Shown: in pieces, positions 1 through 64,000 of the stretch
Numbering within the stretch: position 1 is the first letter of the stretch
Layout: every line of letters starts with the position of its first letter
NCBI GenBank assembly: GCA_905182405.1
Contig: CAJJBQ010000002.1
Coordinates: 1,534,483-1,598,482, forward strand
Length of the DNA: 64,000 nucleotides
Direction: 5' to 3'
Origin: Akkermansiaceae bacterium
GTDB lineage: Bacteria > Verrucomicrobiota > Verrucomicrobiia > Verrucomicrobiales > Akkermansiaceae
Notes under the pieces: model-generated
Seen by the model: the letters and a program-made list of their open reading frames with translations, nothing else
Told to the model about the DNA's origin: nothing
Database searches by the model: none
Translations under genes and position numbers: made by a program

Positions 1-839
1 TGATCCCCACCGAGCGAGATCTCCGTTTTGCCTGGGAGGAAATGCCCCAGCAAACACTCGACAAACAGCAGCAAAAGATGCGTCAATCGAGCCGTGCTGC
101 ACTCATCGGATGGGCCAGATCCTCCGGTGAAGCGTCCGACTACACCGACAACCTCCCCCTTCAGTGCCTCCATCCCGTTGGTCATTTCTTCGAAGTACCC
201 AACCTTCTTCTCAATGGCACTCTGAAATCTCTTCTCGAAGAACGTCCTCAGCTGAAGACGCTCATGCTTCACAACATCGACACCCTGGGTGCCGATCTCG
301 ACCCTGGAATTCTAGGGCATCATTTGCAAAGCAAAGCAGGACTCAGCTTCGAGGTCATCACTCGCCGACTCGAAGACCGGGGTGGTGGTCTCGCTCGCGT
401 GAACAAGAACCTCCAGCTCCTCGAGGGCCTCGCCCTTCCCCACGAGGAAGCGGAATTCGACCTCTCCTATTACAACTCGATGACAACGTGGATCGACCTC
501 GATCAACTCCTCGCTCTCTTCGAACTGGAGCGCTCAGATATCCTTGCGGACGATCAGAAAAAAATCACCTCCGGTATCCGAAAAATCGCCTCTCGCCTCC
601 CCACCTACATCACTCTCAAAGATGTCAAAAAACGTTGGGGCCACGGACAAGAAGACATCTTCCCCGTCACTCAATTCGAGAAACTCTGGGGAGATCTTAC
701 GGCCATGCCCGAAACCCAAAGCAAGTTCCTCGTCGTCCCCCGCCTTCGTGGACAACAGCTCAAGAACCCTGCCCAACTTGACTCCTGGCTGCGCGACGGC
801 TCCGCCGAACACATCGAGTCACTTTGCCAGTGGGACTAA
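1..839 (+). CDS. UTP--glucose-1-phosphate uridylyltransferase (UDPGP, PF01704-like) family protein, 5' end outside window
   Basis: Frame 3 is open from nt 3, with no stop before the listed ATG at 42. Stop is TAA 837-839. Blocks [44 protein letters not shown] and YNSMTTW line up with the PPGHGD / N-DNLGA / EVT-K-AD-KGG / VP-EF / FNTNN-W blocks of UDP-sugar pyrophosphorylases. Recognised from memory. Confidence 0.6.
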
Positions 840-860
840 AATTTCCCACGAAACCACTTT

Positions 861-880
861 ACTTGACCGATTAGTCAAGT
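861..880. promoter_or_regulatory. Candidate TetR-family operator (perfect inverted repeat ACTTGAC-N6-GTCAAGT)
   Basis: Arms 861-867 and 874-880 are exact reverse complements. The repeat lies in the 52-bp gap between the upstream stop (839) and the TetR GTG start (892). Confidence 0.4.
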
Positions 881-891
881 ATCTGTCCCTC

Positions 892-1515
892 GTGGGCAGA
901 ACCTCCAATACTCCTGAAAAACTCCAGGCCGCTCTCTGCGACCTGATGTGGCAGCAGAGCTACGGAAGCGTCACAATCGACGCGATCTGCGAGCGCGCCG
1001 GTGTAAAAAAGGGCTCCTTCTACCACGCCTACCCCGATAAGGCCGCCCTTTCCCTCGACGCCTTTGAATACTTCTGGGAAACCCACTCCCGCCCCTGGCT
1101 CGCCGCCGCCTTCTCGCCCACCGAGCCGCCCCTCGTCCGCATCGCCACTTGGCTCGCCACCGGAATCCATAAATCTAAGGAATGCCAATCCATTCACGGC
1201 GAACTTCACGGCTGCCCTCTCTTTAACATCGGCTCTGAAATCTCCACCTTGGAACCCGCAGTTGCCGAAAAAGTTACCGAAATCTTACGGCGCTCCCGCT
1301 CCTTCCTTACTTCCACTCTTCGCGATGCCATCGCCGAAAATAATCTCGACCTTGACGACCCTGAAGAAATCTCCCGCGATGTCTTCACGCTCGTCCAGGG
1401 CGCAATCACCCAAGGCCGCATCACCAACAAACTTGCACCGATCGAGCGCCTCCCCATCAGCGTCGCACGTCTCCTCGGCACCACCCTACCCTCCGCACAT
1501 TCCTTGACTGTTTAG
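892..1515 (+). CDS. TetR/AcrR family transcriptional regulator
   Basis: The N-terminal HTH SVTIDAICERAGVKKGSFYHAY is a classic TetR signature. The ORF track's ATG at 544 overlaps the upstream gene, so GTG 892, the first start after the palindrome, is preferred. Stop TAG 1513-1515 lies 4 nt before the adaptor gene. Confidence 0.85.
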   Translation: MGRTSNTPEKLQAALCDLMWQQSYGSVTIDAICERAGVKKGSFYHAYPDKAALSLDAFEYFWETHSRPWLAAAFSPTEPPLVRIATWLATGIHKSKECQSIHGELHGCPLFNIGSEISTLEPAVAEKVTEILRRSRSFLTSTLRDAIAENNLDLDDPEEISRDVFTLVQGAITQGRITNKLAPIERLPISVARLLGTTLPSAHSLTV

Positions 1516-1519
1516 TAAA

Positions 1520-2719
1520 ATGTCATCTCTATCGAATTCCCGTATTTCTCCTCTCGTCTTCATCGTCCTCGCGATCATCGTCCTCGGCGCCGCTTGGTGG
1601 GGTATTAACGCACTCTCCAATGCCAAGCCTGCAGGAGGCCCCGCCGCCCAAGCCCCCTCCGGACCTCCGCCCGCCACCGTCATCATGGCCCCGGTCCAAA
1701 GCATTTCCTCCACCCAGACCCAGCGCGTCGTCGGCACTCTCCGTGCCAAGTCCCGCTCAGAAATCGCCGCCCGCGAATCCGGAGCCGTTCTCGAAATCAA
1801 GGCTGATGAAGGAGACTCCGTCGCAAAGGGCACCGTCATCGCCCTCCTCGACCCCCGCCGCCTCACCGCCCAGATCGGCGAAGCCCGTGCCCAGATCACC
1901 GTCGCAAAGGCCACCGTCCACCAAAAGAAATCCCGCGTAAAGCGCTCCTCCATCGATCTCGAAATGAAAGAGAAGCTCTACCGCGACGAAGCCATCTCTC
2001 AGTCCGAAGTCCTCGATGCACGAAGCGCAAGTAACGTCGATAAATCAGTCTCCGCCGCCACCCTCGATTCCCTCAAGGCCGCTGAATCACGCCTCGAACT
2101 TCTCACCATACGCCTCGAGGACCTCACCATCAAAGCTCCCTTCGCCGGAACTGTCGTCGCACGCCACAGCGAGCTCGGTGAGTGGGTCGAGCCCGGAACT
2201 CCCATCGTCACCCTCGTTTCCACCGGTCCCATCGAGGCCTGGCTCAACGTCCCCGAGCGCTTTGCCACCGTCGCCCGTGGGAAAGAAATCCCCGTCACCC
2301 TAACCGCCACCGGCCAGACCGTCACATCCACTGCCCTCACCATTATCCCGGAAGCCGAGACGAACACCCGCACCCTCCAGATCGTCGCCACGCTGCCTAA
2401 TCCAGACAACACACTCGTCCCCGGACTCTCGGTCACCGCCGAGCTTCCCGTTACCGAAAAAGCCGAACGCCTCGCCGTCCCGGTCAATGCCGTAGTCCAA
2501 GGCTATGCCGGTCCCAGCGTCTTCATTCCCACCCGGCAAGGCGAAGGCCTGCCCATTGCCAAACGCATCCCCGTCACCATCCTCTTTCAAGATAACGCTC
2601 TCATTTATATCGAAGCTAATGGCCTCAAAGCGGGTGACCCAATTGTCGTCGAGGGCAACGAGCGCCTCTTCCCCTTCCAGCCTCTCATTATCGCGGAACG
2701 CGAAAAAGGCACCCCGTAA
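1520..2719 (+). CDS. Efflux RND transporter periplasmic adaptor subunit (MFP/HlyD family)
   Basis: It has an N-terminal membrane anchor and lipoyl/beta-barrel motifs (GTVIALLDP, IKAPFAGTVV). It sits between the TetR gene and the RND pump. Confidence 0.9.
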   Translation: MSSLSNSRISPLVFIVLAIIVLGAAWWGINALSNAKPAGGPAAQAPSGPPPATVIMAPVQSISSTQTQRVVGTLRAKSRSEIAARESGAVLEIKADEGDSVAKGTVIALLDPRRLTAQIGEARAQITVAKATVHQKKSRVKRSSIDLEMKEKLYRDEAISQSEVLDARSASNVDKSVSAATLDSLKAAESRLELLTIRLEDLTIKAPFAGTVVARHSELGEWVEPGTPIVTLVSTGPIEAWLNVPERFATVARGKEIPVTLTATGQTVTSTALTIIPEAETNTRTLQIVATLPNPDNTLVPGLSVTAELPVTEKAERLAVPVNAVVQGYAGPSVFIPTRQGEGLPIAKRIPVTILFQDNALIYIEANGLKAGDPIVVEGNERLFPFQPLIIAEREKGTP

Positions 2720-2731
2720 AACTCTCAACCG

Positions 2732-5700
2732 ATGAGCATTCAAAAGTCATCTCAAGGCGGAATCATCGCCAACGCGATCTCGCAACCTATCACGGTCGCC
2801 GTCGCCACTCTTCTTGCAGTCTTTGCTGGCATCCTCGCCGTCACTGTCGTCCCCATCCGTATGACTCCCGAGGTCTCCTCGGTCGTCGTCTCAGTCACCA
2901 CAAACTGGGAATCAGCCTCTGCCGATGAAGTCGAATCAGACATCATCGAGGAGCAGGAAAAAGTTCTCGGGGAGGTCACCGGACTTATCTCACTCACCTC
3001 CACCTCCGCCAACGGCCAAGGCTCCATCCGCATGGAGTTTGAAACCGGAACCGATATCGAAAAAGCCACCTCCGACGCCCTTCAAAAACTCGATGAAGTC
3101 CCCGGCTATCCCGACGGCGTCCTCCAGCCCACCGTCGAACCGGTCGATATCGACTCGGTTGATTACATCGCCTGGATCGGCCTCGCCTCCACCGACCCTG
3201 ACTTCCCCGCCGAGACTCTCAACGACCTCATGGAGCGCCGTATCCGCCCCCGCTTTGAGCGGATCGATGGGATATCGCAAGTCGGCGTCCGGGGCTCGGT
3301 CCAGTCCGAACTTCACATCATTGTCGATCCTGTCGCGATGGCCCAACGTGGCATCACTTACGCAGCTCTTCGCCAGGCGATCACCTCGGCCAACGCCAAC
3401 TTCTCAGGAGGAAAACTCGCCGACGGAAAGCGCGACATCCGCGTCCGCGCCACCGGTAGATTCCAAGACCCCGAGAGCGTCGAGAATATGGTCGTGCGTC
3501 GTAACGACTCCGGCACGATCTACCTCCGCGATATCGCCACCGTCGAAACCGCCTTTAAAGAACGCACCTCTTGGGTCCGTGCCCGCGGCATCCAAATGCC
3601 CTTTTTTAACTTCCAGCTTGAGCGCGGCGCCAACCTCCTCGAGTCCATGGAGACCCTCCGCAACGAGGTCAAAAAACTCAACGCACCCGGCGGCCTTCTC
3701 GCTCAGGAAGCGCGTGATCTCGGAATGAGCGGCACCCTTGAGCTTGTCCAAACCTACGACTCCACCACTTATGTCGAGGACGCCATCGATCTCGTCCGCA
3801 GTAACATCCTCGTCGGAGCAGTCCTCGCTACTCTTACCCTCCTTTTCTTCCTCCGCTCACTCCGCACTGTCGGCATCATTGCACTCGCCATTCCCGTCTC
3901 GGTCATCGCTTCGCTCGTCGTCCTCGTCGCACTGGGCCGCTCGATCAATATTATCTCCCTCGCCGGTCTCGCCTTCGCCGTCGGCATGGTCGTGGACAAT
4001 GCCATCGTCGTCATCGAGAACATCTACCGCCATCTTGAATTCGGTAAAAAGCCCCGACAAGCCGCGCTCGACGGATCAAAGGAAGTCGCCGGCGCGGTCG
4101 TCGCTTCCACCATGACTACCCTCATCGTCTTCGCCCCCATCCTCCTCATTCAGGAGATCGCCGGGCAGCTCTTCCGCGACATCGCCCTTGCCATCATGGT
4201 CTCGGTCGGGCTCTCCATGATCGTCTCGCTCACTCTCATCCCCGCCGCTGCCGCCCGCTTCCTCAGTCCTCCTAAAAAAGAAGGCGATAGCTCCTTCGAT
4301 CGACTCTTCAGCGGCAAGTTCTTCCGCATCATCGGCGCTCCCTTCCGTCCGATCGCGATGCTCTTCAACAGCCTTCCCCGGATCATCGGGGGCACCGTCG
4401 GATGGCTCATTGCGGGAACTCTCCGCCGCCTCACCGTCGTCATCGTTTTCCTCCTCATCACTTTCTTCGGCGTCAAGATCCTCCTTCCCCCGCTCGATTA
4501 TCTCCCTTCAGGAAATCGGAACCTCGTCATCGGCCTCCTCTTCCCGGCACCCAGCTACAACCTCGAAGCCCTTAAGGAAACAGGAAAGCGTATGGAGTCC
4601 ACGATCGCCCCCGCCTGGGAAGCCACCGAAGATAAATTCCAAGTCGAAAGGATTATGCGCGGCAGCGAGCGTGATCCCGATCAAGACTCCCGTGTCGAGG
4701 TTCCCCGGCCCTATGGCCAGCCCGGCACCGTGATGCCTCCGCCTCTTGATCACTACTTTCTCGTCTCTTTCGAGGGCCGCATGCTCCAAGTCGCGATCTC
4801 CGCTGACAAGACGCGCGTAATCGATACCATTCCCCTTTTAAATCAGGCAACCGCTGGAGGAGCTGCTCCGGACACCATTGCCTTCGCCTTCCAAGTCCCC
4901 CTCTTCCGCGTCGCCGGAACGACTGGCTCCGCCATCAAAATTGACATCAAAGGCAACGACCTCGACTCCGTCGCCAAGACCGCCACCGGCCTCTTTATGA
5001 CCTTCTTACAGAAATTCGGCCCCGGAAAAGTCAACACCTCGCCGCCCAACTTTAACCAACCTCTCGAAGAGCTCCGCATCGTTCCCAATGACGAGCGCCT
5101 CCGTGAACTCGGCATGACCCGCACCGACCTCGGACTCGCGGTTCAAGCTGCGGGCGAAGGCATCCTCCTCTTCCGCGACTTCGAGAAAAACGGCGAGCTC
5201 AAGGACATGAAAATTATCACGCAGGGAGCGCTTGAGAAGCGCCCCTTCGAAGCCCTCCTCTCAACTCCCATCGCCACTCCCGGCGGCAGCATCATCGATC
5301 TCAGCTCCCTCGCCACTCTCCAAAAAACTCTCGGCCCCGAGCAGATCCGCCACGTCGACCGACTCCGCGCCGTCACCATCGAGGTCACCCCTCCCACCGG
5401 CATGGCCCTCGAGCAAGCAATCGACAAAGTCGAAGGAATCATTACCGCCCAACAAGCCTCCGGCGCCATCGCCCCCGGCGTCCAGGTCCAGATCGCCGGC
5501 TCCTCAGACGCCCTCGGCGAAATCAAAGAAGCCCTCCTCGGCGATGGCTCTTTCTTCGGCCTTTTCACCTCCTCTCTCTTCCTCGCCCTCTTCGTCGTAT
5601 ATCTCCTTATGGTCGTCCTCTTCCAAAGTTGGTCCTACCCCTTGGTCATCATCCTCTCCGTCCCCCTCGCCACTGTCGGCGGACTGCTCGGTCTTTTCCT

Positions 5701-6106
5701 CGTCCACCACGCCTCTCTCGCAAACCCCTACATGCCAGTTCAAAACATGGACGTTCTCACCATTTTAGGATTCGTCATCCTCGCCGGAGTCGTCGTGAAC
5801 AACGCTATCCTCATCGTCCACCAAACAATCAACTTAATGAAAGAGAACCCCTCCCGCGATACCAACGAAGCCATCCGGGAATCCGTCACTTCCCGCGTCC
5901 GCCCCATTCTCATGTCCACCCTCACCTCAGTAGGAGGAATGCTCCCCCTCGTTCTCCTCCCGGGATCAGGATCGGAACTTTATCGGGGCCTCGGAGCCGT
6001 CGTCGTCGGCGGACTGGCAGTCTCCACGGTCTTTACCATGTTCCTCGTTCCCACCGTCCTCTCCCTCGTCTTCGCCTTCAGCAAACCAAAAGTGAAAACT
6101 GCCTAA
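2732..6106 (+). CDS. Efflux RND transporter permease subunit (AcrB/HAE1 type)
   Basis: 1124 aa with a 12-TM layout and two large periplasmic loops. Motifs VGMVVDNAIVVIENI and GFVILAGVVVNNAILIV are present. Confidence 0.95.
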   Translation: MSIQKSSQGGIIANAISQPITVAVATLLAVFAGILAVTVVPIRMTPEVSSVVVSVTTNWESASADEVESDIIEEQEKVLGEVTGLISLTSTSANGQGSIRMEFETGTDIEKATSDALQKLDEVPGYPDGVLQPTVEPVDIDSVDYIAWIGLASTDPDFPAETLNDLMERRIRPRFERIDGISQVGVRGSVQSELHIIVDPVAMAQRGITYAALRQAITSANANFSGGKLADGKRDIRVRATGRFQDPESVENMVVRRNDSGTIYLRDIATVETAFKERTSWVRARGIQMPFFNFQLERGANLLESMETLRNEVKKLNAPGGLLAQEARDLGMSGTLELVQTYDSTTYVEDAIDLVRSNILVGAVLATLTLLFFLRSLRTVGIIALAIPVSVIASLVVLVALGRSINIISLAGLAFAVGMVVDNAIVVIENIYRHLEFGKKPRQAALDGSKEVAGAVVASTMTTLIVFAPILLIQEIAGQLFRDIALAIMVSVGLSMIVSLTLIPAAAARFLSPPKKEGDSSFDRLFSGKFFRIIGAPFRPIAMLFNSLPRIIGGTVGWLIAGTLRRLTVVIVFLLITFFGVKILLPPLDYLPSGNRNLVIGLLFPAPSYNLEALKETGKRMESTIAPAWEATEDKFQVERIMRGSERDPDQDSRVEVPRPYGQPGTVMPPPLDHYFLVSFEGRMLQVAISADKTRVIDTIPLLNQATAGGAAPDTIAFAFQVPLFRVAGTTGSAIKIDIKGNDLDSVAKTATGLFMTFLQKFGPGKVNTSPPNFNQPLEELRIVPNDERLRELGMTRTDLGLAVQAAGEGILLFRDFEKNGELKDMKIITQGALEKRPFEALLSTPIATPGGSIIDLSSLATLQKTLGPEQIRHVDRLRAVTIEVTPPTGMALEQAIDKVEGIITAQQASGAIAPGVQVQIAGSSDALGEIKEALLGDGSFFGLFTSSLFLALFVVYLLMVVLFQSWSYPLVIILSVPLATVGGLLGLFLVHHASLANPYMPVQNMDVLTILGFVILAGVVVNNAILIVHQTINLMKENPSRDTNEAIRESVTSRVRPILMSTLTSVGGMLPLVLLPGSGSELYRGLGAVVVGGLAVSTVFTMFLVPTVLSLVFAFSKPKVKTA

Positions 6107-6125
6107 CTCTCACTTCGCCACCGCC

Positions 6126-7508
6126 ATGCGCCTTCCTTTTTCAAAAAGCCTCCTCGCCCTCTCCTGCGCGATCATCGCTTCCTGCACCTCCGTTGGGCCT
6201 GACTATCAAAAAACTGACACCCCGCTCCCCCCCTCCTACAAGGCCGTCGGACTTTCAACTCCTCCCATGACCGGAAAATGGTGGTCCACCTTTTCCGACC
6301 CCACTCTCTCCTTACTCCTCATCAAGGCCGAAAAAGCGAACCCTCAATCCTTAACCGCTCTCGCCCGGCTGGATCAAGCCCATGCCATTTTAGGAATCAC
6401 CCGCTCTGAGCGCATTCCACGCCTCACTGCGGAGGCCCTTGTCACCCGCCAGCAAGACTCCACCCGCGACGTATTCCCGGTCCCCTCCGATTCCTACTCA
6501 CGCTACCGCTCCGCGTTAAACCTGAGCTACGAAATCGATTTCTGGGGCCGCGTCCGCAGATCCATCAACCAGCAAGAAGCGCTCACCCAAGCAGCAGGAG
6601 CCGACTACGTCACCGCAATGCTCTCGACCAAAGCGGAAGTCACCCGCGATTATCTGGCCCTTCGGCATCTCGATGACGAAATCTCTCTCCTCTCCGGAAC
6701 GATCAAACTCCGCCAAGATAACGAATCTCTCGTCAAAGCTCGGGTCGACGCCGGTGCCACTACCTCCATCGACTCAGCCCGCGCTCAAAGCCAAACCGAA
6801 ACAACCCGCGCCGAACTCTTCCGCCTTATTCAGCGCCGCCGCGAGCTCGAAAATGCAATCGCCGTGCTCATCGGCCAAAATCCTTCTAGTTTCAAACTCC
6901 CTCTGGGTTCACCACCCCGAACCCCAAACATCCCCAGTGGAGTTCCCGCCGATCTGCTACGACGTCGGCCCGATGTCGCGGCCACCGAACGACGCCTTGC
7001 CGCGGCCGCCGAGCAAATTGGTATCACCATCGCCAGCTACCTCCCCAAAGTCACCCTCACGGGCGCAGGAGGTTATGCCGCCCTCCAATCCTCGGACCTT
7101 TTTAATCAAAGTAGTCGACTTTGGTCGATCGGACCCACCATCACTGGCCCCATCGTCACCTTTGGCCGAAAAGACCGCGACATCGAAATCGCGCAAGCAC
7201 GCTACCGCGAAGCACTCGCCCTGCATCGCGACTCCGTCCTCAACGCCTTCCGCGATGTCGAAAATGCCCTCTCTGGAATCAGTAATCTCGACCAAGTCCT
7301 CATGGCCCAGCGGAAATCATCCGACGCCGCTGACGAAGCATCCCGCCTTACCAAACTCCGATATGACGCCGGTCTCGTCTCTTTCTTTGAAATCATCGAC
7401 GCGCAGCGTGAAGGTCTTCAAGAAAAGCGGGCCCTGAGCCAGACCCGCGCCGCTCGCCAGCAAGCCACTGTCCAACTGATCCAAGCCCTGGGAGGAGGAT
7501 GGAAATGA
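6126..7508 (+). CDS. Efflux transporter outer membrane factor lipoprotein, NodT family
   Basis: It has a lipobox (IIASC), a two-repeat OEP architecture and a C-terminal ALGGGW. It is the last gene of the efflux operon. Confidence 0.9.
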   Translation: MRLPFSKSLLALSCAIIASCTSVGPDYQKTDTPLPPSYKAVGLSTPPMTGKWWSTFSDPTLSLLLIKAEKANPQSLTALARLDQAHAILGITRSERIPRLTAEALVTRQQDSTRDVFPVPSDSYSRYRSALNLSYEIDFWGRVRRSINQQEALTQAAGADYVTAMLSTKAEVTRDYLALRHLDDEISLLSGTIKLRQDNESLVKARVDAGATTSIDSARAQSQTETTRAELFRLIQRRRELENAIAVLIGQNPSSFKLPLGSPPRTPNIPSGVPADLLRRRPDVAATERRLAAAAEQIGITIASYLPKVTLTGAGGYAALQSSDLFNQSSRLWSIGPTITGPIVTFGRKDRDIEIAQARYREALALHRDSVLNAFRDVENALSGISNLDQVLMAQRKSSDAADEASRLTKLRYDAGLVSFFEIIDAQREGLQEKRALSQTRAARQQATVQLIQALGGGWK

Positions 7509-7577
7509 GAGATCGCCTAGAATGAATTTACTCTTCTCGCTTGCCCTTTTAAGCCACTCTGTCAAACCCGCATCATT

Positions 7578-8213
7578 ATGAAATTAAAAACCCCGCTCCT
7601 TCTTTCCTCCGCTCTCCTCATTTTCACTTCTTGTAAGTCGGAAGAAACCCCCGCAACGCCCGATGAGCCTTCAAACAAGACTGAGACCCAGACCGCAACG
7701 AAAGAAGATGCACCCGTTGAGCCAAAACCTGTCGCACCAGTTCCTGTCGCACCAGTTCCTGTCGTCTCGGCTCCCGTGGTGAAACCCGCCGAACCCGCTC
7801 CTGCACCCAAGCCAGCTCCAGTCATCACACCTAAGAAAATGACGATTGAAGAGCTTGCCGCGAATATCGCTAAAGACCCCAAAGCGGTCGCTAAAAAAGT
7901 GGCCGATCTTCAGGGCGCAATTGCTGGACTGATGGAAAGCGTCGTTGATACCGAAACCGCCGAACTCGCGCTATTCGAGCTCGACCCCATCTTCGACGAC
8001 ATGAAAGTTCTTGGGGAAGCGATGGCCTCCGCCAACAAAGACCTCGACCCGGAGCTGACCGCCGACCTTCAAAAAATCGCGGCGGCCCCTCAAGCCCGCC
8101 TTCAAGCTGCCATGATGCAAGCCGCTCCCGTCTTCATGGCCGACCCCAAGCTCAGGACCAAGCTCCAGGGAACCATGCAAAAGCTCATGCAAGCTCGGAA
8201 GGTCGGTCAGTAA
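7578..8213 (+). CDS. Hypothetical lipoprotein with a Pro/Ala/Val-rich linker
   Basis: It has a signal peptide with lipobox LIFTSC, a (PVAPV)n linker, then a helical domain. No family was recognised. Confidence 0.5.
   Translation: MKLKTPLLLSSALLIFTSCKSEETPATPDEPSNKTETQTATKEDAPVEPKPVAPVPVAPVPVVSAPVVKPAEPAPAPKPAPVITPKKMTIEELAANIAKDPKAVAKKVADLQGAIAGLMESVVDTETAELALFELDPIFDDMKVLGEAMASANKDLDPELTADLQKIAAAPQARLQAAMMQAAPVFMADPKLRTKLQGTMQKLMQARKVGQ
7728..7764 (+). repeat. 15-bp tandem repeat CCTGTCGCACCAGTT, about 2.5 copies, in-frame (PVAPV)
   Basis: Units at 7728-7742 and 7743-7757 are identical. A partial third unit follows at 7758-7764. Confidence 0.8.
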
Positions 8214-8242
8214 AGGCCGTTTCCTGCGTTCATTTTCTCTCG

Positions 8243-8737
8243 ATGAAATCTGTCGTAATTTACACCGATGGAGGAGCTCGGGGAAACCCCGGACCCGGAG
8301 GATTCGGAGCTATTCTCGTCTTTGGACAGTTTCAAAAGGAGCTCAACGGAGCCTTTAGGCACACCACGAACAATCGCATGGAGCTGATGGCGGCCATCAG
8401 CGCATTGGAACTCCTGAGCGAACCTTGCGAAGCCATGCTTCACTCTGATTCCAAATACGTCGTCGATGCTCTGAACAAAAACTGGCTCACCAACTGGAAG
8501 AAAAAGGGCTGGAAAAAGTCCGACAAAAAGCCAGTCCTCAACAAAGACCTCTGGCAACGCCTCGACGCCGCTCAAGCCAAGCACAAGATGGTTTGGAAAT
8601 GGGTCAAGGGCCACGCCGGCAATGAACTCAACGAGCGCTGCGATGAACTCGTCCACGAAGCCATCGACGCGGGTAACCTCGTCACCGACCAAGGATACCT
8701 CGATTCCCAGGCACCCGCGAGCGACACGCTTCTCTAG
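8243..8737 (+). CDS. rnhA: Ribonuclease HI
   Basis: YTDGGARGNPGPGG, TNNRMEL, HSDSKYV and WVKGHAGNELNERCDEL give the RNase H catalytic residue context. Length is 164 aa. Confidence 0.9.
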   Translation: MKSVVIYTDGGARGNPGPGGFGAILVFGQFQKELNGAFRHTTNNRMELMAAISALELLSEPCEAMLHSDSKYVVDALNKNWLTNWKKKGWKKSDKKPVLNKDLWQRLDAAQAKHKMVWKWVKGHAGNELNERCDELVHEAIDAGNLVTDQGYLDSQAPASDTLL

Positions 8738-8871
8738 AGAGTGCAACGGAACATCTTGTCCTAATAAACAGGGCCAAAGGCTCGACCTCATACCAGCATG
8801 GGGCACCGCCCCATGTCCTCAGCCATTCAAAAGTAGTGAGCTGAAGGCCCGCCTTATAGGGGCATAAAATC

Positions 8872-9975
8872 TTAGCTCGTCTCTTTGTTAAAGTAGACCT
8901 TGATAAATTGCATCTTCTTCTCCTCGTCGTAGCCTTTTTCAAGGACCTTCTCGGGAGAAGCCACCACCGATGGCTTGAGACGAAGTTCGACTCCGGTATC
9001 GAGCTTCATGATCGATTTCATCATCTTCTTCGCCTTGGAAATATCTTTCTGAGAAAGCTCAAATCCTTCTTCCAGGGTCACGCCATCTTCTTCCTCCACC
9101 CGCTTGCGCTCTTCCTTAAATTTCTGCCGCGCAGCATCGCTCCGCAGCGCCTTTTCCTCAAACTCCTGCATGCTGAAGTGCTTCTTGTCATCAAAGTACG
9201 AAAGCGCTTCTTGCGCCGCGTTGTTCACCTCCCAAGGTGGCGAGGTATCATCCGCCGCACGAGGAGGCGCAGTTTCGGAAATCGCGGTGACCGCCATTTC
9301 AGCCATCTTTTTCGAAAGGAGCGCTGAGTCGGCGATAGGAATGACACTCAAGAAATCACGAACCCAGAAACGTGACTCGGAACTCCCCCGATCGAAAGTA
9401 AGGACGTAAAAGCCCTTCTTCTGATGGTGGTCCACAATCAAACACCCCTTATCAATCTTCTCCGGATTAATCCCGTGCTCCGTGTTGAGTTGAAGGTCGC
9501 CGTCATTTGCCGAAATGCTGAGAAAAGGAGTCACACTTTCGGACTTCAGGATGCAAAGCCCCTGCACTTGATCCTCGTCCATCTGAATCCCATCAATCTG
9601 GGAAATGCAAAGATCTCCCGATTTGATGTTCGGGTGAGTCGATTTCGAGTGCAGCCGCTGGGCAATTTCTTTTCCCTTATCAAGCAACTTGGAAGAATCA
9701 TCGAAAAGCTCCTCCACCAAAGTATTCAGCTCATGCTTCGCAAGCGAGCTATGATGATGAAACCTCTGCCCCACGAGGCTGAAGCTCTTAAAGGGGCGTA
9801 GGAAAATCGAAGTCAAGGTCGGCTGATCTTCCTCCTCGACATGAAAAAGCGTCTTCGACGTCTGCAAGGCTTCGTCCCGCGAGGGATTTCCAACTTTTGC
9901 GAGGACAAGACCAGAGATAGTGGCGTTTTCGAAATCAAGCTTCAGGTTCACGGACTTGGATGTAATCGCCTTCAT
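8872..9975 (-). CDS. Nucleoid-associated protein, NdpA/YejK-like (PF04245-like)
   Basis: Motifs STHPNIKSGDL, LCILKSE, IDKGCLIV and FWVRDFL resemble the NdpA family as seen in Bacteroidota and PVC bacteria. This is from memory and is not search-verified. Confidence 0.55.
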   Translation of the reverse strand: MKAITSKSVNLKLDFENATISGLVLAKVGNPSRDEALQTSKTLFHVEEEDQPTLTSIFLRPFKSFSLVGQRFHHHSSLAKHELNTLVEELFDDSSKLLDKGKEIAQRLHSKSTHPNIKSGDLCISQIDGIQMDEDQVQGLCILKSESVTPFLSISANDGDLQLNTEHGINPEKIDKGCLIVDHHQKKGFYVLTFDRGSSESRFWVRDFLSVIPIADSALLSKKMAEMAVTAISETAPPRAADDTSPPWEVNNAAQEALSYFDDKKHFSMQEFEEKALRSDAARQKFKEERKRVEEEDGVTLEEGFELSQKDISKAKKMMKSIMKLDTGVELRLKPSVVASPEKVLEKGYDEEKKMQFIKVYFNKETS

Positions 9976-10026
9976 TCAATTTGGGAATTTCAATCGTCTT
10001 TCTCCTCATTGTTTTTCTGAATTGTC

Positions 10027-10092
10027 GCGCAGCGCTCCAACATCATCGTCATCCTAGCCGATGACATGGGCGATTCAGATCTCGGTGCCTAA
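10027..10092 (+). pseudogene. Remnant of a sulfatase N-terminus
   Basis: The short frame AQRSNIIVILADDMGDSDLGA-stop matches the PNIIxIxADDxGxxDLG block that opens type I sulfatases. It is bounded by TGA 10018-10020 and TAA 10090-10092. There is no signal peptide and no downstream CxPxR region. Confidence 0.45.
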
Positions 10093-10110
10093 GGCAGCGA
10101 AATCCCCACC

Positions 10111-11592
10111 TCAAAGCCGCGCCAAGAACCCCTCCGCATTCCTCCGGTGCAGTGCCCTCTTCTCCTCATCCATCCGATCATGCAACCGCGCCATCTGCGC
10201 CATGCGATAATTCTTCAGGAAGAACTCCTTGTGATCCTCCACAAATATCCAAAAAAGCCCGTCCCAAACCTCGCACCATTCCCCCTTCTTAAAGTCCGAC
10301 ATCTTACGGATATAATTCGACCCCGAGAGGTACGGCTTCGTCGCAAAAATCCCCCCATCAGCAAACTGGCTCATTCCATAAACATTCGGCACCATCACCC
10401 AGTCGTAGGCATCGATAAAAAACTCCATGAACCAGCGGTAAACTTCATCCGGATCGATCCGACACAGCATCATAAAATTCCCCAACACCATCAGCCGCTC
10501 GATGTGATGACAATACCCATCCTCATGCAGCACCTGAATCACATGATCGATCGGTGCCACCCCCGTCGTCCCATCATAAAATGACTGCGGCATCTTCCGC
10601 GTGAAGCCCCAAAAATTCTCCTTCCGCTCCATCACTCCATGCCGGAGATAAATGATCCGCATGAACTCCCGCCACCCGATAATTTGGCGCACAAAACCCT
10701 CCAGCGAATTCAGCGGAATCGCCTCACTCTCCCCCGCGAACTCCAACGCTCGATCAACCACCTCCTGCGGCGTGATCAACCCGATATTTAAATACGGCGT
10801 CAGCACCGAGTGAAATGCCACCCGATGACTCATCGAAATCGCATCCTCGTAATCTCCAAACAAGCCAAAGCGCTCCTTGAGGAATAGCTCCAGCGCCTCA
10901 AAAGCATCCTCTCGGCAAATCCCATACTGGAACCCATGAGTCTGCCCCAGCGCCTTCGGGAAACGATCCCATACCCAAGCTTCAGCCTCCTTCACCTCCT
11001 CGTGCACCGGCGGCCCATAAGCCTCCGGTACCGCCACCCCCTTCGGCAACTTCTTCCGGTTATCCGCATCAAAGGAATATTTTCCTCCCTCCGGTTTGCC
11101 GTCGTCCATCAGCACATCCATCCGCTTACGCTGCCCCTCATAAAACGTCTTCATAAACGGCTTCTTCATTCCGTCCATCGTCTCCTCCATCCATTCATCC
11201 GGCGTCACAAACATCGGCGACTCCACCAACTCCAAATCAATCCCTCTTTTCTCACAAAACCGCCTCAACCGTCTCTCCAGTAGATAATCCGTAGGATCCA
11301 CACAAACAACCCGAGTCACCTCCTTCGGTAGAATCCGTTCCAGCAACTCATCCGACCGAAAAGCTCCCTCCGGCAACTCCACATAAGTCACCTCATAAAG
11401 ATCCTCCAACCCCACCGCAAACCGCCGCATCGACGCCCGATGCAGCATCAACTTCTTCGCATGAAGCCGTAGCGGCTGCTCCGAATCCGTCCCAAAAAAA
11501 AGCGGATCTTCCAAAACAAAAACCCGCCTCCCCGCCTCCAAAGCCGGATGCTCGGCAAACAACTGATGAGGATAAACCAAAGAAATTTCCAT
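10111..11592 (-). CDS. Cryptochrome/photolyase family protein of the COG3046 / FeS-BCP ((6-4) photolyase PhrB/CryB-like) group
   Basis: 493 aa. It has the N-terminal MEISLVYPHQLF...VFVLEDP, then GWREFMR, GYCHHIERLMVLGNF, DAYDWVMVPNVYGMSQFADGG and KPYLSGSNYIRKMSDF. These blocks are typical of deoxyribodipyrimidine photolyase-related proteins. Confidence 0.8.
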   Translation of the reverse strand: MEISLVYPHQLFAEHPALEAGRRVFVLEDPLFFGTDSEQPLRLHAKKLMLHRASMRRFAVGLEDLYEVTYVELPEGAFRSDELLERILPKEVTRVVCVDPTDYLLERRLRRFCEKRGIDLELVESPMFVTPDEWMEETMDGMKKPFMKTFYEGQRKRMDVLMDDGKPEGGKYSFDADNRKKLPKGVAVPEAYGPPVHEEVKEAEAWVWDRFPKALGQTHGFQYGICREDAFEALELFLKERFGLFGDYEDAISMSHRVAFHSVLTPYLNIGLITPQEVVDRALEFAGESEAIPLNSLEGFVRQIIGWREFMRIIYLRHGVMERKENFWGFTRKMPQSFYDGTTGVAPIDHVIQVLHEDGYCHHIERLMVLGNFMMLCRIDPDEVYRWFMEFFIDAYDWVMVPNVYGMSQFADGGIFATKPYLSGSNYIRKMSDFKKGEWCEVWDGLFWIFVEDHKEFFLKNYRMAQMARLHDRMDEEKRALHRRNAEGFLARL

Positions 11593-11903
11593 CGCCAGAA
11601 AGTCACCCCATTCCCCAACCTGTCCACCCCAATCTACAAATCTCTCCCCTCACCAAGCAAGTAATTCAAACTCACCTTTTCCGCTACCTCTCCGTAGGCC
11701 ACCCAGTAATCTAGTTTCGTCGATTTAGTAATTTTCGTGGTAACTCTATTCCCATCCAATCCCCTCAACTTTCAGCGTTTTCAGCGGATATCCTTCTAGT
11801 CTAGGTCCCTCAACTAAGATTAACCCCATTCACATCATTCCCGGCTCTTCCTCCACCTTCTATTCTAACATTTCTTAAATCCACTTGAAAAAACAACTCA
11901 ATA

Positions 11904-11925
11904 GAACACACTGTTCACATAAACA
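11904..11925. promoter_or_regulatory. GAACA-N3-TGTTC-N4-AAACA half-site array (LexA-type operator candidate)
   Basis: GAACA 11904-11908 and TGTTC 11912-11916 form a perfect inverted repeat. TGTTC-ACAT-AAACA (11912-11925) is one mismatch from TGTTC-N4-GAACA. The array overlaps the putative first codon of the radical-SAM repair gene. Confidence 0.3.
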
Positions 11926-13181
11926 CTTTAAAGAAACTCGAAATCCTCGCAGACGCCGCTAAATACGACGCCTCTTGCGCCAGCTCAGGAGCTGCCCGAA
12001 AAGACTCCTCCTCCGGAAAAGGCGTCGGCTCCACCGGCGGAGCCGGCATCTGCCATTCCTACACCCCCGATGGCCGCTGCGTCTCTCTCCTGAAAATCCT
12101 CCTAACCAACGTCTGCCTCTACGACTGCCACTACTGCATCAACCGCCGCTCCAGCAACGTCCGCCGTGCTCGCTTCACCCCCGAAGAAGTCATCACCCTC
12201 ACCCTCGATTTCTACAAACGGAACTACATCGAAGGGCTCTTCCTCAGCTCAGGCATCGTCCGCAGCGCCGACTTCACCATGGAGCAAGTCATCCAAGTCG
12301 CCAAAACCCTTCGCGAAGTCCACCACTTCCGCGGCTACATCCATCTCAAAACCATCCCCGAGGCATCCGACGACCTCATCGCGGAAGCCGGGAAATACGC
12401 CGACCGCATCTCCATCAACATCGAGCTCCCCCAACAAAAATCCCTCGACCATCTTGCCCCCGAAAAAAACGTCACTCGCACCCGCGAAGCCATGCAGAAC
12501 ATCGGCGTCAAAATCGCCGAATCCAAAGCCGAGAAGAGCCGCAAAAAGCCAAAATTCGCCAACAGTCAATCCACCCAAATGATCGTCGGCGTCGACCTCT
12601 CAGACGACTCCCACTTCCTCCGCCGCGCCGGCGACCTCTACTCAAACTTCAAGCTCCGCCGCGTTTACTACTCCGCCTTCAGCCCCATTCCCGACTCCTC
12701 CGCCCGTCTCCCCCTCCAAGCCCCGCCGCTCGTCCGCGAGCATCGCCTCTACCAAGCCGACTGGCTCATGCGCTTCTACGGTTACGACGTCCACGAGATC
12801 ACTACCAAGGACAATCCAAATCTCGATCTCGACATCGATCCCAAGCTCTCTTGGGCCCTCCGCAACCGCGGCACCTTCCCCCTCGACATCAATCGCGCCC
12901 CCCTAGAACTCCTCGTCCGCATTCCCGGCCTAGGAGTCAGGAATGCCCAGCGCATCATCTCCATACGCCGCCACAGCGCCATCCGCCTCACCGACCTCAT
13001 CAAAATGCGGGTAAACCTCAAAAAAAGCCTCCCCTTCATCATCACCAGCGACCACCAACCCGCCAACCTAGAAATCGACTCCAAAAAAATAAGAGCCCTC
13101 CACGCCCCACCCCCAGAACAACTCGAACTCAACCTCCCCATCCTAGTTCCAAAAGCCGAAATCCTAGCCGGCGAATTCTAA
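11919..13181 (+). CDS. Putative DNA modification/repair radical SAM protein (TIGR03916-like); start codon non-canonical or uncertain
   Basis: The frame is open from the stop at 11886-11888. KKLEILADAAKYDASCASSG and the radical-SAM CLYDCHYC (CxxxCxxC) motif lie upstream of the first ATG (12279). There is no ATG, GTG or TTG in frame from 11889 to 12278. ATA at 11919 gives (M)NTLKKLEIL, which matches the usual N-terminus. The C-terminus has an HhH-like LVRIPGLGVRNAQRII. Confidence 0.75.
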   Translation: MNTLKKLEILADAAKYDASCASSGAARKDSSSGKGVGSTGGAGICHSYTPDGRCVSLLKILLTNVCLYDCHYCINRRSSNVRRARFTPEEVITLTLDFYKRNYIEGLFLSSGIVRSADFTMEQVIQVAKTLREVHHFRGYIHLKTIPEASDDLIAEAGKYADRISINIELPQQKSLDHLAPEKNVTRTREAMQNIGVKIAESKAEKSRKKPKFANSQSTQMIVGVDLSDDSHFLRRAGDLYSNFKLRRVYYSAFSPIPDSSARLPLQAPPLVREHRLYQADWLMRFYGYDVHEITTKDNPNLDLDIDPKLSWALRNRGTFPLDINRAPLELLVRIPGLGVRNAQRIISIRRHSAIRLTDLIKMRVNLKKSLPFIITSDHQPANLEIDSKKIRALHAPPPEQLELNLPILVPKAEILAGEF

Positions 13182-13381
13182 CCAAAATTTGGAGCGTGGG
13201 TGTCTCGCCCTTCGTCCCCAACCAAGAATCCGCGATGCCTCGCCACTTAACTTAGCAAACCCACCGACGAAACAGTTTAAATTTAAGTGTTAGATGTTTG
13301 GTGTTTACCACGCAAAACCAAGCTCCCTATTCCATTAGTCCCATCGATCCGTGGTTTAACACCTCCACCAAGCCCGCCCCC

Positions 13382-14224
13382 ATGTTCACCCTCCAAAACC
13401 CCACCTCCTTCCAAACCTGGCGCTCCCTAACCCGCCTGCTCCTCCAATCAAAAGTCCTTCCGTCAGAAATCCTATGGCAATCCCCAGACCAATCATCCCT
13501 CTTCACAGAGCAACCCACCTTCCCAAAAACAACTGCCAAAATCCCCCACGTTCCAAAACACTTCCTCGACCTCGCCAGCACCGCCGCCGCCCACCGCACC
13601 GGCAACCAATGGCCCCACCTCTACAACCTCCTCTGGCGACTCACTCACGGCGAAACACATCTCCTCTCACTCCCCACCGACCCCGATGTCTTCGCTCTCC
13701 GCGCCATGGCGAAACACATCAGCCGCGACATCCATAAAATGCACGCCTTCGTCCGCTTCCGAAAGGTCAGCGACCCCTCGGACGACCGCGAAAAATTCGT
13801 CGCTTGGTTCGAGCCCGATCACCTCATCGTCCCCCTCGCCACCCCCTTCTTCAAGAAGCGCTTCGCCGGCATGGACTGGTCTATTCTCACCCCCGACCAA
13901 TCCGTCCACTGGGATGGCAAAAAAATTCACTTCACCGAAGGCGTCGATCAATCCCAAGCCCCAGACTCCGACGCCCAAGACGAACTCTGGCGCACCTACT
14001 ACCGCAGCATCTTCAACCCCGCCCGCCTCAAGGTCAAAGCGATGCAAGCCGAGATGCCCAAGAAATACTGGAAGAACCTCCCTGAAGCCCAAGTCATCGA
14101 AGAACTCATCGCCACCAGCTCTGCCCGCACCTCAGGAATGTTAGAAACTAAACCCTCCCCCGAAAAACCCGCCCCAAAAAACGCCTATCTCGAAAAACTC
14201 CAGAAGCTCCCAAAGAATTCCTGA
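13382..14224 (+). CDS. TIGR03915/DUF4130 family putative DNA repair protein (UdgX-type N-terminal domain, no UDG domain)
   Basis: DIHKMHAFVRFRKV, FVAWFEPDHLIV, LWRTYYRSIFNPARLK and MPKKYWKNLPE are typical DUF4130 blocks. It is the usual partner of the radical-SAM gene. An alternative TTG start exists at 13298. Confidence 0.7.
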   Translation: MFTLQNPTSFQTWRSLTRLLLQSKVLPSEILWQSPDQSSLFTEQPTFPKTTAKIPHVPKHFLDLASTAAAHRTGNQWPHLYNLLWRLTHGETHLLSLPTDPDVFALRAMAKHISRDIHKMHAFVRFRKVSDPSDDREKFVAWFEPDHLIVPLATPFFKKRFAGMDWSILTPDQSVHWDGKKIHFTEGVDQSQAPDSDAQDELWRTYYRSIFNPARLKVKAMQAEMPKKYWKNLPEAQVIEELIATSSARTSGMLETKPSPEKPAPKNAYLEKLQKLPKNS

Positions 14225-14255
14225 GACAAATTCCATTCCCGCGTCATCATCCCCG

Positions 14256-15227
14256 ATGACGATTCACGAAGCAGCCCACCACGGCTCTCTCCTAGCCGAC
14301 GCCTTCGCAATGCCGGTCCACTGGTATTACAATCGAGATGCCCTTGACCGCGACTACCCAGACCTGACCACTTTCCTCGCCCCTCTCCCGCATCACCCCG
14401 ACAGCATCCTCTGGCGCTCCCAATACGACCCCGTCAACGAGCAAGCCGACATCCTCCACGACCAAGCCCGCTTCTGGGGCCAGCGAGATATCCACTACCA
14501 CCAAAACCTCCTCGCCGGAGAAAATACCGTCAACTTCCAGCTCGCCCGCGCCCTCCACGAGCAAGTAAAATCACACGGCTCATACGACCCCACTCGCTGG
14601 GCCGAACTTTATGTCCAGCTCATGCGCACGCCCGACTGGCACCGCGATACCTACGTCGAAGAATATCATCGCGCCTTCTTTAACCGCTATGCCTCCGGAA
14701 AAAGGATCCTAAAATGCGGTATCTCCGATGAGCATATCGGAGGCCTAGCCACCGTCACCTCTCTACTCGCCGCACTCCCGGAGGGCGACCACCGCCAGAC
14801 TGCAAAAGAACACGTCACACTCACCCACCGCCATTCGAACGTCCTCCGCGCTGCCGACTGCCTCACCCGCCTCCTCCAAACCATCGCCGGCGGCACCCCA
14901 CTCCGCGACGCACTCATGTCCTGCGCCGGCGACTGGTTCTCCACCCGAAAAGCTACCGACTGGTTACGCCAGCCAGATCGAATCATCATCGGCCAGCGCT
15001 TCAGTCCCGCCTGCTACATCGACCAGTCCTTCCCCGCCTCTCTCTACCTCGCCTGGAAATATCACGACAACTTCGAAGCCGCCGTCATCGCCAACGCAAA
15101 AGTCGGAGGCGACAGCTGCCACCGCGGAGCCGTCGTAGGCTCCCTAGTCGCCGCCGAAACCCACCGCAGCACGAACACCTTCGCCCCTGAATCCTACTTC
15201 CAACAACAACCTCAAAGCCCCTCATAA
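14256..15227 (+). CDS. ADP-ribosylglycohydrolase family protein
   Basis: It has N-terminal GSLLADAFAMPVHWYY and C-terminal NAKVGGDSCHRGAVVGSLVAA. These correspond to the GDAxG...E and GGDTDTxxxIxGxLxGA blocks of the ARH fold. Confidence 0.7.
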   Translation: MTIHEAAHHGSLLADAFAMPVHWYYNRDALDRDYPDLTTFLAPLPHHPDSILWRSQYDPVNEQADILHDQARFWGQRDIHYHQNLLAGENTVNFQLARALHEQVKSHGSYDPTRWAELYVQLMRTPDWHRDTYVEEYHRAFFNRYASGKRILKCGISDEHIGGLATVTSLLAALPEGDHRQTAKEHVTLTHRHSNVLRAADCLTRLLQTIAGGTPLRDALMSCAGDWFSTRKATDWLRQPDRIIIGQRFSPACYIDQSFPASLYLAWKYHDNFEAAVIANAKVGGDSCHRGAVVGSLVAAETHRSTNTFAPESYFQQQPQSPS

Positions 15228-15254
15228 TTTACTCTTCATAACTCACAATTCCAA

Positions 15255-16472
15255 ATGCAACCCGTCCTCATTATCGGCGCCGGTCTTTCGGGCCTCTCCT
15301 GCGCCCTCCACCTTCATAAAAAAGGAATCCCCGTCCAAATTCTCGAAGCCTCCGATGGCATCGGCGGACGCGTCCGCACCGATGAATGCGACGGCTTCCT
15401 ACTCGACCGAGGCTTCCAAGTCTACCTCGATGCCTACCCCGAAGCCGGCAAACTCCTCGACCTCCCCGCCCTCGATCTCAAACCCTTCGAGCCTGGTGCC
15501 CTCATCTTCGATGGCGAAAAACTCCACCCCGTCATGGACGTCTTCCGCCGCCCCGCCTCTGTTCTAGGCAGCGCCCTCGCCCCCATCGGCACCCTCGCCG
15601 ACAAACTCCGCGTCGCCCTTCTCCGCTTCAAGATCCTGCACGGCACCTCTAAATCCCCAGACCAAACCACCGAAAACTTTCTCAAAAACTTCGGCTTCTC
15701 CCCCCGAATCATCGACACCTTCTTCCGCTCCTTCTACGGCGGCATCTTCCTCGAAAACGACCTCCGAACCTCCAGTCGCATGTTCGAGTTTACCTTCCGC
15801 ATGTTTACCCAAGGTAGCGCCACCCTCCCCGCCGCCGGCATGCAAAGCATCCCCCAGCAACTCGTCGACCAACTCCCCGCCGACACCATCCGCCTCAACT
15901 CACCCGTCACGTCGATCGACGGAAAAAAAGTCACACTCAACACCGGAGAGACTCTCACCGCCCGCCATCTCATCCTCGCCACTGACGCCCACCAGACCGC
16001 AAAACTTCTCCCCGCCTTCCAAGCCCAATCCCCCACCTGGCGCGCCGTCACCAACCTCTACTTCACCGCCGAAAAAGCCCCCTTCCCCGACTCCATCATC
16101 GCCCTTAACGGCACTGGTAAAGGCCTCATTAATAACATCGCCATCCTTTCAAACGTCGCACCTAGCTACGCGCCCACTGGACAAGCCCTCCTCTCCGTCT
16201 CAATCCTGGGACTCCACCAAAATGAAAACCTAGCCGCCCTCGTCACAGCCGAACTCCAGACCTGGTTCGGCCCAGCTGCCAAAAACTACCGCCACCTCCG
16301 CACCGACCACATCCGCCACGCCCTCCCCGAGCAAAAACCCGGCCACAAATCCCCCGGTTACCTTAAGCTCGATAACACTTGGATCTGCGGCGACCACAAC
16401 ACCACCGCCTCCATCGAAGGCGCCATTATCTCCGGCAAACAAACCGCCGAATTCCTCCTTGCTTCACTCTAA
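15255..16472 (+). CDS. NAD(P)/FAD-dependent oxidoreductase (amine oxidase / protoporphyrinogen oxidase-like)
   Basis: It has the Rossmann motif VLIIGAGLSGLSCA...ILEASDGIGGRVRTD and a C-terminal GDHNTTASIEGAIISG. Confidence 0.8.
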   Translation: MQPVLIIGAGLSGLSCALHLHKKGIPVQILEASDGIGGRVRTDECDGFLLDRGFQVYLDAYPEAGKLLDLPALDLKPFEPGALIFDGEKLHPVMDVFRRPASVLGSALAPIGTLADKLRVALLRFKILHGTSKSPDQTTENFLKNFGFSPRIIDTFFRSFYGGIFLENDLRTSSRMFEFTFRMFTQGSATLPAAGMQSIPQQLVDQLPADTIRLNSPVTSIDGKKVTLNTGETLTARHLILATDAHQTAKLLPAFQAQSPTWRAVTNLYFTAEKAPFPDSIIALNGTGKGLINNIAILSNVAPSYAPTGQALLSVSILGLHQNENLAALVTAELQTWFGPAAKNYRHLRTDHIRHALPEQKPGHKSPGYLKLDNTWICGDHNTTASIEGAIISGKQTAEFLLASL

Positions 16473-16748
16473 TAACTCACGCTGTTTCCACCCCTTCTTC
16501 AAGTCATCCCGGCTCTGCCGAAAGAGCGCCTGGTGCTTCGTCACCCTCCCACTCACCCGTTTCCGCCAGCACCGAAAACTCGACGCCTTCAGACTGCCCC
16601 GCATCACCTTGATAACCTCCGCCTCCCGGAACCCTGTCTTCTTCTCGATCTCATCAAAGGTCGTCCGATCTTCCCAAGCCATCCGGATAATCTTATCTCT
16701 CAAAGCGTCACTAACCTTCATCAGTTTACTAGTCAGCTCGAATCCCAA
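16464..16748 (-). CDS. TIGR03643/DUF2805 family protein
   Basis: 94 aa. IIRMAWEDRTTFDEIEKKTG matches the conserved core of this small family, which is commonly found next to photolyase genes. It is convergent with the previous gene and overlaps it by 9 nt. Confidence 0.65.
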   Translation of the reverse strand: MGFELTSKLMKVSDALRDKIIRMAWEDRTTFDEIEKKTGFREAEVIKVMRGSLKASSFRCWRKRVSGRVTKHQALFRQSRDDLKKGWKQRELLE

Positions 16749-16811
16749 AAATGCAAGCCAGCAAGACTTGCCAGTAAATCACTTCCCCGGATATCCATTC
16801 GGCACAATAAA

Positions 16812-17171
16812 GTGGGTTCGTTCTTCCGCTCTAAAGCTCCAAACAACGCCATCCCTCACAAACGCCCTCAGCAGTTGACTAAGCTAAAAAAGGACCCGCA
16901 AGTAGTCCTCACCACCGAAGCCGATCCACCCCCATCACTCCCCGGCTCCGGCAAAATCCCTTTTCAAATCAAGAACCAATCCGACAGCCATCTTCAACTC
17001 ATCTAGATCGACAAACAGGGCAATCACAAAACCTTCCGCCAAATTGCCAAAGCCTCCACCCGCACCATCCCAACCCATGTCGGTCACACTTGGCTCCTCA
17101 AAACAAAATCAGGCACCACTCTTGGCCACCTCATCATCCCAAAAAACGGCGCCCGCCTCCACATCGAATAA
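16812..17171 (+). pseudogene. VHL beta-domain-like protein interrupted by in-frame TAG (17004-17006)
   Basis: One frame reads ..GKIPFQIKNQSDSHLQLI-TAG-IDKQGNHKTFRQIAKASTRTIPTHVGHTWLLKTKSGTTLGHLIIPKNGARLHIE-TAA. It aligns without gaps to human pVHL N78-F119, matching N78, S80, G93, R107, I109, G114, H115, W117 and L118. The TAG falls exactly on W88. The start is uncertain (GTG 16812 or TTG 16875). Confidence 0.55.
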
Positions 17172-17311
17172 GGAGAACATACGTCCAACCCGCTTCCCCC
17201 GGAACATAGGCAGCCTCCAGCCTGTCTCCCCTCAACCCAAGCGACCGATTCGTAGTGCAGGCTGGCCCAATACCTTTTGAGGTGAGTTAAATTTCTGGGA
17301 CATAAGCGCCA

Positions 17312-18496
17312 CTAGCGCTCCGCAGCCGGATCAATACGATCCCGACGGCTCTCGAAAAACGTCTTCACTGACTCAGTCGACGGCACCCCTTCGGCGACTC
17401 CCGGAAGAACGTCGTCGGGCTTCATCTTCAACAGAGTTTGATCGGTCAGCGCAAACATGAAGGCGACAAGGTCATCGATTTCTTCCTTGGTCATCTTGAG
17501 ATCTCCCATGTCCTCATGGTTCACCGTTTCCGGGTAATCCGTCTTCCCCCAACGTTCGGGCTCAAGATTCCGAGCGTTATAAAACTCCATGAGTTCCTTA
17601 AGCGTGCCGATCGATCCGTTGTGAAGATACGGCGCGGTGAGGGCCACGTTCCTCAGTGAAGGCACCCGAAACTGGCCCATTTCATTTTCCCGCTTCGTCA
17701 ACTCCCCCAATCCCGGATCCTTCGATCCTCGTGATGGCGCTCCGAGATTATCGTATCCGTAATCAGTCAACAAAGGTTTGGGCCAGACTCCGGTTCCCAC
17801 AAAGTGACATTTGGCGCACTCCCCCTTCGTAATAAAAACTGCCAAGCCCCGTTTCTCCGCTGGAGTAATGGCATCTTCTTTCCCCGCCCAGAATTCATCG
17901 ATGCGGGCATTGAAGGGACGAAAGAGCGGCTCACGGAGAAAGGCGACCAAAGACCTATAGGCGAGCCCCGCCACCATTTTATCGTTCTCCCAATCCGCTC
18001 CATTAAAAGCCTTCCGAAGCTCAGGCGCATAGCTGGCCCGGCGCAACCGCGCCGCCAGTTCCTTTTCGCCAGAGAGATTCATTTCGTTCTTCTCAAAGAA
18101 TGGCTGCTTCACTTGATCCAAAAGATCATGAGACCGACCATCAAGAAACAACCCTCCTTCGATGATGTAGCTCAACTCGCTATTTTCATCATAAACATCC
18201 TCCACCGCCATCGCAGGAATCAACGCGGCATACATCAAGCTTGGAGTATTTCGATTTCCTTCTCGACCTTGAACGGCCCCGGGTGAAACCGGCCTCGGAT
18301 CCGAGAACGCTTGCTTAGGATCATGGCAGGACGCACAAGATTGTCCGACGGGTTGGGAAAGTCCGGTATCAAAAAAGATCTTCTGCCCCATCCCAGCCAG
18401 GTGAGGCTCAACCCCATTGGCAAGTTGCAGAAATAGCACCACAACCATGCAAGAGAACCGCAGTCCCTTGGTAGATGGATGACCTCCTAGCATCAC
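17312..18496 (-). CDS. Di-haem cytochrome c peroxidase (CCP/MauG family)
   Basis: Two CxxCH motifs (CASCHD, CAKCHF) are present. Blocks NTPSLMYA, FRVPSLRNVALTAPYLHNGS and a signal peptide support the call. Confidence 0.9.
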   Translation of the reverse strand: MMLGGHPSTKGLRFSCMVVVLFLQLANGVEPHLAGMGQKIFFDTGLSQPVGQSCASCHDPKQAFSDPRPVSPGAVQGREGNRNTPSLMYAALIPAMAVEDVYDENSELSYIIEGGLFLDGRSHDLLDQVKQPFFEKNEMNLSGEKELAARLRRASYAPELRKAFNGADWENDKMVAGLAYRSLVAFLREPLFRPFNARIDEFWAGKEDAITPAEKRGLAVFITKGECAKCHFVGTGVWPKPLLTDYGYDNLGAPSRGSKDPGLGELTKRENEMGQFRVPSLRNVALTAPYLHNGSIGTLKELMEFYNARNLEPERWGKTDYPETVNHEDMGDLKMTKEEIDDLVAFMFALTDQTLLKMKPDDVLPGVAEGVPSTESVKTFFESRRDRIDPAAER

Positions 18497-18556
18497 TGCT
18501 TTAATCTAAGGGTAAGTAGATTACATTTCAAGGCCCTCTGGAAGATCCCGCCTGAA

Positions 18557-19249
18557 TCATCGACCATCGCCGTAAGACCCACACTGATCTCGCTCCCAAA
18601 ATCTGGTGAATCGAACGCCAGCGTAACAAGGAGACTTGAACTCCGCCCAACGCGAAACCCCTCTCGACCTCAAAATAGGACGTAAAAAAACGATCGTCCC
18701 GGTTGGAGGAGTATCACCTGAATTAAAGCTCAGAACCTGTGGATCCCCAAAGGATCCTGCGCTCACATTCCCCACAACGTTGTATGTTTCAGAGGCGATC
18801 AGTAGCGGATCAGTGAGCACCGCCGCAGTATCTGCCGCCGTCGCTAATCCAAGATTATCGGTTCCCGAGAGAAGCGCATAAACAGTGGCGTTCTCCGCTC
18901 CGGTTTGTCCTCCCCGGTTCCCCACAGCCACTTTCAAATTGTAGGTTGTCTCCGCCTCCCAAGCGACGCCGGTATCAATCCAAATGTAGTTAAGATTGTT
19001 CAATCCCGCATGCTGGCTTCCCTCATCGGAGAATCCACCAATATTTTCGATGAAGGAATCGCCATCTCCATCTCCACCTCGCTCACTCCAATCGGTCAGA
19101 GGATTACTCCATGCCCCAGCGGCCAGCACTGGTTACTCGAATCCAGAATTATTCACCGTGATGAGTGCGGCGTTTGACGTCATCGGGAGTATCCATAATA
19201 CGCTTATGAGCGTATGGAACCAGCCAAACTGATTTATGTTTGTTCTCAT
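18557..19249 (-). pseudogene. Secreted protein gene disrupted by in-frame TAA (19133-19135, minus strand)
   Basis: ATG 19249 encodes MRTNINQFGWFHTLISVLWILPMTSNAALITVNNSGFE-TAA-PVLAAGAWSNPLTDW.., in the same frame as ORF 18557-19129. The signal peptide is therefore cut off from the body. A T7 run at about 18683-18689 precedes a tail that looks more like a degenerate PEP-CTERM anchor (..ALGGVQVSLLRWRS) in another frame. Confidence 0.45.
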
Positions 19250-19566
19250 TGTCTTTGCGGTTGTGTGCTCCTAGAAATTGAAGATCGATAAACCTTTATG
19301 GAGAAAGTTCTGATACGTTAACTCAACATCAATCAAAAATGCTTTATATTTACCCCCTTTGACTTTTTTGATTGTTGGATGATTCCGTAAGAACTATGGT
19401 TACACCTCCCCTTCCTATGAAGAATAGCCATCTCATTCCGTTTCTCTCAGTCCTTTCCATTGGATCGCTCTGGTCGGCTCCGATCACCGTCCGCTCACTT
19501 TCCCCCATCTCTGGCCAGAGCAAACAATTCGCCAGAGTCAAAATCACCCTCGCAACTCCCTAAAAA

Positions 19567-20469
19567 ATGAACCGTCGCTCTTTTACCTCGCTCACCTCCC
19601 TCGCTGCCTTAGCTCCCGGACTTTCCCTCGGTCGCGAGGCAGGACGAAACCCTATCGGCGTATCAACTTACAGCTACTGGGGCTTCCAGCGGGATGAATA
19701 CCGCGACGTCGGCAAATGCATCGATCTCGCCGCCGCCAGCGGCTTCGATGGTGTCGAAATCCTTCAAGTCCAACTCGAAGACTTCTCCCCTGCCGCTCTC
19801 CAGAAGATCAAAAGACGCGCGCTCCTTGCCGGAATCGACCTCATGGGCTTCTCGACCCATCAGGACTTCGTCGACCCCGTCGAAAGGGTCCGACGTAGAA
19901 ACGTCGAGCAAACCATCGCCTATATCGAGCAAGCCTACGCCCTCGGCATTCCCACTCTTCGCATCAATACCGGTGGCTGGGGAACCCGAAAGGACTTCGA
20001 TGACCTCATGGCCCACCGTGGAATCGAAGAGGTCCTCGAAGGCCACACCGAAAAAGAGGGATTCGAATGGGTCATCACCGCCATGAAACAGCTCGTCCCT
20101 TACGCCGAAAAATGCGGCGTCGTCCTCGGTCTCGAAAACCATTGGGGTCTCGGCATCAGCCCCGAAGGCGTTCTCAAAGTTGTTGAAGCGGTAAACTCCC
20201 CTTGGCTTCAGGTCACCCTCGACACCGGAAATTTTCTCGAAGATCCCTATGCGCGTCTCGAGAAGTTGGCCGCCAAAACCGTCCTCCTTCAGACCAAAAC
20301 CTACCACGGCGGAGGCCGCTGGTACACCCTCGACCTTGACTACGCCCGCATCGCCAAGATCATGAAAAAGGCAAACTACAAGGGCTACGTTTCTCTCGAA
20401 TTCGAAGGAAAAGAAGACCCCCTCACCGCAGTCCCCAAGAGCCTTAAAATGCTCCGGGAACATTTCTAG
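19567..20469 (+). CDS. Sugar phosphate isomerase/epimerase (xylose isomerase-like TIM barrel), Tat-exported
   Basis: It has a twin-arginine signal (MNRRSFTSLTSLAALAPG). GFDGVEI, LGLENHWG and LDTGNF are typical AP-endonuclease-2 / XylA-like TIM barrel blocks. Confidence 0.85.
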   Translation: MNRRSFTSLTSLAALAPGLSLGREAGRNPIGVSTYSYWGFQRDEYRDVGKCIDLAAASGFDGVEILQVQLEDFSPAALQKIKRRALLAGIDLMGFSTHQDFVDPVERVRRRNVEQTIAYIEQAYALGIPTLRINTGGWGTRKDFDDLMAHRGIEEVLEGHTEKEGFEWVITAMKQLVPYAEKCGVVLGLENHWGLGISPEGVLKVVEAVNSPWLQVTLDTGNFLEDPYARLEKLAAKTVLLQTKTYHGGGRWYTLDLDYARIAKIMKKANYKGYVSLEFEGKEDPLTAVPKSLKMLREHF

Positions 20470-20932
20470 AAAGATGCCTTATCCCATTTGAACGCTTGGT
20501 TTGAGGGAATGGGAGGCTAGCATCCGACAACAAAGCTGTCGCGTATTTCAGCCCGGGTTGTCGCAGTCAAACGAAGCTAACCGAGACCACCTCTACCGCG
20601 TCATATTGATATCGAAGAGGAGTGAATAAAATCACCTAATCGAACCAGAAAGAACACCTTCTCCCGCTGCGATAACCCATGGATCCAACGCAGAATGAGT
20701 AAAATTTATTGGAGCTAGCGGATTAGCCAAAATCATTAAGTTCACAATGACTGCTACTCAATTTTCTTAGGCTAACAGTCAGGATCATCAGCCACGTGGA
20801 GCGGGGTATGGATTCACTCCCTATTTTCTCCTTCATGGGCTTTGAATAGTTTGCTTCCCAAATAAAGCGTTCACTAGGAACAAAAAAGTTAGCTTCCCTC
20901 CTGCAAACCAGAAGGGAAAGTAACTCCAAAAT

Positions 20933-21850
20933 TTACGCGTCGATCTTACGGTAAGCAGCAATAAGCGCATCAAGGCCTTCTTGGCCCTTCTTGCTGGCTC
21001 CGTGCTCCATACCAATGATGCCGGTGAAGTTCTTCTTACGAAGGAACTTGGTGACGGCGACGTAGTCGAGGTTTCCGGTGCCAGGCTCTTTGCGTCCCGG
21101 TGAGGCTCCGTATTGGACGTAGCTGACCTGGTCCCAGACCTTCTCGGCGTTTTCGATGAGCTTGTCACCATTGCCGATCTGCCCTTCGTGATAGAAGTCG
21201 GCAAGAAGCTTGCATGATTTACGATCCACAAGCTTACAGAGAAGGTGTCCGTCCTCAAAAGAACGGATGAGAGGCTCGCCTCCCTTGACGTTATGGGAAA
21301 GGGGCTCTTGAGCCATGATGATGCCGTGTTCTTCGACCAAGTCGCAGCAGAGTTTCATGGAGTCGACGGACGCCTTGATCTGCTCTTCACGAGTCATGGA
21401 TTTATCCCGAGCGCCGGGAATCATGGTCATGTTGGTCTGACCGGTGATTTTGGCGACTTCAATGCCTCGCTCGAGGTCATTTTTAACCGCTTTTTTCTGG
21501 TCCTCGGTGGGCTTATTGAACATTGCTCCGGCTCCATTTGTAATAACACAGACGCCGAGTTCCATTTTCTTGTCCTTCATGAACTCGGCGATTTTTTCGA
21601 TCGTTTCGTTCTTCTGTCCCTTGAGACCATTATCTTCCCATGCACGGAAGCCAAGGTCGTGAGCTAACTTGAGTTGATCGACATAGCTGAGCTTCTTATC
21701 TTTACCGCCGAAGAGGAGGCCAGGATGCGGCCCAAAGAGCGCCTTAAAGGCTTCTCCCTTATGTTTTCCATGGTGATCAGCAAAAGCTGGGGTTCCGGAA
21801 AGGGTGGCGAGCGAAGCTCCTGTCAGCAGACTAAAGTGACGACGATTCAT
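20933..21850 (-). CDS. Sugar phosphate isomerase/epimerase (hydroxypyruvate isomerase-like TIM barrel), Tat-exported
   Basis: It has a Tat signal (MNRRHFSLLTGASLATL). Blocks include GFRAWEDN, MAQEPLS, LLADFYH and IGMEHG. Confidence 0.85.
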   Translation of the reverse strand: MNRRHFSLLTGASLATLSGTPAFADHHGKHKGEAFKALFGPHPGLLFGGKDKKLSYVDQLKLAHDLGFRAWEDNGLKGQKNETIEKIAEFMKDKKMELGVCVITNGAGAMFNKPTEDQKKAVKNDLERGIEVAKITGQTNMTMIPGARDKSMTREEQIKASVDSMKLCCDLVEEHGIIMAQEPLSHNVKGGEPLIRSFEDGHLLCKLVDRKSCKLLADFYHEGQIGNGDKLIENAEKVWDQVSYVQYGASPGRKEPGTGNLDYVAVTKFLRKKNFTGIIGMEHGASKKGQEGLDALIAAYRKIDA

Positions 21851-21970
21851 GGTGACGGAGAATGTAAAGTGAATCGGCCCCTAGGGGAATTTCGAATTCC
21901 TACTATTTTACCCGTCTTTCATTCTGGTATTTCCAGAAGGTCAGAAATCCGTATGATCCGACGTATTACC

Positions 21971-22471
21971 ATGGATAAGAACATTCGAGAGCGACTCGAC
22001 GAGTTCATCCGCAAAAAGGGACTGCGTCAAACAGCCCAGCGCGATGAAATCATAGAGGTCATTTTTGCCTCGGATGAGCACTTCACACCCGATGAACTCT
22101 TCGACCGGCTGCGTCTTGCGGGTTCCAAAGCGTCCCGTGCCACCGTCTACCGCACCCTTGGACTCCTCGATGAGGCCAATCTCATTCACGAGATTGACCT
22201 CGGCGATGGCCAAAAAAACTACGACCCCAACTTCGTCGACCGCCCCACCCACAACCACCTCGTCTGCGTCGATTGCGGAAAAGTAGTCGAATTCGAGGAC
22301 TCCCATCTCGATCTTCTCAACGATTGCGTCACTCGCCGCCTCGGCTATCGCCCGCTGAGACAGAGCCTTCGAATTGAAGCCAATTGCGAAAAACTACGCA
22401 CCAGCGGTGGATGCCCCGACCTCATCCAAGCCCGCCTCAAAAGCAAGCGCCTCCCCAATCAAAAAAAGTAG
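21971..22471 (+). CDS. Fur family transcriptional regulator
   Basis: GLRQTAQRDEIIEVIF..HFTPDELF, ASRATVYRTL and HNHLVCVDCGKVVEF are Fur/PerR/Zur signatures. An alternative ATG exists at 21953. The listed ORF from 21674 overlaps the divergent gene. Confidence 0.85.
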   Translation: MDKNIRERLDEFIRKKGLRQTAQRDEIIEVIFASDEHFTPDELFDRLRLAGSKASRATVYRTLGLLDEANLIHEIDLGDGQKNYDPNFVDRPTHNHLVCVDCGKVVEFEDSHLDLLNDCVTRRLGYRPLRQSLRIEANCEKLRTSGGCPDLIQARLKSKRLPNQKK

Positions 22472-22474
22472 ATC

Positions 22475-23227
22475 ATGAGGGGCATATTCATCCTCCTTCT
22501 CGCTCTACCCTCCTTCCTGGGTGCCCAGCTCAGGATCGACCCCAAGCGGTTCGCCATTCCGGAATCCGAAATCCGAGAGGTCCTGGAACTCACCATCGCC
22601 GCCTTTTCCAAGAGTGACCTACCCCCTCTTTTCGTCACGAACTCTCCTGAAGGCCCCATCACTTTGTTTGATCGCAGCGCCCGCGGCGAAGTCATCATCA
22701 AGCTCGATGTGCGCGAGCGCTACTGGGCCCAGATGATCTACCAGTTCGCCCACGAACTCGCCCACGTCCGGGCCAACTTCCGTCCCGATGCCCGCGATAA
22801 CAAGTGGTTCGAAGAGACCCTCTGCGAGACCGCTTCCCTCTATGCCCTGCGGAAGCTCTCCCTCACCCTTCGCGATCACCCTAATTTCGACAGCTACCGC
22901 CATCACCTTCACGACTATGCTGAAAAAATCATCGCCAACCGTGAAAAGGTCGACCTCAAGACCCTCGCCGCCTTTTACCAAAAGCACGAAACCACCCTCC
23001 GCAAGGACGCCACCGATCGCCCACTCAATGGCGCCATGGCCGTCGCCCTCCTCCCGCTCTTCGAAACCAATCCGGGGCACTGGAATTCTCTCGGGGCATT
23101 AAACAAGTCGCCTGCCAAGAAGGACCTCCCGCTTTCCGGCTATTTCAAAAAGTGGCACGACGACACCTCCGCTCCCCACCGTCCTTTCATCCAGAAGGTA
23201 AAAAGCCACTTTCTCCCCGAAAAATAG
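22475..23227 (+). CDS. Secreted hypothetical protein with an HExxH motif (possible zinc metallopeptidase-like)
   Basis: It has a signal peptide (MRGIFILLLALPSFLGAQ) and FAHELAHV, followed by WFEETLCE. The start is 3 nt after the Fur stop. Confidence 0.45.
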   Translation: MRGIFILLLALPSFLGAQLRIDPKRFAIPESEIREVLELTIAAFSKSDLPPLFVTNSPEGPITLFDRSARGEVIIKLDVRERYWAQMIYQFAHELAHVRANFRPDARDNKWFEETLCETASLYALRKLSLTLRDHPNFDSYRHHLHDYAEKIIANREKVDLKTLAAFYQKHETTLRKDATDRPLNGAMAVALLPLFETNPGHWNSLGALNKSPAKKDLPLSGYFKKWHDDTSAPHRPFIQKVKSHFLPEK

Positions 23228-23266
23228 ATTTCCAGCGCCTCCTCGATCTGGAAATGTAGCCCCCAC

Positions 23267-24271
23267 ATGACCATCTCCAACAAATCAGGCGTCGAACTCG
23301 GAATCCTCGGCACCCACCTCGGCTTTCTCGAAGCCCTGGTCCCCGATGACGAAGGCCACCTCCCGCGCGATGCCTCCGGTGAACTGGTCGTCTTTGCCGG
23401 AGCCCGCGACATTTGCGAACTCTCCCCCGTCAAAGTTGATGCCATTCAAATTTCTGCCTTCGGCACGACCATTCCAGAAGACATGGATGAACTCCTCACC
23501 AAGGTTCGCAGCATCGGCCTCGAGCCTCAACTCGTCATGATGGTCGGAGGCGCAAACCCTTACGAACCGGCCGATGAAGACGCCTCCCTCGCACAGCTTC
23601 AGGTCAATATCGACGCAGCCCTTCGCAACAACGTGAAGCAAATCAACTCCACCTCGATCGAGGAATGGATGAGCGGAACCGAGCCCACCAACGAAGAAGA
23701 ATTTCAAGCCCGAGTTGCTCAAAACATCAAACTCCACGCCCGCGCATACCGCGAGAGCGGCCTTGCCGGTTCCTGTGTCGAAAACTGGAACATCGAATTC
23801 CTTCGCCCCGGCGAATTTGCAAATTTCACCTCTCTTGAAAAATTGATGCCCATCATGAAAGGCCTCCTTGCCGAAATTGGATCGCCCTTCTTTCGCGTCC
23901 TCGTCGATGCCGCTCACTGTGGCGACTCCGATCTCAATATCGCACAAAACGAAACCCTCATTGCCGAACTTGCCGACGCCAGGATGCTCGGCCCCTTCCA
24001 CTGCTCAGTTCCCACCACCCGGGGCTGCCTCACCTCCGACGACGGCTGGATCCCCGCCCTCCTCGCCGCCAGTGCGAAATCCGGAAAGCTCGAAAGCGCC
24101 TTTGTTGAGCTCTTCACCCACGATGACCCTGCCCTTCAAGGCCTCCGCGACCTCGACCCCGGTCACGGAGTCGATACCACCGACGGCCGCAGCTACACCC
24201 AGGTCATGGTCGACGGCCTCATCGAAACCGCCCACCGCTTGAACAACTTCAAGGCACGAGGAATTCTCTAA
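23267..24271 (+). CDS. Hypothetical protein (possibly a TIM-barrel/xylose isomerase-like fold)
   Basis: It is a long ORF with coding-like codon usage on the same strand as the Fur operon. There are only weak resemblances (LVDAAHCGDS, FVELFTHDD) to sugar isomerase barrels. Confidence 0.35.
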   Translation: MTISNKSGVELGILGTHLGFLEALVPDDEGHLPRDASGELVVFAGARDICELSPVKVDAIQISAFGTTIPEDMDELLTKVRSIGLEPQLVMMVGGANPYEPADEDASLAQLQVNIDAALRNNVKQINSTSIEEWMSGTEPTNEEEFQARVAQNIKLHARAYRESGLAGSCVENWNIEFLRPGEFANFTSLEKLMPIMKGLLAEIGSPFFRVLVDAAHCGDSDLNIAQNETLIAELADARMLGPFHCSVPTTRGCLTSDDGWIPALLAASAKSGKLESAFVELFTHDDPALQGLRDLDPGHGVDTTDGRSYTQVMVDGLIETAHRLNNFKARGIL

Positions 24272-24312
24272 CAATCCGGAGAATCGACCTTTCACGCTAG
24301 ACCTCCACGCTC

Positions 24313-24654
24313 TTAAAAAAATCGCTTTCTCGACCCTGGTAAAATGCACGCGCACGAGGAACTTCCATGGACGCGCGCGAGGAACTTCTGTTTCGCATCC
24401 CCAGTCGCAGTCGCCTGAAACTCCATAAACGAGGATATCCTTCCGATCACATCGTCCCAAGGCGAATCATCCGGCCCCATCTGACCGTTATCCACGATGG
24501 AAAGTTTCGATTGAAGCAGCTCCCCAAACACCGGTTGATCCTTCATCAAACGCAATCCATCCGCATCGAACCGACAACCGCGCCCACCCGCAAGAGCGGC
24601 AACAGTAGTGAAAATAGTGAGAACGACAGCGAGGCAATAGGTTTTTTTACTCAT
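24313..24654 (-). CDS. Small hypothetical secreted protein
   Basis: The internal ATG at 24654 gives MSKKTYCLAVVLTIFTTVAALAG, a signal-like N-terminus. No family was recognised. Confidence 0.3.
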   Translation of the reverse strand: MSKKTYCLAVVLTIFTTVAALAGGRGCRFDADGLRLMKDQPVFGELLQSKLSIVDNGQMGPDDSPWDDVIGRISSFMEFQATATGDAKQKFLARVHGSSSCACILPGSRKRFF

Positions 24655-24851
24655 ACCGGGATCCCACCACCCCGTTTTCCTCACTACAGTAAACGTTCCG
24701 TATAAATAAGCCTCGATATCTCGGGCCTCACAAACTTGATACTCCGACTGCACCAGCCCATTCGTAAATTGCTCACTCGTTACATGATACAAAGGAATCT
24801 CTCGCAATAAAACCGTCAACCGTCGTAGCGATGTAAACTGTGATTTTCAAG

Positions 24852-27509
24852 TTATTGAAAAATTGCGATGACTGAAACCGTCGCGCCATCGAGGGGCAAC
24901 TCGATGGTCGGGGAAAGGCTGCTCCTCCCGCCAGACCAACGAACAAAGCTAGCCCCCTCTTTCGGGATCGCCGTGAGCGTCGGTGGGAAATCGCGAAAGT
25001 ATTGCCCCGTCCAGGACGATTCGTCTATCTCAATGGTATTGATCTGAACGGTTCCCTTGGAAAGATCACTGGACTCGATGGTGACCGAGGCAAGGCCTTT
25101 GGAGAGATTAAAATGATCAATCAGATCCTGCCGCAATTTGTTGGGACGCGCCCTGGCAAACTCACGCATCGACTCTACATTGCGTTCCCAATGCGCCACG
25201 GAGAGAGGCTCATCTTCTTCCTTGTGTGGGATACCGAAACCGCGCGATTGGATACCTGCCCAACTCCAGCGGGATAGGTGGCGACCCATCTCGGGGCGGA
25301 TCACCCCAGCCATGGCATCAATACGCCCCAACACCCTCTCACTCTCAAACAAGGTATTCAAGAGATCGGCGCAACGTTGCACGAAGCGGTTCTCAAACTC
25401 ATCGCTCTCCAGCATTTCACGCAGCAAAAGAGTGCGCCCACCGCTGTTGGGCCAGCCGGTGCCATTCCCGGACGAATTGGTGTAGAACTCGAACATGTTC
25501 TCGTAGTCCGAATAATCGCGCCGCATTGCAGGGATGTAGACGTCCGGTTTCCACAAATTAAAACTGTAGTCCTGATCGTAGAGCATCCAGTGAAACTGTC
25601 CATCTGCGCCACTGCGTTGGCGCCAGCACTTGATGTTTCCGATGTCAAAATTCTGGCCGTATATGACAGCCAGATGGTAGTCGATGAAGTTGTCAATATT
25701 CAGGTAGAGATCTTCGACGGTCTGGTAGTCCGCACTGTTGTTCATCGAGCGGGATTGGATGAAATTGCGCATCTGGTTGTAAGTCGATGACGAACCCGAA
25801 TTGGCACTCCCATAGCCTTCAATCAGATCGATGTCGTCGGCCGAAACATCGTGGGTCGATTCCACATAGTGCTCGGAGAATTTTTCGCGGATGTTGTAGA
25901 TGCCCCAGTAGTCACCATTCACGTAGAGGACCGCCGGGCGATATCCCTGGGTATCGAGTCCGGTGCCATCGACGAGACTCTGCATCATGGCATCGCGGAA
26001 CATCGTAAAGTTCCCGTTCACAAAATAGCTACCATGACCTACAGGTGTACCAAAATCTCTGATCGGCGAGCGCGGGTAGGTCAGCCAGGTGCTCTGGTTG
26101 TCGTTTCCCGAATTTCGCAGGACGATCGACTCGAAGGAATCGACAGCTTTGTTAGGGAAGAAAGGATGACGAATTTTCCCGTAGCCATATTCGCTGCGCG
26201 CGAACAGCGCCATCGATTTCTGCGGGTATCCCCGCGATCCCCAACCGCCAAATATTTTTAAGCCAAGGTTGATGCGGAGCTTCTCTCCATCTCCGGGTTC
26301 GTAGACTTCGAAACTTGCCTCCACCTCGCGGTTGCGCTTCCAAGCGTTGGACGAATTGTAGGGGAAATTGCCAATAATGTTTCCACCGTTGGTAAACATC
26401 TGGTCTCCAAATCCGTAGAGGTAGCCATCAGCGAAATCGAAGTTGTCAGGATCGGCCGCCATCGAAATCACCGGGAGTTCGTGATCGGTGCCGAGGAAAT
26501 AACTATGGGTGACAATTCGACTGGCGGGAGAGCCATCCACCATCGCTCGGATAACAGCGGTGCTGCTAATTTCAATCGAGCCGTTGGCAACGATGGAACT
26601 GCTGTCCGGTTCGGAACCATCGGTAGTGTAGCGAATGACGTTTCCCTCGACCGGACCGACCAACTCCAAAGCGACCGGCCCGCCAAAAACACCTCCGCGC
26701 ACGCTGAATATTGGAGCTTGAATAAACGAGGCAGGGGCCCCCGCGCCGAATTCGTGATTCGCTTCGTCGGGAGTCGCCAGGGCGGAGCTGAACTGATAGA
26801 AAGTCTTAAGATCATCACGCGCGCGACCGACCGTCGTATCCGGTGTTAGTGGGCCAGGATCCAAGCGGTCGACTATTGTCAAATTTGGATAGCTGAGGAT
26901 GGCGGGTTCGCTGCCGTTGCCCAACTTAAAGGCAGCATGCAGTTCGCCAGCCGGAATTTCGTCACCCATTTTTCCCGAAGCGAAGACGATCAGGTAGTCA
27001 CCCGAATCAAGGATTGTGCCTGCCGGAAATGCCCACTTGTCCAGCCTGCTGTCGTTGTCGCTCAGGTAGTGCCCGCCTAAATCGGCAGATTTCTCACCGT
27101 GATTGTAGAGCTCTATCCAGTCCGGAAATTCTCCATCGCCATCAGTGAAAACGGCTTCGTTATTAGTCATGACCTCGTTGATAACGACGGACACCGGGAT
27201 CGTTTCCACCGGTCCCGCAATGACCCGGACGTAGCCCGTGCTTGCCCCATCCACGTGCAGGGTCAGCTTCACTCGCGAGGGATCCAGCACAGTCAGGCTG
27301 GCATTTTTCTGATTTACCCATGAGCCCGCCGAAAGATCCGGGGAGTGTTGCAATGTGTAAGCCAAGTCTTGCCCACTGGTATTTTTAACCGTCACCCCGA
27401 GTTGCGTCCCATCGTGTCCAACCTCGACAATTTTGATTTTAACCGCGTCTTGAGCCATTGTGAAATTGATCCCTAGCAAAAAGATCGCGAGACAGGGGCA
27501 AACATACAT
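24852..27509 (-). CDS. CotH kinase family protein with lamin-tail domain (LTD)
   Basis: ATG 27509 gives the signal peptide MYVCPCLAIFLLGINFTMAQ. The LTD block is VVINEVMTNN..FPDWIELYN..LSDN..W.FP. It also has a chitobiase-C-like IRYTTDGSEP and a CotH core (LGLKIFGGWGSRGYPQKSMALF...YVNGDYWGIYNIREK). The longer listed ORF overlaps the divergent gene. Confidence 0.85.
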   Translation of the reverse strand: MYVCPCLAIFLLGINFTMAQDAVKIKIVEVGHDGTQLGVTVKNTSGQDLAYTLQHSPDLSAGSWVNQKNASLTVLDPSRVKLTLHVDGASTGYVRVIAGPVETIPVSVVINEVMTNNEAVFTDGDGEFPDWIELYNHGEKSADLGGHYLSDNDSRLDKWAFPAGTILDSGDYLIVFASGKMGDEIPAGELHAAFKLGNGSEPAILSYPNLTIVDRLDPGPLTPDTTVGRARDDLKTFYQFSSALATPDEANHEFGAGAPASFIQAPIFSVRGGVFGGPVALELVGPVEGNVIRYTTDGSEPDSSSIVANGSIEISSTAVIRAMVDGSPASRIVTHSYFLGTDHELPVISMAADPDNFDFADGYLYGFGDQMFTNGGNIIGNFPYNSSNAWKRNREVEASFEVYEPGDGEKLRINLGLKIFGGWGSRGYPQKSMALFARSEYGYGKIRHPFFPNKAVDSFESIVLRNSGNDNQSTWLTYPRSPIRDFGTPVGHGSYFVNGNFTMFRDAMMQSLVDGTGLDTQGYRPAVLYVNGDYWGIYNIREKFSEHYVESTHDVSADDIDLIEGYGSANSGSSSTYNQMRNFIQSRSMNNSADYQTVEDLYLNIDNFIDYHLAVIYGQNFDIGNIKCWRQRSGADGQFHWMLYDQDYSFNLWKPDVYIPAMRRDYSDYENMFEFYTNSSGNGTGWPNSGGRTLLLREMLESDEFENRFVQRCADLLNTLFESERVLGRIDAMAGVIRPEMGRHLSRWSWAGIQSRGFGIPHKEEDEPLSVAHWERNVESMREFARARPNKLRQDLIDHFNLSKGLASVTIESSDLSKGTVQINTIEIDESSWTGQYFRDFPPTLTAIPKEGASFVRWSGGRSSLSPTIELPLDGATVSVIAIFQ

Positions 27510-27612
27510 TTCTATTCCTAACGGGTCACAGGTCCCAAAGCAAGATTTGTCCACCTGCCCGAGGGAGCGGCGAGCTTGACGTACCTTTGCAGCAGCATCA
27601 CGATTGGCACAA

Positions 27613-35747: not shown

Positions 35748-37033
35748 ATGACTCCCCTTCCGTCTCACTGGTCCTTCTCACGGTCTATTCCACTTTTCAT
35801 CCTCACCGCACGCGCTGAACTGCTTGTCTACTACCCATTCGATAACCAGAATGGTATAACAGTCTAAAATGAGGGAATCCTCTCGGATGACGGCACGATC
35901 ATGGGTGACGGGAAATACGGGACCAGCAAGGATGGCACTCTCGGCACCGCATTTATTGGAAACCGCGCAGGGACAAACAATGCACGGGTCCATACCGGTT
36001 TTTTGGGCAGACAACTCGGCCAGGGTGACAACGGAGAATCCTACACCGCGATGGCCTGGATTCGCTGGGACGGTTCGAGGAGTGGGAGTAGCGACCACAT
36101 GGTCTTCGGCGCCAACGACCGTGAGGGCAATAACGCCATGCTCCACCATGGTATGCGGGACGACAGTGTAAACAACATCCACTTCGGCGGTTGGGGAGGA
36201 TCCCAAGATATTAGCGATGCCGGCTCAGTAGCAGCCGGCTTCAATGAGCGTAGCAACTTCGAATTCATCGAACTGATGAATATCAGCTCCGCGAGTATTG
36301 ATCTGACCAACGTTCGCTTTACTTCAGGAATCACGTTCGACTTCGATGATTCTGAAATTGGCTTTATCATCCCTCCCGGTGGCCGGTCATTCTCATAAAC
36401 AATCGGGCAGCCTCTGAAATGCGCGACATCGGAGTGCCCGCCGCGAATATCGCCGGCGCCTACTCCGGGAATTTGAGCAATGATGGGGAACAGCTGATCC
36501 TCCTGGCTAACGACAACTCAATCATCCGTAATTTCGCCCACAACGATCAGGCTCCATGGCCCGATAGCTCCGATGGAGATGGCTTCAGCCTCACTCTCAT
36601 CAGACCCACCAGTAATCCAATTCACGCCGATCCGTTCAACTGGCGCTCCAGTGTAGACACCCATGGCTCACCAACTGTCTCAGACGCGGTGAATTTCACC
36701 GATGACCCCACCTAAGACGAAGCCCTCTTCGATTACCTCCTCGGTGACTACGGTTCACTAAACGCCCGTTTCGAAACCCTCGCAGTCGATGGAGTGACTG
36801 CGGATTACCTCACCTTATCCGTGACCGTGGAGCTGGCAGCGGACGACGTTTCCTTCGTAAGTGAAATCTCCTACGATCTTGAAGCTTGGCAAAGCAACAC
36901 CACCCTTCTCAGCCCTACTAACAATGCCAACGGCTCAGAGAACCCGGTCACAGTCGACAAAGAACTCTATATGCCTGAGAATCATAACTCGATAGACGAT
37001 CAGATGAGCGTTTCGCCTGGCGACCTCGGGTGA
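35748..37033 (+). pseudogene. Decayed LamG + lamin-tail-domain exoprotein gene (two in-frame TAA stops and one frameshift)
   Basis: The gene reads MTPLPSHWSFSRSIPLFILTARAELLVYYPFDNQNGITV-TAA(35865)-NEGILSDDGTIMGDGKYG.. (LamG-type). The LTD half-domain FEFIELMNISSASIDLTNVRFTSGITFDF..IIPPGG then shifts frame near 36381-36386 to VILINNRAASEMRDIGVPAANIAGAYSGNLSNDGEQLILL. ..FTDDPT-TAA(36713)-DEALFDYLLGDYG.. follows in frame. Confidence 0.7.
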
Positions 37034-37135
37034 TCCGACTTCGAGGAAGCCGAGAATCACCATCAGGGTCAGAATAACTTCTAAAAATCAGTGATGCTAT
37101 TCTTGAGGCGGGCGGATGCAAATTTGGACCATCAG

Positions 37136-39796
37136 TTAAGGAAGCTCGCGGAGGGTGTAATAAACTTCCAGAGTTGGCCAAGCAGAAGCCTCGAAGAGAG
37201 CTTCCGTTTTTAGCTTGAGGTAATGGATGCGATCAATGGAGCGCTTCTTTGAGAAATCCTTGATCGTGATTTCAAGGAGTTGGCTGGAACGAAGGAACTT
37301 TGCGGAAGTGATTTCCTCTTTCCGTTTGTCGTGCTCGGGTGAGCCATACTTACCGGTGTTGGCGTAGAACCATGATTCCATTGAGAGGGCTTCCAAGAGG
37401 GCCTTCTCGGTAACACCCTTTTTGATTGGAGCCGTGAAGCGAATGACAAAGCCCTTCTGGGTTGGAGTCATATGATGAATGTCGGCGGGGTTGGTCTTTC
37501 CGTCGTAAATGACTCGTTGAAGGCTATCTTGCTTACCTCCGCGAGCTCCCCAGCCGCGGCCGGTTTGACCGATGAGCAATGAACCATCAGGGAGGAAACA
37601 AGGACGCATCGCTCCGGCGTGGAGGCCTCGGGCAAATGGAATGACGCAACCTTGATCGATACCGTTAAGTTGCTCGGTTTGGACACGCAGCATCGTCGAA
37701 AGCGTTTGGTCGCCAATGAACATTTGCTTTTGAAAAGGGCCGAAGTTTCCTTCGGTGAGATCCCAAGCGGGATGTCCGGGTGAGTTTGCAAGGCGCCCAT
37801 GTGGAAGCCAGACGGCACCTTTACGAATCTTCTCGTCCCAGTTCTTGAACTGGAGCTCAGGAGAATCAGGCTTCATTTTCCCGGGGAGAGTGACTAACCC
37901 AGAGAGGTGACCGTAGAATTTGCCCTCCTCCAAGGGAACCACTTTGGACGAGCCGACGTATTCACCTTGGTTTTCGGCATACCAAAGGCGTCCATCGGGA
38001 CCGACTCCGATTCCGGCAGGGGAGCGCAGTCCATTGGCGTAAGGTTCAAACCTTCCTTCAGGTGTGACGCGACATGCCCAGCCGCGGTAACCACCCATGG
38101 AACCCATGAAGGGGCCTCCAGCGCGCCATGATGTTTTTTCGTCACCTCCGTGAGAGAGGTTGAGGGCGAAGTAGTAATTCCCCTTGGCGTCACGAGCGGG
38201 CCCGTGAGCGTATTCGTGGTAGTTTCCGTGGAACCCGTAATCATCGCAAAGGGTGTCGAACTGATCAGCACGCCCATCACCGGTGGTATCAGTGAGGCGG
38301 GTGAGTTCCGGCTTCTGCATGATGACAATGCAATCACCTTTGTCGTCTTCGATTTGAACACCGAGAGCTTCATAAGTTCCTTCCGCAAAGAGACTCCACT
38401 GGTTGTTTCGGATGCGCCAGACACCCGCAGTCCGGGTAGTGACGACAATCGTGCCATTCTTGGCAACGGCGATCCCGATGGGCTCGAAGAGTTGATTGCG
38501 ACCATAGAGATCTTTTGGAGCCACCCAAGTTTCGATAGAATATCCTACGGGTAGTTCAAGTGGGCGGTTGCCAGGTTGGGATGGACGTTTCTGGACAGCC
38601 TGAGGCTCCCAGTTCTCACTCTTCGCTATAGCCGGGCGTGCGATCAAGCCGGTTGGTAACTGAGCCGTGACGAGGTAATTTGGGCCTTTGCTTGGATCGA
38701 GTGTGATTATTTTTCCGCTAAGAGAACCTCCAGTGACTTTGATTTCGGAGAGCCCCTGGTCATCAAACTGGAATTTTTGAGGAGAAGTTAGTGTCCCTGA
38801 GATCGTAATTTCAAGCTTGAGAGTGTCAGTGAAGCGAATGGCTTGGCTGAGTTGATTCTGGCCAACCCGGAATCGGAAAGAAGGAGCTGAGTCTTCTTTT
38901 GAAAGGGAATGGCCGAGGAATTCGGCATCTACCGAACCCAGGAGCTCCAGAAAATCACGGTCTTCCCAGAGCCACTTCTTAATGGAGCCGTGATCGAGAA
39001 CATCAGGTTCTTTAAAGTCAAAGCTGATCGGTTCACCTGACTGGGTCAGTGGTTGAAGGAGTCCCTTGCTGTCAGCGACCCCTTTGTTGATGAAGCCACG
39101 TGCCGAACCGGGTTTACCCCGCCCTCTCCTCTCTTGTGAAAGGTTGAGGAATCCACCGGTCCAGACATTCCTCAGAGAGAGGGTTTGTGGATCAAAGGTG
39201 TAGTTCATTCCGTTCGGAAGACCGACATGCAGAGCGCGACCGCTTGATCCGCGGAGTGGCGCCCGAAAAACCCGTGGGCGATTTGTTACTGGAATTTCGT
39301 TGGCAATTTCCAACAAGGAATTGACCTCTGCAACTTTCGCTTTCTCGACCATGACGGTGGCAGGGCCAGCTTGTGCCGAGGGCGAGAGAGTGCGAAGATA
39401 GTGCCAAAGGTTATCAAGGTCGTGGTCGGAAATAATCTCCTTGGGATACATCGGCATGGCCGGAGGAAAGGCGGCTCCTTTGGTTGGGCCGGATTCCGAA
39501 ACTGCCAGTTGATCCCATGATTGACGAACGGAACGATCGAAGTATCCCCGATCTGCTTTGATGGTGGCATGTTCGGTCTTCCCTTTTGGGACAACCGCTC
39601 GATCCCTTGCATCGTTAGGAAAAAGCCCCCAAAGTGAAGGGCCAGTCTTAATAGAATCATCGGTGGGTGAAGCCACGTGACACTCCATGCAGCCCATGGT
39701 GTCGAAAGTCTTTTTTCCTTCGGCAACAGCATCGATTTTCTCCTGAGCGAAGAGAACCGGGGAAATAAGAAAGAGAAGGGCAAATCGTTTCATCAC
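37136..39796 (-). CDS. Secreted c-type cytochrome domain protein fused to a sorbosone/glucose dehydrogenase-like beta-propeller
   Basis: It has a signal peptide (MMKRFALLFLISPVLFAQ) and one CxxCH (GCMECH) with downstream GPSLWG. The central and C-terminal region has propeller-like repeats (GIAVAKNGTIVVTT, GPDGRLWYAEN, LPDGSLLIGQTG). This architecture is common in PVC bacteria. Confidence 0.6.
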   Translation of the reverse strand: MMKRFALLFLISPVLFAQEKIDAVAEGKKTFDTMGCMECHVASPTDDSIKTGPSLWGLFPNDARDRAVVPKGKTEHATIKADRGYFDRSVRQSWDQLAVSESGPTKGAAFPPAMPMYPKEIISDHDLDNLWHYLRTLSPSAQAGPATVMVEKAKVAEVNSLLEIANEIPVTNRPRVFRAPLRGSSGRALHVGLPNGMNYTFDPQTLSLRNVWTGGFLNLSQERRGRGKPGSARGFINKGVADSKGLLQPLTQSGEPISFDFKEPDVLDHGSIKKWLWEDRDFLELLGSVDAEFLGHSLSKEDSAPSFRFRVGQNQLSQAIRFTDTLKLEITISGTLTSPQKFQFDDQGLSEIKVTGGSLSGKIITLDPSKGPNYLVTAQLPTGLIARPAIAKSENWEPQAVQKRPSQPGNRPLELPVGYSIETWVAPKDLYGRNQLFEPIGIAVAKNGTIVVTTRTAGVWRIRNNQWSLFAEGTYEALGVQIEDDKGDCIVIMQKPELTRLTDTTGDGRADQFDTLCDDYGFHGNYHEYAHGPARDAKGNYYFALNLSHGGDEKTSWRAGGPFMGSMGGYRGWACRVTPEGRFEPYANGLRSPAGIGVGPDGRLWYAENQGEYVGSSKVVPLEEGKFYGHLSGLVTLPGKMKPDSPELQFKNWDEKIRKGAVWLPHGRLANSPGHPAWDLTEGNFGPFQKQMFIGDQTLSTMLRVQTEQLNGIDQGCVIPFARGLHAGAMRPCFLPDGSLLIGQTGRGWGARGGKQDSLQRVIYDGKTNPADIHHMTPTQKGFVIRFTAPIKKGVTEKALLEALSMESWFYANTGKYGSPEHDKRKEEITSAKFLRSSQLLEITIKDFSKKRSIDRIHYLKLKTEALFEASAWPTLEVYYTLRELP

Positions 39797-40532
39797 CTAT
39801 CTCGTAATGGGCAACGGGAGGCTCGTCGAGATAAGAAGCTGGAACTTTTCACTGAAGTGTCGTTAACGGAACGGCCGGGATAAGGTCTGGCTTTCCCGCC
39901 ATTGGGGTTAACAGGCTTCACTTCGGGTATCCGTCGACGACGCCCTCATGCGATCCACCTCAAAAAATTCCTGTAGTGGCATATTGAGAAAATGCTCATC
40001 AACGAAATTTTGAATTTTGGGACCACAATGTAAGCGAATGCTCAGTTCCAGGATCTCTGGACCATGGAAATCGATAATGATTCTCAAAGAAAAATCGCGC
40101 AGGAGAGAAGTGTCAACTCAGCTCCCGGGAACGCCACCTTGAAAGATGACGATTATTGCTTTTCATGGGTTTATCCTGATACGATCGGGGTCGTCGCGAT
40201 GGATGAAAATTAACAAGATCCAATCAACCCTGGCCGTGCCCGGCTGACGGGCTTTGAGCGAGCCGTGACCTTGAAGGGGGATGCACAGCACATTCGTGGA
40301 AGAACATCGATGTGGCGAAGGATACAACGCGCAGAATAGCCGGACTCTTTTGATTGGAGTCGGAGAGATCCTAAAATTGGACCTCACTCGTGGTAAAATG
40401 GCCGTCGGGGCGTGAAGAAGTGTTTTCTTATTTGCCGGTGAATCGACTGTTCAACATAACTGAGGAGAACAGTCCAAGAGTGGAAAAATATTTCGCCGAA
40501 GAGGAAGTAGCTTAAGTCAATGTCAATGGATG

Positions 40533-41444
40533 CTATTTCAGGAGCGCCGCCATTTCCGTGAGGATTCCGGGCACTGCTTTTTCGGCATCCTGTTCCTCTT
40601 CATACTCTAGCGTAAACCACCCCTGGTAATTGACCGCCCGGAGAATTTTCAGGAGCCTTGGAAGATCGATCGGCTCCTTCTCTTTCGCGTCCTTCCTTTT
40701 GAGTGACACCTTCATCTGCACATTCACAGCATAGGGCGCGATCTTTGCCAGATCGCCATAGGGATCTGTGGTGTGGAAATTACCACTGTCTAAATTAATC
40801 CCCGCCCACGGACTATCGACCGCCTTCATGATTCTCACCAAGGCATCGGCTTCGGAAACAATCCCGCCATGGTTTTCCAAGCCGAGAAAAATCCCCTTCT
40901 CTCCCGCCAACTCCAAACACTCCTCGTAGCACTCCAGGAAATTCTTCTCCGCTTCCTTCTGACTCACCCCTTTCCGAGCGTTCCCAGCAAAGACCCGGAT
41001 ATGAGGAGCCCCCATCACCGCGGCATGACGAATCCAGTTCTTTACATAGTCAATCTCCTTCCTCCGCTCCTCCCCCTTCGCATGTGTAAAGACATTCCCA
41101 ACCGCCGTCCCGGAAACCGCCACCCCGCGCAGATAAGCGTGCCGTTTGAGTTTCAGTAAATAGGCCTCATCAAACTCCGGAGGAAAAAAGTAACTCGTCA
41201 ATTCCGCCCCGGCACATCCGTGATCCGCGCAGTAATCAATGAAGTCGATCATATCCCAATCCCCTCCTGCCCGCGCCTCTTCATTCGGCTTCCCCTTCAT
41301 CCACTTCATCTTCCTACGAAAAGAATAGGCGGCCAGCCCCAGCAAGAGCCTCGAATCACCCTGACGCCTAATCGGCTCAATCGCACCCAACGTTCCCACT
41401 CCAAGACAGGCTCCACTCATCGACAAAAATTGACGTCTCTTCAT
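40533..41444 (-). CDS. Sugar phosphate isomerase/epimerase (xylose isomerase-like TIM barrel), Tat-exported
   Basis: It has a Tat signal (MKRRQFLSMSGACLGVG). Blocks include GCAGAELT, LGLENHGG and LDSGNFH. Confidence 0.85.
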   Translation of the reverse strand: MKRRQFLSMSGACLGVGTLGAIEPIRRQGDSRLLLGLAAYSFRRKMKWMKGKPNEEARAGGDWDMIDFIDYCADHGCAGAELTSYFFPPEFDEAYLLKLKRHAYLRGVAVSGTAVGNVFTHAKGEERRKEIDYVKNWIRHAAVMGAPHIRVFAGNARKGVSQKEAEKNFLECYEECLELAGEKGIFLGLENHGGIVSEADALVRIMKAVDSPWAGINLDSGNFHTTDPYGDLAKIAPYAVNVQMKVSLKRKDAKEKEPIDLPRLLKILRAVNYQGWFTLEYEEEQDAEKAVPGILTEMAALLK

Positions 41445-41524
41445 TCTCTCATGCTGAATACATTTTCTATCCCCGCCAATCTCAATCCGTTCAACACGAA
41501 GGACTGAGTTTGAACTTTCCTCAG

Positions 41525-44500
41525 TTATCGTTGCGGGACGGAGGCTTCGAGCACGGTGGCCCCATGTTTTTGGCTCATGACGAGAATGCTTAGACGCTCA
41601 ACTTGGCCCAGGTCTGATGTGCTGACACTGGCGTAGTCGAATTTTCCTCGCAGGTCAGTGTAGCCGTCTTTGAAGAATTTCACTCCGCCTTTGGTCTTGG
41701 CGTAGACTTTCACATAGACCTTCGAGAGAGGCTTTCCGGATTTGTCATGGCGCACCGTGAGCAGGCCCATCGTTTCACTGAGGGTGGTCTTGAGATCATT
41801 GGCGTAGACGGCTTGCGATGTCGCCTTGCCTCCGCCCAGGACTTCCACGATGACATTGCTGGCATGGTAATTTTTTGGGAGTGTAAAGGAGGTAGCGTTC
41901 TTTCCCTTGGTCAGTTTTATGCTAATCGATTGGTTCGGACGAATGATAGAGAAGCGTGAGGTTCCGCTCGAGACGAAGGGGTTGGTGCTGAAGAGGAATT
42001 CAAGATCCATCTCGTAGTAGTTCACGGTCACTTCGGCGATATTGTGGTGGTCGAGGGTGGCTTTCACTCCTTCCACCTTGAGCTCGAGTGATGGTTCGCG
42101 AGCGGCAGCATCTTGTTGTTCTTGCTCGCGATTTCCCTCGTCGATTACGACCGGACCGGCTCCTTCGACTTCGGAAATCTGAGCAGTGATGTCGGCAAAC
42201 TTTTCGCGCCAATGAGCAACGGGATACTTGTCATATTTCTTGGCGATGCTTCGGGCCTTGCCGAGATCGGCCTGGTAAAAGGCGGCATAGGCCTGGAAGT
42301 AATCAAACTGCATTTGTGACGGCAGTTCTTTGGCATCGACCAATTTGAGATGAGCGAGGGCCTCTTCGATTCGATCTTGCAGGAAAAGGTAGTAAGTGGC
42401 GCTCAGGCGATCCATGGCATCGAGTGCCTTGCGCTGACTCAAGATTGTCAGGTAGTTCTGATACTGTGAGCGGATGACAGGATTGAGAATGCGGTGCTCC
42501 CCACCCAGAGCATGCGCCCGGTTGTTGATGAGCGGTTTGTATTCGAGGTGCTGGTAGTTGCGCCGGGCGATAGGATCGATGGTCACCAGATCGCATTCGA
42601 GGGCAAGTCCGCATTGATTAAGGAACGTGCCTTGCATGAAAAGATACTGGGCAATTCCGGCCTTGTTGTTTTGCGCGATGGAGTAGCTCTGGAGGGTTTG
42701 ATGATAGAGGCCCCGGGAGTTGAGAATGGTGAGAACACTTTGGTGAAAGTCCGCACTTCCCCGGACGCGCCAGGCAATCTTGCCAAGATCGACGAGGTGA
42801 AGATTCTCGCTTTTAAGGTAGTTAAGGAGGAGTGCGTCGTCACCCCACTGGCTGATCCAAGCCCATGAGGTTTCATCAACTGATGACGGTTCATCGACGA
42901 CGTTGAGAACGAGCGAGTCGGCGTGCGCGAACACCTCTCCGCTTCGCGAGAGGTGAGCAGGATACACCGGAAATTTACCGGAGGAGGGAAAGTAAAAAGC
43001 GAGTTCAACCCGATGTGTTGAGTAGGGCTCCAACTGGATGGGTTTCGTGGCAGTGATGCGCTGTCCCATCATGGGAATGGCTCCTTTTGGAAGCTGGGTC
43101 AGGACGTCGAGTCGTTGACGTGAACTGGTGGGATTGGTCACGACAACCTCTGCTCCGTAGACCAGTCCCCGAACGAATTCCCCGGTGATGAATTTGTCAA
43201 CTTTCTGTCCATCTTCCATACGGAAGCGATCGTTGAGCAGGAAGTAGTTCTGACTCATCAAAAGAGGAGGACGCTTGGCGGCCATTCCGGCTTCCTTGAT
43301 TTCGCGATGGAAAAAAAGAAGATTGCCACCAGCGGTAAAATCGAGAGCACCGTCCTTGATCTCGTCCTGATGGATGGGAGCAGTGAAGGGAAGATCGAGA
43401 AAGGCCAGAGCCAGGATCATTTCGTGGAAATTCCCGGTCGCTTCGCCGAGGTGGCGGGAGCCGAAGCCCGGCTTTGCTCCATGCTTTGCTAAATCCAGCC
43501 AGAAGCGATTTTCGTCGACGAGCTTGTAATGATGTTGAGCGATGGGGAGATGGTAGTAGTTATTTTCCGCCCATTCTTTGGTGGGTTCGATAGTGCGGTA
43601 GAGTTGTTCGCTTTTTTCTAGCAATTTTCTTTGTTGAAGAAAACCGAAGGCTTCTGCTCCATTCTTAAAGTAGACTTCCTTCGCCTTTTCCTGGAGCACA
43701 GCCAATGCTTCAGCTCCTCTCGCCATCTTGCTCGATTTCTCTTCACCGCCTGATCTTCTTGTCGCTCCCAGTCGCCGGCCATCGGAGGCAAATGAGTCAC
43801 TATCATTGAGCGCAGCATCCGTCGATTTCCCGGCCACTGCGAATCTTGAGGCGTTCTCTTTCTTTTTGCTGGCATAAGTATCTCCGAAGGCACCGCCAGA
43901 GATGGCCGCTCCGAACCATTGTTGGGCTTGTCTGGGGTCGGGGGTCTTGAAGGCGAGACGGTTTTCGAGATCGAGCGTGAGAGCGGCAAGGCGCTTGGGA
44001 TCTTTTTGGGATAGGAGGATTCGCTCGACGACATTCAGGCGGGCGTATTCAAAAGCGGTAAAGTATTTCTCCAGTGGTTTCTCGACAAGATAGTCGTCCA
44101 TGAAGGTGCGATCTTTTTTATTCACGAGATGTGGAACGATGATCTTCTTGAAGAAGGCTGGATCCTTGCGGGAAAGGAAGAAGCTCAGCTCATGGCAGGC
44201 ATATTTGGAGTAATTCTCCATTTTCTCCTCATCAGTTAAACTAGACCATCTAACGATAAAGGAAAACTCGCGCAGGGTCGCGTCATTTTTGAGAGTGAGG
44301 AAGTAGCGATGCACCGATCCAAGATGGTCGAATAATTCGAACTGTGAATTGGCTAGATCAGGGAGCTTGATGGTGTCGCCTTTCTTGAGGAGGGAGACAC
44401 GGTCCTGCTCGGTAAAATGGCGTTTTGGATCGAGTGCTTTAAGAAGGCGTAGGTCGCGAAGTTCGGTTTCGCGGTCTGGAAGCGAGACACTGCGGTAAGT

Positions 44501-47500
44501 TGAGCCCTCGGGATCGACGAGGAGAACGTGAATATGTTGACGATCTCCAAAGGCATCGAGATTGATCGAGAGCTTCCCGTTTTTATCGGGGACAAGATTG
44601 GAAACCAGAACAGGATCGTTGAGAAGAAATTCGTAGGACGGGCTCCCCATTACACCATCTTTGCGAGCGCTGGATCTTCCTTTACCATCTTTCGCCCGTC
44701 CGGACGCAGGGGCTGCAGGAGCGATAGGCTTACGATTAAACTTATCTCCGCCTACGAGTTTCTCTTCACCTGTTTTGGTATCGCGGACCGCCCAAGGGTT
44801 GAGGAGAATTTCGGGGCGAACGAGCATGTTGCCAGGAAACTTTTGAGAGTAGCGTCGCTCAAGAATGTAGCGAAGCTCATCTCCCAGATTACGTCCACTG
44901 ATATAGAGGCTGGGCAGGAAGCGAGCGGTTCCAGTGACGAGCCCTGTACGTTGGGAGCCGCCAAGGGACTGAAACGGATCGTGACCTGGAAGGAAACGGG
45001 TCGCGATGACATGAATGCGGGTCAGGGGATCTGCTCCGGAGACATCGATCTCCATCGTTTTCTTGTCTGTGGTTATTCTTGAGATGTGGGATGATTGACG
45101 AGCCGATAGTTCCAGCATCCGGGTGTCATTGAAGGCATGGCCTTGCGAAACAGTGCCATCGGCGACCATGATCTTGATAGATTGGCCACTGTCCTTCAGG
45201 AGGAGGCGGTAGTCACCCGCAGCGCAGTCCGAGGCTACGAGATTTCCATCGATTAACTTTAGCTGGGCAAACTCATCGGAAAGGTATCCGCCCGCCGACT
45301 GTGAGTAGAGAGCGACTTCACGGCGATTCAGTTGACCGACGAAGGGGATCTTTAGATCCTCTCCTTGGTAAACCGTGAGGAGTTCTATTTGATCGCGACG
45401 ATCATTTTGAAGAGTCCACGAGCGAGAGTATCCACCAGTCCCCCGAACGGTCACGTGATGAATATCATCGAGCTTTCCTAGCTCCACCGCCCCAAACTGA
45501 TTGGATTTGAGAGTGATGTTGCGTGAGTTTTTGAAGTCCTTGCGACGGAAGTTGACGTTGAGGTTTTGGGCGTCGAGAGCTTCGCCATTGCGACCGAGAA
45601 ATTCGATGCGGTAGCTGTCGTTAATTTTGCTGAGATAAAAATCGCCTATCTTGTCGCTACCGAGAGATTCATTCACTCGGAAATCCCGGGAGGCGACGAG
45701 TTCGATTTCTTTTCCCCCTAAGCTCGCGATCTTCACCTTCACGCGCAATGTCGCGGTGATTTGAGTGAGGCGGTCCGGGACACTAAACTTGTGGATGGAT
45801 TCACGATCGCTTGCCAATTTAAAATTGGGGACGCTTGTGGAGGCAGGGAGATTGTCGAGATTTTTGGAGAGAAGCTGAAGACTGGAGCTTTCGATCTTCA
45901 TCAAGGAGATCGTTTCGCCTGCCAAGGTAAGAGTGGGACGAATAAGGATCTTTGCTTTCCCGCCAGAGCGCAGGGATTCCTGGTCGAGATGCATTCCAGC
46001 CGAGAGCTTATACGTTTCTCCTGACTGGACGAAGCGGGCCATCGTGGAAAATCCAGCTGCGTCTTGCACCACAGCGGAGCGTTCGCCGGGAGAGTTGGAG
46101 AATGGAAGAAGGGTTTGTCCCTGATCATCGCAGTTGTATCTGCGTTGTCCCAACCAAACTCCCGCGCCTTTGACGGGTTGGTGCTTTTCATCGAGAACGG
46201 TTAGAAGTTCTCCCTGGGCGATGGTTTTTTTTAGGATTCCCAATGCGCCTTTTCTAATGATGGCCCGGCTGCTTTTCCCGCCACCAATGAACTCGACGAC
46301 CCAAAGTCCACGACGATTTCCAATGACGGGGATCTTAAAGTCACGTTGGACCCGGAGTTGAGAAGCTTCCTTGTATTCGTGAACTTCAACGTGGTTGGCG
46401 ACGAGGCCGTCGAGGTCAATATCGGTGCTCACCTCATTGCCGAGATTGCGGTAGTAGTTAAGCGTGTTGATCTCGAAGATCTTCACGATAAGCTTGGGGA
46501 CATTTTTAAGATGAACAAGGAGAGTGACTTCGTCATTGAGGCCGTAGACTTCTTGGCTGGTGGGGTCGAACTCGATATCGACGCGATCTTTGAGGGCTTG
46601 GAATTCTGAGGGAGAGAGAAGAGAAGCCCAATCGCCGGGTTTGCCAATGCCGTGGGTGATTTTTGATTCCGCCAATACCCGGCGCAGCCAACTATCGCGG
46701 AGAAAGGGAGCGAACTTCTTGGCGTTGGGGGCGTCCTTTAGAAGGTGAAGGAGATAATGCTTTACCAAACTTTCATCGCTTCCTGAAACGGGTGGGAGAG
46801 TGGTGACGGGACGGAAGTTCCGGCCAAGGTCGGCGGCATGACGCCAGGCGACGGCGTCGTTTTTACGCCAGTCTGGATTGAGGTAGGAGACGTTGCGGGG
46901 AAGGGCAAGGTAAGTGAGGAAGCGTTTGGGGTCGATCTTGCCGAGCGCCCGGTCGTGCACCAATCGCTGATAGAGAATGTGGGCTTTGAGAGAATTGAAT
47001 GAAGGAGCAAGCGTGGAAACGAACTTCCAAGCACGGTTTAGGTATGCTTCGCGAACGGCGGGAGAGGCCGCAAGGTTTTCGTCGGCTCCAGGGAGGAGTT
47101 TGACGAGGTAGGTTTCAACATAGGCCTCGTTATTGAGGAGGTCTTTTTTTCCATCGAGTAGTTTTACCAACTGCGCTTTGGTGAGAGCGCGATGGATGGT
47201 GAATTCACCAAAGCCCTTGCTTTCTTTGCCCTTGAGATCGGTGAGGATGAGATCGGCGAGGCCTGGGAGGTCGGGCAGGGTAGCTCGTAAGAGCAGGTCT
47301 CGGAGTTCGGCGGAGTTCAACTTAGGCTTTGATTCAAGGAAAAGGTGAAAGGCTGATTCGTCGAGGTTCTGCAGGGTGTCGATATTTCTCAGTGCGTCGT
47401 CGAGAAAGGTTTTCCATGAAATGAGCTTCTGATCGAGCGAAGAGGGATGATTCGCATCCTGAGCTTTTCCTTCCTGCTGATGATTGAATTGCAAGCCAAG

Positions 47501-47857
47501 TTCTTTTTTAAGATAAGCCAGAGTGGCCTTGGGATCGTCGGAGTAGCGGATCAAGGCCTCCCGATTTTCGATCTGCTTGCGGTAGGAGGAACGAAGAAAG
47601 TGCTTTTTCCACTCGCCAAGAATACGATCCAGTTCCTTTACCTGTCGCTCATTTTGAAAATGGAGGGCATGGTAATAGTAGTAATCCTCGGTTCCTTGAA
47701 TAAGCTGTTTGAGAGCTTCGGCGCGGTTTTCTGCTAGCGCGAAGTCTTCGATAAATCCGACTTCCTGCTGAGCCGTCAGGCTTGAGGGTAAAATAAGTAG
47801 TCCGCTAAGAACGGCGAGGCATTGGAAGCGTCGCAATGGTCGAGTGATCATTTTCAT
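41525..47857 (-). CDS. Very large (about 2,110 aa) secreted hypothetical protein
   Basis: It is an uninterrupted ORF. ATG 47857 gives MKMITRPLRRFQCLAVLSGLLILPSSLTAQQ, a signal peptide. The N-terminal third is helical, the centre is beta-rich with repeat-like segments, and the C-terminus looks like a beta-sandwich (VYVKVYAKTKGGVKFFKDGYTDLRGKFDY). I cannot place it in a named family. Confidence 0.7.
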   Translation of the reverse strand: MKMITRPLRRFQCLAVLSGLLILPSSLTAQQEVGFIEDFALAENRAEALKQLIQGTEDYYYYHALHFQNERQVKELDRILGEWKKHFLRSSYRKQIENREALIRYSDDPKATLAYLKKELGLQFNHQQEGKAQDANHPSSLDQKLISWKTFLDDALRNIDTLQNLDESAFHLFLESKPKLNSAELRDLLLRATLPDLPGLADLILTDLKGKESKGFGEFTIHRALTKAQLVKLLDGKKDLLNNEAYVETYLVKLLPGADENLAASPAVREAYLNRAWKFVSTLAPSFNSLKAHILYQRLVHDRALGKIDPKRFLTYLALPRNVSYLNPDWRKNDAVAWRHAADLGRNFRPVTTLPPVSGSDESLVKHYLLHLLKDAPNAKKFAPFLRDSWLRRVLAESKITHGIGKPGDWASLLSPSEFQALKDRVDIEFDPTSQEVYGLNDEVTLLVHLKNVPKLIVKIFEINTLNYYRNLGNEVSTDIDLDGLVANHVEVHEYKEASQLRVQRDFKIPVIGNRRGLWVVEFIGGGKSSRAIIRKGALGILKKTIAQGELLTVLDEKHQPVKGAGVWLGQRRYNCDDQGQTLLPFSNSPGERSAVVQDAAGFSTMARFVQSGETYKLSAGMHLDQESLRSGGKAKILIRPTLTLAGETISLMKIESSSLQLLSKNLDNLPASTSVPNFKLASDRESIHKFSVPDRLTQITATLRVKVKIASLGGKEIELVASRDFRVNESLGSDKIGDFYLSKINDSYRIEFLGRNGEALDAQNLNVNFRRKDFKNSRNITLKSNQFGAVELGKLDDIHHVTVRGTGGYSRSWTLQNDRRDQIELLTVYQGEDLKIPFVGQLNRREVALYSQSAGGYLSDEFAQLKLIDGNLVASDCAAGDYRLLLKDSGQSIKIMVADGTVSQGHAFNDTRMLELSARQSSHISRITTDKKTMEIDVSGADPLTRIHVIATRFLPGHDPFQSLGGSQRTGLVTGTARFLPSLYISGRNLGDELRYILERRYSQKFPGNMLVRPEILLNPWAVRDTKTGEEKLVGGDKFNRKPIAPAAPASGRAKDGKGRSSARKDGVMGSPSYEFLLNDPVLVSNLVPDKNGKLSINLDAFGDRQHIHVLLVDPEGSTYRSVSLPDRETELRDLRLLKALDPKRHFTEQDRVSLLKKGDTIKLPDLANSQFELFDHLGSVHRYFLTLKNDATLREFSFIVRWSSLTDEEKMENYSKYACHELSFFLSRKDPAFFKKIIVPHLVNKKDRTFMDDYLVEKPLEKYFTAFEYARLNVVERILLSQKDPKRLAALTLDLENRLAFKTPDPRQAQQWFGAAISGGAFGDTYASKKKENASRFAVAGKSTDAALNDSDSFASDGRRLGATRRSGGEEKSSKMARGAEALAVLQEKAKEVYFKNGAEAFGFLQQRKLLEKSEQLYRTIEPTKEWAENNYYHLPIAQHHYKLVDENRFWLDLAKHGAKPGFGSRHLGEATGNFHEMILALAFLDLPFTAPIHQDEIKDGALDFTAGGNLLFFHREIKEAGMAAKRPPLLMSQNYFLLNDRFRMEDGQKVDKFITGEFVRGLVYGAEVVVTNPTSSRQRLDVLTQLPKGAIPMMGQRITATKPIQLEPYSTHRVELAFYFPSSGKFPVYPAHLSRSGEVFAHADSLVLNVVDEPSSVDETSWAWISQWGDDALLLNYLKSENLHLVDLGKIAWRVRGSADFHQSVLTILNSRGLYHQTLQSYSIAQNNKAGIAQYLFMQGTFLNQCGLALECDLVTIDPIARRNYQHLEYKPLINNRAHALGGEHRILNPVIRSQYQNYLTILSQRKALDAMDRLSATYYLFLQDRIEEALAHLKLVDAKELPSQMQFDYFQAYAAFYQADLGKARSIAKKYDKYPVAHWREKFADITAQISEVEGAGPVVIDEGNREQEQQDAAAREPSLELKVEGVKATLDHHNIAEVTVNYYEMDLEFLFSTNPFVSSGTSRFSIIRPNQSISIKLTKGKNATSFTLPKNYHASNVIVEVLGGGKATSQAVYANDLKTTLSETMGLLTVRHDKSGKPLSKVYVKVYAKTKGGVKFFKDGYTDLRGKFDYASVSTSDLGQVERLSILVMSQKHGATVLEASVPQR

Positions 47858-48010
47858 AGGATCGATGGGGGTAGGATGATTTGAAGACACGAAGATCATT
47901 GGAGGCCTTTCGCCCTAGGCTACACTACAAAAAACCGCGAACCACGATCTTCTTGGAAAAAAGACAATTTTTCCGGAAACGTCTATTTTTCAAAAACGAA
48001 GATTGCAGTA

Positions 48011-49261
48011 TCACCAGCCCAGCTTCTCGAGCACTGCCACGCTCGTACGAACGGCTAACGCCAACGCGACAATGAAGCCTACCCAGCCAAGGGAAATGAT
48101 CCAACGAGGAACCTTCCGCTCGCCCGTGAGATCAGGGCGCGTTCCAAGATAAAGAAGCGCCAAAGCCAACGCAGGCAGCCCCAGAACCGTGAGTGCTTGA
48201 GCGAAGGTGATCAGATTGACTGTGCTAGCAGCATCACTCAAATTGAACAGCGCAACGATAAGGCCGCACAGTAAAGCGACGGTCGTCAACGACAGAGTCC
48301 ACCCTTCTCCCAAGCGTGAACCTTTCCCTAAAGAATCGGAGAGCACCGTCCCACCAACGAGCGCATTCACGAGGAAGGAACTGAAAGCGCCCGCGAAGAT
48401 GCCGAGACAAAAGATAACTTTCGCCCACGTCCCAAATAGAGGTTGTAACTGCATCGCCACGTCGCCGACTCCAGACAAGACAACCGGGTCAGGACGGCCA
48501 TGGAAAACTCTCGCCGCAGTCATCAGGATAACAATCGAGACCACCCCCACCACACTAATACTGATGACGGAATCAAAAAGACCACGTTGTGCATCAGGCA
48601 ACTTCCACCCTTTTTCCTTAACCAGGTATGCTTGGTAGAATGCACCCCCAACAGAGAATGTCGTCCCCATCAAACCCAGCAATACGATAACATCAGGTTC
48701 CTGTTTCGAGGAAACCGGCATGTAGCCGCGTGGACTTGAAAAAACGACGAGGAAATTGATCAAAAAAGCCACGACCATCAAGCCGATGAGCCATTTCATC
48801 AATGATTCAATCGAGTCATAAAGATGACGCATCCGGTAGAAGCAAAAAATAACAACCGCATTAAACGACACCAGAATGATGGCCGGAGTCGCTCCTGCAG
48901 TCAGAGAGAAATCCTCGGAATCAAAGAGCGGCGCGAGACCAGAAATTATGGCAACATTATTGGAATACTGAAAGATTGCCACGAGCGCGAAAAGAATGGC
49001 CCCCACAATGACGGAAACAGGTCGACCGAGACGCCTCGCAAGTTGGTCACAGGGGCTGTCGTCATAGATCACTCCAATGCGCGCAGACAGAGCCACCATC
49101 GCAATCATAAGAATGACCGCCAAAATAATCGCGGTCACAGCCGGGTAACCATATTGCGCACCAACCTTGGAACTCGTCAAAATGGAGCCGGGACCTAGGA
49201 CAATCGCCGCAACGATAATTGCGGGACCAAAAGAGCTGAATAGCTGTTTGAGACGTTTCAT
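48011..49261 (-). CDS. Nramp-fold (MntH-related) transporter lacking the canonical metal-binding residues
   Basis: FGPAIIVAAIVLGPGSILTSSKVGAQYGY aligns with E. coli MntH [29 protein letters not shown], so DPGN becomes GPGS. TM6 GLMGTTFSVGGAFYQA aligns with GVLGATIMPHVIYLHS, so M becomes S and H becomes G. About 11 TM segments. Its start overlaps the nagA-like stop (ATGA). Confidence 0.75.
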   Translation of the reverse strand: MKRLKQLFSSFGPAIIVAAIVLGPGSILTSSKVGAQYGYPAVTAIILAVILMIAMVALSARIGVIYDDSPCDQLARRLGRPVSVIVGAILFALVAIFQYSNNVAIISGLAPLFDSEDFSLTAGATPAIILVSFNAVVIFCFYRMRHLYDSIESLMKWLIGLMVVAFLINFLVVFSSPRGYMPVSSKQEPDVIVLLGLMGTTFSVGGAFYQAYLVKEKGWKLPDAQRGLFDSVISISVVGVVSIVILMTAARVFHGRPDPVVLSGVGDVAMQLQPLFGTWAKVIFCLGIFAGAFSSFLVNALVGGTVLSDSLGKGSRLGEGWTLSLTTVALLCGLIVALFNLSDAASTVNLITFAQALTVLGLPALALALLYLGTRPDLTGERKVPRWIISLGWVGFIVALALAVRTSVAVLEKLGW

Positions 49262-50172
49262 ACCGAAAGACCGATTGCTCGGCGGGGATTGGAGGAAGTG
49301 AGGCGATTAATCTCCTCCGAAGATTTGCCAAGCGAGCCAGCAAGATTTCGACAAACTTGCGGCATGGTAGCTGTTGAACCAGCAAGATAACAAGAGCCGG
49401 GACGGCGGGCAACGCCCTCGGCATCCACCTCAATCTCCATCCCTGACAAGCGATGTGACCCCGGCCCCATCTTGGCCGCGCCGATGGCATCAGTCACCAC
49501 AAAGACACGATCGAGCCCCGCCTGCTTCAAATAAATCTCAAGCGCGAAAAAATCGATATGCGCACCATCTGGAATGAACCCAATCCAAAGCTGATCACTG
49601 AGAGACAAGACACGATTGATGATATTATCGTGACGCGGGAGGTCAATCGGGCAGCCATTTCCCAGATGAGTAAACATCGTCAGACCATTGTCGATCGACT
49701 CCTTCAGCTGATCGAGACTTGGATTGCAATGCCCGGCAGAAACGACCACTCCTTGATCACTCAACGCTTTTATCGTCACCATTCCCGGATCACATTCAGG
49801 CGCCAGGGTTACCAGTTTCACCAAGCCACCCCCGGCCTCGACTAGTCGCTTTGCGTCTGCGGGATTCGCGGGAATCACGGCCTCCGCCGGATGCGCCCCA
49901 ATCCAACCTGCTCCGGGATTCAAGAATGGCCCCTCAACATGAAAACCGTGGATCAAACTGCGCGCGAGTGGATTTCTCTCCCGGAGATTCACCAGGTGTC
50001 GAAGCTTTGCACAGAGTGAATCAACATGATCCGTGATGATGGTCGCCAGGATCGTCTCCACGCCGTCCTCCTTCAAAGCAACACAGGCTCGGTGGAGTTG
50101 TTCATCAGTGAGATCAAGCGAAGAGAAATCAGCTCCCGCATAACCATTGATTTGTAAATCACAGTAATTCAT
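49258..50172 (-). CDS. N-acetylglucosamine-6-phosphate deacetylase-like amidohydrolase (short form)
   Basis: DLQINGYAGADF, GFHVEGPFLN, SAGHCN, FTHLGNG and FVVTDAIGA correspond to the NagA blocks DIQLNGCGG, GLHLEGPWL, AGH, THLYNAM and LVTDA. At 304 aa it begins at the first metal-site strand, without the N-terminal beta-sandwich. Confidence 0.7.
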   Translation of the reverse strand: MNYCDLQINGYAGADFSSLDLTDEQLHRACVALKEDGVETILATIITDHVDSLCAKLRHLVNLRERNPLARSLIHGFHVEGPFLNPGAGWIGAHPAEAVIPANPADAKRLVEAGGGLVKLVTLAPECDPGMVTIKALSDQGVVVSAGHCNPSLDQLKESIDNGLTMFTHLGNGCPIDLPRHDNIINRVLSLSDQLWIGFIPDGAHIDFFALEIYLKQAGLDRVFVVTDAIGAAKMGPGSHRLSGMEIEVDAEGVARRPGSCYLAGSTATMPQVCRNLAGSLGKSSEEINRLTSSNPRRAIGLSV

Positions 50173-51305
50173 CAGCTCTCATCATCAAAGTGGGCACGAG
50201 CGATTTCACGATCAAGCGGGAGATCGACAGGCGCCCCTGTTGCGACAGAGAGCAAGATCCCCCACCCCAATTCCGCAGTCGATGCCGAATTTTCAAACCC
50301 TAAAAACGATTGCTCGCCAGAGCGCACACAGCCGATGAAGTGCTCCACACAAGATCCGGTCTGATGTTGCATCACATCGCCACTATCAGGAGTCGTTGTT
50401 TCTTCACCCCAGAAATGCTCTGACGAACTCGCGGGATCAAGCGGGCGAACCCACTTCCCATCCGTCTCGCTCTCAGACCAATAGCGGACTTTGTGAGAAC
50501 GCTCGAGGTAACTATCGAAAATAAATCCTCCCTTCGTTCCGTGAAGATTATGGTAAGCATCATAACCATTCGCTTGGTCAACATTTCCCAAGGAACAACC
50601 CGAGGCGCCATTGCTGAATTCCACCTGGATATTATAAATGGCATCCACTTCAAAGGGACGTGTTTTCTCCCCTCCGGAAGTTGCGTAAACACGCACCGGC
50701 TTGGCACCCTGCGCCGCCATGATGTTCAACATCACACTCAGAGCGTGAATAATTCCCATCCCAATCGCATCGCCCATGATTTCGCGACTGAGCTTCCAAA
50801 CCTTGTCATCTGAAATATTAATCGGATGACGATAGTTGACCTGCAGCTGCGTGATGGTGCCGAAGGTTCCACCTTTCACCATCTTAAGCAAACGCTGCTC
50901 CATCGGGTCAAAATTCAGGAGGTAATTGACGTAGGTAATCAACTTAGGATAAGCCTTCGCAAGCTCTAATTGCCTTTCAAAATCCGCAAAAGTGGTGGAG
51001 CAAGGCTTTTCACAAAAAACATGCTTCCCCGCTTCCATCGCCGCAATCGATTGGGGGCCGTGCGAACTATTTGGGCTGCAGAGAAAGACCGCATCCACCT
51101 CTGGATTCGCGAGCATTTCCGCATAATCGTCATGGTAGGCCGAAGCCGGAAGACCCATTTCTTCCAACGTCGCAACGGCATTCTCACGAGAACGTTGATA
51201 GAGGGCCACCACCTTGGCATCCGGATGCTCAATCAATCGCTGCATTAAGGTAGATCCCATCCAGCCAGCTCCCACAAATCCGATTCGTATAGGGTTTTCG
51301 CTCAT
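50172..51305 (-). CDS. Gfo/Idh/MocA family oxidoreductase
   Basis: ATG 51305 gives [18 protein letters not shown], a Rossmann motif, followed by the EKP motif FCEKPCS. It overlaps the nagB stop by 4 nt and the nagA-like start by 1 nt. Confidence 0.85.
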
Positions 51306-52042
51306 GATGATAATTTTGAAGCTGCCGGTTGATCGAGATACAGATGGCAATCTGCATGCTTCTGCATGACCGAAGCCGGGACAGCGGGCGTCACGGTACC
51401 CTGCAAAGAATTTGCCACCGCCTCAGCCTTCCGCTCATCAGGCACCGTGCAGACTATCGCCGCGCTCTTCATAATCTGATTTACTGACATCGAGATCGCC
51501 TGCTTCGGGACATCGGCAAAGGTGGGGAACCAGCCTTCTCCAAGCTGCTGCTGACGACACGCGTCATCCAGATCAACGACCAGATAAGGATTTGTCGTTT
51601 CAAAATCTGCCGGTGGATCATTAAAGGCAATATGCCCATTTTCACCAATTCCAATGAATGCGACATCCACCTCTCTCTCTTGAATCAAAGCACCCGCTCT
51701 TTGGCATTCTGCCAAAGGATTCTCCTCACCGCTGAGAAAATGAAATCCACGGAGCGGCAAAGGAAGTTGACTGACAAAACGTTGCCAAAGATACCCTCGA
51801 AACGATGCCGGATGGTCAATTGGAATCCCAACATACTCATCAAGATGGAACCCCGTCACCTGCGACCAATCAATCCCTGACTCAGCAACTAAGGCCTCAA
51901 GCATCTCAAACTGTGACGCACCAGTAGCCACGATAATAGTCGCCTCCCCCTTCTCCTCAATCGCTCGCCGAATATACCCCGCTCCGCATTGCGCCGCCAG
52001 TCGAGCTGATTCTTGTTTTCCCTCTGAAATGTTAATTTTCAT
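51302..52042 (-). CDS. nagB: Glucosamine-6-phosphate deaminase
   Basis: [42 protein letters not shown] and the 246-aa length are typical of the NagB/6-phosphogluconolactonase superfamily, deaminase type. Confidence 0.85.
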
Positions 52043-52359
52043 ATCTTATTTGAGACTCTTGGAATTATGCGGCACCGAGCACCCTTGGTCGAACTCCTTC
52101 TTTCTCCGAGGCGCATCGACCTCGTATTTACGCCACCGCGCGTTCAGTCTCGCCCAAGGGTTGAGGCGTTACCAGCTTCTCACGGTTATCGCCAACATTC
52201 TTCATCCATGCCTTGTTTCGTAAACTCCTGATTCGATCAATAGCCATGAACGGCGGGTCCTTTGAAAAGACCTCGCAGCGAAGGCTTCAACGATCTTGAA
52301 GCTGGGGAGAAAACCCTGCTGGTTGAGTTGATTCCAGACGCTGCTCAAGGCGACCAGTT

Positions 52360-52869
52360 TTAACGAAGGGGAATGCTCCCTTGCCAGCTCGAAATTCCTT
52401 TCGAGCTGATGGTTATGGTAAAATTCGGGCTATATTGCGAAAGCTGAACTCGCCCGGAAGCGCTATAGGAATATCCGTTGCTTCCGTTGAATGAAGCTGA
52501 CGTATATTGTGAGCTATTACGATCGCCGGAAACGGCGAATGACATCTCGTGTTGCTCTCCATTTTCGAGGGTAACCAGAACCCGAAAATCCATGTCGACA
52601 GTGGTAACTTCCTTTTCCCGAATGACGGTTTGCCCCTGGGAATTAGTTGATTCTTGCTCGGTGACCCTCACTCGTTCCCTGACATAGAGACTGCCGAGGC
52701 TTTGCGCGCGTGATACAGGCACCGGTGCGGCTCCTTGGTAAGTTGAGCCGTCGGCTTTCAGCCAAATTCCGTTTCCCTGATAGGAGTCAGGGGCACCACA
52801 TTGAGTGAGCAAACAGACTGATAGAGCGAGCCCGAGGGATTTGAGAGTTTTGCTGAAAAACACGATCAT
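52360..52869 (-). CDS. Hypothetical lipoprotein
   Basis: ATG 52869 gives MIVFFSKTLKSLGLALSVCLLTQCG, which carries a lipobox. No family was recognised. Confidence 0.45.
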   Translation of the reverse strand: MIVFFSKTLKSLGLALSVCLLTQCGAPDSYQGNGIWLKADGSTYQGAAPVPVSRAQSLGSLYVRERVRVTEQESTNSQGQTVIREKEVTTVDMDFRVLVTLENGEQHEMSFAVSGDRNSSQYTSASFNGSNGYSYSASGRVQLSQYSPNFTITISSKGISSWQGSIPLR

Positions 52870-52921
52870 TATGGAAGGAACCCAGCCTTGAGATGACGGC
52901 GTCATCCGTCAAGATTCAAAC

Positions 52922-55900
52922 TCAGCGCTTGATCTTCACTTTCAATTGTTCCGCTCCTAATTGCTTCTTTGTCACCTTGCCATCCGACCATCGCACGGTC
53001 AGCCCGGATGCGTTCTCACCATCTGGAATCGCAAAGCGAACGATGGGTGAAGATTGTGAAAGATACGATCCCCCGGCGTAGACTTCCGATGAGAGCTGCT
53101 TTCCGCTGGTAAGCTCAACGGTGAGCAACGTTCCCACCTTCAGGGCCTCCGCTGCCTGAAGATCAACAGTCAATACCTTCCCTCCCACTGGCGGCACCGT
53201 CTCGTAAGCCTGCATCTCCCCGCCATTTACGGCGATCAGCAAGTCGGACCATGCATCGCCATTGAGATCGACGAGAACGACTGCCTTGGCATCTCCGGGA
53301 ATCACAATGCCACTTCGATCCGCTCTCAATCCAGTGAAAGTTCCGTCCCCAAACCCACGGAGAAGAGCTCCGCTTCCACCATCCATTCGGCCGGTTTCAA
53401 CTTGTGGCGCATGCGAGTTTTGCGACAGAAAGACATCCAGGTTTCCATCGGCATCAAAGTCACTGATGGCAATTCCATTCACGGGAGATAACTGCGCCAT
53501 CAAGGGCAACTCACGGAATTCAAACTTCCCACTTCCATCGTTGATGAGCACCCCACTCGCCAGGATATTGGCTTTAAATTTCTGAGCTGTGTTAAGAATT
53601 CCGGCATACAAGTCAGTCAATGTAGCAGAGGCAAAGTCATGAAACTTTGGCGTCTTTTTCCTCAAGAAAGGAATCGCACTACTGGAACAACTCAAACCAC
53701 GAATCGGGTAACACCTCTCCCCTTCAAACTCAGCTTCAAGAATACGCTTCTTCCCCGAGCCGTCGACGTCACCATAGTAGAGAAGCGCCGGAGCTTCATA
53801 CTTGGTATTCAATCCAACGTTCCCTACGACATAATCGATATCCCCGTCGTTATCGAGATCGCCACCAGCGAGACTATTCCACCATCCGGTCCGTTCAGAC
53901 AATCCGGCTTCCTTGGTTGCCTCTACCAGCTTCCCTTTCGAGTTTTGATAAAGTCTCACCGGGCCCCATTCGTGGGCAACCAGGAGATCAAGCCAGCCAT
54001 CGCCATCCACATCAGTCCAGAGAGCAGAGGTGACCAAGCCCCCGAATCGGCCTTCCGCAACATCAACGAACTTCTCCCCGGAGTCATTGCGCAACAACTG
54101 ACTTTGCGGAGATTCGGGATACGATCCCGGAGTAACTCTCCCACCGACGAACAAATCGAGATCACCATCGCGGTCATAGTCTGCCGCGCACACGATCGAA
54201 CCGCTCCCCATCGACTCCGGCAATACCCCGGTGCCTGCCTCGCTGAACTGTCCCTTACCATCGTTGAAGTAGAGTCGATCCTTAAAAACAAGATCTCCAT
54301 CCTCCCCTTCAACACCTCCGCTCACAATATAGAGATCAAGATCACCATCGTTGTCGGCATCAAAAAACAAAGGAGCCATATCCTCGCTTTTGGAATCAGC
54401 ATCGAACGCAGGCAATATCTTGCGACTAAATGAAGATCCTTCGCCTTCAGCCCCCTGATAAAGCCGACCCGAGCGTCCCGACGGATGTCCCACGTAAAAA
54501 TCCTCTTTACCATCGCGATCAACATCTCCCACAGCCAAGCCCGGGCCCATCTGTGAATGCTTTGCAGGCAGCAAGGGCTGACGCTCAAAGTCATTGAAAA
54601 ACTGCTCTCTGGGCACGACCCGGGGAATATCCTCGCTGCGAACAAACATCGTTTTCACCTCCTCTTTCTCAACAACCATCAACTTTCCCGGCTGCTCGAT
54701 GAGATAGCGCCTCCCCGCCTCAAGATTTTTTAAGATCTGCCTCCCCGACCCCGGCCAATCAATCACGACTCGCTCCACTTTCTCCGTCTCACCCAGTCCA
54801 AAGTGCAGCAGAGAATCATTACTCGACATAAACCCGCGCGAGGCAGTCAAGACCCGCATTTGTATCTTGGGTTCGCTCGCTGTTTCCACTCGCACCACCG
54901 CACCCAGAGCACTTGGATTCATCCCCTTACCGCGAAGCTCTAGAATCAGGCGATTCCCACCGGTCTGACCGTTGCGATAGATTCCCGGCTCCCCTCCGAA
55001 ATTATTCACAATGAGGTCCAAGTCCCCATCACCATCAAGATCACCCAGGGCTGCTCCATAGCTCACCGACAAATCACCCAGGCCCCAGCTCTCCCCGACA
55101 TTAGTGAACTTCAAATCACCGTCATTCCGAAATGCCCAGTTCTTCAACGCGAGTGGCTCCTTGTCATTCCAAAACGCCTTTCCTGCAGCCGACCCCTTGC
55201 TCATGATGAGCGCTTCCTCCTGGTTCCGCAGATCACTATTAAACCAATCCCGACTCATCCCGGTGGTGATAAAAACATCCTCCCGACCATCGCAATCAAG
55301 ATCGCCAAATTTGATCGACCAGGTCCAGTCCGTCGCCGCCATCCCGGTCAAAAAGGCCGCCTCATTAAATCGTCCGGCACCAGTATTCACATACACCGCA
55401 TTGCGCATATACTGCGCGGGCGTGGGCCAATTGAGAAACCACGAATCACTATCCTGCCCGGTCATATTCCCCATCGACATCTTTTCTTTATAGTGGTCGC
55501 TCCCCGCCATGTCCGAAGCCATGTAATCGAATAGCCCATCGTTATTAATGTCGGCGACGTCGGAGCCCATCGAGAACCAAGGCGTGTGAGGCAGGGCCCC
55601 AGGTGCCATGTCCTTAAAAGTTCCATCGCCTTGATTGCGGTAAAGATGATCGGCTCCATAAAAATCATTGGAGACATACAAGTCGGGATAGCCGTCGGCA
55701 TCGTAATCCCACCAGGTCGCAGAGAGACCAAATTCCGATTCACGAATTCCGGCCTCTTTCCCGACCTCGGTGAACGTTCCTCCATCGTTTCGGTAGAGAC
55801 GATCAAACTGACCCGAGGAGATTTTTTTATAGCCCTCTGGATACTTAATAATCCCCGCATATTCCTGCATGACCTCAGGCTGAATAATGGGTTCGCCATC

Positions 55901-56533
55901 TGGCCCTTTCACCAAACCGAAGCGGACATCTTTCAATTCTTCTCCCGGCGGAATTCGATTAGTCAGGAGATAGCCATCCAAATCACCATCGAGATCATAG
56001 TCACTAAATGCCATCATCATACTCGCTCCCTTAAAATCCAAACCGAGAGCCTTTGCCTGATCCTTAAACCCACGTCCTTCCTGATTCAAGAAAAGTCGAT
56101 TAGGCGCGTCAAAGGCACACAAATAGAGATCCAACCATCCATCGCCATTGACGTCCACCCAAGTGCATCCAGCCCCCCACACGCCCGGTGACGCCATTCC
56201 CATTTCGTCTGTGACATCCTCAAATTTAAAGCCTCCAAGATTTCGATAAAGCCGCCCACCATCGGTCATCCGGGAAAGAAAGACATCAGCGTCACCATCA
56301 TTATCGAAGTCTCCAATACACACCCCTCCTCCGGTAAACGACCCACTGATCTCCGCCGCCCATTTCGCGGGTGGGTTCCACTCCCTCACGAAATCGATTC
56401 CAGTCCGCTCTGCTCCAAGCCGATCAAACAAGGTTTTTCCCTCCGAAGGAAGGGGTTGGGCCAGAACCTCAGATTCAAGCGCCCAAGCAACTGAAGTGAC
56501 AAAAAGAAGAAGAAATGGGAGAAGAGATTTCAT
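52922..56533 (-). CDS. CRTAC1 family protein (FG-GAP/VCBS repeats with two ASPIC/UnbV domains)
   Basis: It has a signal peptide (MKSLLPFLLLFVTSVAWA) and many DxDGDGxxD repeats. UnbV blocks are LILELRGKGMNPSALGAVVRVE...SRGFMSSNDSLLHFGLG and, at the C-terminus, TVELTSGKQLSSEVYAGGSYLSQSSPIVRF. Confidence 0.85.
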   Translation of the reverse strand: MKSLLPFLLLFVTSVAWALESEVLAQPLPSEGKTLFDRLGAERTGIDFVREWNPPAKWAAEISGSFTGGGVCIGDFDNDGDADVFLSRMTDGGRLYRNLGGFKFEDVTDEMGMASPGVWGAGCTWVDVNGDGWLDLYLCAFDAPNRLFLNQEGRGFKDQAKALGLDFKGASMMMAFSDYDLDGDLDGYLLTNRIPPGEELKDVRFGLVKGPDGEPIIQPEVMQEYAGIIKYPEGYKKISSGQFDRLYRNDGGTFTEVGKEAGIRESEFGLSATWWDYDADGYPDLYVSNDFYGADHLYRNQGDGTFKDMAPGALPHTPWFSMGSDVADINNDGLFDYMASDMAGSDHYKEKMSMGNMTGQDSDSWFLNWPTPAQYMRNAVYVNTGAGRFNEAAFLTGMAATDWTWSIKFGDLDCDGREDVFITTGMSRDWFNSDLRNQEEALIMSKGSAAGKAFWNDKEPLALKNWAFRNDGDLKFTNVGESWGLGDLSVSYGAALGDLDGDGDLDLIVNNFGGEPGIYRNGQTGGNRLILELRGKGMNPSALGAVVRVETASEPKIQMRVLTASRGFMSSNDSLLHFGLGETEKVERVVIDWPGSGRQILKNLEAGRRYLIEQPGKLMVVEKEEVKTMFVRSEDIPRVVPREQFFNDFERQPLLPAKHSQMGPGLAVGDVDRDGKEDFYVGHPSGRSGRLYQGAEGEGSSFSRKILPAFDADSKSEDMAPLFFDADNDGDLDLYIVSGGVEGEDGDLVFKDRLYFNDGKGQFSEAGTGVLPESMGSGSIVCAADYDRDGDLDLFVGGRVTPGSYPESPQSQLLRNDSGEKFVDVAEGRFGGLVTSALWTDVDGDGWLDLLVAHEWGPVRLYQNSKGKLVEATKEAGLSERTGWWNSLAGGDLDNDGDIDYVVGNVGLNTKYEAPALLYYGDVDGSGKKRILEAEFEGERCYPIRGLSCSSSAIPFLRKKTPKFHDFASATLTDLYAGILNTAQKFKANILASGVLINDGSGKFEFRELPLMAQLSPVNGIAISDFDADGNLDVFLSQNSHAPQVETGRMDGGSGALLRGFGDGTFTGLRADRSGIVIPGDAKAVVLVDLNGDAWSDLLIAVNGGEMQAYETVPPVGGKVLTVDLQAAEALKVGTLLTVELTSGKQLSSEVYAGGSYLSQSSPIVRFAIPDGENASGLTVRWSDGKVTKKQLGAEQLKVKIKR

Positions 56534-56598
56534 AAGAGATGGTCGAAAAGATGCTACTTGATCAGCGCTGTCATACTCAAGAGACTAATCCATTCACA

Positions 56599-59500
56599 AT
56601 GTCATCTTACTTTAAATCTCTCCTCATTTCGCTGGCGATCGTCCTATTCTCCGGCTCCGCGATTGCCGAGCTGATTGCCCACTGGCCCCTCGATGGCAAT
56701 GCCGACGACGCCCTTGGCAATCACAACGGCGCGGGCTCATCAGTCGTCTACGGTGCAGACGGCGCGGCGGCCCATACCGGCACGGCGGCAGAGTTTAACG
56801 GATCGAATTCCACCATTACGATTCCCTTCAGCTCCGATCTCAATCCCGACAGCTTCACCCTCTCGATGTGGGCCAATGCCGACAGCACTAGCGGCTTCGC
56901 CTCCGCGGTAACGAGCCGCGATGACGTGGCAGGTCCAATTACCCATGGCTACATCATCTATAATAATAGCGGCGGGAATTGGGATTTCTGGACAGGAGAT
57001 GGAGACGTAGGCTGGGATAGCCTGGCAGGACCTGCAGTCGCGACAGGCAACTGGACCCACTTGACCATCACATACGATGCCGCAACAGACACCAAATCTC
57101 TTTGGGTCAATGGCGCTCTGGCGGTCTCCGACAATACCCCTCAATCTGGACCCACCCAATACGTACCAAACGGCACTATTGAGTCCGAAAATCTCAACAT
57201 CGGCTCAGGCGCTGACGATGGCTCCCAGTTTTACTTTGATGGGCTCATCGACGATGTCGCCCTTTGGGACGAAGCTCTCTCCTTGGCCGAAATCCAGGAC
57301 GTGATGAATAACGGCGTCCCGGGGGGATCTCCATCTGTGACCTCCTTCACCGCGAGTCCTCCCTTCGTCGACTCTGGTCAGAGCACGACCCTTTCCTGGA
57401 CAAGCAACAACGCCACCAGGGTGAACATTTCCTCTCTCCCCGGAGACTTCCCGGCCACCGGAAGCATCGTCGTTTCCCCGACCGCGACAACAACCTACAC
57501 TCTCACTGCCACTGGCGATTCCCCTCCGGTTGCAACCAGCCAGATCACGGTGGGAGTCGACGTCGAATCACTCGACCCGATCATCACCGAATTCCTGGCC
57601 GACAACGAAACAGGACTCACCGACTCCGATGGCGACTTTTCCGACTGGATTGAAATTCTCAATCCCAATCCCTTTGCCATCGAGATCGGCGGATGGCATC
57701 TCAGCGACGATCCGCTCGACCCACAAAAATACAGCATTTCCTCGCAGCAAATCAATGCCGGCGGTTACCTCATCCTCTTCGCCTCCGACAAACCCGGCGC
57801 GGTCAACTTCCTCCTCAGTAAAGGCGGCGACTACCTCGCTCTCAGCGATCCCGAGGGGAACATCACCCAAGAGTTCTCACCTTCTTACCCCGCACAATTC
57901 GACGACGTCTCCTACGGTAGGAGCGACGATGGTAGCACGACTTATCTCGTCCCGACTCCCGGCAGTCTCAATGGCCCGCCACGCAACGAACTAGGCCCGG
58001 ATATTGCTTCAGCCACTCTCGATCCCACCGCTCCCGGAGAAAATGACGACCTCACCATCTCTGCCATTATTTCCCCACGGATTGGCACCATCACCGGTGC
58101 GACCCTGTTCTATCGAATCGGCTTCGGAGCAGAACAATCGATTTCGATGACTGCCGGAGCAGGTGATTCCTTCACCGCCATCATCCCCTCCTCCACCTAT
58201 CGCGCAGACGACATGGTCCGCTGGTATCTCATCGCAACGACCGCCACCGGCGAAACCACCCGCGCGCCCGCTTTCTCCGATCCGCTTGAATCGGCCCGGT
58301 ATTTTGGCACCGTCATCAGCGACCTCGCGATCTCCGTCGATCAGCCGGTGATGCACTGGTTCGTGGAAAACCCCGGAGCAGCCGACACCCGGGGCGGCAC
58401 CCGGGGCTCGCTCTATTTCGAAGGGCAATTCTACGATAATATTTTCTGTCGCATCCGTGGCCAAAGCACCGCCAACTGGCCGAAACACAAATACAAATTC
58501 GACTTCTATCGCGGAGGGCATTTCAAATGGGATCCCAACCTTCCCCGCGTGGAAGAGATCAACGTCAACTCGCACTATCGCGATTCCTACGTTCGCGAAA
58601 ACTCCATCTTCGCTTTCCTCAACGAAGCTGGTGCCCTCGCTCCGGACACTCGCTACCTCTGGATTCGCCGCAACGGAAGCGACGTCGGCCTCTTCACCTT
58701 CGTCGAGCAGGTCGATGAAGATTTCCTCACTCGCCGCGGCATCGATGCCGCCGGATCGATGTATAAAGGAATCAACGTTCCTGCGACCCTTTCGCCAACC
58801 GTGAATTCCAGCCTCTATCGCAAAGTTCTCCGCAAAACCGAGCCTTACACCGATCTCAGCGATCTCACTGCCAACATCAACATCGCCAATCCAGATCGCT
58901 TCGACTACGTCGCGGACGAAGTCAATCTGCCGAACTACATCAACGTGATGGCTGCGATGTGTGTTCCCTTTAATCACGACCAACTGACAAAAAACTACTA
59001 CGTCTACCACGACCTCGATCGTGAGGAATGGTTCCGCATTGCCTGGGATGGCGACCAGGGCCTACCCACCGGGAAAAAAAACACCACAGAAAACTGGGCC
59101 AGCCCGCTCTATGGCGACGCGCGCCATACGCAAGAACTTCAAGGCGGAAATCCAAACCCAAATTGGCAAAACCACCTCCACGCCGCCATCCTTGACAACC
59201 CGGTGACGCGACAAATGTACATGCGCCGCGTGCGCACCTTGATGGACCAATACCTCGCGATCCCCGAGGCCGGACCATCGACGACCATCCTCGCGGAAGG
59301 AGCCACCGCGAGCTACTTTGTCCCAGTCGACAACTCTCTCGAATCCACCTGGTTTACCACCACCTTCGATGACTCAGCATGGCCCACCGGAAAGTCGGCC
59401 TTCGGATACGAAAACAGCCCGGGCGACTATGTCGACTTGCTCGAAACAGTCGTCAGACCCACCGACAGCGTTACTGGCGCGACTTCCATTTATTTGCGCT

Positions 59501-61140
59501 ACCACTTTGAAGTGGTCGATCCTGCGCAATTCCAAAACCTCATCCTACGCATGCGCTACGATGATGGATTTTCGGCCTATCTAAATGGCTCTCTGGTTGA
59601 ACAGCAAAACATCACAGGCACCGTAGCATACAATTCCACCGCCAGCTCTCACTCCGATTCCCTCGCCGTCAATTTCGTCGACTTCCCACTCGCCGGAGTG
59701 ACTCTCAATGCGGGCACCAATATCCTCTCCATTCAGATCATCAACCAATCATCACGCAGCAGCGATCTTATTTGTGAACCCGGGTTAATTGATCAACCGG
59801 GTGCTTCCGGAGGATACTTTGAAAACCTCCTCGGAGGATTTCGAAACACCATCGCAAATGATGTCATCGTCGATCAAGCTCTCTGGTCCGGAGCTGGAAT
59901 CACCAATTTTAACAATGGATACAATGGCGTGATCAACACCTCTCTGCCCAACCGGCGGATCGCTCTCTTCGACACCTATGGTCCGGCTGGCTCGGGCCTC
60001 ATTCCAGACTCTCAGCCTTCGAACGCTCTCGTTAATTTCAATCAGATCGAAACCAATCCCGCTTCTGGCAACCAAGATGAAGAGTTCATTGAGCTCACCA
60101 ACCCAAATAACTATGCCGTCGATATGTCCTCCTGGACTGTCAACGGAGGAGTCGATTTCACACTCCCTCCCGGAACGGTCATTCCCGGAAACGGCAGTAT
60201 CTACCTCTCACCGAATGTTCGTAACTTCCGCTCGCGCAGTCCCAGCCCGACCGGAGGTGAAGGAAATATTGTCGTCGGACACTACCAGGGCCACCTCTCC
60301 AACTTCTCCGAGACACTCACCTTGTCTGACGCCTCCGGCACCATGGTTGCCCAGACCACCACTCCGAATATGCCCAGCGACGCCCAGCAGTTTCTCGTCA
60401 TTAGCGAAATCATGTATCACCCGGCCGATGGTTCGGGCCTCGAATTCATCGAACTGTTCAACATAAGCGACAGCCTGACCCTCAACCTGGAAGGAATTGC
60501 ATTCACTGGTGGCATTAATTATACCTTTCCTGCTGGCACAACACTTGCTCCCGGGAATTACATCATGATCGATTCTCTCGACTTCGCCAATGGCACCGCT
60601 CTTTCAAATGGTGGAGAGATCTTGAAACTCGAAGACTCCTCGAGCGGAACGATCAAGGAATTCCGCTACGAAGACGATTCACCGTGGCCACTGGAATCCG
60701 ACGGAAACGGACCCAGCCTGATCCTAATCAATCCTTTTTTAAACCCCGATCCCAGCCTGGCCTCCAATTGGCGTTCCAGCGCGGAAAACGGCGGCAATCC
60801 TGACGAAACCGACGCCACCACCTTCAGCGGTAACCCGAATAGCGATGCCAACCAAAACGGCGTACCCGACCTCATCGATTACGCGCTCGGGGACGGAGGA
60901 ATCATGACATTGACTACAGACTCACTCATTTTCCAACGCCCGATTGGAATAGACGACGTCAATTTGATTATCGAATCATCCACCGATCTCTCAACCTGGA
61001 GCGATACAAGTCCCTTCCTCGAAAATCGACAAGCCACCTATCCCGGCGGTGGCATTGAGCGGATCGAATACTCCCTTTCGCCCTCTGCTCCTTCAGAGAA
61101 ATGGTTTATCCGCATTCGAGCGGAAATAATTTCACTTTAA
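56599..61140 (+). CDS. LamG + LTD + CotH kinase + galactose-binding-like + 2x LTD multidomain exoprotein
   Basis: ATG 56599 gives MSSYFKSLLISLAIVLFSGSAIA, a signal peptide. The LamG block runs LIAHWPLDGNADDALGNHNG...FDGLIDDVALWDEAL. LTD blocks are ITEFLADN..FSDWIEILN, EEFIELTNPNNYAVDMSSW and LEFIELFNISD. The CotH core is FCRIRGQSTANWPKHKYKFDF...WIRRNGSDVGLFTFVEQVDEDFL. The ATG at 56539 would leave only a 5-bp divergent gap. Confidence 0.85.
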   Translation: MSSYFKSLLISLAIVLFSGSAIAELIAHWPLDGNADDALGNHNGAGSSVVYGADGAAAHTGTAAEFNGSNSTITIPFSSDLNPDSFTLSMWANADSTSGFASAVTSRDDVAGPITHGYIIYNNSGGNWDFWTGDGDVGWDSLAGPAVATGNWTHLTITYDAATDTKSLWVNGALAVSDNTPQSGPTQYVPNGTIESENLNIGSGADDGSQFYFDGLIDDVALWDEALSLAEIQDVMNNGVPGGSPSVTSFTASPPFVDSGQSTTLSWTSNNATRVNISSLPGDFPATGSIVVSPTATTTYTLTATGDSPPVATSQITVGVDVESLDPIITEFLADNETGLTDSDGDFSDWIEILNPNPFAIEIGGWHLSDDPLDPQKYSISSQQINAGGYLILFASDKPGAVNFLLSKGGDYLALSDPEGNITQEFSPSYPAQFDDVSYGRSDDGSTTYLVPTPGSLNGPPRNELGPDIASATLDPTAPGENDDLTISAIISPRIGTITGATLFYRIGFGAEQSISMTAGAGDSFTAIIPSSTYRADDMVRWYLIATTATGETTRAPAFSDPLESARYFGTVISDLAISVDQPVMHWFVENPGAADTRGGTRGSLYFEGQFYDNIFCRIRGQSTANWPKHKYKFDFYRGGHFKWDPNLPRVEEINVNSHYRDSYVRENSIFAFLNEAGALAPDTRYLWIRRNGSDVGLFTFVEQVDEDFLTRRGIDAAGSMYKGINVPATLSPTVNSSLYRKVLRKTEPYTDLSDLTANINIANPDRFDYVADEVNLPNYINVMAAMCVPFNHDQLTKNYYVYHDLDREEWFRIAWDGDQGLPTGKKNTTENWASPLYGDARHTQELQGGNPNPNWQNHLHAAILDNPVTRQMYMRRVRTLMDQYLAIPEAGPSTTILAEGATASYFVPVDNSLESTWFTTTFDDSAWPTGKSAFGYENSPGDYVDLLETVVRPTDSVTGATSIYLRYHFEVVDPAQFQNLILRMRYDDGFSAYLNGSLVEQQNITGTVAYNSTASSHSDSLAVNFVDFPLAGVTLNAGTNILSIQIINQSSRSSDLICEPGLIDQPGASGGYFENLLGGFRNTIANDVIVDQALWSGAGITNFNNGYNGVINTSLPNRRIALFDTYGPAGSGLIPDSQPSNALVNFNQIETNPASGNQDEEFIELTNPNNYAVDMSSWTVNGGVDFTLPPGTVIPGNGSIYLSPNVRNFRSRSPSPTGGEGNIVVGHYQGHLSNFSETLTLSDASGTMVAQTTTPNMPSDAQQFLVISEIMYHPADGSGLEFIELFNISDSLTLNLEGIAFTGGINYTFPAGTTLAPGNYIMIDSLDFANGTALSNGGEILKLEDSSSGTIKEFRYEDDSPWPLESDGNGPSLILINPFLNPDPSLASNWRSSAENGGNPDETDATTFSGNPNSDANQNGVPDLIDYALGDGGIMTLTTDSLIFQRPIGIDDVNLIIESSTDLSTWSDTSPFLENRQATYPGGGIERIEYSLSPSAPSEKWFIRIRAEIISL

Positions 61141-61199
61141 GGATTGATCTCACTCCATCAAAAATAGTAAAAATTCTGGAATTATTCATTGCCGATATA

Positions 61200-63446
61200 G
61201 TGAAATATCTCCCCACCCTTCTCCTAAGCTGCCTGGCTGCATCCAGTGTCCAGGCTGATCTCATCGCCCACTGGCCACTCGATACAGATGCCAGCGATTC
61301 CACAGGTAATGGTCACAACGGCACCGTCGTCGATGGTGCCGTTAATTTCGGACAAACCGGAGCCAATGCCAATACCGGCACGGCGGCCGCCTTTCCCGAC
61401 AATGGCCACATCGATGTCACCTTCGATGCTGCTCTCAATGGCGAGAGCTTCACCGTCGCCCTTTGGGCCAATGCCGCCAGCACTGGGGGATTTTCCTCAC
61501 CCATCACAAGCCGGGACGACGCGCCTGGATTGCTCACTCACGGCTATATCCTCTATAACAATAACGCCGGAAATTGGGATTTCTGGACCGGAGACGGGGA
61601 TCCTGGCTGGGATGGTTTGGCTGGCAGCGCGGTTACGATCAGCACCTGGACCCACCTCGCGATTACTTATGACGCCGGCACCGACACCAAGACCCTCTGG
61701 ATCGATGGCGTCTCCTCGGCAACCGATAACGTGCCACAATCCGGTCCGACGCAATATGCGCTAAACGGAACCGTTGAGATGGAAAACCTCCATATCGGGG
61801 CCGGACAAGACGACGGCCTCAATTTCTACTTCGATGGCCTCATCGACGATGTCGGCGTCTGGAACGAAGCCCTCGACCAAGCCACCATTCAGAGCATCAT
61901 GGCCAATGGTATCAGCAGCGGGCTTCCCGATCCCACCCTGTCAGGGCCCAACCCTCTCGACCTGGTTCTCGACGGAACAATTCAGAGCTTTAATGCCCCC
62001 ATTACAAACAACGGGCAGACTCAAAGTCTCACCGTGTCCGCGGCGACCTTTAACGGCGATGCCAATTTTTCCGTCACAACTCTGCCCGGCGTAATTGCAC
62101 CGGGAGGCAGTGATAATCTCGTCATCAACTTCGATCCATTAGGGGCCAACGGGGCGTTCTCCGCAGATCTTGAAATTACCAGCAACGACTCGCTGAACCC
62201 CCTCCGCACCATCACGGTAGAGGGAAGCATTCACGATCCCGTGCTCGTCACGGACGCCACCGTCGATCTGGGCGAAAACACCACCGGAACGATCACCCTC
62301 ACCAACGGCGGGGCCAAGCGTCCTCTGCAGGTCTCCGGCGTCGATATCGTTGGAGATACCGATCACTTTGATTTCACCTCAATTCCAAGCACCATCGCTG
62401 CCAATGGCGGAACCGACGACATCGACATTTCTTTTGATGCCTTGGGCCTCGAAGGTGCTTTCAGCGTCACCCTGACGATTAATACCGATGACCCGATCAA
62501 CCCCGCCATCATTGTCGTGGTAAATGCCGAAGCTCCTTTCAGCGAAATACTCGTCGCCTGGTGGCCTCTCGATATCGATGGCACCGACGCCAGCGGTAAT
62601 GGCTTCGATGGCACGGTTGTTGGAAGCCCTATCGCCAGCGCCGGTGCAAATGGCGCGACCAGCGGCTCACTCGACTTCGATGGTTCCACGCGAATCGATG
62701 TCCCTTTTGATTCCGCTTTGAACCCCGAGAGCTTTTCCATCACTCTTTGGGCCAATGCCGATACCACGGACGGTTTTGCTTCGCCCATCACCAGCCGGGA
62801 CGATGTCGCTGGTCCACTCACTCACGGATACATCATCTATAACGACAACGGCGGAAACTGGAATTTCTGGACCGGAGACAGCGATAACGGTTGGGATACT
62901 TTGCCGGGAGATGCGGTCACTCTCAGCACCTGGAGCCACCTTGCCATCACCTATGATGCTGGAACCGACACCAAGAGTCTTTGGATCGACGGAGTGCTCT
63001 CGGCTTCTGACGACGTCCCCCAATCAGGACCCACCCAGTATTCCCCCAACGGCACACTCGAAAGCGAAGATCTGCACATTGGTGCAGGTCAGGATGATGG
63101 AAACAACTTCTGGTTTGATGGTAAGATCGACGACGTTGGCCTCTTCCGGGTCGCTCTATCCGAGGAAGACATCGCCTCAATCATGCTCAATGGCATTGCA
63201 GGCTTCGCCGGCGTTTCACAGTCTCCTGAGATCACCGCCCTCGCCCTTGACCCGGCAAATGGCAATGTCACCATTACCTTCAACTCTCTCAACGGTGCAG
63301 TATATGTCATCGAACGCTCCACCGATCTTGAAAGTTGGTTTGAGCTTACCGATGACCATGATAGCGACGGGAATTCGACGAATTTCATCGACAGCACCGT
63401 GCCTCCCGCAACGACAAAGATCTTCTATCGCGTCACTCGACTCTAA
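61200..63446 (+). CDS. Secreted protein with two LamG (concanavalin A-like) modules, Ig-like domains and a C-terminal sorting-type beta domain
   Basis: GTG 61200 gives (M)KYLPTLLLSCLAASSVQA, a signal peptide. LamG modules lie at about 61257-61915 and 62548-63200. Both carry ITSRDD..THGYI.YN..GNW.FWTGD...LWIDG...PQSGPTQY...FDG.IDDVG. Confidence 0.8.
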   Translation: MKYLPTLLLSCLAASSVQADLIAHWPLDTDASDSTGNGHNGTVVDGAVNFGQTGANANTGTAAAFPDNGHIDVTFDAALNGESFTVALWANAASTGGFSSPITSRDDAPGLLTHGYILYNNNAGNWDFWTGDGDPGWDGLAGSAVTISTWTHLAITYDAGTDTKTLWIDGVSSATDNVPQSGPTQYALNGTVEMENLHIGAGQDDGLNFYFDGLIDDVGVWNEALDQATIQSIMANGISSGLPDPTLSGPNPLDLVLDGTIQSFNAPITNNGQTQSLTVSAATFNGDANFSVTTLPGVIAPGGSDNLVINFDPLGANGAFSADLEITSNDSLNPLRTITVEGSIHDPVLVTDATVDLGENTTGTITLTNGGAKRPLQVSGVDIVGDTDHFDFTSIPSTIAANGGTDDIDISFDALGLEGAFSVTLTINTDDPINPAIIVVVNAEAPFSEILVAWWPLDIDGTDASGNGFDGTVVGSPIASAGANGATSGSLDFDGSTRIDVPFDSALNPESFSITLWANADTTDGFASPITSRDDVAGPLTHGYIIYNDNGGNWNFWTGDSDNGWDTLPGDAVTLSTWSHLAITYDAGTDTKSLWIDGVLSASDDVPQSGPTQYSPNGTLESEDLHIGAGQDDGNNFWFDGKIDDVGLFRVALSEEDIASIMLNGIAGFAGVSQSPEITALALDPANGNVTITFNSLNGAVYVIERSTDLESWFELTDDHDSDGNSTNFIDSTVPPATTKIFYRVTRL

Positions 63447-63535
63447 TCCAAACTTGAGCGACCTCACCAAAAAAACACTTTCCAAGTAGTAGAAATATGA
63501 TCTCAACAGCCGTCCGGTATTTTTGAGACAGTCTC

Positions 63536-63658
63536 CTAAGCCAGAACCCCTTTGACGTCCTTCCCTCGCACATTGGTGAGCCGGAACTGACGGCCTTGGT
63601 AGCGGAAGGTGAGACCCCAGTGGTCGATGCCCAGGACGTGGAGGTGCAAACTTCCACA
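63536..63658 (-). pseudogene. C-terminal remnant of a DUF1501 (sulfatase-like) gene
   Basis: The 40-codon frame [43 protein letters not shown] matches the characteristic C-terminus of PVC DUF1501 proteins (..LHLLGIDHxxLTYRxxGRDFRLTDVHGxVVKxILA). It is bounded upstream by TGA 63659-63661. Confidence 0.5.
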
Positions 63659-63785
63659 TCATAGGTCTGACCCTAGGGGATACCTATTGAATCAAAATCA
63701 TCGCTGTTGGCGATACCCGGGCTTGTTGCGCGAAGCGTGAGAAAAACTTTAGCGGTGATGGCGTTGTTATTAGGTCCGATCCTTC

Positions 63786-64000
63786 ATGCGTTCATCGGTT
63801 CTTGGGACCTTTGTTGCTGATGGAGCAACTCAAAACATCATAGTTGGAAACATCACTGATCCCATTCTCTCAGCTTACCAAGTGCGGGCTGGCGCAACGG
63901 TTCCCGAGCCATCAGGAGTGTTTCTTCTGGGACTTTCGGGAATAACCTTCCTCTTCCATCGCCGAAAGTGGGTCAAATTCTATCTCATTTATCAAGCCCA
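63786..64000 (+). CDS. PEP-CTERM-tailed ORF (fragment or short protein), runs off the window end
   Basis: MRSSVLGTFVADGATQNIIVGNITDPILSAYQVRAGATVPEPSGVFLLGLSGITFLFHRRK.. contains a textbook PEP-CTERM motif: VPEP, a hydrophobic helix, then RRK. There is no signal peptide, and a stop lies 12 nt upstream of the ATG, so it may be the tail of a disrupted larger gene. The frame is still open at nt 64000. Confidence 0.45.
   Translation, partial: MRSSVLGTFVADGATQNIIVGNITDPILSAYQVRAGATVPEPSGVFLLGLSGITFLFHRRKWVKFYLIYQA

Follow-up and report, generated by a model that had tools for sequence, protein, structure and literature searches.

A loosely linked CotH-type gene and a predicted CRTAC1-like selenoprotein gene with a fused thioredoxin domain in an Akkermansiaceae bacterium

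The analysed stretch of DNA from an Akkermansiaceae bacterium (64,000 nucleotides, hereafter the window) contains two neighbouring genes, a CotH-type gene (CotH-1) and a CRTAC1-like propeller gene, which are transcribed outwards from a 103-bp gap and both of which encode extracytoplasmic proteins. Our preferred interpretation, held with moderate confidence, is that the propeller gene encodes a redox protein containing selenocysteine (Sec) and a CxxC motif, and that its linkage to CotH genes is loose, specific to the Verrucomicrobiales and selected for co-regulation.

CotH-1 (24852..27509, minus strand; about 885 aa) encodes, according to its ORF, translation and Pfam matches, a secreted protein with the order LTD (26862-27191), CHB_HEX_C/Fn3_assoc and a CotH kinase fold (25140-26006), the last with a Pfam CotH (PF08757) score of 141.1 bits at a cut-off of 23.8. 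The longest ORF extends over 24852..27713 on the same strand, the likely start being at 27509, from which the N-terminus is signal-peptide-like (MYVCPCLAIFLLGINFTMA). The propeller gene (27613..31590, plus strand; about 1,325 aa), delimited from ORFs, Pfam matches and a structural model, begins with a TM anchor (27673-27738), followed by an N-domain, an FG-GAP propeller, the predicted Sec residue, a UnbV_ASPIC domain (approximately 29848-30057), a TlpA/ResA-like thioredoxin domain (approximately 30193-30606) and a TPR tail (approximately 30829-31563), all on the plus strand. The Pfam scores were 132 bits for FG-GAP_3 and 54.7 bits for UnbV_ASPIC (cut-off 23.4), the thioredoxin domain with its WCESC motif matched the Pfam families Redoxin and AhpC-TSA, and NCBIfam had no model for the core of the protein. 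The intergenic region common to both genes, placed by start codons and N-termini, covers 27510..27612 (103 bp); a scan for the sigma-70-like consensus, which is uninformative for this phylum, found no site in it. The initial annotation had proposed a secreted LTD-CotH gene on the minus strand from 27509 and a membrane-anchored FG-GAP/UnbV gene on the plus strand from about 27613, with a divergent gap of about 100 bp, and was right on all three points. The window holds many other exoprotein genes as well, with CBM9 and LamG/Ig-like domains.

A fusion of CRTAC1-like, thioredoxin and TPR parts had also been proposed. The domains are indeed present, but not in one ordinary ORF: under translation table 11, the frame is read as two ORFs, 27604..29466 and 29467..31590, with a TGA at 29464-29466 between them. 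The stretch 27613..31590 encodes a single protein only if this UGA is decoded, and the evidence supports decoding, with Sec, in the motif DL-U-MFFWRRV, as residue 621 (U621; numbering from 27604). There were 12 matches with a single TGA in the same genome, 11 of them in a shared motif, DL-U-SFxWRQVV; 24 further genes in three genomes from two other families (G033, G037 and G040) carry the TGA in the same column, and TGA-bearing homologues occur in four phyla, including loci of Planctomycetota, Acidobacteriota and Gemmatimonadota. Exactly one TGA was kept in all orthologues, at 54-92% identity. The genome encodes the Sec machinery (tRNA-Sec, selA, selB and selD), with SelA, SelB and SelD each exceeding the curated cut-offs. 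A genome-wide reassignment of TGA was ruled out, as it is otherwise an ordinary stop, ending 505 of 1,804 long ORFs (28%).

Downstream of the UGA, folding revealed a SECIS-like hairpin, GCGGCG-GGUCG-CGCUGC (29478..29494, plus strand), the stem of which begins 11 nt past the codon. In an alignment of 33 sequences, 97% of the cells were paired, and the pair 24:34 was realised as GU (16), CG (6), GC (6) and AU (5) with no mispairs. The covariation score reached 0.269 versus 0.128 after shuffling, and none of 500 shuffles was as high. Where non-Sec homologues share the amino-acid motif, just 3-5 of the 6 hairpin pairs form. Subfamilies have two further registers or hairpins. Most likely, the UGA would be read by SelB, aided by this hairpin within the coding sequence. 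On the opposite reading, translation really ends at the TGA at 29464, or a nonsense lesion arose there recently; the locus would then hold two separate genes, or a pseudogene, and the thioredoxin/TPR fusion would not exist. The frame is broken under table 11, and no SECIS family of Rfam matched at this site. Nevertheless, this reading is hardly credible against a codon kept in the same column by 11 paralogues and dozens of homologues, the single TGA of every orthologue, a hairpin with compensatory changes and a full Sec machinery; moreover, the downstream ORF lacks its own export signal, yet all its domains are of extracytoplasmic types. The lesion and the two-gene arrangement were therefore rejected on conservation, hairpin and machinery. 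Together with the co-occurrence of Sec and CxxC described below, these data support, at the level of sequence, the reading of UGA 29464-29466 as selenocysteine and of the propeller gene as encoding one protein.

The arrangement resembles that of SelB-dependent genes of the Escherichia coli fdhF type in having, at a short, fixed distance past the UGA, a hairpin whose apical loop is of the GGUC type and similar to that of fdhF, and in the presence of selA, selB, selD and tRNA-Sec. It differs in that one genome carries as many as 11 members of the family and that the Sec column is rarely Cys in non-Sec homologues. As opposed to the thioredoxin-fold or formate-dehydrogenase context of catalogued selenoproteins, the predicted Sec is located in a helical insertion of a beta-propeller protein. 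Searching the main texts of the literature for selenoproteins with ASPIC, UnbV or FG-GAP domains returned nothing relevant, and the family was traced only to one supplementary table, S9 Table of Kim et al. (2016, PLoS One; PMC4807772), where ASPIC/UnbV FG-GAP "selenoprotein gene candidates" are given for the planctomycetes P1 and P2. Their genes are split in two in the same way and likewise taken as Sec candidates, and the nearest homologue, an acidobacterial protein, has G and not Cys at the site (PMC4807772). There, however, the family is a table entry without family analysis, a CxxC link or a CotH neighbourhood. The propeller partner would belong to a family of exported selenoproteins, with 11 copies in this genome, whose genes are divided in two by annotation; gene callers will render each such gene as two ORFs or a pseudogene.

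The CESC motif of the thioredoxin domain (C897/C900; 30292..30303, plus strand) lies 276 residues C-terminal to Sec. It was intact in 10 of 11 Sec paralogues of the genome and in 27 of 29 foreign Sec forms with a sufficiently long tail; overall, 37 of 39 Sec forms carry CxxC versus 13 of 77 non-Sec homologues. This co-occurrence points to a selenol/thiol redox relay. An AlphaFold2 model of residues 270-1030 (pLDDT 88.8, pTM 0.90) places U at a strand-to-helix junction and CxxC just ahead of a helix N-terminus. The top PDB match of this model in Foldseek was murine CRTAC1 (9ETN; TM 0.70 on target, E 1e-24; 609 aligned columns with 18% identity), followed, for the thioredoxin domain, by ResA (1ST9, 2F9S) and TlpA (1JFU, 4TXO) at TM 0.64-0.89 on target. 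The FG-GAP propeller and UnbV/ASPIC domain are common to the vertebrate protein, to which the bacterial one adds the membrane anchor, the N-domain, a Sec-bearing two-helix insert, the thioredoxin domain and the TPR tail; the Sec insert fell outside the phmmer alignment of the core to 9ETN. With ResA and TlpA it has in common the thioredoxin-domain fold and a CxxC (WCESC), here fused to a propeller selenoprotein and not a stand-alone anchored domain. The fold match to this reducing ResA/TlpA branch was counted in favour of the relay. When profile A1 was compared with the PDB, TPR matches dominated.

The propeller protein may be a redox protein of the periplasm or cell surface. Its reactive centre would be the selenol, which lies at the N-terminal end of the inserted helix past the last propeller blade. 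The CxxC of the fused thioredoxin domain might recycle the selenol; in one short subfamily (DG-U-x-C), which has no thioredoxin domain, the Cys at +2 from Sec would do so. Propeller and TPR tail would serve to keep the target in place. The predicted Sec residue, which occurs so closely together with an intact CxxC, lends weight to the redox role suggested earlier for the copy with the thioredoxin domain and yields a testable relay outside the cytoplasm. Against a catalytic Sec speaks its column in the non-Sec homologues, where Cys was found in 1 of 77 and the other residues were A, S, D, E, G, N, H, Y or Q, which is unusual for a catalytic Sec; this rarity of Cys makes a classical catalytic role of Sec less certain but leaves Sec insertion itself unaffected. 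The genes upstream of the Sec paralogues were varied, with no electron donor of the CcdA/DsbD type and no constant neighbour, and no cytochrome-c or Sco/Cox partner genes were found near the locus.

CotH-family kinases are very common among non-spore-forming bacteria, and we know of no role for them there. A phmmer search of the PDB with CotH-1 gave no match, so a profile was needed; the one built from the CotH domains of this genome matched Bacillus cereus CotH (5JD9) with E 1.7e-19. In the resulting alignment, two Asp residues are retained in CotH-1, the catalytic-loop one in QNFD (25635-25658) and the metal-binding one in YDQD (25560-25583); these motifs, and NHD and WDGD of CotH-2 (the CotH gene of a second pair, see below), align with NFD and WDYD of the B. 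cereus protein. The equivalents of the two Asp residues in Bacillus subtilis CotH are D228 and D251, respectively (PMC7821199). The catalytic loop of CotH-1, FDIGNIK, has its Asn at +3 from the Asp and a Lys in the usual Asn column (canonically +5); this unusual spacing could mean that CotH-1 is a poorly active kinase or a pseudokinase. Compared with Bacillus CotH (5JD9/5JDA) and its partners CotB and CotG, CotH-1 is alike in its Pfam domain, its profile alignment to 5JD9 and both Asp residues. It differs in being secreted, in its LTD and chitobiase-C-like domains, in the non-sporulating verrucomicrobial host, in being one of 37 paralogues and in the loop spacing.

The adjacency of CotH and propeller genes in this genome is non-random. 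Among 37 CotH and 21 FG-GAP/UnbV genes, seven directly adjacent pairs were found, compared with a mean of 0.56 after shuffling, and none of 20,000 shuffles reached seven. Under curated Pfam criteria, five pairs were strict; one further "CotH" partner had LTD only and one propeller partner had no UnbV. The claim that the recurrence reflects a functional two-gene module and not chance stands as far as excess adjacency is concerned, but no fixed module emerged, and 30 of the 37 CotH genes and 14 of the 21 propeller genes are unpaired. The divergent orientation was not conserved either, four pairs being divergent and three tandem. On the CotH tree, paired genes are spread over at least five lineages and just one sister pair has both members paired; a single co-duplicated origin of all pairs was ruled out by this scatter.

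Such adjacency might have no functional meaning, if large exoprotein families with a fast turnover simply pile up in flexible regions by duplication and rearrangement, and we regard this as a serious though somewhat unlikely explanation. It would fit the density of CBM9 and LamG/Ig-like exoprotein genes in the window, the other CotH and LamG genes among the CotH neighbours, the lability of the pair within the genus and the wide range of subfamilies among the paired partners, which show no sign of co-evolution, as well as the lack of adjacency outside the lineage in which both families expanded. It does not readily account for the seven pairs when shuffling was restricted to the 600 genes of at least 550 aa (mean 0.70; again 0 of 20,000 shuffles reached seven). 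Moreover, among the 72 immediate CotH neighbours FG-GAP/UnbV was the largest non-CotH family and the sole sizeable one beyond the CotH/LTD/LamG cluster, outside which the rest were pairs or singletons. Independent CotH lineages gained the propeller neighbour, and in each of the four divergent pairs, out of seven, the two genes have a short divergent promoter region in common.

The CotH/propeller linkage is real but loose and specific to the Verrucomicrobiales, not an obligate module. Four close relatives with at least 79% identity were compared: the orthologous pair keeps its divergent layout in G011 and G045, while the orthologues are four genes apart in G009. In G041 they occupy separate contigs and have no partner within roughly 10 kb. 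Adjacency is thus not conserved throughout these relatives. More distant orthologues had no CotH neighbour. In G037 and G040, about four adjacent pairs were counted among 31 loci; within 8 kb, the figure was 6 of 31 versus roughly 3-4 expected, a weak enrichment relative to an estimate made from CotH counts. Of 80 homologous loci covering many phyla, just four had CotH within 10 kb, all of them Verrucomicrobiales (4 of about 9 such loci), and about 66 loci of Planctomycetota, Acidobacteriota, Gemmatimonadota and others had no CotH neighbour. The adjacency was also seen in two more families of the order, but in none of the loci from outside the Verrucomicrobiales. Since CotH was nearby only in Verrucomicrobiales loci, the widespread propeller-thioredoxin-TPR architecture of Acidobacteriota works without it.

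A stricter alternative is that CotH-1 is the dedicated kinase of the neighbouring CRTAC1-like protein, an enzyme-substrate module similar to CotH with CotB/CotG. The CotH kinase of B. subtilis has coat proteins as its substrates, and cotG adjoins cotH (PMC7821199), so that there, too, the kinase gene lies next to a substrate gene; the enrichment of adjacency, the predicted export of both proteins and the conserved catalytic and metal-binding Asp residues would agree with it. We nonetheless consider a dedicated kinase quite unlikely. Pairing is not strict, most CotH genes (30 of 37) having no propeller neighbour, the orthologous pair is apart in G041 and the catalytic loop of CotH-1 is atypical; furthermore, its neighbour is a Ca-binding propeller protein and not a Ser-rich coat protein, with no Ser-rich repeat region such as that of CotB/CotG. 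In the Verrucomicrobiales, both families have expanded greatly and their members became neighbours repeatedly; the preferred reading is that this linkage was selected for co-regulating envelope or matrix proteins that act together. In this case, CotH might phosphorylate the propeller protein or a shared target; alternatively, its LTD/lectin-like domains might co-assemble with the propeller protein.

No paper linking CotH with FG-GAP/UnbV proteins was found in the main texts searched, in agreement with the earlier statement that no described system links the two families. A statistically solid and repeatedly evolved linkage provides a concrete candidate partner for CotH. In a bolder and, in our view, unlikely extension, the expanded families of secreted CotH kinases and of Ca-binding CRTAC1-like propeller proteins in marine Verrucomicrobiales, the latter including many selenoproteins with a Sec/CxxC relay, would form one extracellular system, in which phosphorylation and selenol/thiol redox chemistry build or remodel a surface matrix. 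If true, it would be a bacterial counterpart of the animal secretory-pathway kinases acting on calcium-binding matrix proteins, and the first role of CotH outside spores.

The second divergent CotH/propeller pair, predicted at 52922-61140, was recovered with its ORFs and domains. Its propeller partner (52922..56533, minus strand) is a secreted FG-GAP protein with two UnbV_ASPIC domains, and without the TGA, thioredoxin domain and TPR. CotH-2 (56599..61140, plus strand; longest ORF from 56539) encodes a secreted protein with the order LamG, LTD, CotH and two further LTD domains. The description of the two pairs as copies 1 and 2 was not borne out, and duplication of one module was ruled out, because CotH-1 and CotH-2 fall in different clades of the CotH tree and the propeller subfamilies differ (Sec, thioredoxin and TPR in the first pair; double UnbV without Sec in the second). 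The Pfam CotH score of CotH-2 was 116.8 bits (cut-off 23.8), and its catalytic loop is of the canonical HD....N type (HDQLTKN), accompanied by the WDGD motif.

CotH-1, the minus-strand member of the first pair (24852..27509), lies in a single long ORF (24852..27713) whose product carries lamin-tail (LTD), chitobiase-C/Fn3-associated and CotH domains, the last (about 25140-26006) scoring 141 bits in Pfam against a cut-off of 23.8. Its ATG at 27509 gives a short N-terminus resembling a signal peptide, which bears out the initial annotation of a secreted LTD-CotH gene starting at this position; the divergent promoter gap of about 100 bp also held, the start codons of CotH-1 and of the CRTAC1-like propeller gene (27613..31590, plus strand) being 103 bp apart. 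The latter had been described as an uninterrupted fusion of CRTAC1 with thioredoxin and TPR domains, but it consists of two table-11 ORFs in the same plus-strand frame (27604..29466 and 29467..31590), separated solely by an in-frame TGA at 29464-29466. The read-through product, predicted at about 145 kDa, includes, from N- to C-terminus, a membrane anchor, FG-GAP repeats, UnbV_ASPIC, a TlpA-like Redoxin/AhpC-TSA domain with WCESC (C897/C900) and a long TPR tail.

Judged from the sequence, this TGA is a selenocysteine (Sec, U) codon, giving U621 in the context DEDDL-U-MFFWR. A whole-genome search using the read-through protein as query returned 12 matches that each bear a single in-frame TGA, placed in 11 of them within the shared motif DL-U-SFxWRQVV. 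Besides the window copy, the paralogues with one TGA in this motif are located on contig C1 (C1:976236-979976, C1:688083-691553 and C1:667686-670757) and on contig C2 (C2:880749-884774, C2:884587-888156, C2:391957-395679, C2:2154861-2157890, C2:85622-88624, C2:177145-179475 and C2:1665807-1668731), so that one family alone gives this genome 11 selenoproteins, each of which gene annotation will render as two ORFs or a pseudogene. A tRNA-Sec is present, and SelA, SelB and SelD all exceed curated cut-offs, whereby the selD match (C1:1063874-1064803) has one in-frame TGA and SelD is probably a selenoprotein itself. Since TGA terminates 28% of the long ORFs, the codon is not reassigned genome-wide. 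Exactly one TGA is kept by all within-genus propeller orthologues (54-92% identity), and the same TGA column was found in Verrucomicrobiales (Roseibacillus, Akkermansiaceae), Planctomycetota, Acidobacteriota (Vicinamibacteria, Thermoanaerobaculia) and Gemmatimonadota. The only appearance of the propeller Sec family found in the literature is in supplementary-table lines of Kim et al. 2016 (PMC4807772).

Every copy can fold, 11 nt after the UGA, into a hairpin whose 6-bp stem is capped by a GGUC(G) loop. In an alignment of 33 sequences drawn from this genome, from two other families of the order (three genomes) and from several phyla, the helix was 97% paired, and its middle pair varied (16 GU, 6 CG, 6 GC and 5 AU) while being unpaired in none. 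The covariation score was reached by none of 500 shuffles; because it couples the silent third position of an Arg codon to the first position of a Ser/Ala/Pro codon, the constraint acts at the RNA level. In non-Sec homologues sharing the WRQVV peptide, just 3-5 of the 6 pairs are formed. No SECIS model matching the hairpin was found in Rfam. A rarer WRRV variant is common to the window copy and to the Sec gene of locus L024 from another family (G040:C16); its stem is built from CGG CGG ... codons, and the hairpin is thus kept via different codon solutions. Given the TGA conservation, the hairpin and the Sec machinery, reading the TGA at 29464-29466 as a pseudogene or a G:C-to-A:T lesion is untenable.

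Non-Sec homologues that span the full propeller-UnbV-thioredoxin-TPR layout are plentiful, chiefly in Acidobacteriota. Among 77 non-Sec homologues, the Sec column is occupied by A, S, D, E, G, N, H, Y or Q, with Cys only once, and this near absence of Cys is unusual for a Sec in a catalytic role. The thioredoxin CxxC is intact in 10 of the 11 Sec paralogues, in 27 of the 29 Sec forms from elsewhere whose tail is long enough and in just 13 of the 77 non-Sec homologues (the remainder having SxxC, AxxS etc.), although these counts lack phylogenetic independence. The earlier suggestion of a redox role for the thioredoxin-bearing copy is therefore strengthened by Sec tracking an intact CxxC, with the atypical Sec column standing against it. 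A short subfamily devoid of the thioredoxin domain carries a Cys two positions behind U (DG-U-x-C).

An AlphaFold2 model of residues 270-1030 (pLDDT 88.8, pTM 0.90) places U in the first helix turn right behind a strand, inside a two-helix insert. The top PDB match of the modelled propeller core was murine CRTAC1 (9ETN, TM 0.70), whose sequence alignment leaves this insert uncovered, and the thioredoxin domain matched the reducing ResA/TlpA branch. We infer that Sec and CxxC would act as a selenol/thiol relay, either periplasmic or on the cell surface, and the gene product is best read as a cell-envelope propeller protein with Sec/CxxC redox function.

The short subfamily (DG-U-x-C-[LV]-W; C2:177145-179475 in this genome and the homologous loci L036, L066 and L073) has a different, longer hairpin (GGGCUGU...ACAGCCC) with compensatory changes of its own, and its member in this genome belongs to the CotH-paired genes.

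The reported recurrence of the divergent pairing within the window was substantiated by ORFs and domains: a minus-strand FG-GAP protein gene with two UnbV domains (52922-56533) faces CotH-2, a plus-strand LamG-LTD-CotH-LTD gene with a likely start at 56599 (56599-61140), both products having classic signal peptides. Further large exoproteins follow downstream of the two pairs (31733-35065 and 61101-63446), one with CBM9 domains and one with two LamG and HYDIN/ASH Ig-like domains. Elsewhere, a LamG/thrombospondin-repeat protein (C2:83149-85134) sits between a CotH gene and a Sec propeller gene.

CotH is hugely expanded in this genome, with 37 matches to PF08757 and the same number by our own iterated HMM. 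On a simple, non-overlapping map of 2,790 genes, small ORFs being dropped, the 21 FG-GAP/UnbV genes formed seven direct pairs with CotH genes (four divergent, three tandem). Label shuffling gave a mean of 0.56 pairs (0.70 when restricted to the 600 genes of at least 550 aa), and seven were attained in none of 20,000 shuffles. By curated Pfam, one "CotH" partner is merely LTD-positive and one propeller partner lacks UnbV; the five strict pairs left are still far above the approximately 0.45 expected, an estimate scaled from the full-set shuffle for the reduced sets. Among the 72 immediate CotH neighbours, FG-GAP/UnbV was the biggest cluster besides the CotH/LTD/LamG relatives. On the CotH-domain tree, CotH-1 and CotH-2 are far apart, and paired genes fall into at least five separate lineages with unpaired sisters in each, which points to repeated juxtapositions and rules out copies of one module.

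Beyond this genome, CotH lay within 8 kb in 6 of the 31 propeller loci of G037 and G040, representing two other families (about four directly adjacent), and within 10 kb in 4 of 80 homologous loci that span many phyla and total 1.3 Mb, all four in Verrucomicrobiales. The divergent layout is retained by the first-pair orthologues of two close relatives, G011 (84% and 92% identity) and G045 (85% and 86%). In G041 (80% and 79%) they are on separate contigs and no partner occurs in the surrounding 10 kb or so, and in G009 a distance of 7.5 kb with four genes separates the propeller orthologue (81%) from a CotH gene; none of the more distant propeller orthologues has a CotH neighbour. The divergent orientation is therefore conserved only in part. 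With 30 of the 37 CotH and 14 of the 21 propeller genes unpaired in this genome, few CotH-near loci and split orthologues, the linkage is real but loose, labile and lineage-specific: the proposed two-gene module stands as a non-random association and falls as a conserved obligate unit.

The distribution of CotH copies across the order is bimodal: many genomes carry about 20-40 or more, others 0-4. Close propeller homologues were absent from the CotH-poor genomes and confined to the CotH-rich ones, except that G027, with its 29 CotH matches, has none of these homologues. The main rival explanation is that both families merely pile up in the same flexible genome regions. The best reading is that in Verrucomicrobiales such propeller genes have repeatedly come under control that is shared with, or adjacent to, that of secreted CotH-type putative kinases.

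The CotH-domain profile of this genome aligns to Bacillus cereus CotH (5JD9) and retains both the catalytic-loop and the metal-binding Asp, equivalent to D228 and D251 of B. subtilis CotH (PMC7821199). The catalytic-loop Asp falls in QNFD in CotH-1 and in NHD in CotH-2. The catalytic loop is canonical in CotH-2 (HD....N), and in CotH-1 the Asn is shifted; kinase activity of the CotH proteins is plausible. At C1:39033-42876 and C1:1593040-1596428, LTD-bearing N-terminal ORFs lie directly 5' of same-strand CotH-domain ORFs, with an 85-base overlap in the pair 1593040/1595124. Such pairs look like frameshift-split CotH genes (pseudogene, assembly error or recoding).

Immediately on the 5' side of three Sec-type propeller genes lie genes for small related proteins (240-275 aa; C1:975397-976119, C2:880045-880872 and C1:666778-667530), two on the same strand and one divergent. 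These proteins bear a terminal sorting signal of PEP-CTERM-like type (IPEP/VPEP, then a hydrophobic stretch, then RRRK) and may represent a second recurrent neighbour of the Sec propeller genes.

Follow-up and report, generated by a model that had tools for sequence, protein, structure and literature searches.

Four genes on the minus strand are chained by overlapping stop and start codons (ATGA, TGATG and ATGA) within the window, the whole stretch of 64,000 nucleotides that was analysed. A NagB-like gene is followed by genes for a Gfo/Idh/MocA protein, a short NagA-like protein and a PF01566 transporter. The overlaps listed here were read from the sequence, and the two motifs were placed by alignment to DraNramp.

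51302-52042, minus strand: NagB-like sugar-phosphate deaminase/isomerase (PF01182), 246 aa, heading the chain
51302-51305, minus strand: ATGA overlap of the NagB-like stop and the Gfo start
50172-51305, minus strand: Gfo/Idh/MocA NAD(P) oxidoreductase (PF01408 and PF22725), 377 aa from the ATG at 51305
50170-50174, minus strand: TGATG overlap of the Gfo stop and the NagA-like start
49258-50172, minus strand: short NagA-like amidohydrolase (TIGR00221), 304 aa
49258-49261, minus strand: ATGA overlap of the NagA-like stop and the transporter start
48011-49261, minus strand: Nramp-related LeuT-fold carrier (PF01566) of a GPGS/TTFS clade, 416 aa
49184-49195, minus strand: unwound TM1 motif GPGS, residues 23-26, replacing DPGN
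48647-48667, minus strand: unwound TM6 motif GTTFSVG, residues 199-205, replacing GATVMPH

The overlapping chain had been described in the original prediction, and the open reading frames and junctions agree with it when re-read. For the Gfo gene an upstream TTG at 51350 was favoured by the ORF lister; the 4-nt overlap using the ATG at 51305 is kept in relatives, and a tight junction between the NagA-like and transporter genes, as at 49258-49261, recurs in many of them. Within the operon, scans for promoters and terminators stayed at the level of chance. An Rfam scan of the window gave no match, hence no metal riboswitch and no M-box, and no MgtE-like neighbour was seen in the window.

The transporter scores 162 bits against PF01566 (Nramp; Pfam gathering cut-off 29.8) and misses the NCBIfam MntH models (NF001923, 83 bits against a cut-off of 430; TIGR01197, 26 against 272). 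The AlphaFold model (pLDDT 90.4, pTM 0.91) has 11 TM helices, of which TM1 is interrupted at residues 22-23 and TM6 at 202-203. Foldseek ranks DraNramp first (6D91, TM-score 0.78/0.81), and EleNRMT (7QIA) reaches 0.75; the matched Nramp-family structures share 14-22% sequence identity with the protein. In the HMMER alignment to DraNramp, with the register fixed by the flanks 'G.A.YGY' and 'G..G.T', 'LGPGS' lies opposite 'MDPGN' and 'GTTFSVG' opposite 'GATVMPH'. The resulting changes are D56 to G23, N59 to S26, A227 to T200, M230 to S203 and H232 to G205, and the unwound TM1 and TM6 segments contain no Asp, Glu, His, Met or Cys. The proton relay of DraNramp is also replaced, D131/E134 of TM3 by N101/A104 (a register made less certain by a 3-residue gap) and R352/R353 of TM9 by Leu and Ser. 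The earlier reading of GPGS for DPGN and TTFSVG for A-x-x-M-P-H, with the metal ligands gone, is thereby borne out, as a proper alignment does not restore the D, N and M ligands. The protein thus has a modelled Nramp fold and no metal-binding site.

With canonical SLC11/Nramp/MntH proteins (DraNramp, ScaDMT, EcoDMT, BfraNramp, DMT1) it shares the 11-TM LeuT-type architecture (TM-score 0.7-0.8) with TM1 and TM6 unwound, a conserved structural Glu (E152) and Asp (D230), and a TM10 Gln. It differs from them in the ligands (D to G, N to S, M to S), in the Gly at H232 and in the replaced proton-pathway residues. A canonical metal:H+ symporter was rejected as an identity, as DPGN, A-x-x-M-P-H, the proton-pathway charges and the MntH/TIGR01197 cut-offs all failed.

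These substitutions are no oddity of a single protein but mark a clade, which comprises 128 clusters (50% identity) at E<1e-30. Residues were counted over 70 clade representatives, of which 69 have a residue in the D56 column. That residue is Gly in all 69; the N59 column holds Ser in 60/70, the A227 column Thr in 68/70 and the M230 column Ser in 52/70, while neither Met nor His occurs in the TM6 unwound motif of any of the 70. Q355, the equivalent of DraNramp Q378, is kept in 63/70. The residues standing in for the metal ligands are under purifying selection. The TM1 Asp has been described as 'universally conserved in all SLC11 proteins', and even EleNRMT, which carries Mg2+, is crippled when it is mutated (PMC8806188).

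Gly in place of Asp, no MPH and no proton relay, including its TM3 and TM9 parts, are features which the transporter shares, along with PF01566 and the Nramp fold, with the 'Nramp-related', outgroup or G-motif proteins, a paraphyletic assemblage basal to the metal-binding Nramps (PMC9606685; bioRxiv 10.64898/2026.01.27.701978). We assign it to this published branch on the strength of its residues, and it is set apart there by a signature of its own, GPGS, TTFS(V/I), FQxxNN and SSFLVN. The absence of DPGN and MPH from the branch is already published, and its groups are called 'entirely uncharacterized' except for NRMT-like proteins and MntG (PMC9606685, PMC10606218 and bioRxiv 10.64898/2026.01.27.701978). 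The proposal that the protein had 'lost its cation site' therefore probably has the polarity reversed, as published phylogenies place the branch basal to metal-binding Nramps; the branch probably never had a metal site. The NRMT Mg2+ transporters (EleNRMT, CabNRMT) are likewise non-canonical within PF01566, lack a proton pathway and have Thr where TM6 normally has Ala. They retain the TM1 Asp (Asp55), which is Gly here, combine it with Gly at the Asn position, and are often linked to M-box riboswitches or MgtE-N genes (PMC4072509, PMC8806188). An NRMT identity was rejected on the Asp to Gly change and on the lack of an Rfam match or MgtE-like neighbour in the window. The genome contains no canonical MntH.

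The three enzymes are related to known families to different degrees. The Gfo protein (PF01408, 96 bits, 2e-27) has both the N-terminal Rossmann domain and the C-terminal alpha/beta domain (PF22725, 49 bits), and no signal peptide was recognised by eye. Its closest PDB match is the aldose-aldose oxidoreductase 5A02 (6.5e-25); it falls far under all NCBIfam equivalog cut-offs, and these scores do not allow a substrate specificity to be assigned. The NagA-like protein reaches 153 bits against the NCBIfam nagA model (TIGR00221, cut-off 226) over model positions 59-348 only, being a TIM barrel without the N- and C-terminal beta-sandwich segments. Compared with M. smegmatis, B. subtilis and E. coli NagA it retains Q-x-N (E. 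coli type), HVEGPF, GAHP, AGH, THLGN, the Arg of PRHDN, DGAH and TDA; the Glu of HxEGP, two His, the Asp and the phosphate-binding Arg are all kept relative to 6FV3 and 2VHL, and its structure matches are NagA structures only. The catalytic, metal-binding and phosphate-binding roles of these residues we take to be those of the E. coli and B. subtilis enzymes.

The NagB-like protein (PF01182, 70 bits, 4e-19) scores 133 bits against NCBIfam nagB (TIGR00502, cut-off 237). Its closest PDB match is B. subtilis NagB (2BKV, 1.7e-31), of which a 17-residue stretch and the Lys of VPKQAIS are kept. It carries LDEYVG and GxNGHIxFNEP, with Glu changed to Asp in the latter (FNDP), and has both the Lys and the Arg that bind phosphate; these motifs are of the NagB and not the 6-phosphogluconolactonase type. 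Elsewhere in the genome there are a canonical NagA of 378 aa (G000:C1:591381; 288 bits, above the cut-off) and a canonical-type NagB (G000:C1:267440; 233 bits, just short of the cut-off of 236.9). By the NCBIfam cut-offs, the operon nagA and nagB are thus divergent paralogs, and with canonical-type copies located elsewhere they point to a second pathway of unspecified sugar specificity rather than a housekeeping nag operon. Of the nagB/nagA amino-sugar operon originally proposed, the gene order stands, and the identity as ordinary nag genes does not. The operon contains no kinase, yet both proteins keep the phosphate-binding residues of their characterised relatives, an observation that sits uneasily with an importer.

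Neighbourhoods were counted in 80 related loci of at least 539. In 25 of the 80, a short NagA-like gene is found no more than about 900 bp away in the same orientation. These 25 are spread over at least 8 separate lineages from both halves of the transporter tree and over marine members of Verrucomicrobiota and Planctomycetota, in two gene orders, NagA>N and N>NagB>NagA (N being the transporter). The co-occurrence with nag genes for which a check had been proposed is thus real and recurrent; it is not general, as about two thirds of the loci are without a nag-like neighbour, which also counts against an importer. Of 31 genomes without the adjacency, 18-19 have a short NagA-like ortholog elsewhere; against an importer, 3 of 4 sampled Verrucomicrobiota genomes with such an ortholog are without the transporter. 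Gfo orthologs (58-80% identity) adjoin the transporter in 10/80 loci, and in the nearest relative (79% identity) only Gfo has been kept beside it, in the arrangement Gfo>N>Gfo-like.

Where a co-directional upstream gene lies within 200 bp (37 loci), it is NagA-like in 22, an AP_endonuc_2 TIM barrel in 4, a creatininase in 3, a member of the unassigned family c36 in 3, ceramidase-like in 2 and Gfo in 1; M20 amidohydrolases are also among the co-directional upstream partners. In 31 loci a sulfatase gene is no more than 10 kb away, and BNR/sialidase-like, SGNH and SSS genes recur near the transporter. One distant homolog is placed behind LacI and a DHDPS-family aldolase. Related GPGx groups lie beside hydantoinase/oxoprolinase genes (H. 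volcanii pHV4) and beside an M20 peptidase; neither the window nor the 80 loci contain pxp or hydantoinase genes.

Of several possible roles for this carrier, we favour that of a secondary importer of an N-acetylhexosamine-type solute, a reading to which we give about an even chance. The unwound segments of TM1 and TM6, with TM3, TM8 and TM10, would form a pocket without carboxylate, Met or His, whose lining consists of Gly residues invariant in the clade and of uncharged polar residues (GPGS, TTFS, FQxxNN, SSFLVN, AQ). Such a pocket would suit an organic solute bound through hydrogen bonds, with backbone amides providing part of the hold. The reading is favoured by the conserved replacement of the metal ligands, the missing proton relay, the recurrent NagA-like linkage and the upstream and glycan-related neighbours described above. 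Marine glycans bearing sulfate or acetyl groups may be the source, and the solute itself an N-acylated amine of carbohydrate origin, with an N-acetylhexosamine or something closely derived from it as the likeliest candidate, taken up together with some coupling ion. It would feed the three co-translated cytoplasmic enzymes, with redox tailoring or epimerisation by the Gfo/Idh/MocA protein, deacetylation by the short NagA-like protein and deamination by the NagB-like protein, possibly in this order; a kinase, if required, would be encoded elsewhere. A second module of the same genome (Gfo, NagB, AraC, MFS transporter, Gfo) has an MFS carrier in the equivalent position, which we counted for organic-solute import, as we did the lack of a metal riboswitch in the window and of a canonical MntH in the genome. 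Growth on 5-oxoproline depends on an Nramp-family protein, PxpT, which serves as a precedent (PMC13274462).

Compared by operon context, PxpT (Cg1142) of C. glutamicum and YcsG/MntG of B. subtilis are likewise Nramp-family carriers in a catabolic operon beside an amide-bond-opening enzyme, although their partners are the 5-oxoprolinase PxpABC and not NagA-like, NagB-like and Gfo proteins. They pose the same question, as their substrate may be organic, 5-oxoproline (PMC13274462), or Mn2+ (PMC10448178). A metal-supply role has been proposed for MntG in the pxp operon, and also for a ycsG-associated urea-utilisation operon of A. baumannii, as cited in PMC10448178.

By analogy, the present carrier could import a divalent metal (Mn, Zn, Co or similar) and so load the co-expressed metallo-hydrolases, the main alternative, which we consider unlikely. 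The commonest upstream partners (NagA-like, creatininase, ceramidase-like, M20 peptidase and AP_endonuc_2 TIM barrel) do belong to metal-dependent families. The site motif stays constant while the fold of the neighbouring hydrolase varies, an awkward observation for an importer of one organic solute and one that cofactor supply predicts equally well, given that metal dependence. Q355 is kept in most representatives, and B. subtilis cells over-expressing YcsG, which belongs to a sister G-motif group, are reported to contain more Mn (PMC10448178). However, the evidence for MntG is indirect, and in the preprint of 2026 its role is only 'hypothesized' (bioRxiv 10.64898/2026.01.27.701978). The unwound segments also lack Asp, Glu, His, Met and Cys, with Gly in all 69 representatives in place of an Asp required even by a Mg2+ carrier (PMC8806188), and the window holds no metal-responsive RNA. 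Moreover, several contexts contain metal-independent enzymes only (Gfo>N>Gfo-like; LacI and DHDPS-family aldolase; SGNH/BNR), the first two of which we take as arguing for substrate import.

It is rather improbable that the solute is organic without being an amino sugar, i.e. a small N-acyl amino acid, a lactam related to 5-oxoproline or a sugar acid. In that case the NagA-like protein would hydrolyse amides in general, and the operon's sugar flavour would be secondary. Glycine-rich unwound TM1 segments bind carboxylates in APC amino-acid carriers, and related GPGx groups accompany hydantoinase/oxoprolinase, M20 peptidase and creatininase genes. A GSGE paralog in the same genome follows a gene for a putative enolase-superfamily dehydratase, an assignment made from its sequence only. 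PxpT itself is required for growth on 5-oxoproline (PMC13274462). Against this stand the NagB-type motifs, the retained NagA catalytic set with its exclusive match to NagA structures, the glycan-oriented partners of the clade (Gfo, sulfatase, BNR, SGNH, sugar-type TIM barrel) and the TM6 motif, TTFS(V/I) here and TTVV(P/G)Y in the oxoprolinase-linked group.

That the adjacency is meaningless (a chance or hitch-hiking gene), or that the protein serves in export or sensing rather than nutrient import, is very improbable: many loci are without a nag-like neighbour and the promoter and terminator scans stayed at chance level, but three consecutive overlaps bind the four genes, the linkage persists in at least 8 lineages with the order rearranged and adjacency preserved, and a single short NagA-like gene per genome among several thousand makes repeated chance adjacency negligible.

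Returning to the favoured N-acetylhexosamine importer, carriers of amino sugars and sialic acids are known from several families, namely NagE (PTS), NagP (MFS), NgcEFG (ABC) and SiaT (SSS), the last illustrating that LeuT-fold carriers can accept N-acetylated sugars. They occupy the same operon position beside nagA/nagB-type genes and belong to families unrelated to the present transporter; no Nramp-fold sugar carrier is described in the literature searched. It is conceivable, and we suggest it tentatively, that the GPGS/TTFS clade is the first Nramp-fold carrier family for sugar (N-acetylhexosamine-type, from marine glycans), that its Asp-less G-motif relatives represent an ancestral stock of carriers for organic solutes (N-acylated compounds or lactams), with an amide hydrolase as the partner of each, and that SLC11 metal transport arose from it later. 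If so, these paired hydrolases would be the NagA-like, creatininase, ceramidase-like, M20 and hydantoinase/oxoprolinase enzymes. The present clade stands further from canonical Nramps than does the GPGT/VPY-type orphan group: by phmmer against DraNramp, its E-value is 4e-12, as compared with 1.5e-36 for the GPGT protein of H. volcanii.

The last gene of the minus-strand chain encodes an Nramp-related carrier that lacks the metal ligands of its family and lies directly behind enzymes of amino-sugar type. On re-reading of the sequence, the four open reading frames and three overlapping stop/start junctions of the original prediction were found at the same coordinates:

51302–52042, minus strand: NagB-like protein, 246 aa
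50172–51305, minus strand: Gfo/Idh/MocA oxidoreductase, 377 aa counted from the ATG
49258–50172, minus strand: short NagA-like protein, 304 aa
48011–49261, minus strand: PF01566 carrier, 416 aa
51302–51305, minus strand: stop/start junction ATGA
50170–50174, minus strand: stop/start junction TGATG
49258–49261, minus strand: stop/start junction ATGA

Within the chain, the Pfam scores were 162 bits for Nramp, 96 bits for GFO_IDH_MocA and 70 bits for Glucosamine_iso. A phmmer search of PDB sequences aligned the carrier end to end with the canonical metal transporter DraNramp (E=4e-12), with “LGPGS” opposite “MDPGN” in TM1 and “GTTFSVG” opposite “GATVMPH” in TM6. The TM3/TM9 relay of DraNramp (D131, E134, R352, R353) is replaced by N, A, L and S, while the TM10 Gln is retained (Q378, corresponding to Q355 of the carrier). 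An AlphaFold model computed from a 42-sequence alignment (pLDDT 90.4, pTM 0.91) has 11 TM helices, TM1 being broken at residues 22–23 and TM6 at 202–203. Its top Foldseek match is DraNramp (6D91, TM 0.78/0.81), followed by the Mg2+ carrier EleNRMT, then ScaDMT, BfraNramp, DMT1 and NRAT, with APC amino-acid carriers only later; 9A52, also among the Foldseek matches, was not returned by phmmer. From the alignment and this ranking, the predicted fold is that of Nramp, and a proper alignment restores none of the D, N and M ligands, the absence of which had been claimed from the sequence.

These substitutions mark a clade rather than one accidental protein. An exhaustive HMMER search found relatives at E<1e-30 in 128 clusters at 50% identity. 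In 70 full-length representatives of what we call the GPGS/TTFS clade, after its TM1 and TM6 motifs, the column of D56 is occupied by Gly (69/69), that of N59 by Ser (60 of 70), that of A227 by Thr (68 of 70) and that of M230 by Ser (52 of 70). Neutral polar motifs are conserved as well (TM3 FQxxNN, TM8 SSFLVNAxIGG, TM10 AQ). In the window's carrier, the conserved residues include Q98, N101, N102, T200, T201, S203, S294, S295, N299 and Q355. The sole invariant acidic residues within helices, E152 and D230, are also present in DraNramp and therefore represent family-wide structural features, not clade-specific ligands. The carrier exceeds the NF037982 cut-off by only 3 bits, and its database label, “divalent metal cation transporter” (NCBI names included), is probably wrong for the whole clade in Verrucomicrobiota and Planctomycetota.

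The TM1 Asp is universally conserved in SLC11 and is needed even in EleNRMT (PMC8806188). Besides Slc11 proper, PF01566 comprises an “orphan” outgroup and the NRMT group (PMC9606685, PMC10606218). A 2026 preprint (10.64898/2026.01.27.701978) treats “Nramp-related proteins” as a paraphyletic set that branches basally to the clades which bind metal, names “G-motif” groups, and credits only NRMT-like proteins and a “hypothesized” Mn importer, MntG, with any characterisation; otherwise these groups are, in the specialists' words, entirely uncharacterised. Given this published placement, the absence of the metal site in the Nramp-related branch is already known and probably ancestral, and not the loss of a cation site that had been proposed. 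There is one functional precedent, PxpT/YcsG, whose role is disputed: it is needed for growth on 5-oxoproline (PMC13274462), and over-expression of YcsG raises cellular Mn (PMC10448178).

The expected association with nag genes is seen beyond this genome. Scanning 185,579 bacterial and archaeal species, each represented by a single genome, yielded at least 539 relatives, of which the best 80 loci, at 51–79% identity and from Verrucomicrobiota and Planctomycetota, were examined. Neighbours were counted by tblastn; ORF-based counting under-counted the NagA-like gene, an antisense ORF being picked in some loci. An ortholog of the short NagA-like gene (51–65% identity) is found on the same strand within 900 bp in 25 of these 80 loci, a NagB-like gene in 15 and a Gfo ortholog in 10. 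In a maximum-likelihood tree, the NagA-linked loci occur in at least 8 separate lineages, covering both basal halves and both phyla. Two gene orders were seen, NagB-(Gfo or TIM barrel)-NagA-N and N-NagB-NagA, where N is the carrier; the closest relative (79% identity) has Gfo>N>Gfo-like only. Where adjacency is lacking, 18 to 19 of 31 genomes still encode the NagA-like ortholog elsewhere (at least 47% identity).

A co-directional gene lies within 200 bp upstream of the carrier in 37 of the best 80 loci, and it is NagA-like in 22 of these, the others including an AP_endonuc_2 TIM barrel (4), creatininase (3), the unassigned family c36 (3), ceramidase-like (2) and Gfo (1) genes. Sulfatase genes occur within 10 kb in 31 of the best 80 loci, and BNR sialidase-like, SGNH and SSS genes as well as an ABC system recur nearby. 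Our sample of the phylum, 251 Verrucomicrobiota genomes with many 2–3 Mb genomes of one genus, is too sparse for co-occurrence statistics: the transporter was detected in 2 at E<=1e-40, and an ortholog of the short NagA-like gene (identity 52% or more) in 4, the window's own genome included. The NagA-like gene can occur without the transporter; in 3 transporter-less genomes no replacement carrier was found beside it, only DUF2961, pectate-lyase-like and ExbD. At loci L040, L080, L099 and L101, a long antisense ORF covers the short NagA-like gene and wins in naive longest-ORF calling, and this NagA-like gene may be mis-annotated by gene callers in some MAGs.

The gene types of the proposed nagB/nagA operon were borne out, but not their identity, as both enzymes are divergent paralogs. 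The 4.36 Mb genome, whose nearest database proteins carry the names Akkermansiaceae or Verrucomicrobiales, encodes elsewhere a canonical NagA (378 aa, 288 bits) as well as a NagB of canonical type (233 bits). The short NagA-like protein scores 153 bits against TIGR00221 (nagA; cut-off 226), and its match is restricted to model positions 59–348, so that it is predicted to be a bare TIM barrel devoid of the beta-sandwich segments. The NagB-like protein reaches 133 bits against TIGR00502 (nagB; cut-off 237). When aligned to NagAs, the short protein retains a Q-x-N of the E. coli type, the Glu within HVEGP, the His residues and the Asp within TDA, and an Arg equivalent to the one which, in characterised NagA, pairs with the substrate phosphate. 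The NagB-like protein keeps the motifs LDEYVG and GxNGHIxFNEP, the latter with Glu replaced by Asp (FNDP), together with the phosphate-binding Lys and Arg. Its interpretation as a 6-phosphogluconolactonase, within an oxidative GlcNAc route via a lactone, was rejected: the motifs are those of NagB, and the score is 65 bits for pgl versus 133–142 bits for nagB.

The common thread is that the carrier is tied to amide-opening or sugar-tailoring enzymes in glycan-degrading neighbourhoods, which, together with pocket motifs that are all neutral and Gly-rich, favours the import of an organic solute. We consider an organic substrate of some kind to be likely, while the chances that the carrier is specifically an amino-sugar-type importer are about even. 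The solute imported by the GPGS/TTFS clade would most likely be an amino sugar of the N-acetylhexosamine type. Retention of phosphate-binding residues in the enzymes implies that either a kinase would be encoded elsewhere or the sugar imported would itself be anionic, for instance through sulfate or acid groups. The operon and the recurring deacetylase-like partner provide an orphan Nramp-related branch with a substrate hypothesis open to laboratory testing. If true, it would add sugars to the metal ions handled by the SLC11-type fold, bear on the evolution of the metal site within the LeuT-fold scaffold, fill a gap in the uptake of amino sugars and sulfated glycans by marine Verrucomicrobia and Planctomycetes, and reveal another nag-like pathway, made up of a short NagA, a divergent NagB and Gfo.

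The chief alternative is that the carrier supplies metal to the neighbouring enzymes. All hydrolase families directly upstream of the carriers are metalloenzyme families, and the pocket motif stays constant whatever the partner; nevertheless, we regard metal supply as unlikely, as the TM1 Asp is missing and some contexts hold metal-independent enzymes only. Explanations other than organic-solute import and metal supply share the small probability that is left. A 2,7-anhydro-sialic-acid (NanOx-type) pathway, weighed because a divergent BNR sialidase-like gene adjoins the operon in about 7 loci, was rejected, as a NanA-type lyase is absent and YjhC (1e-12) and RgNanOx (1e-10) are weak PDB matches. 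At the Akkermansiaceae-type loci L082, L084, L086–L087 and relatives, this sialidase-like gene (about 5950–7090, minus strand) is divergent from the NagB-like/Gfo/NagA-like/carrier operon and has a TAT-like N-terminus as read by eye; it is absent from the window.

Returning to the organic-solute reading, a second amino-sugar-like module occurs in the same genome (contig C1, 261000–275000; locus L104), with a divergent Gfo, the canonical-type NagB, AraC, a Nuc_H_symport-like MFS carrier and Gfo/Idh/MocA. There, a conventional sugar-type carrier holds the position that the Nramp-like protein has in the window, so that NagB, Gfo and a secondary carrier are combined twice, with carriers of different families.

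Three-part logic like that of the window's operon is also found in a haloarchaeon: a Natrononativus amylolyticus plasmid (NZ_CP101459.1, 295427–299807; L090) carries an amidohydrolase, a Gfo/Idh/MocA and then a GPGS/TTFS-type Nramp-related gene, with a sulfatase close by. On Haloferax volcanii pHV4 (NC_013966.1, 541791–543008; L091), a GPGT-type Nramp-related gene runs by 1 base into the beginning of a hydantoinase/oxoprolinase A/B pair, an archaeal parallel to bacterial pxpT-pxpABC. Genes for other distant GPGx proteins lie behind LacI and a DHDPS-family aldolase in Neorhizobium and, in another case, overlap an M20 peptidase gene with an adjoining FGGY kinase.

Upstream of the operon and on the same strand (52360–52905, minus), there is an ORF of 181 aa whose N-terminus resembles that of a lipoprotein and which had no Pfam or NCBIfam match and no homologs in 80 related loci (0/80). 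An Rfam scan of the whole window gave 0 matches and therefore no M-box or Mn riboswitch there, which is weak negative evidence only. In a promoter and terminator scan of the operon, counts were at shuffle level, and a -35/-10-like site upstream of the nagB-like gene (52064–52092) was not significant.

No DPGN-type MntH was found in the window's genome, and its other PF01566 paralogs are Asp-less too. One of 455 aa, with “GSGE” in TM1 (contig C2, 2177285–2181373; 1366–2733 of locus L003, minus strand), is encoded directly downstream of an enolase-superfamily (mandelate-racemase-like) dehydratase gene, read from sequence only; it may play the part of the window's carrier for sugar acids. Another, PF01566-like and of 555 aa, has “GPGW” in TM1 and a long insertion (contig C1, 1551999–1555736; 1300–2967 of locus L002, minus strand), and is encoded between tsaD-like and protoheme-farnesyltransferase-like genes, both likewise assigned by their sequences.
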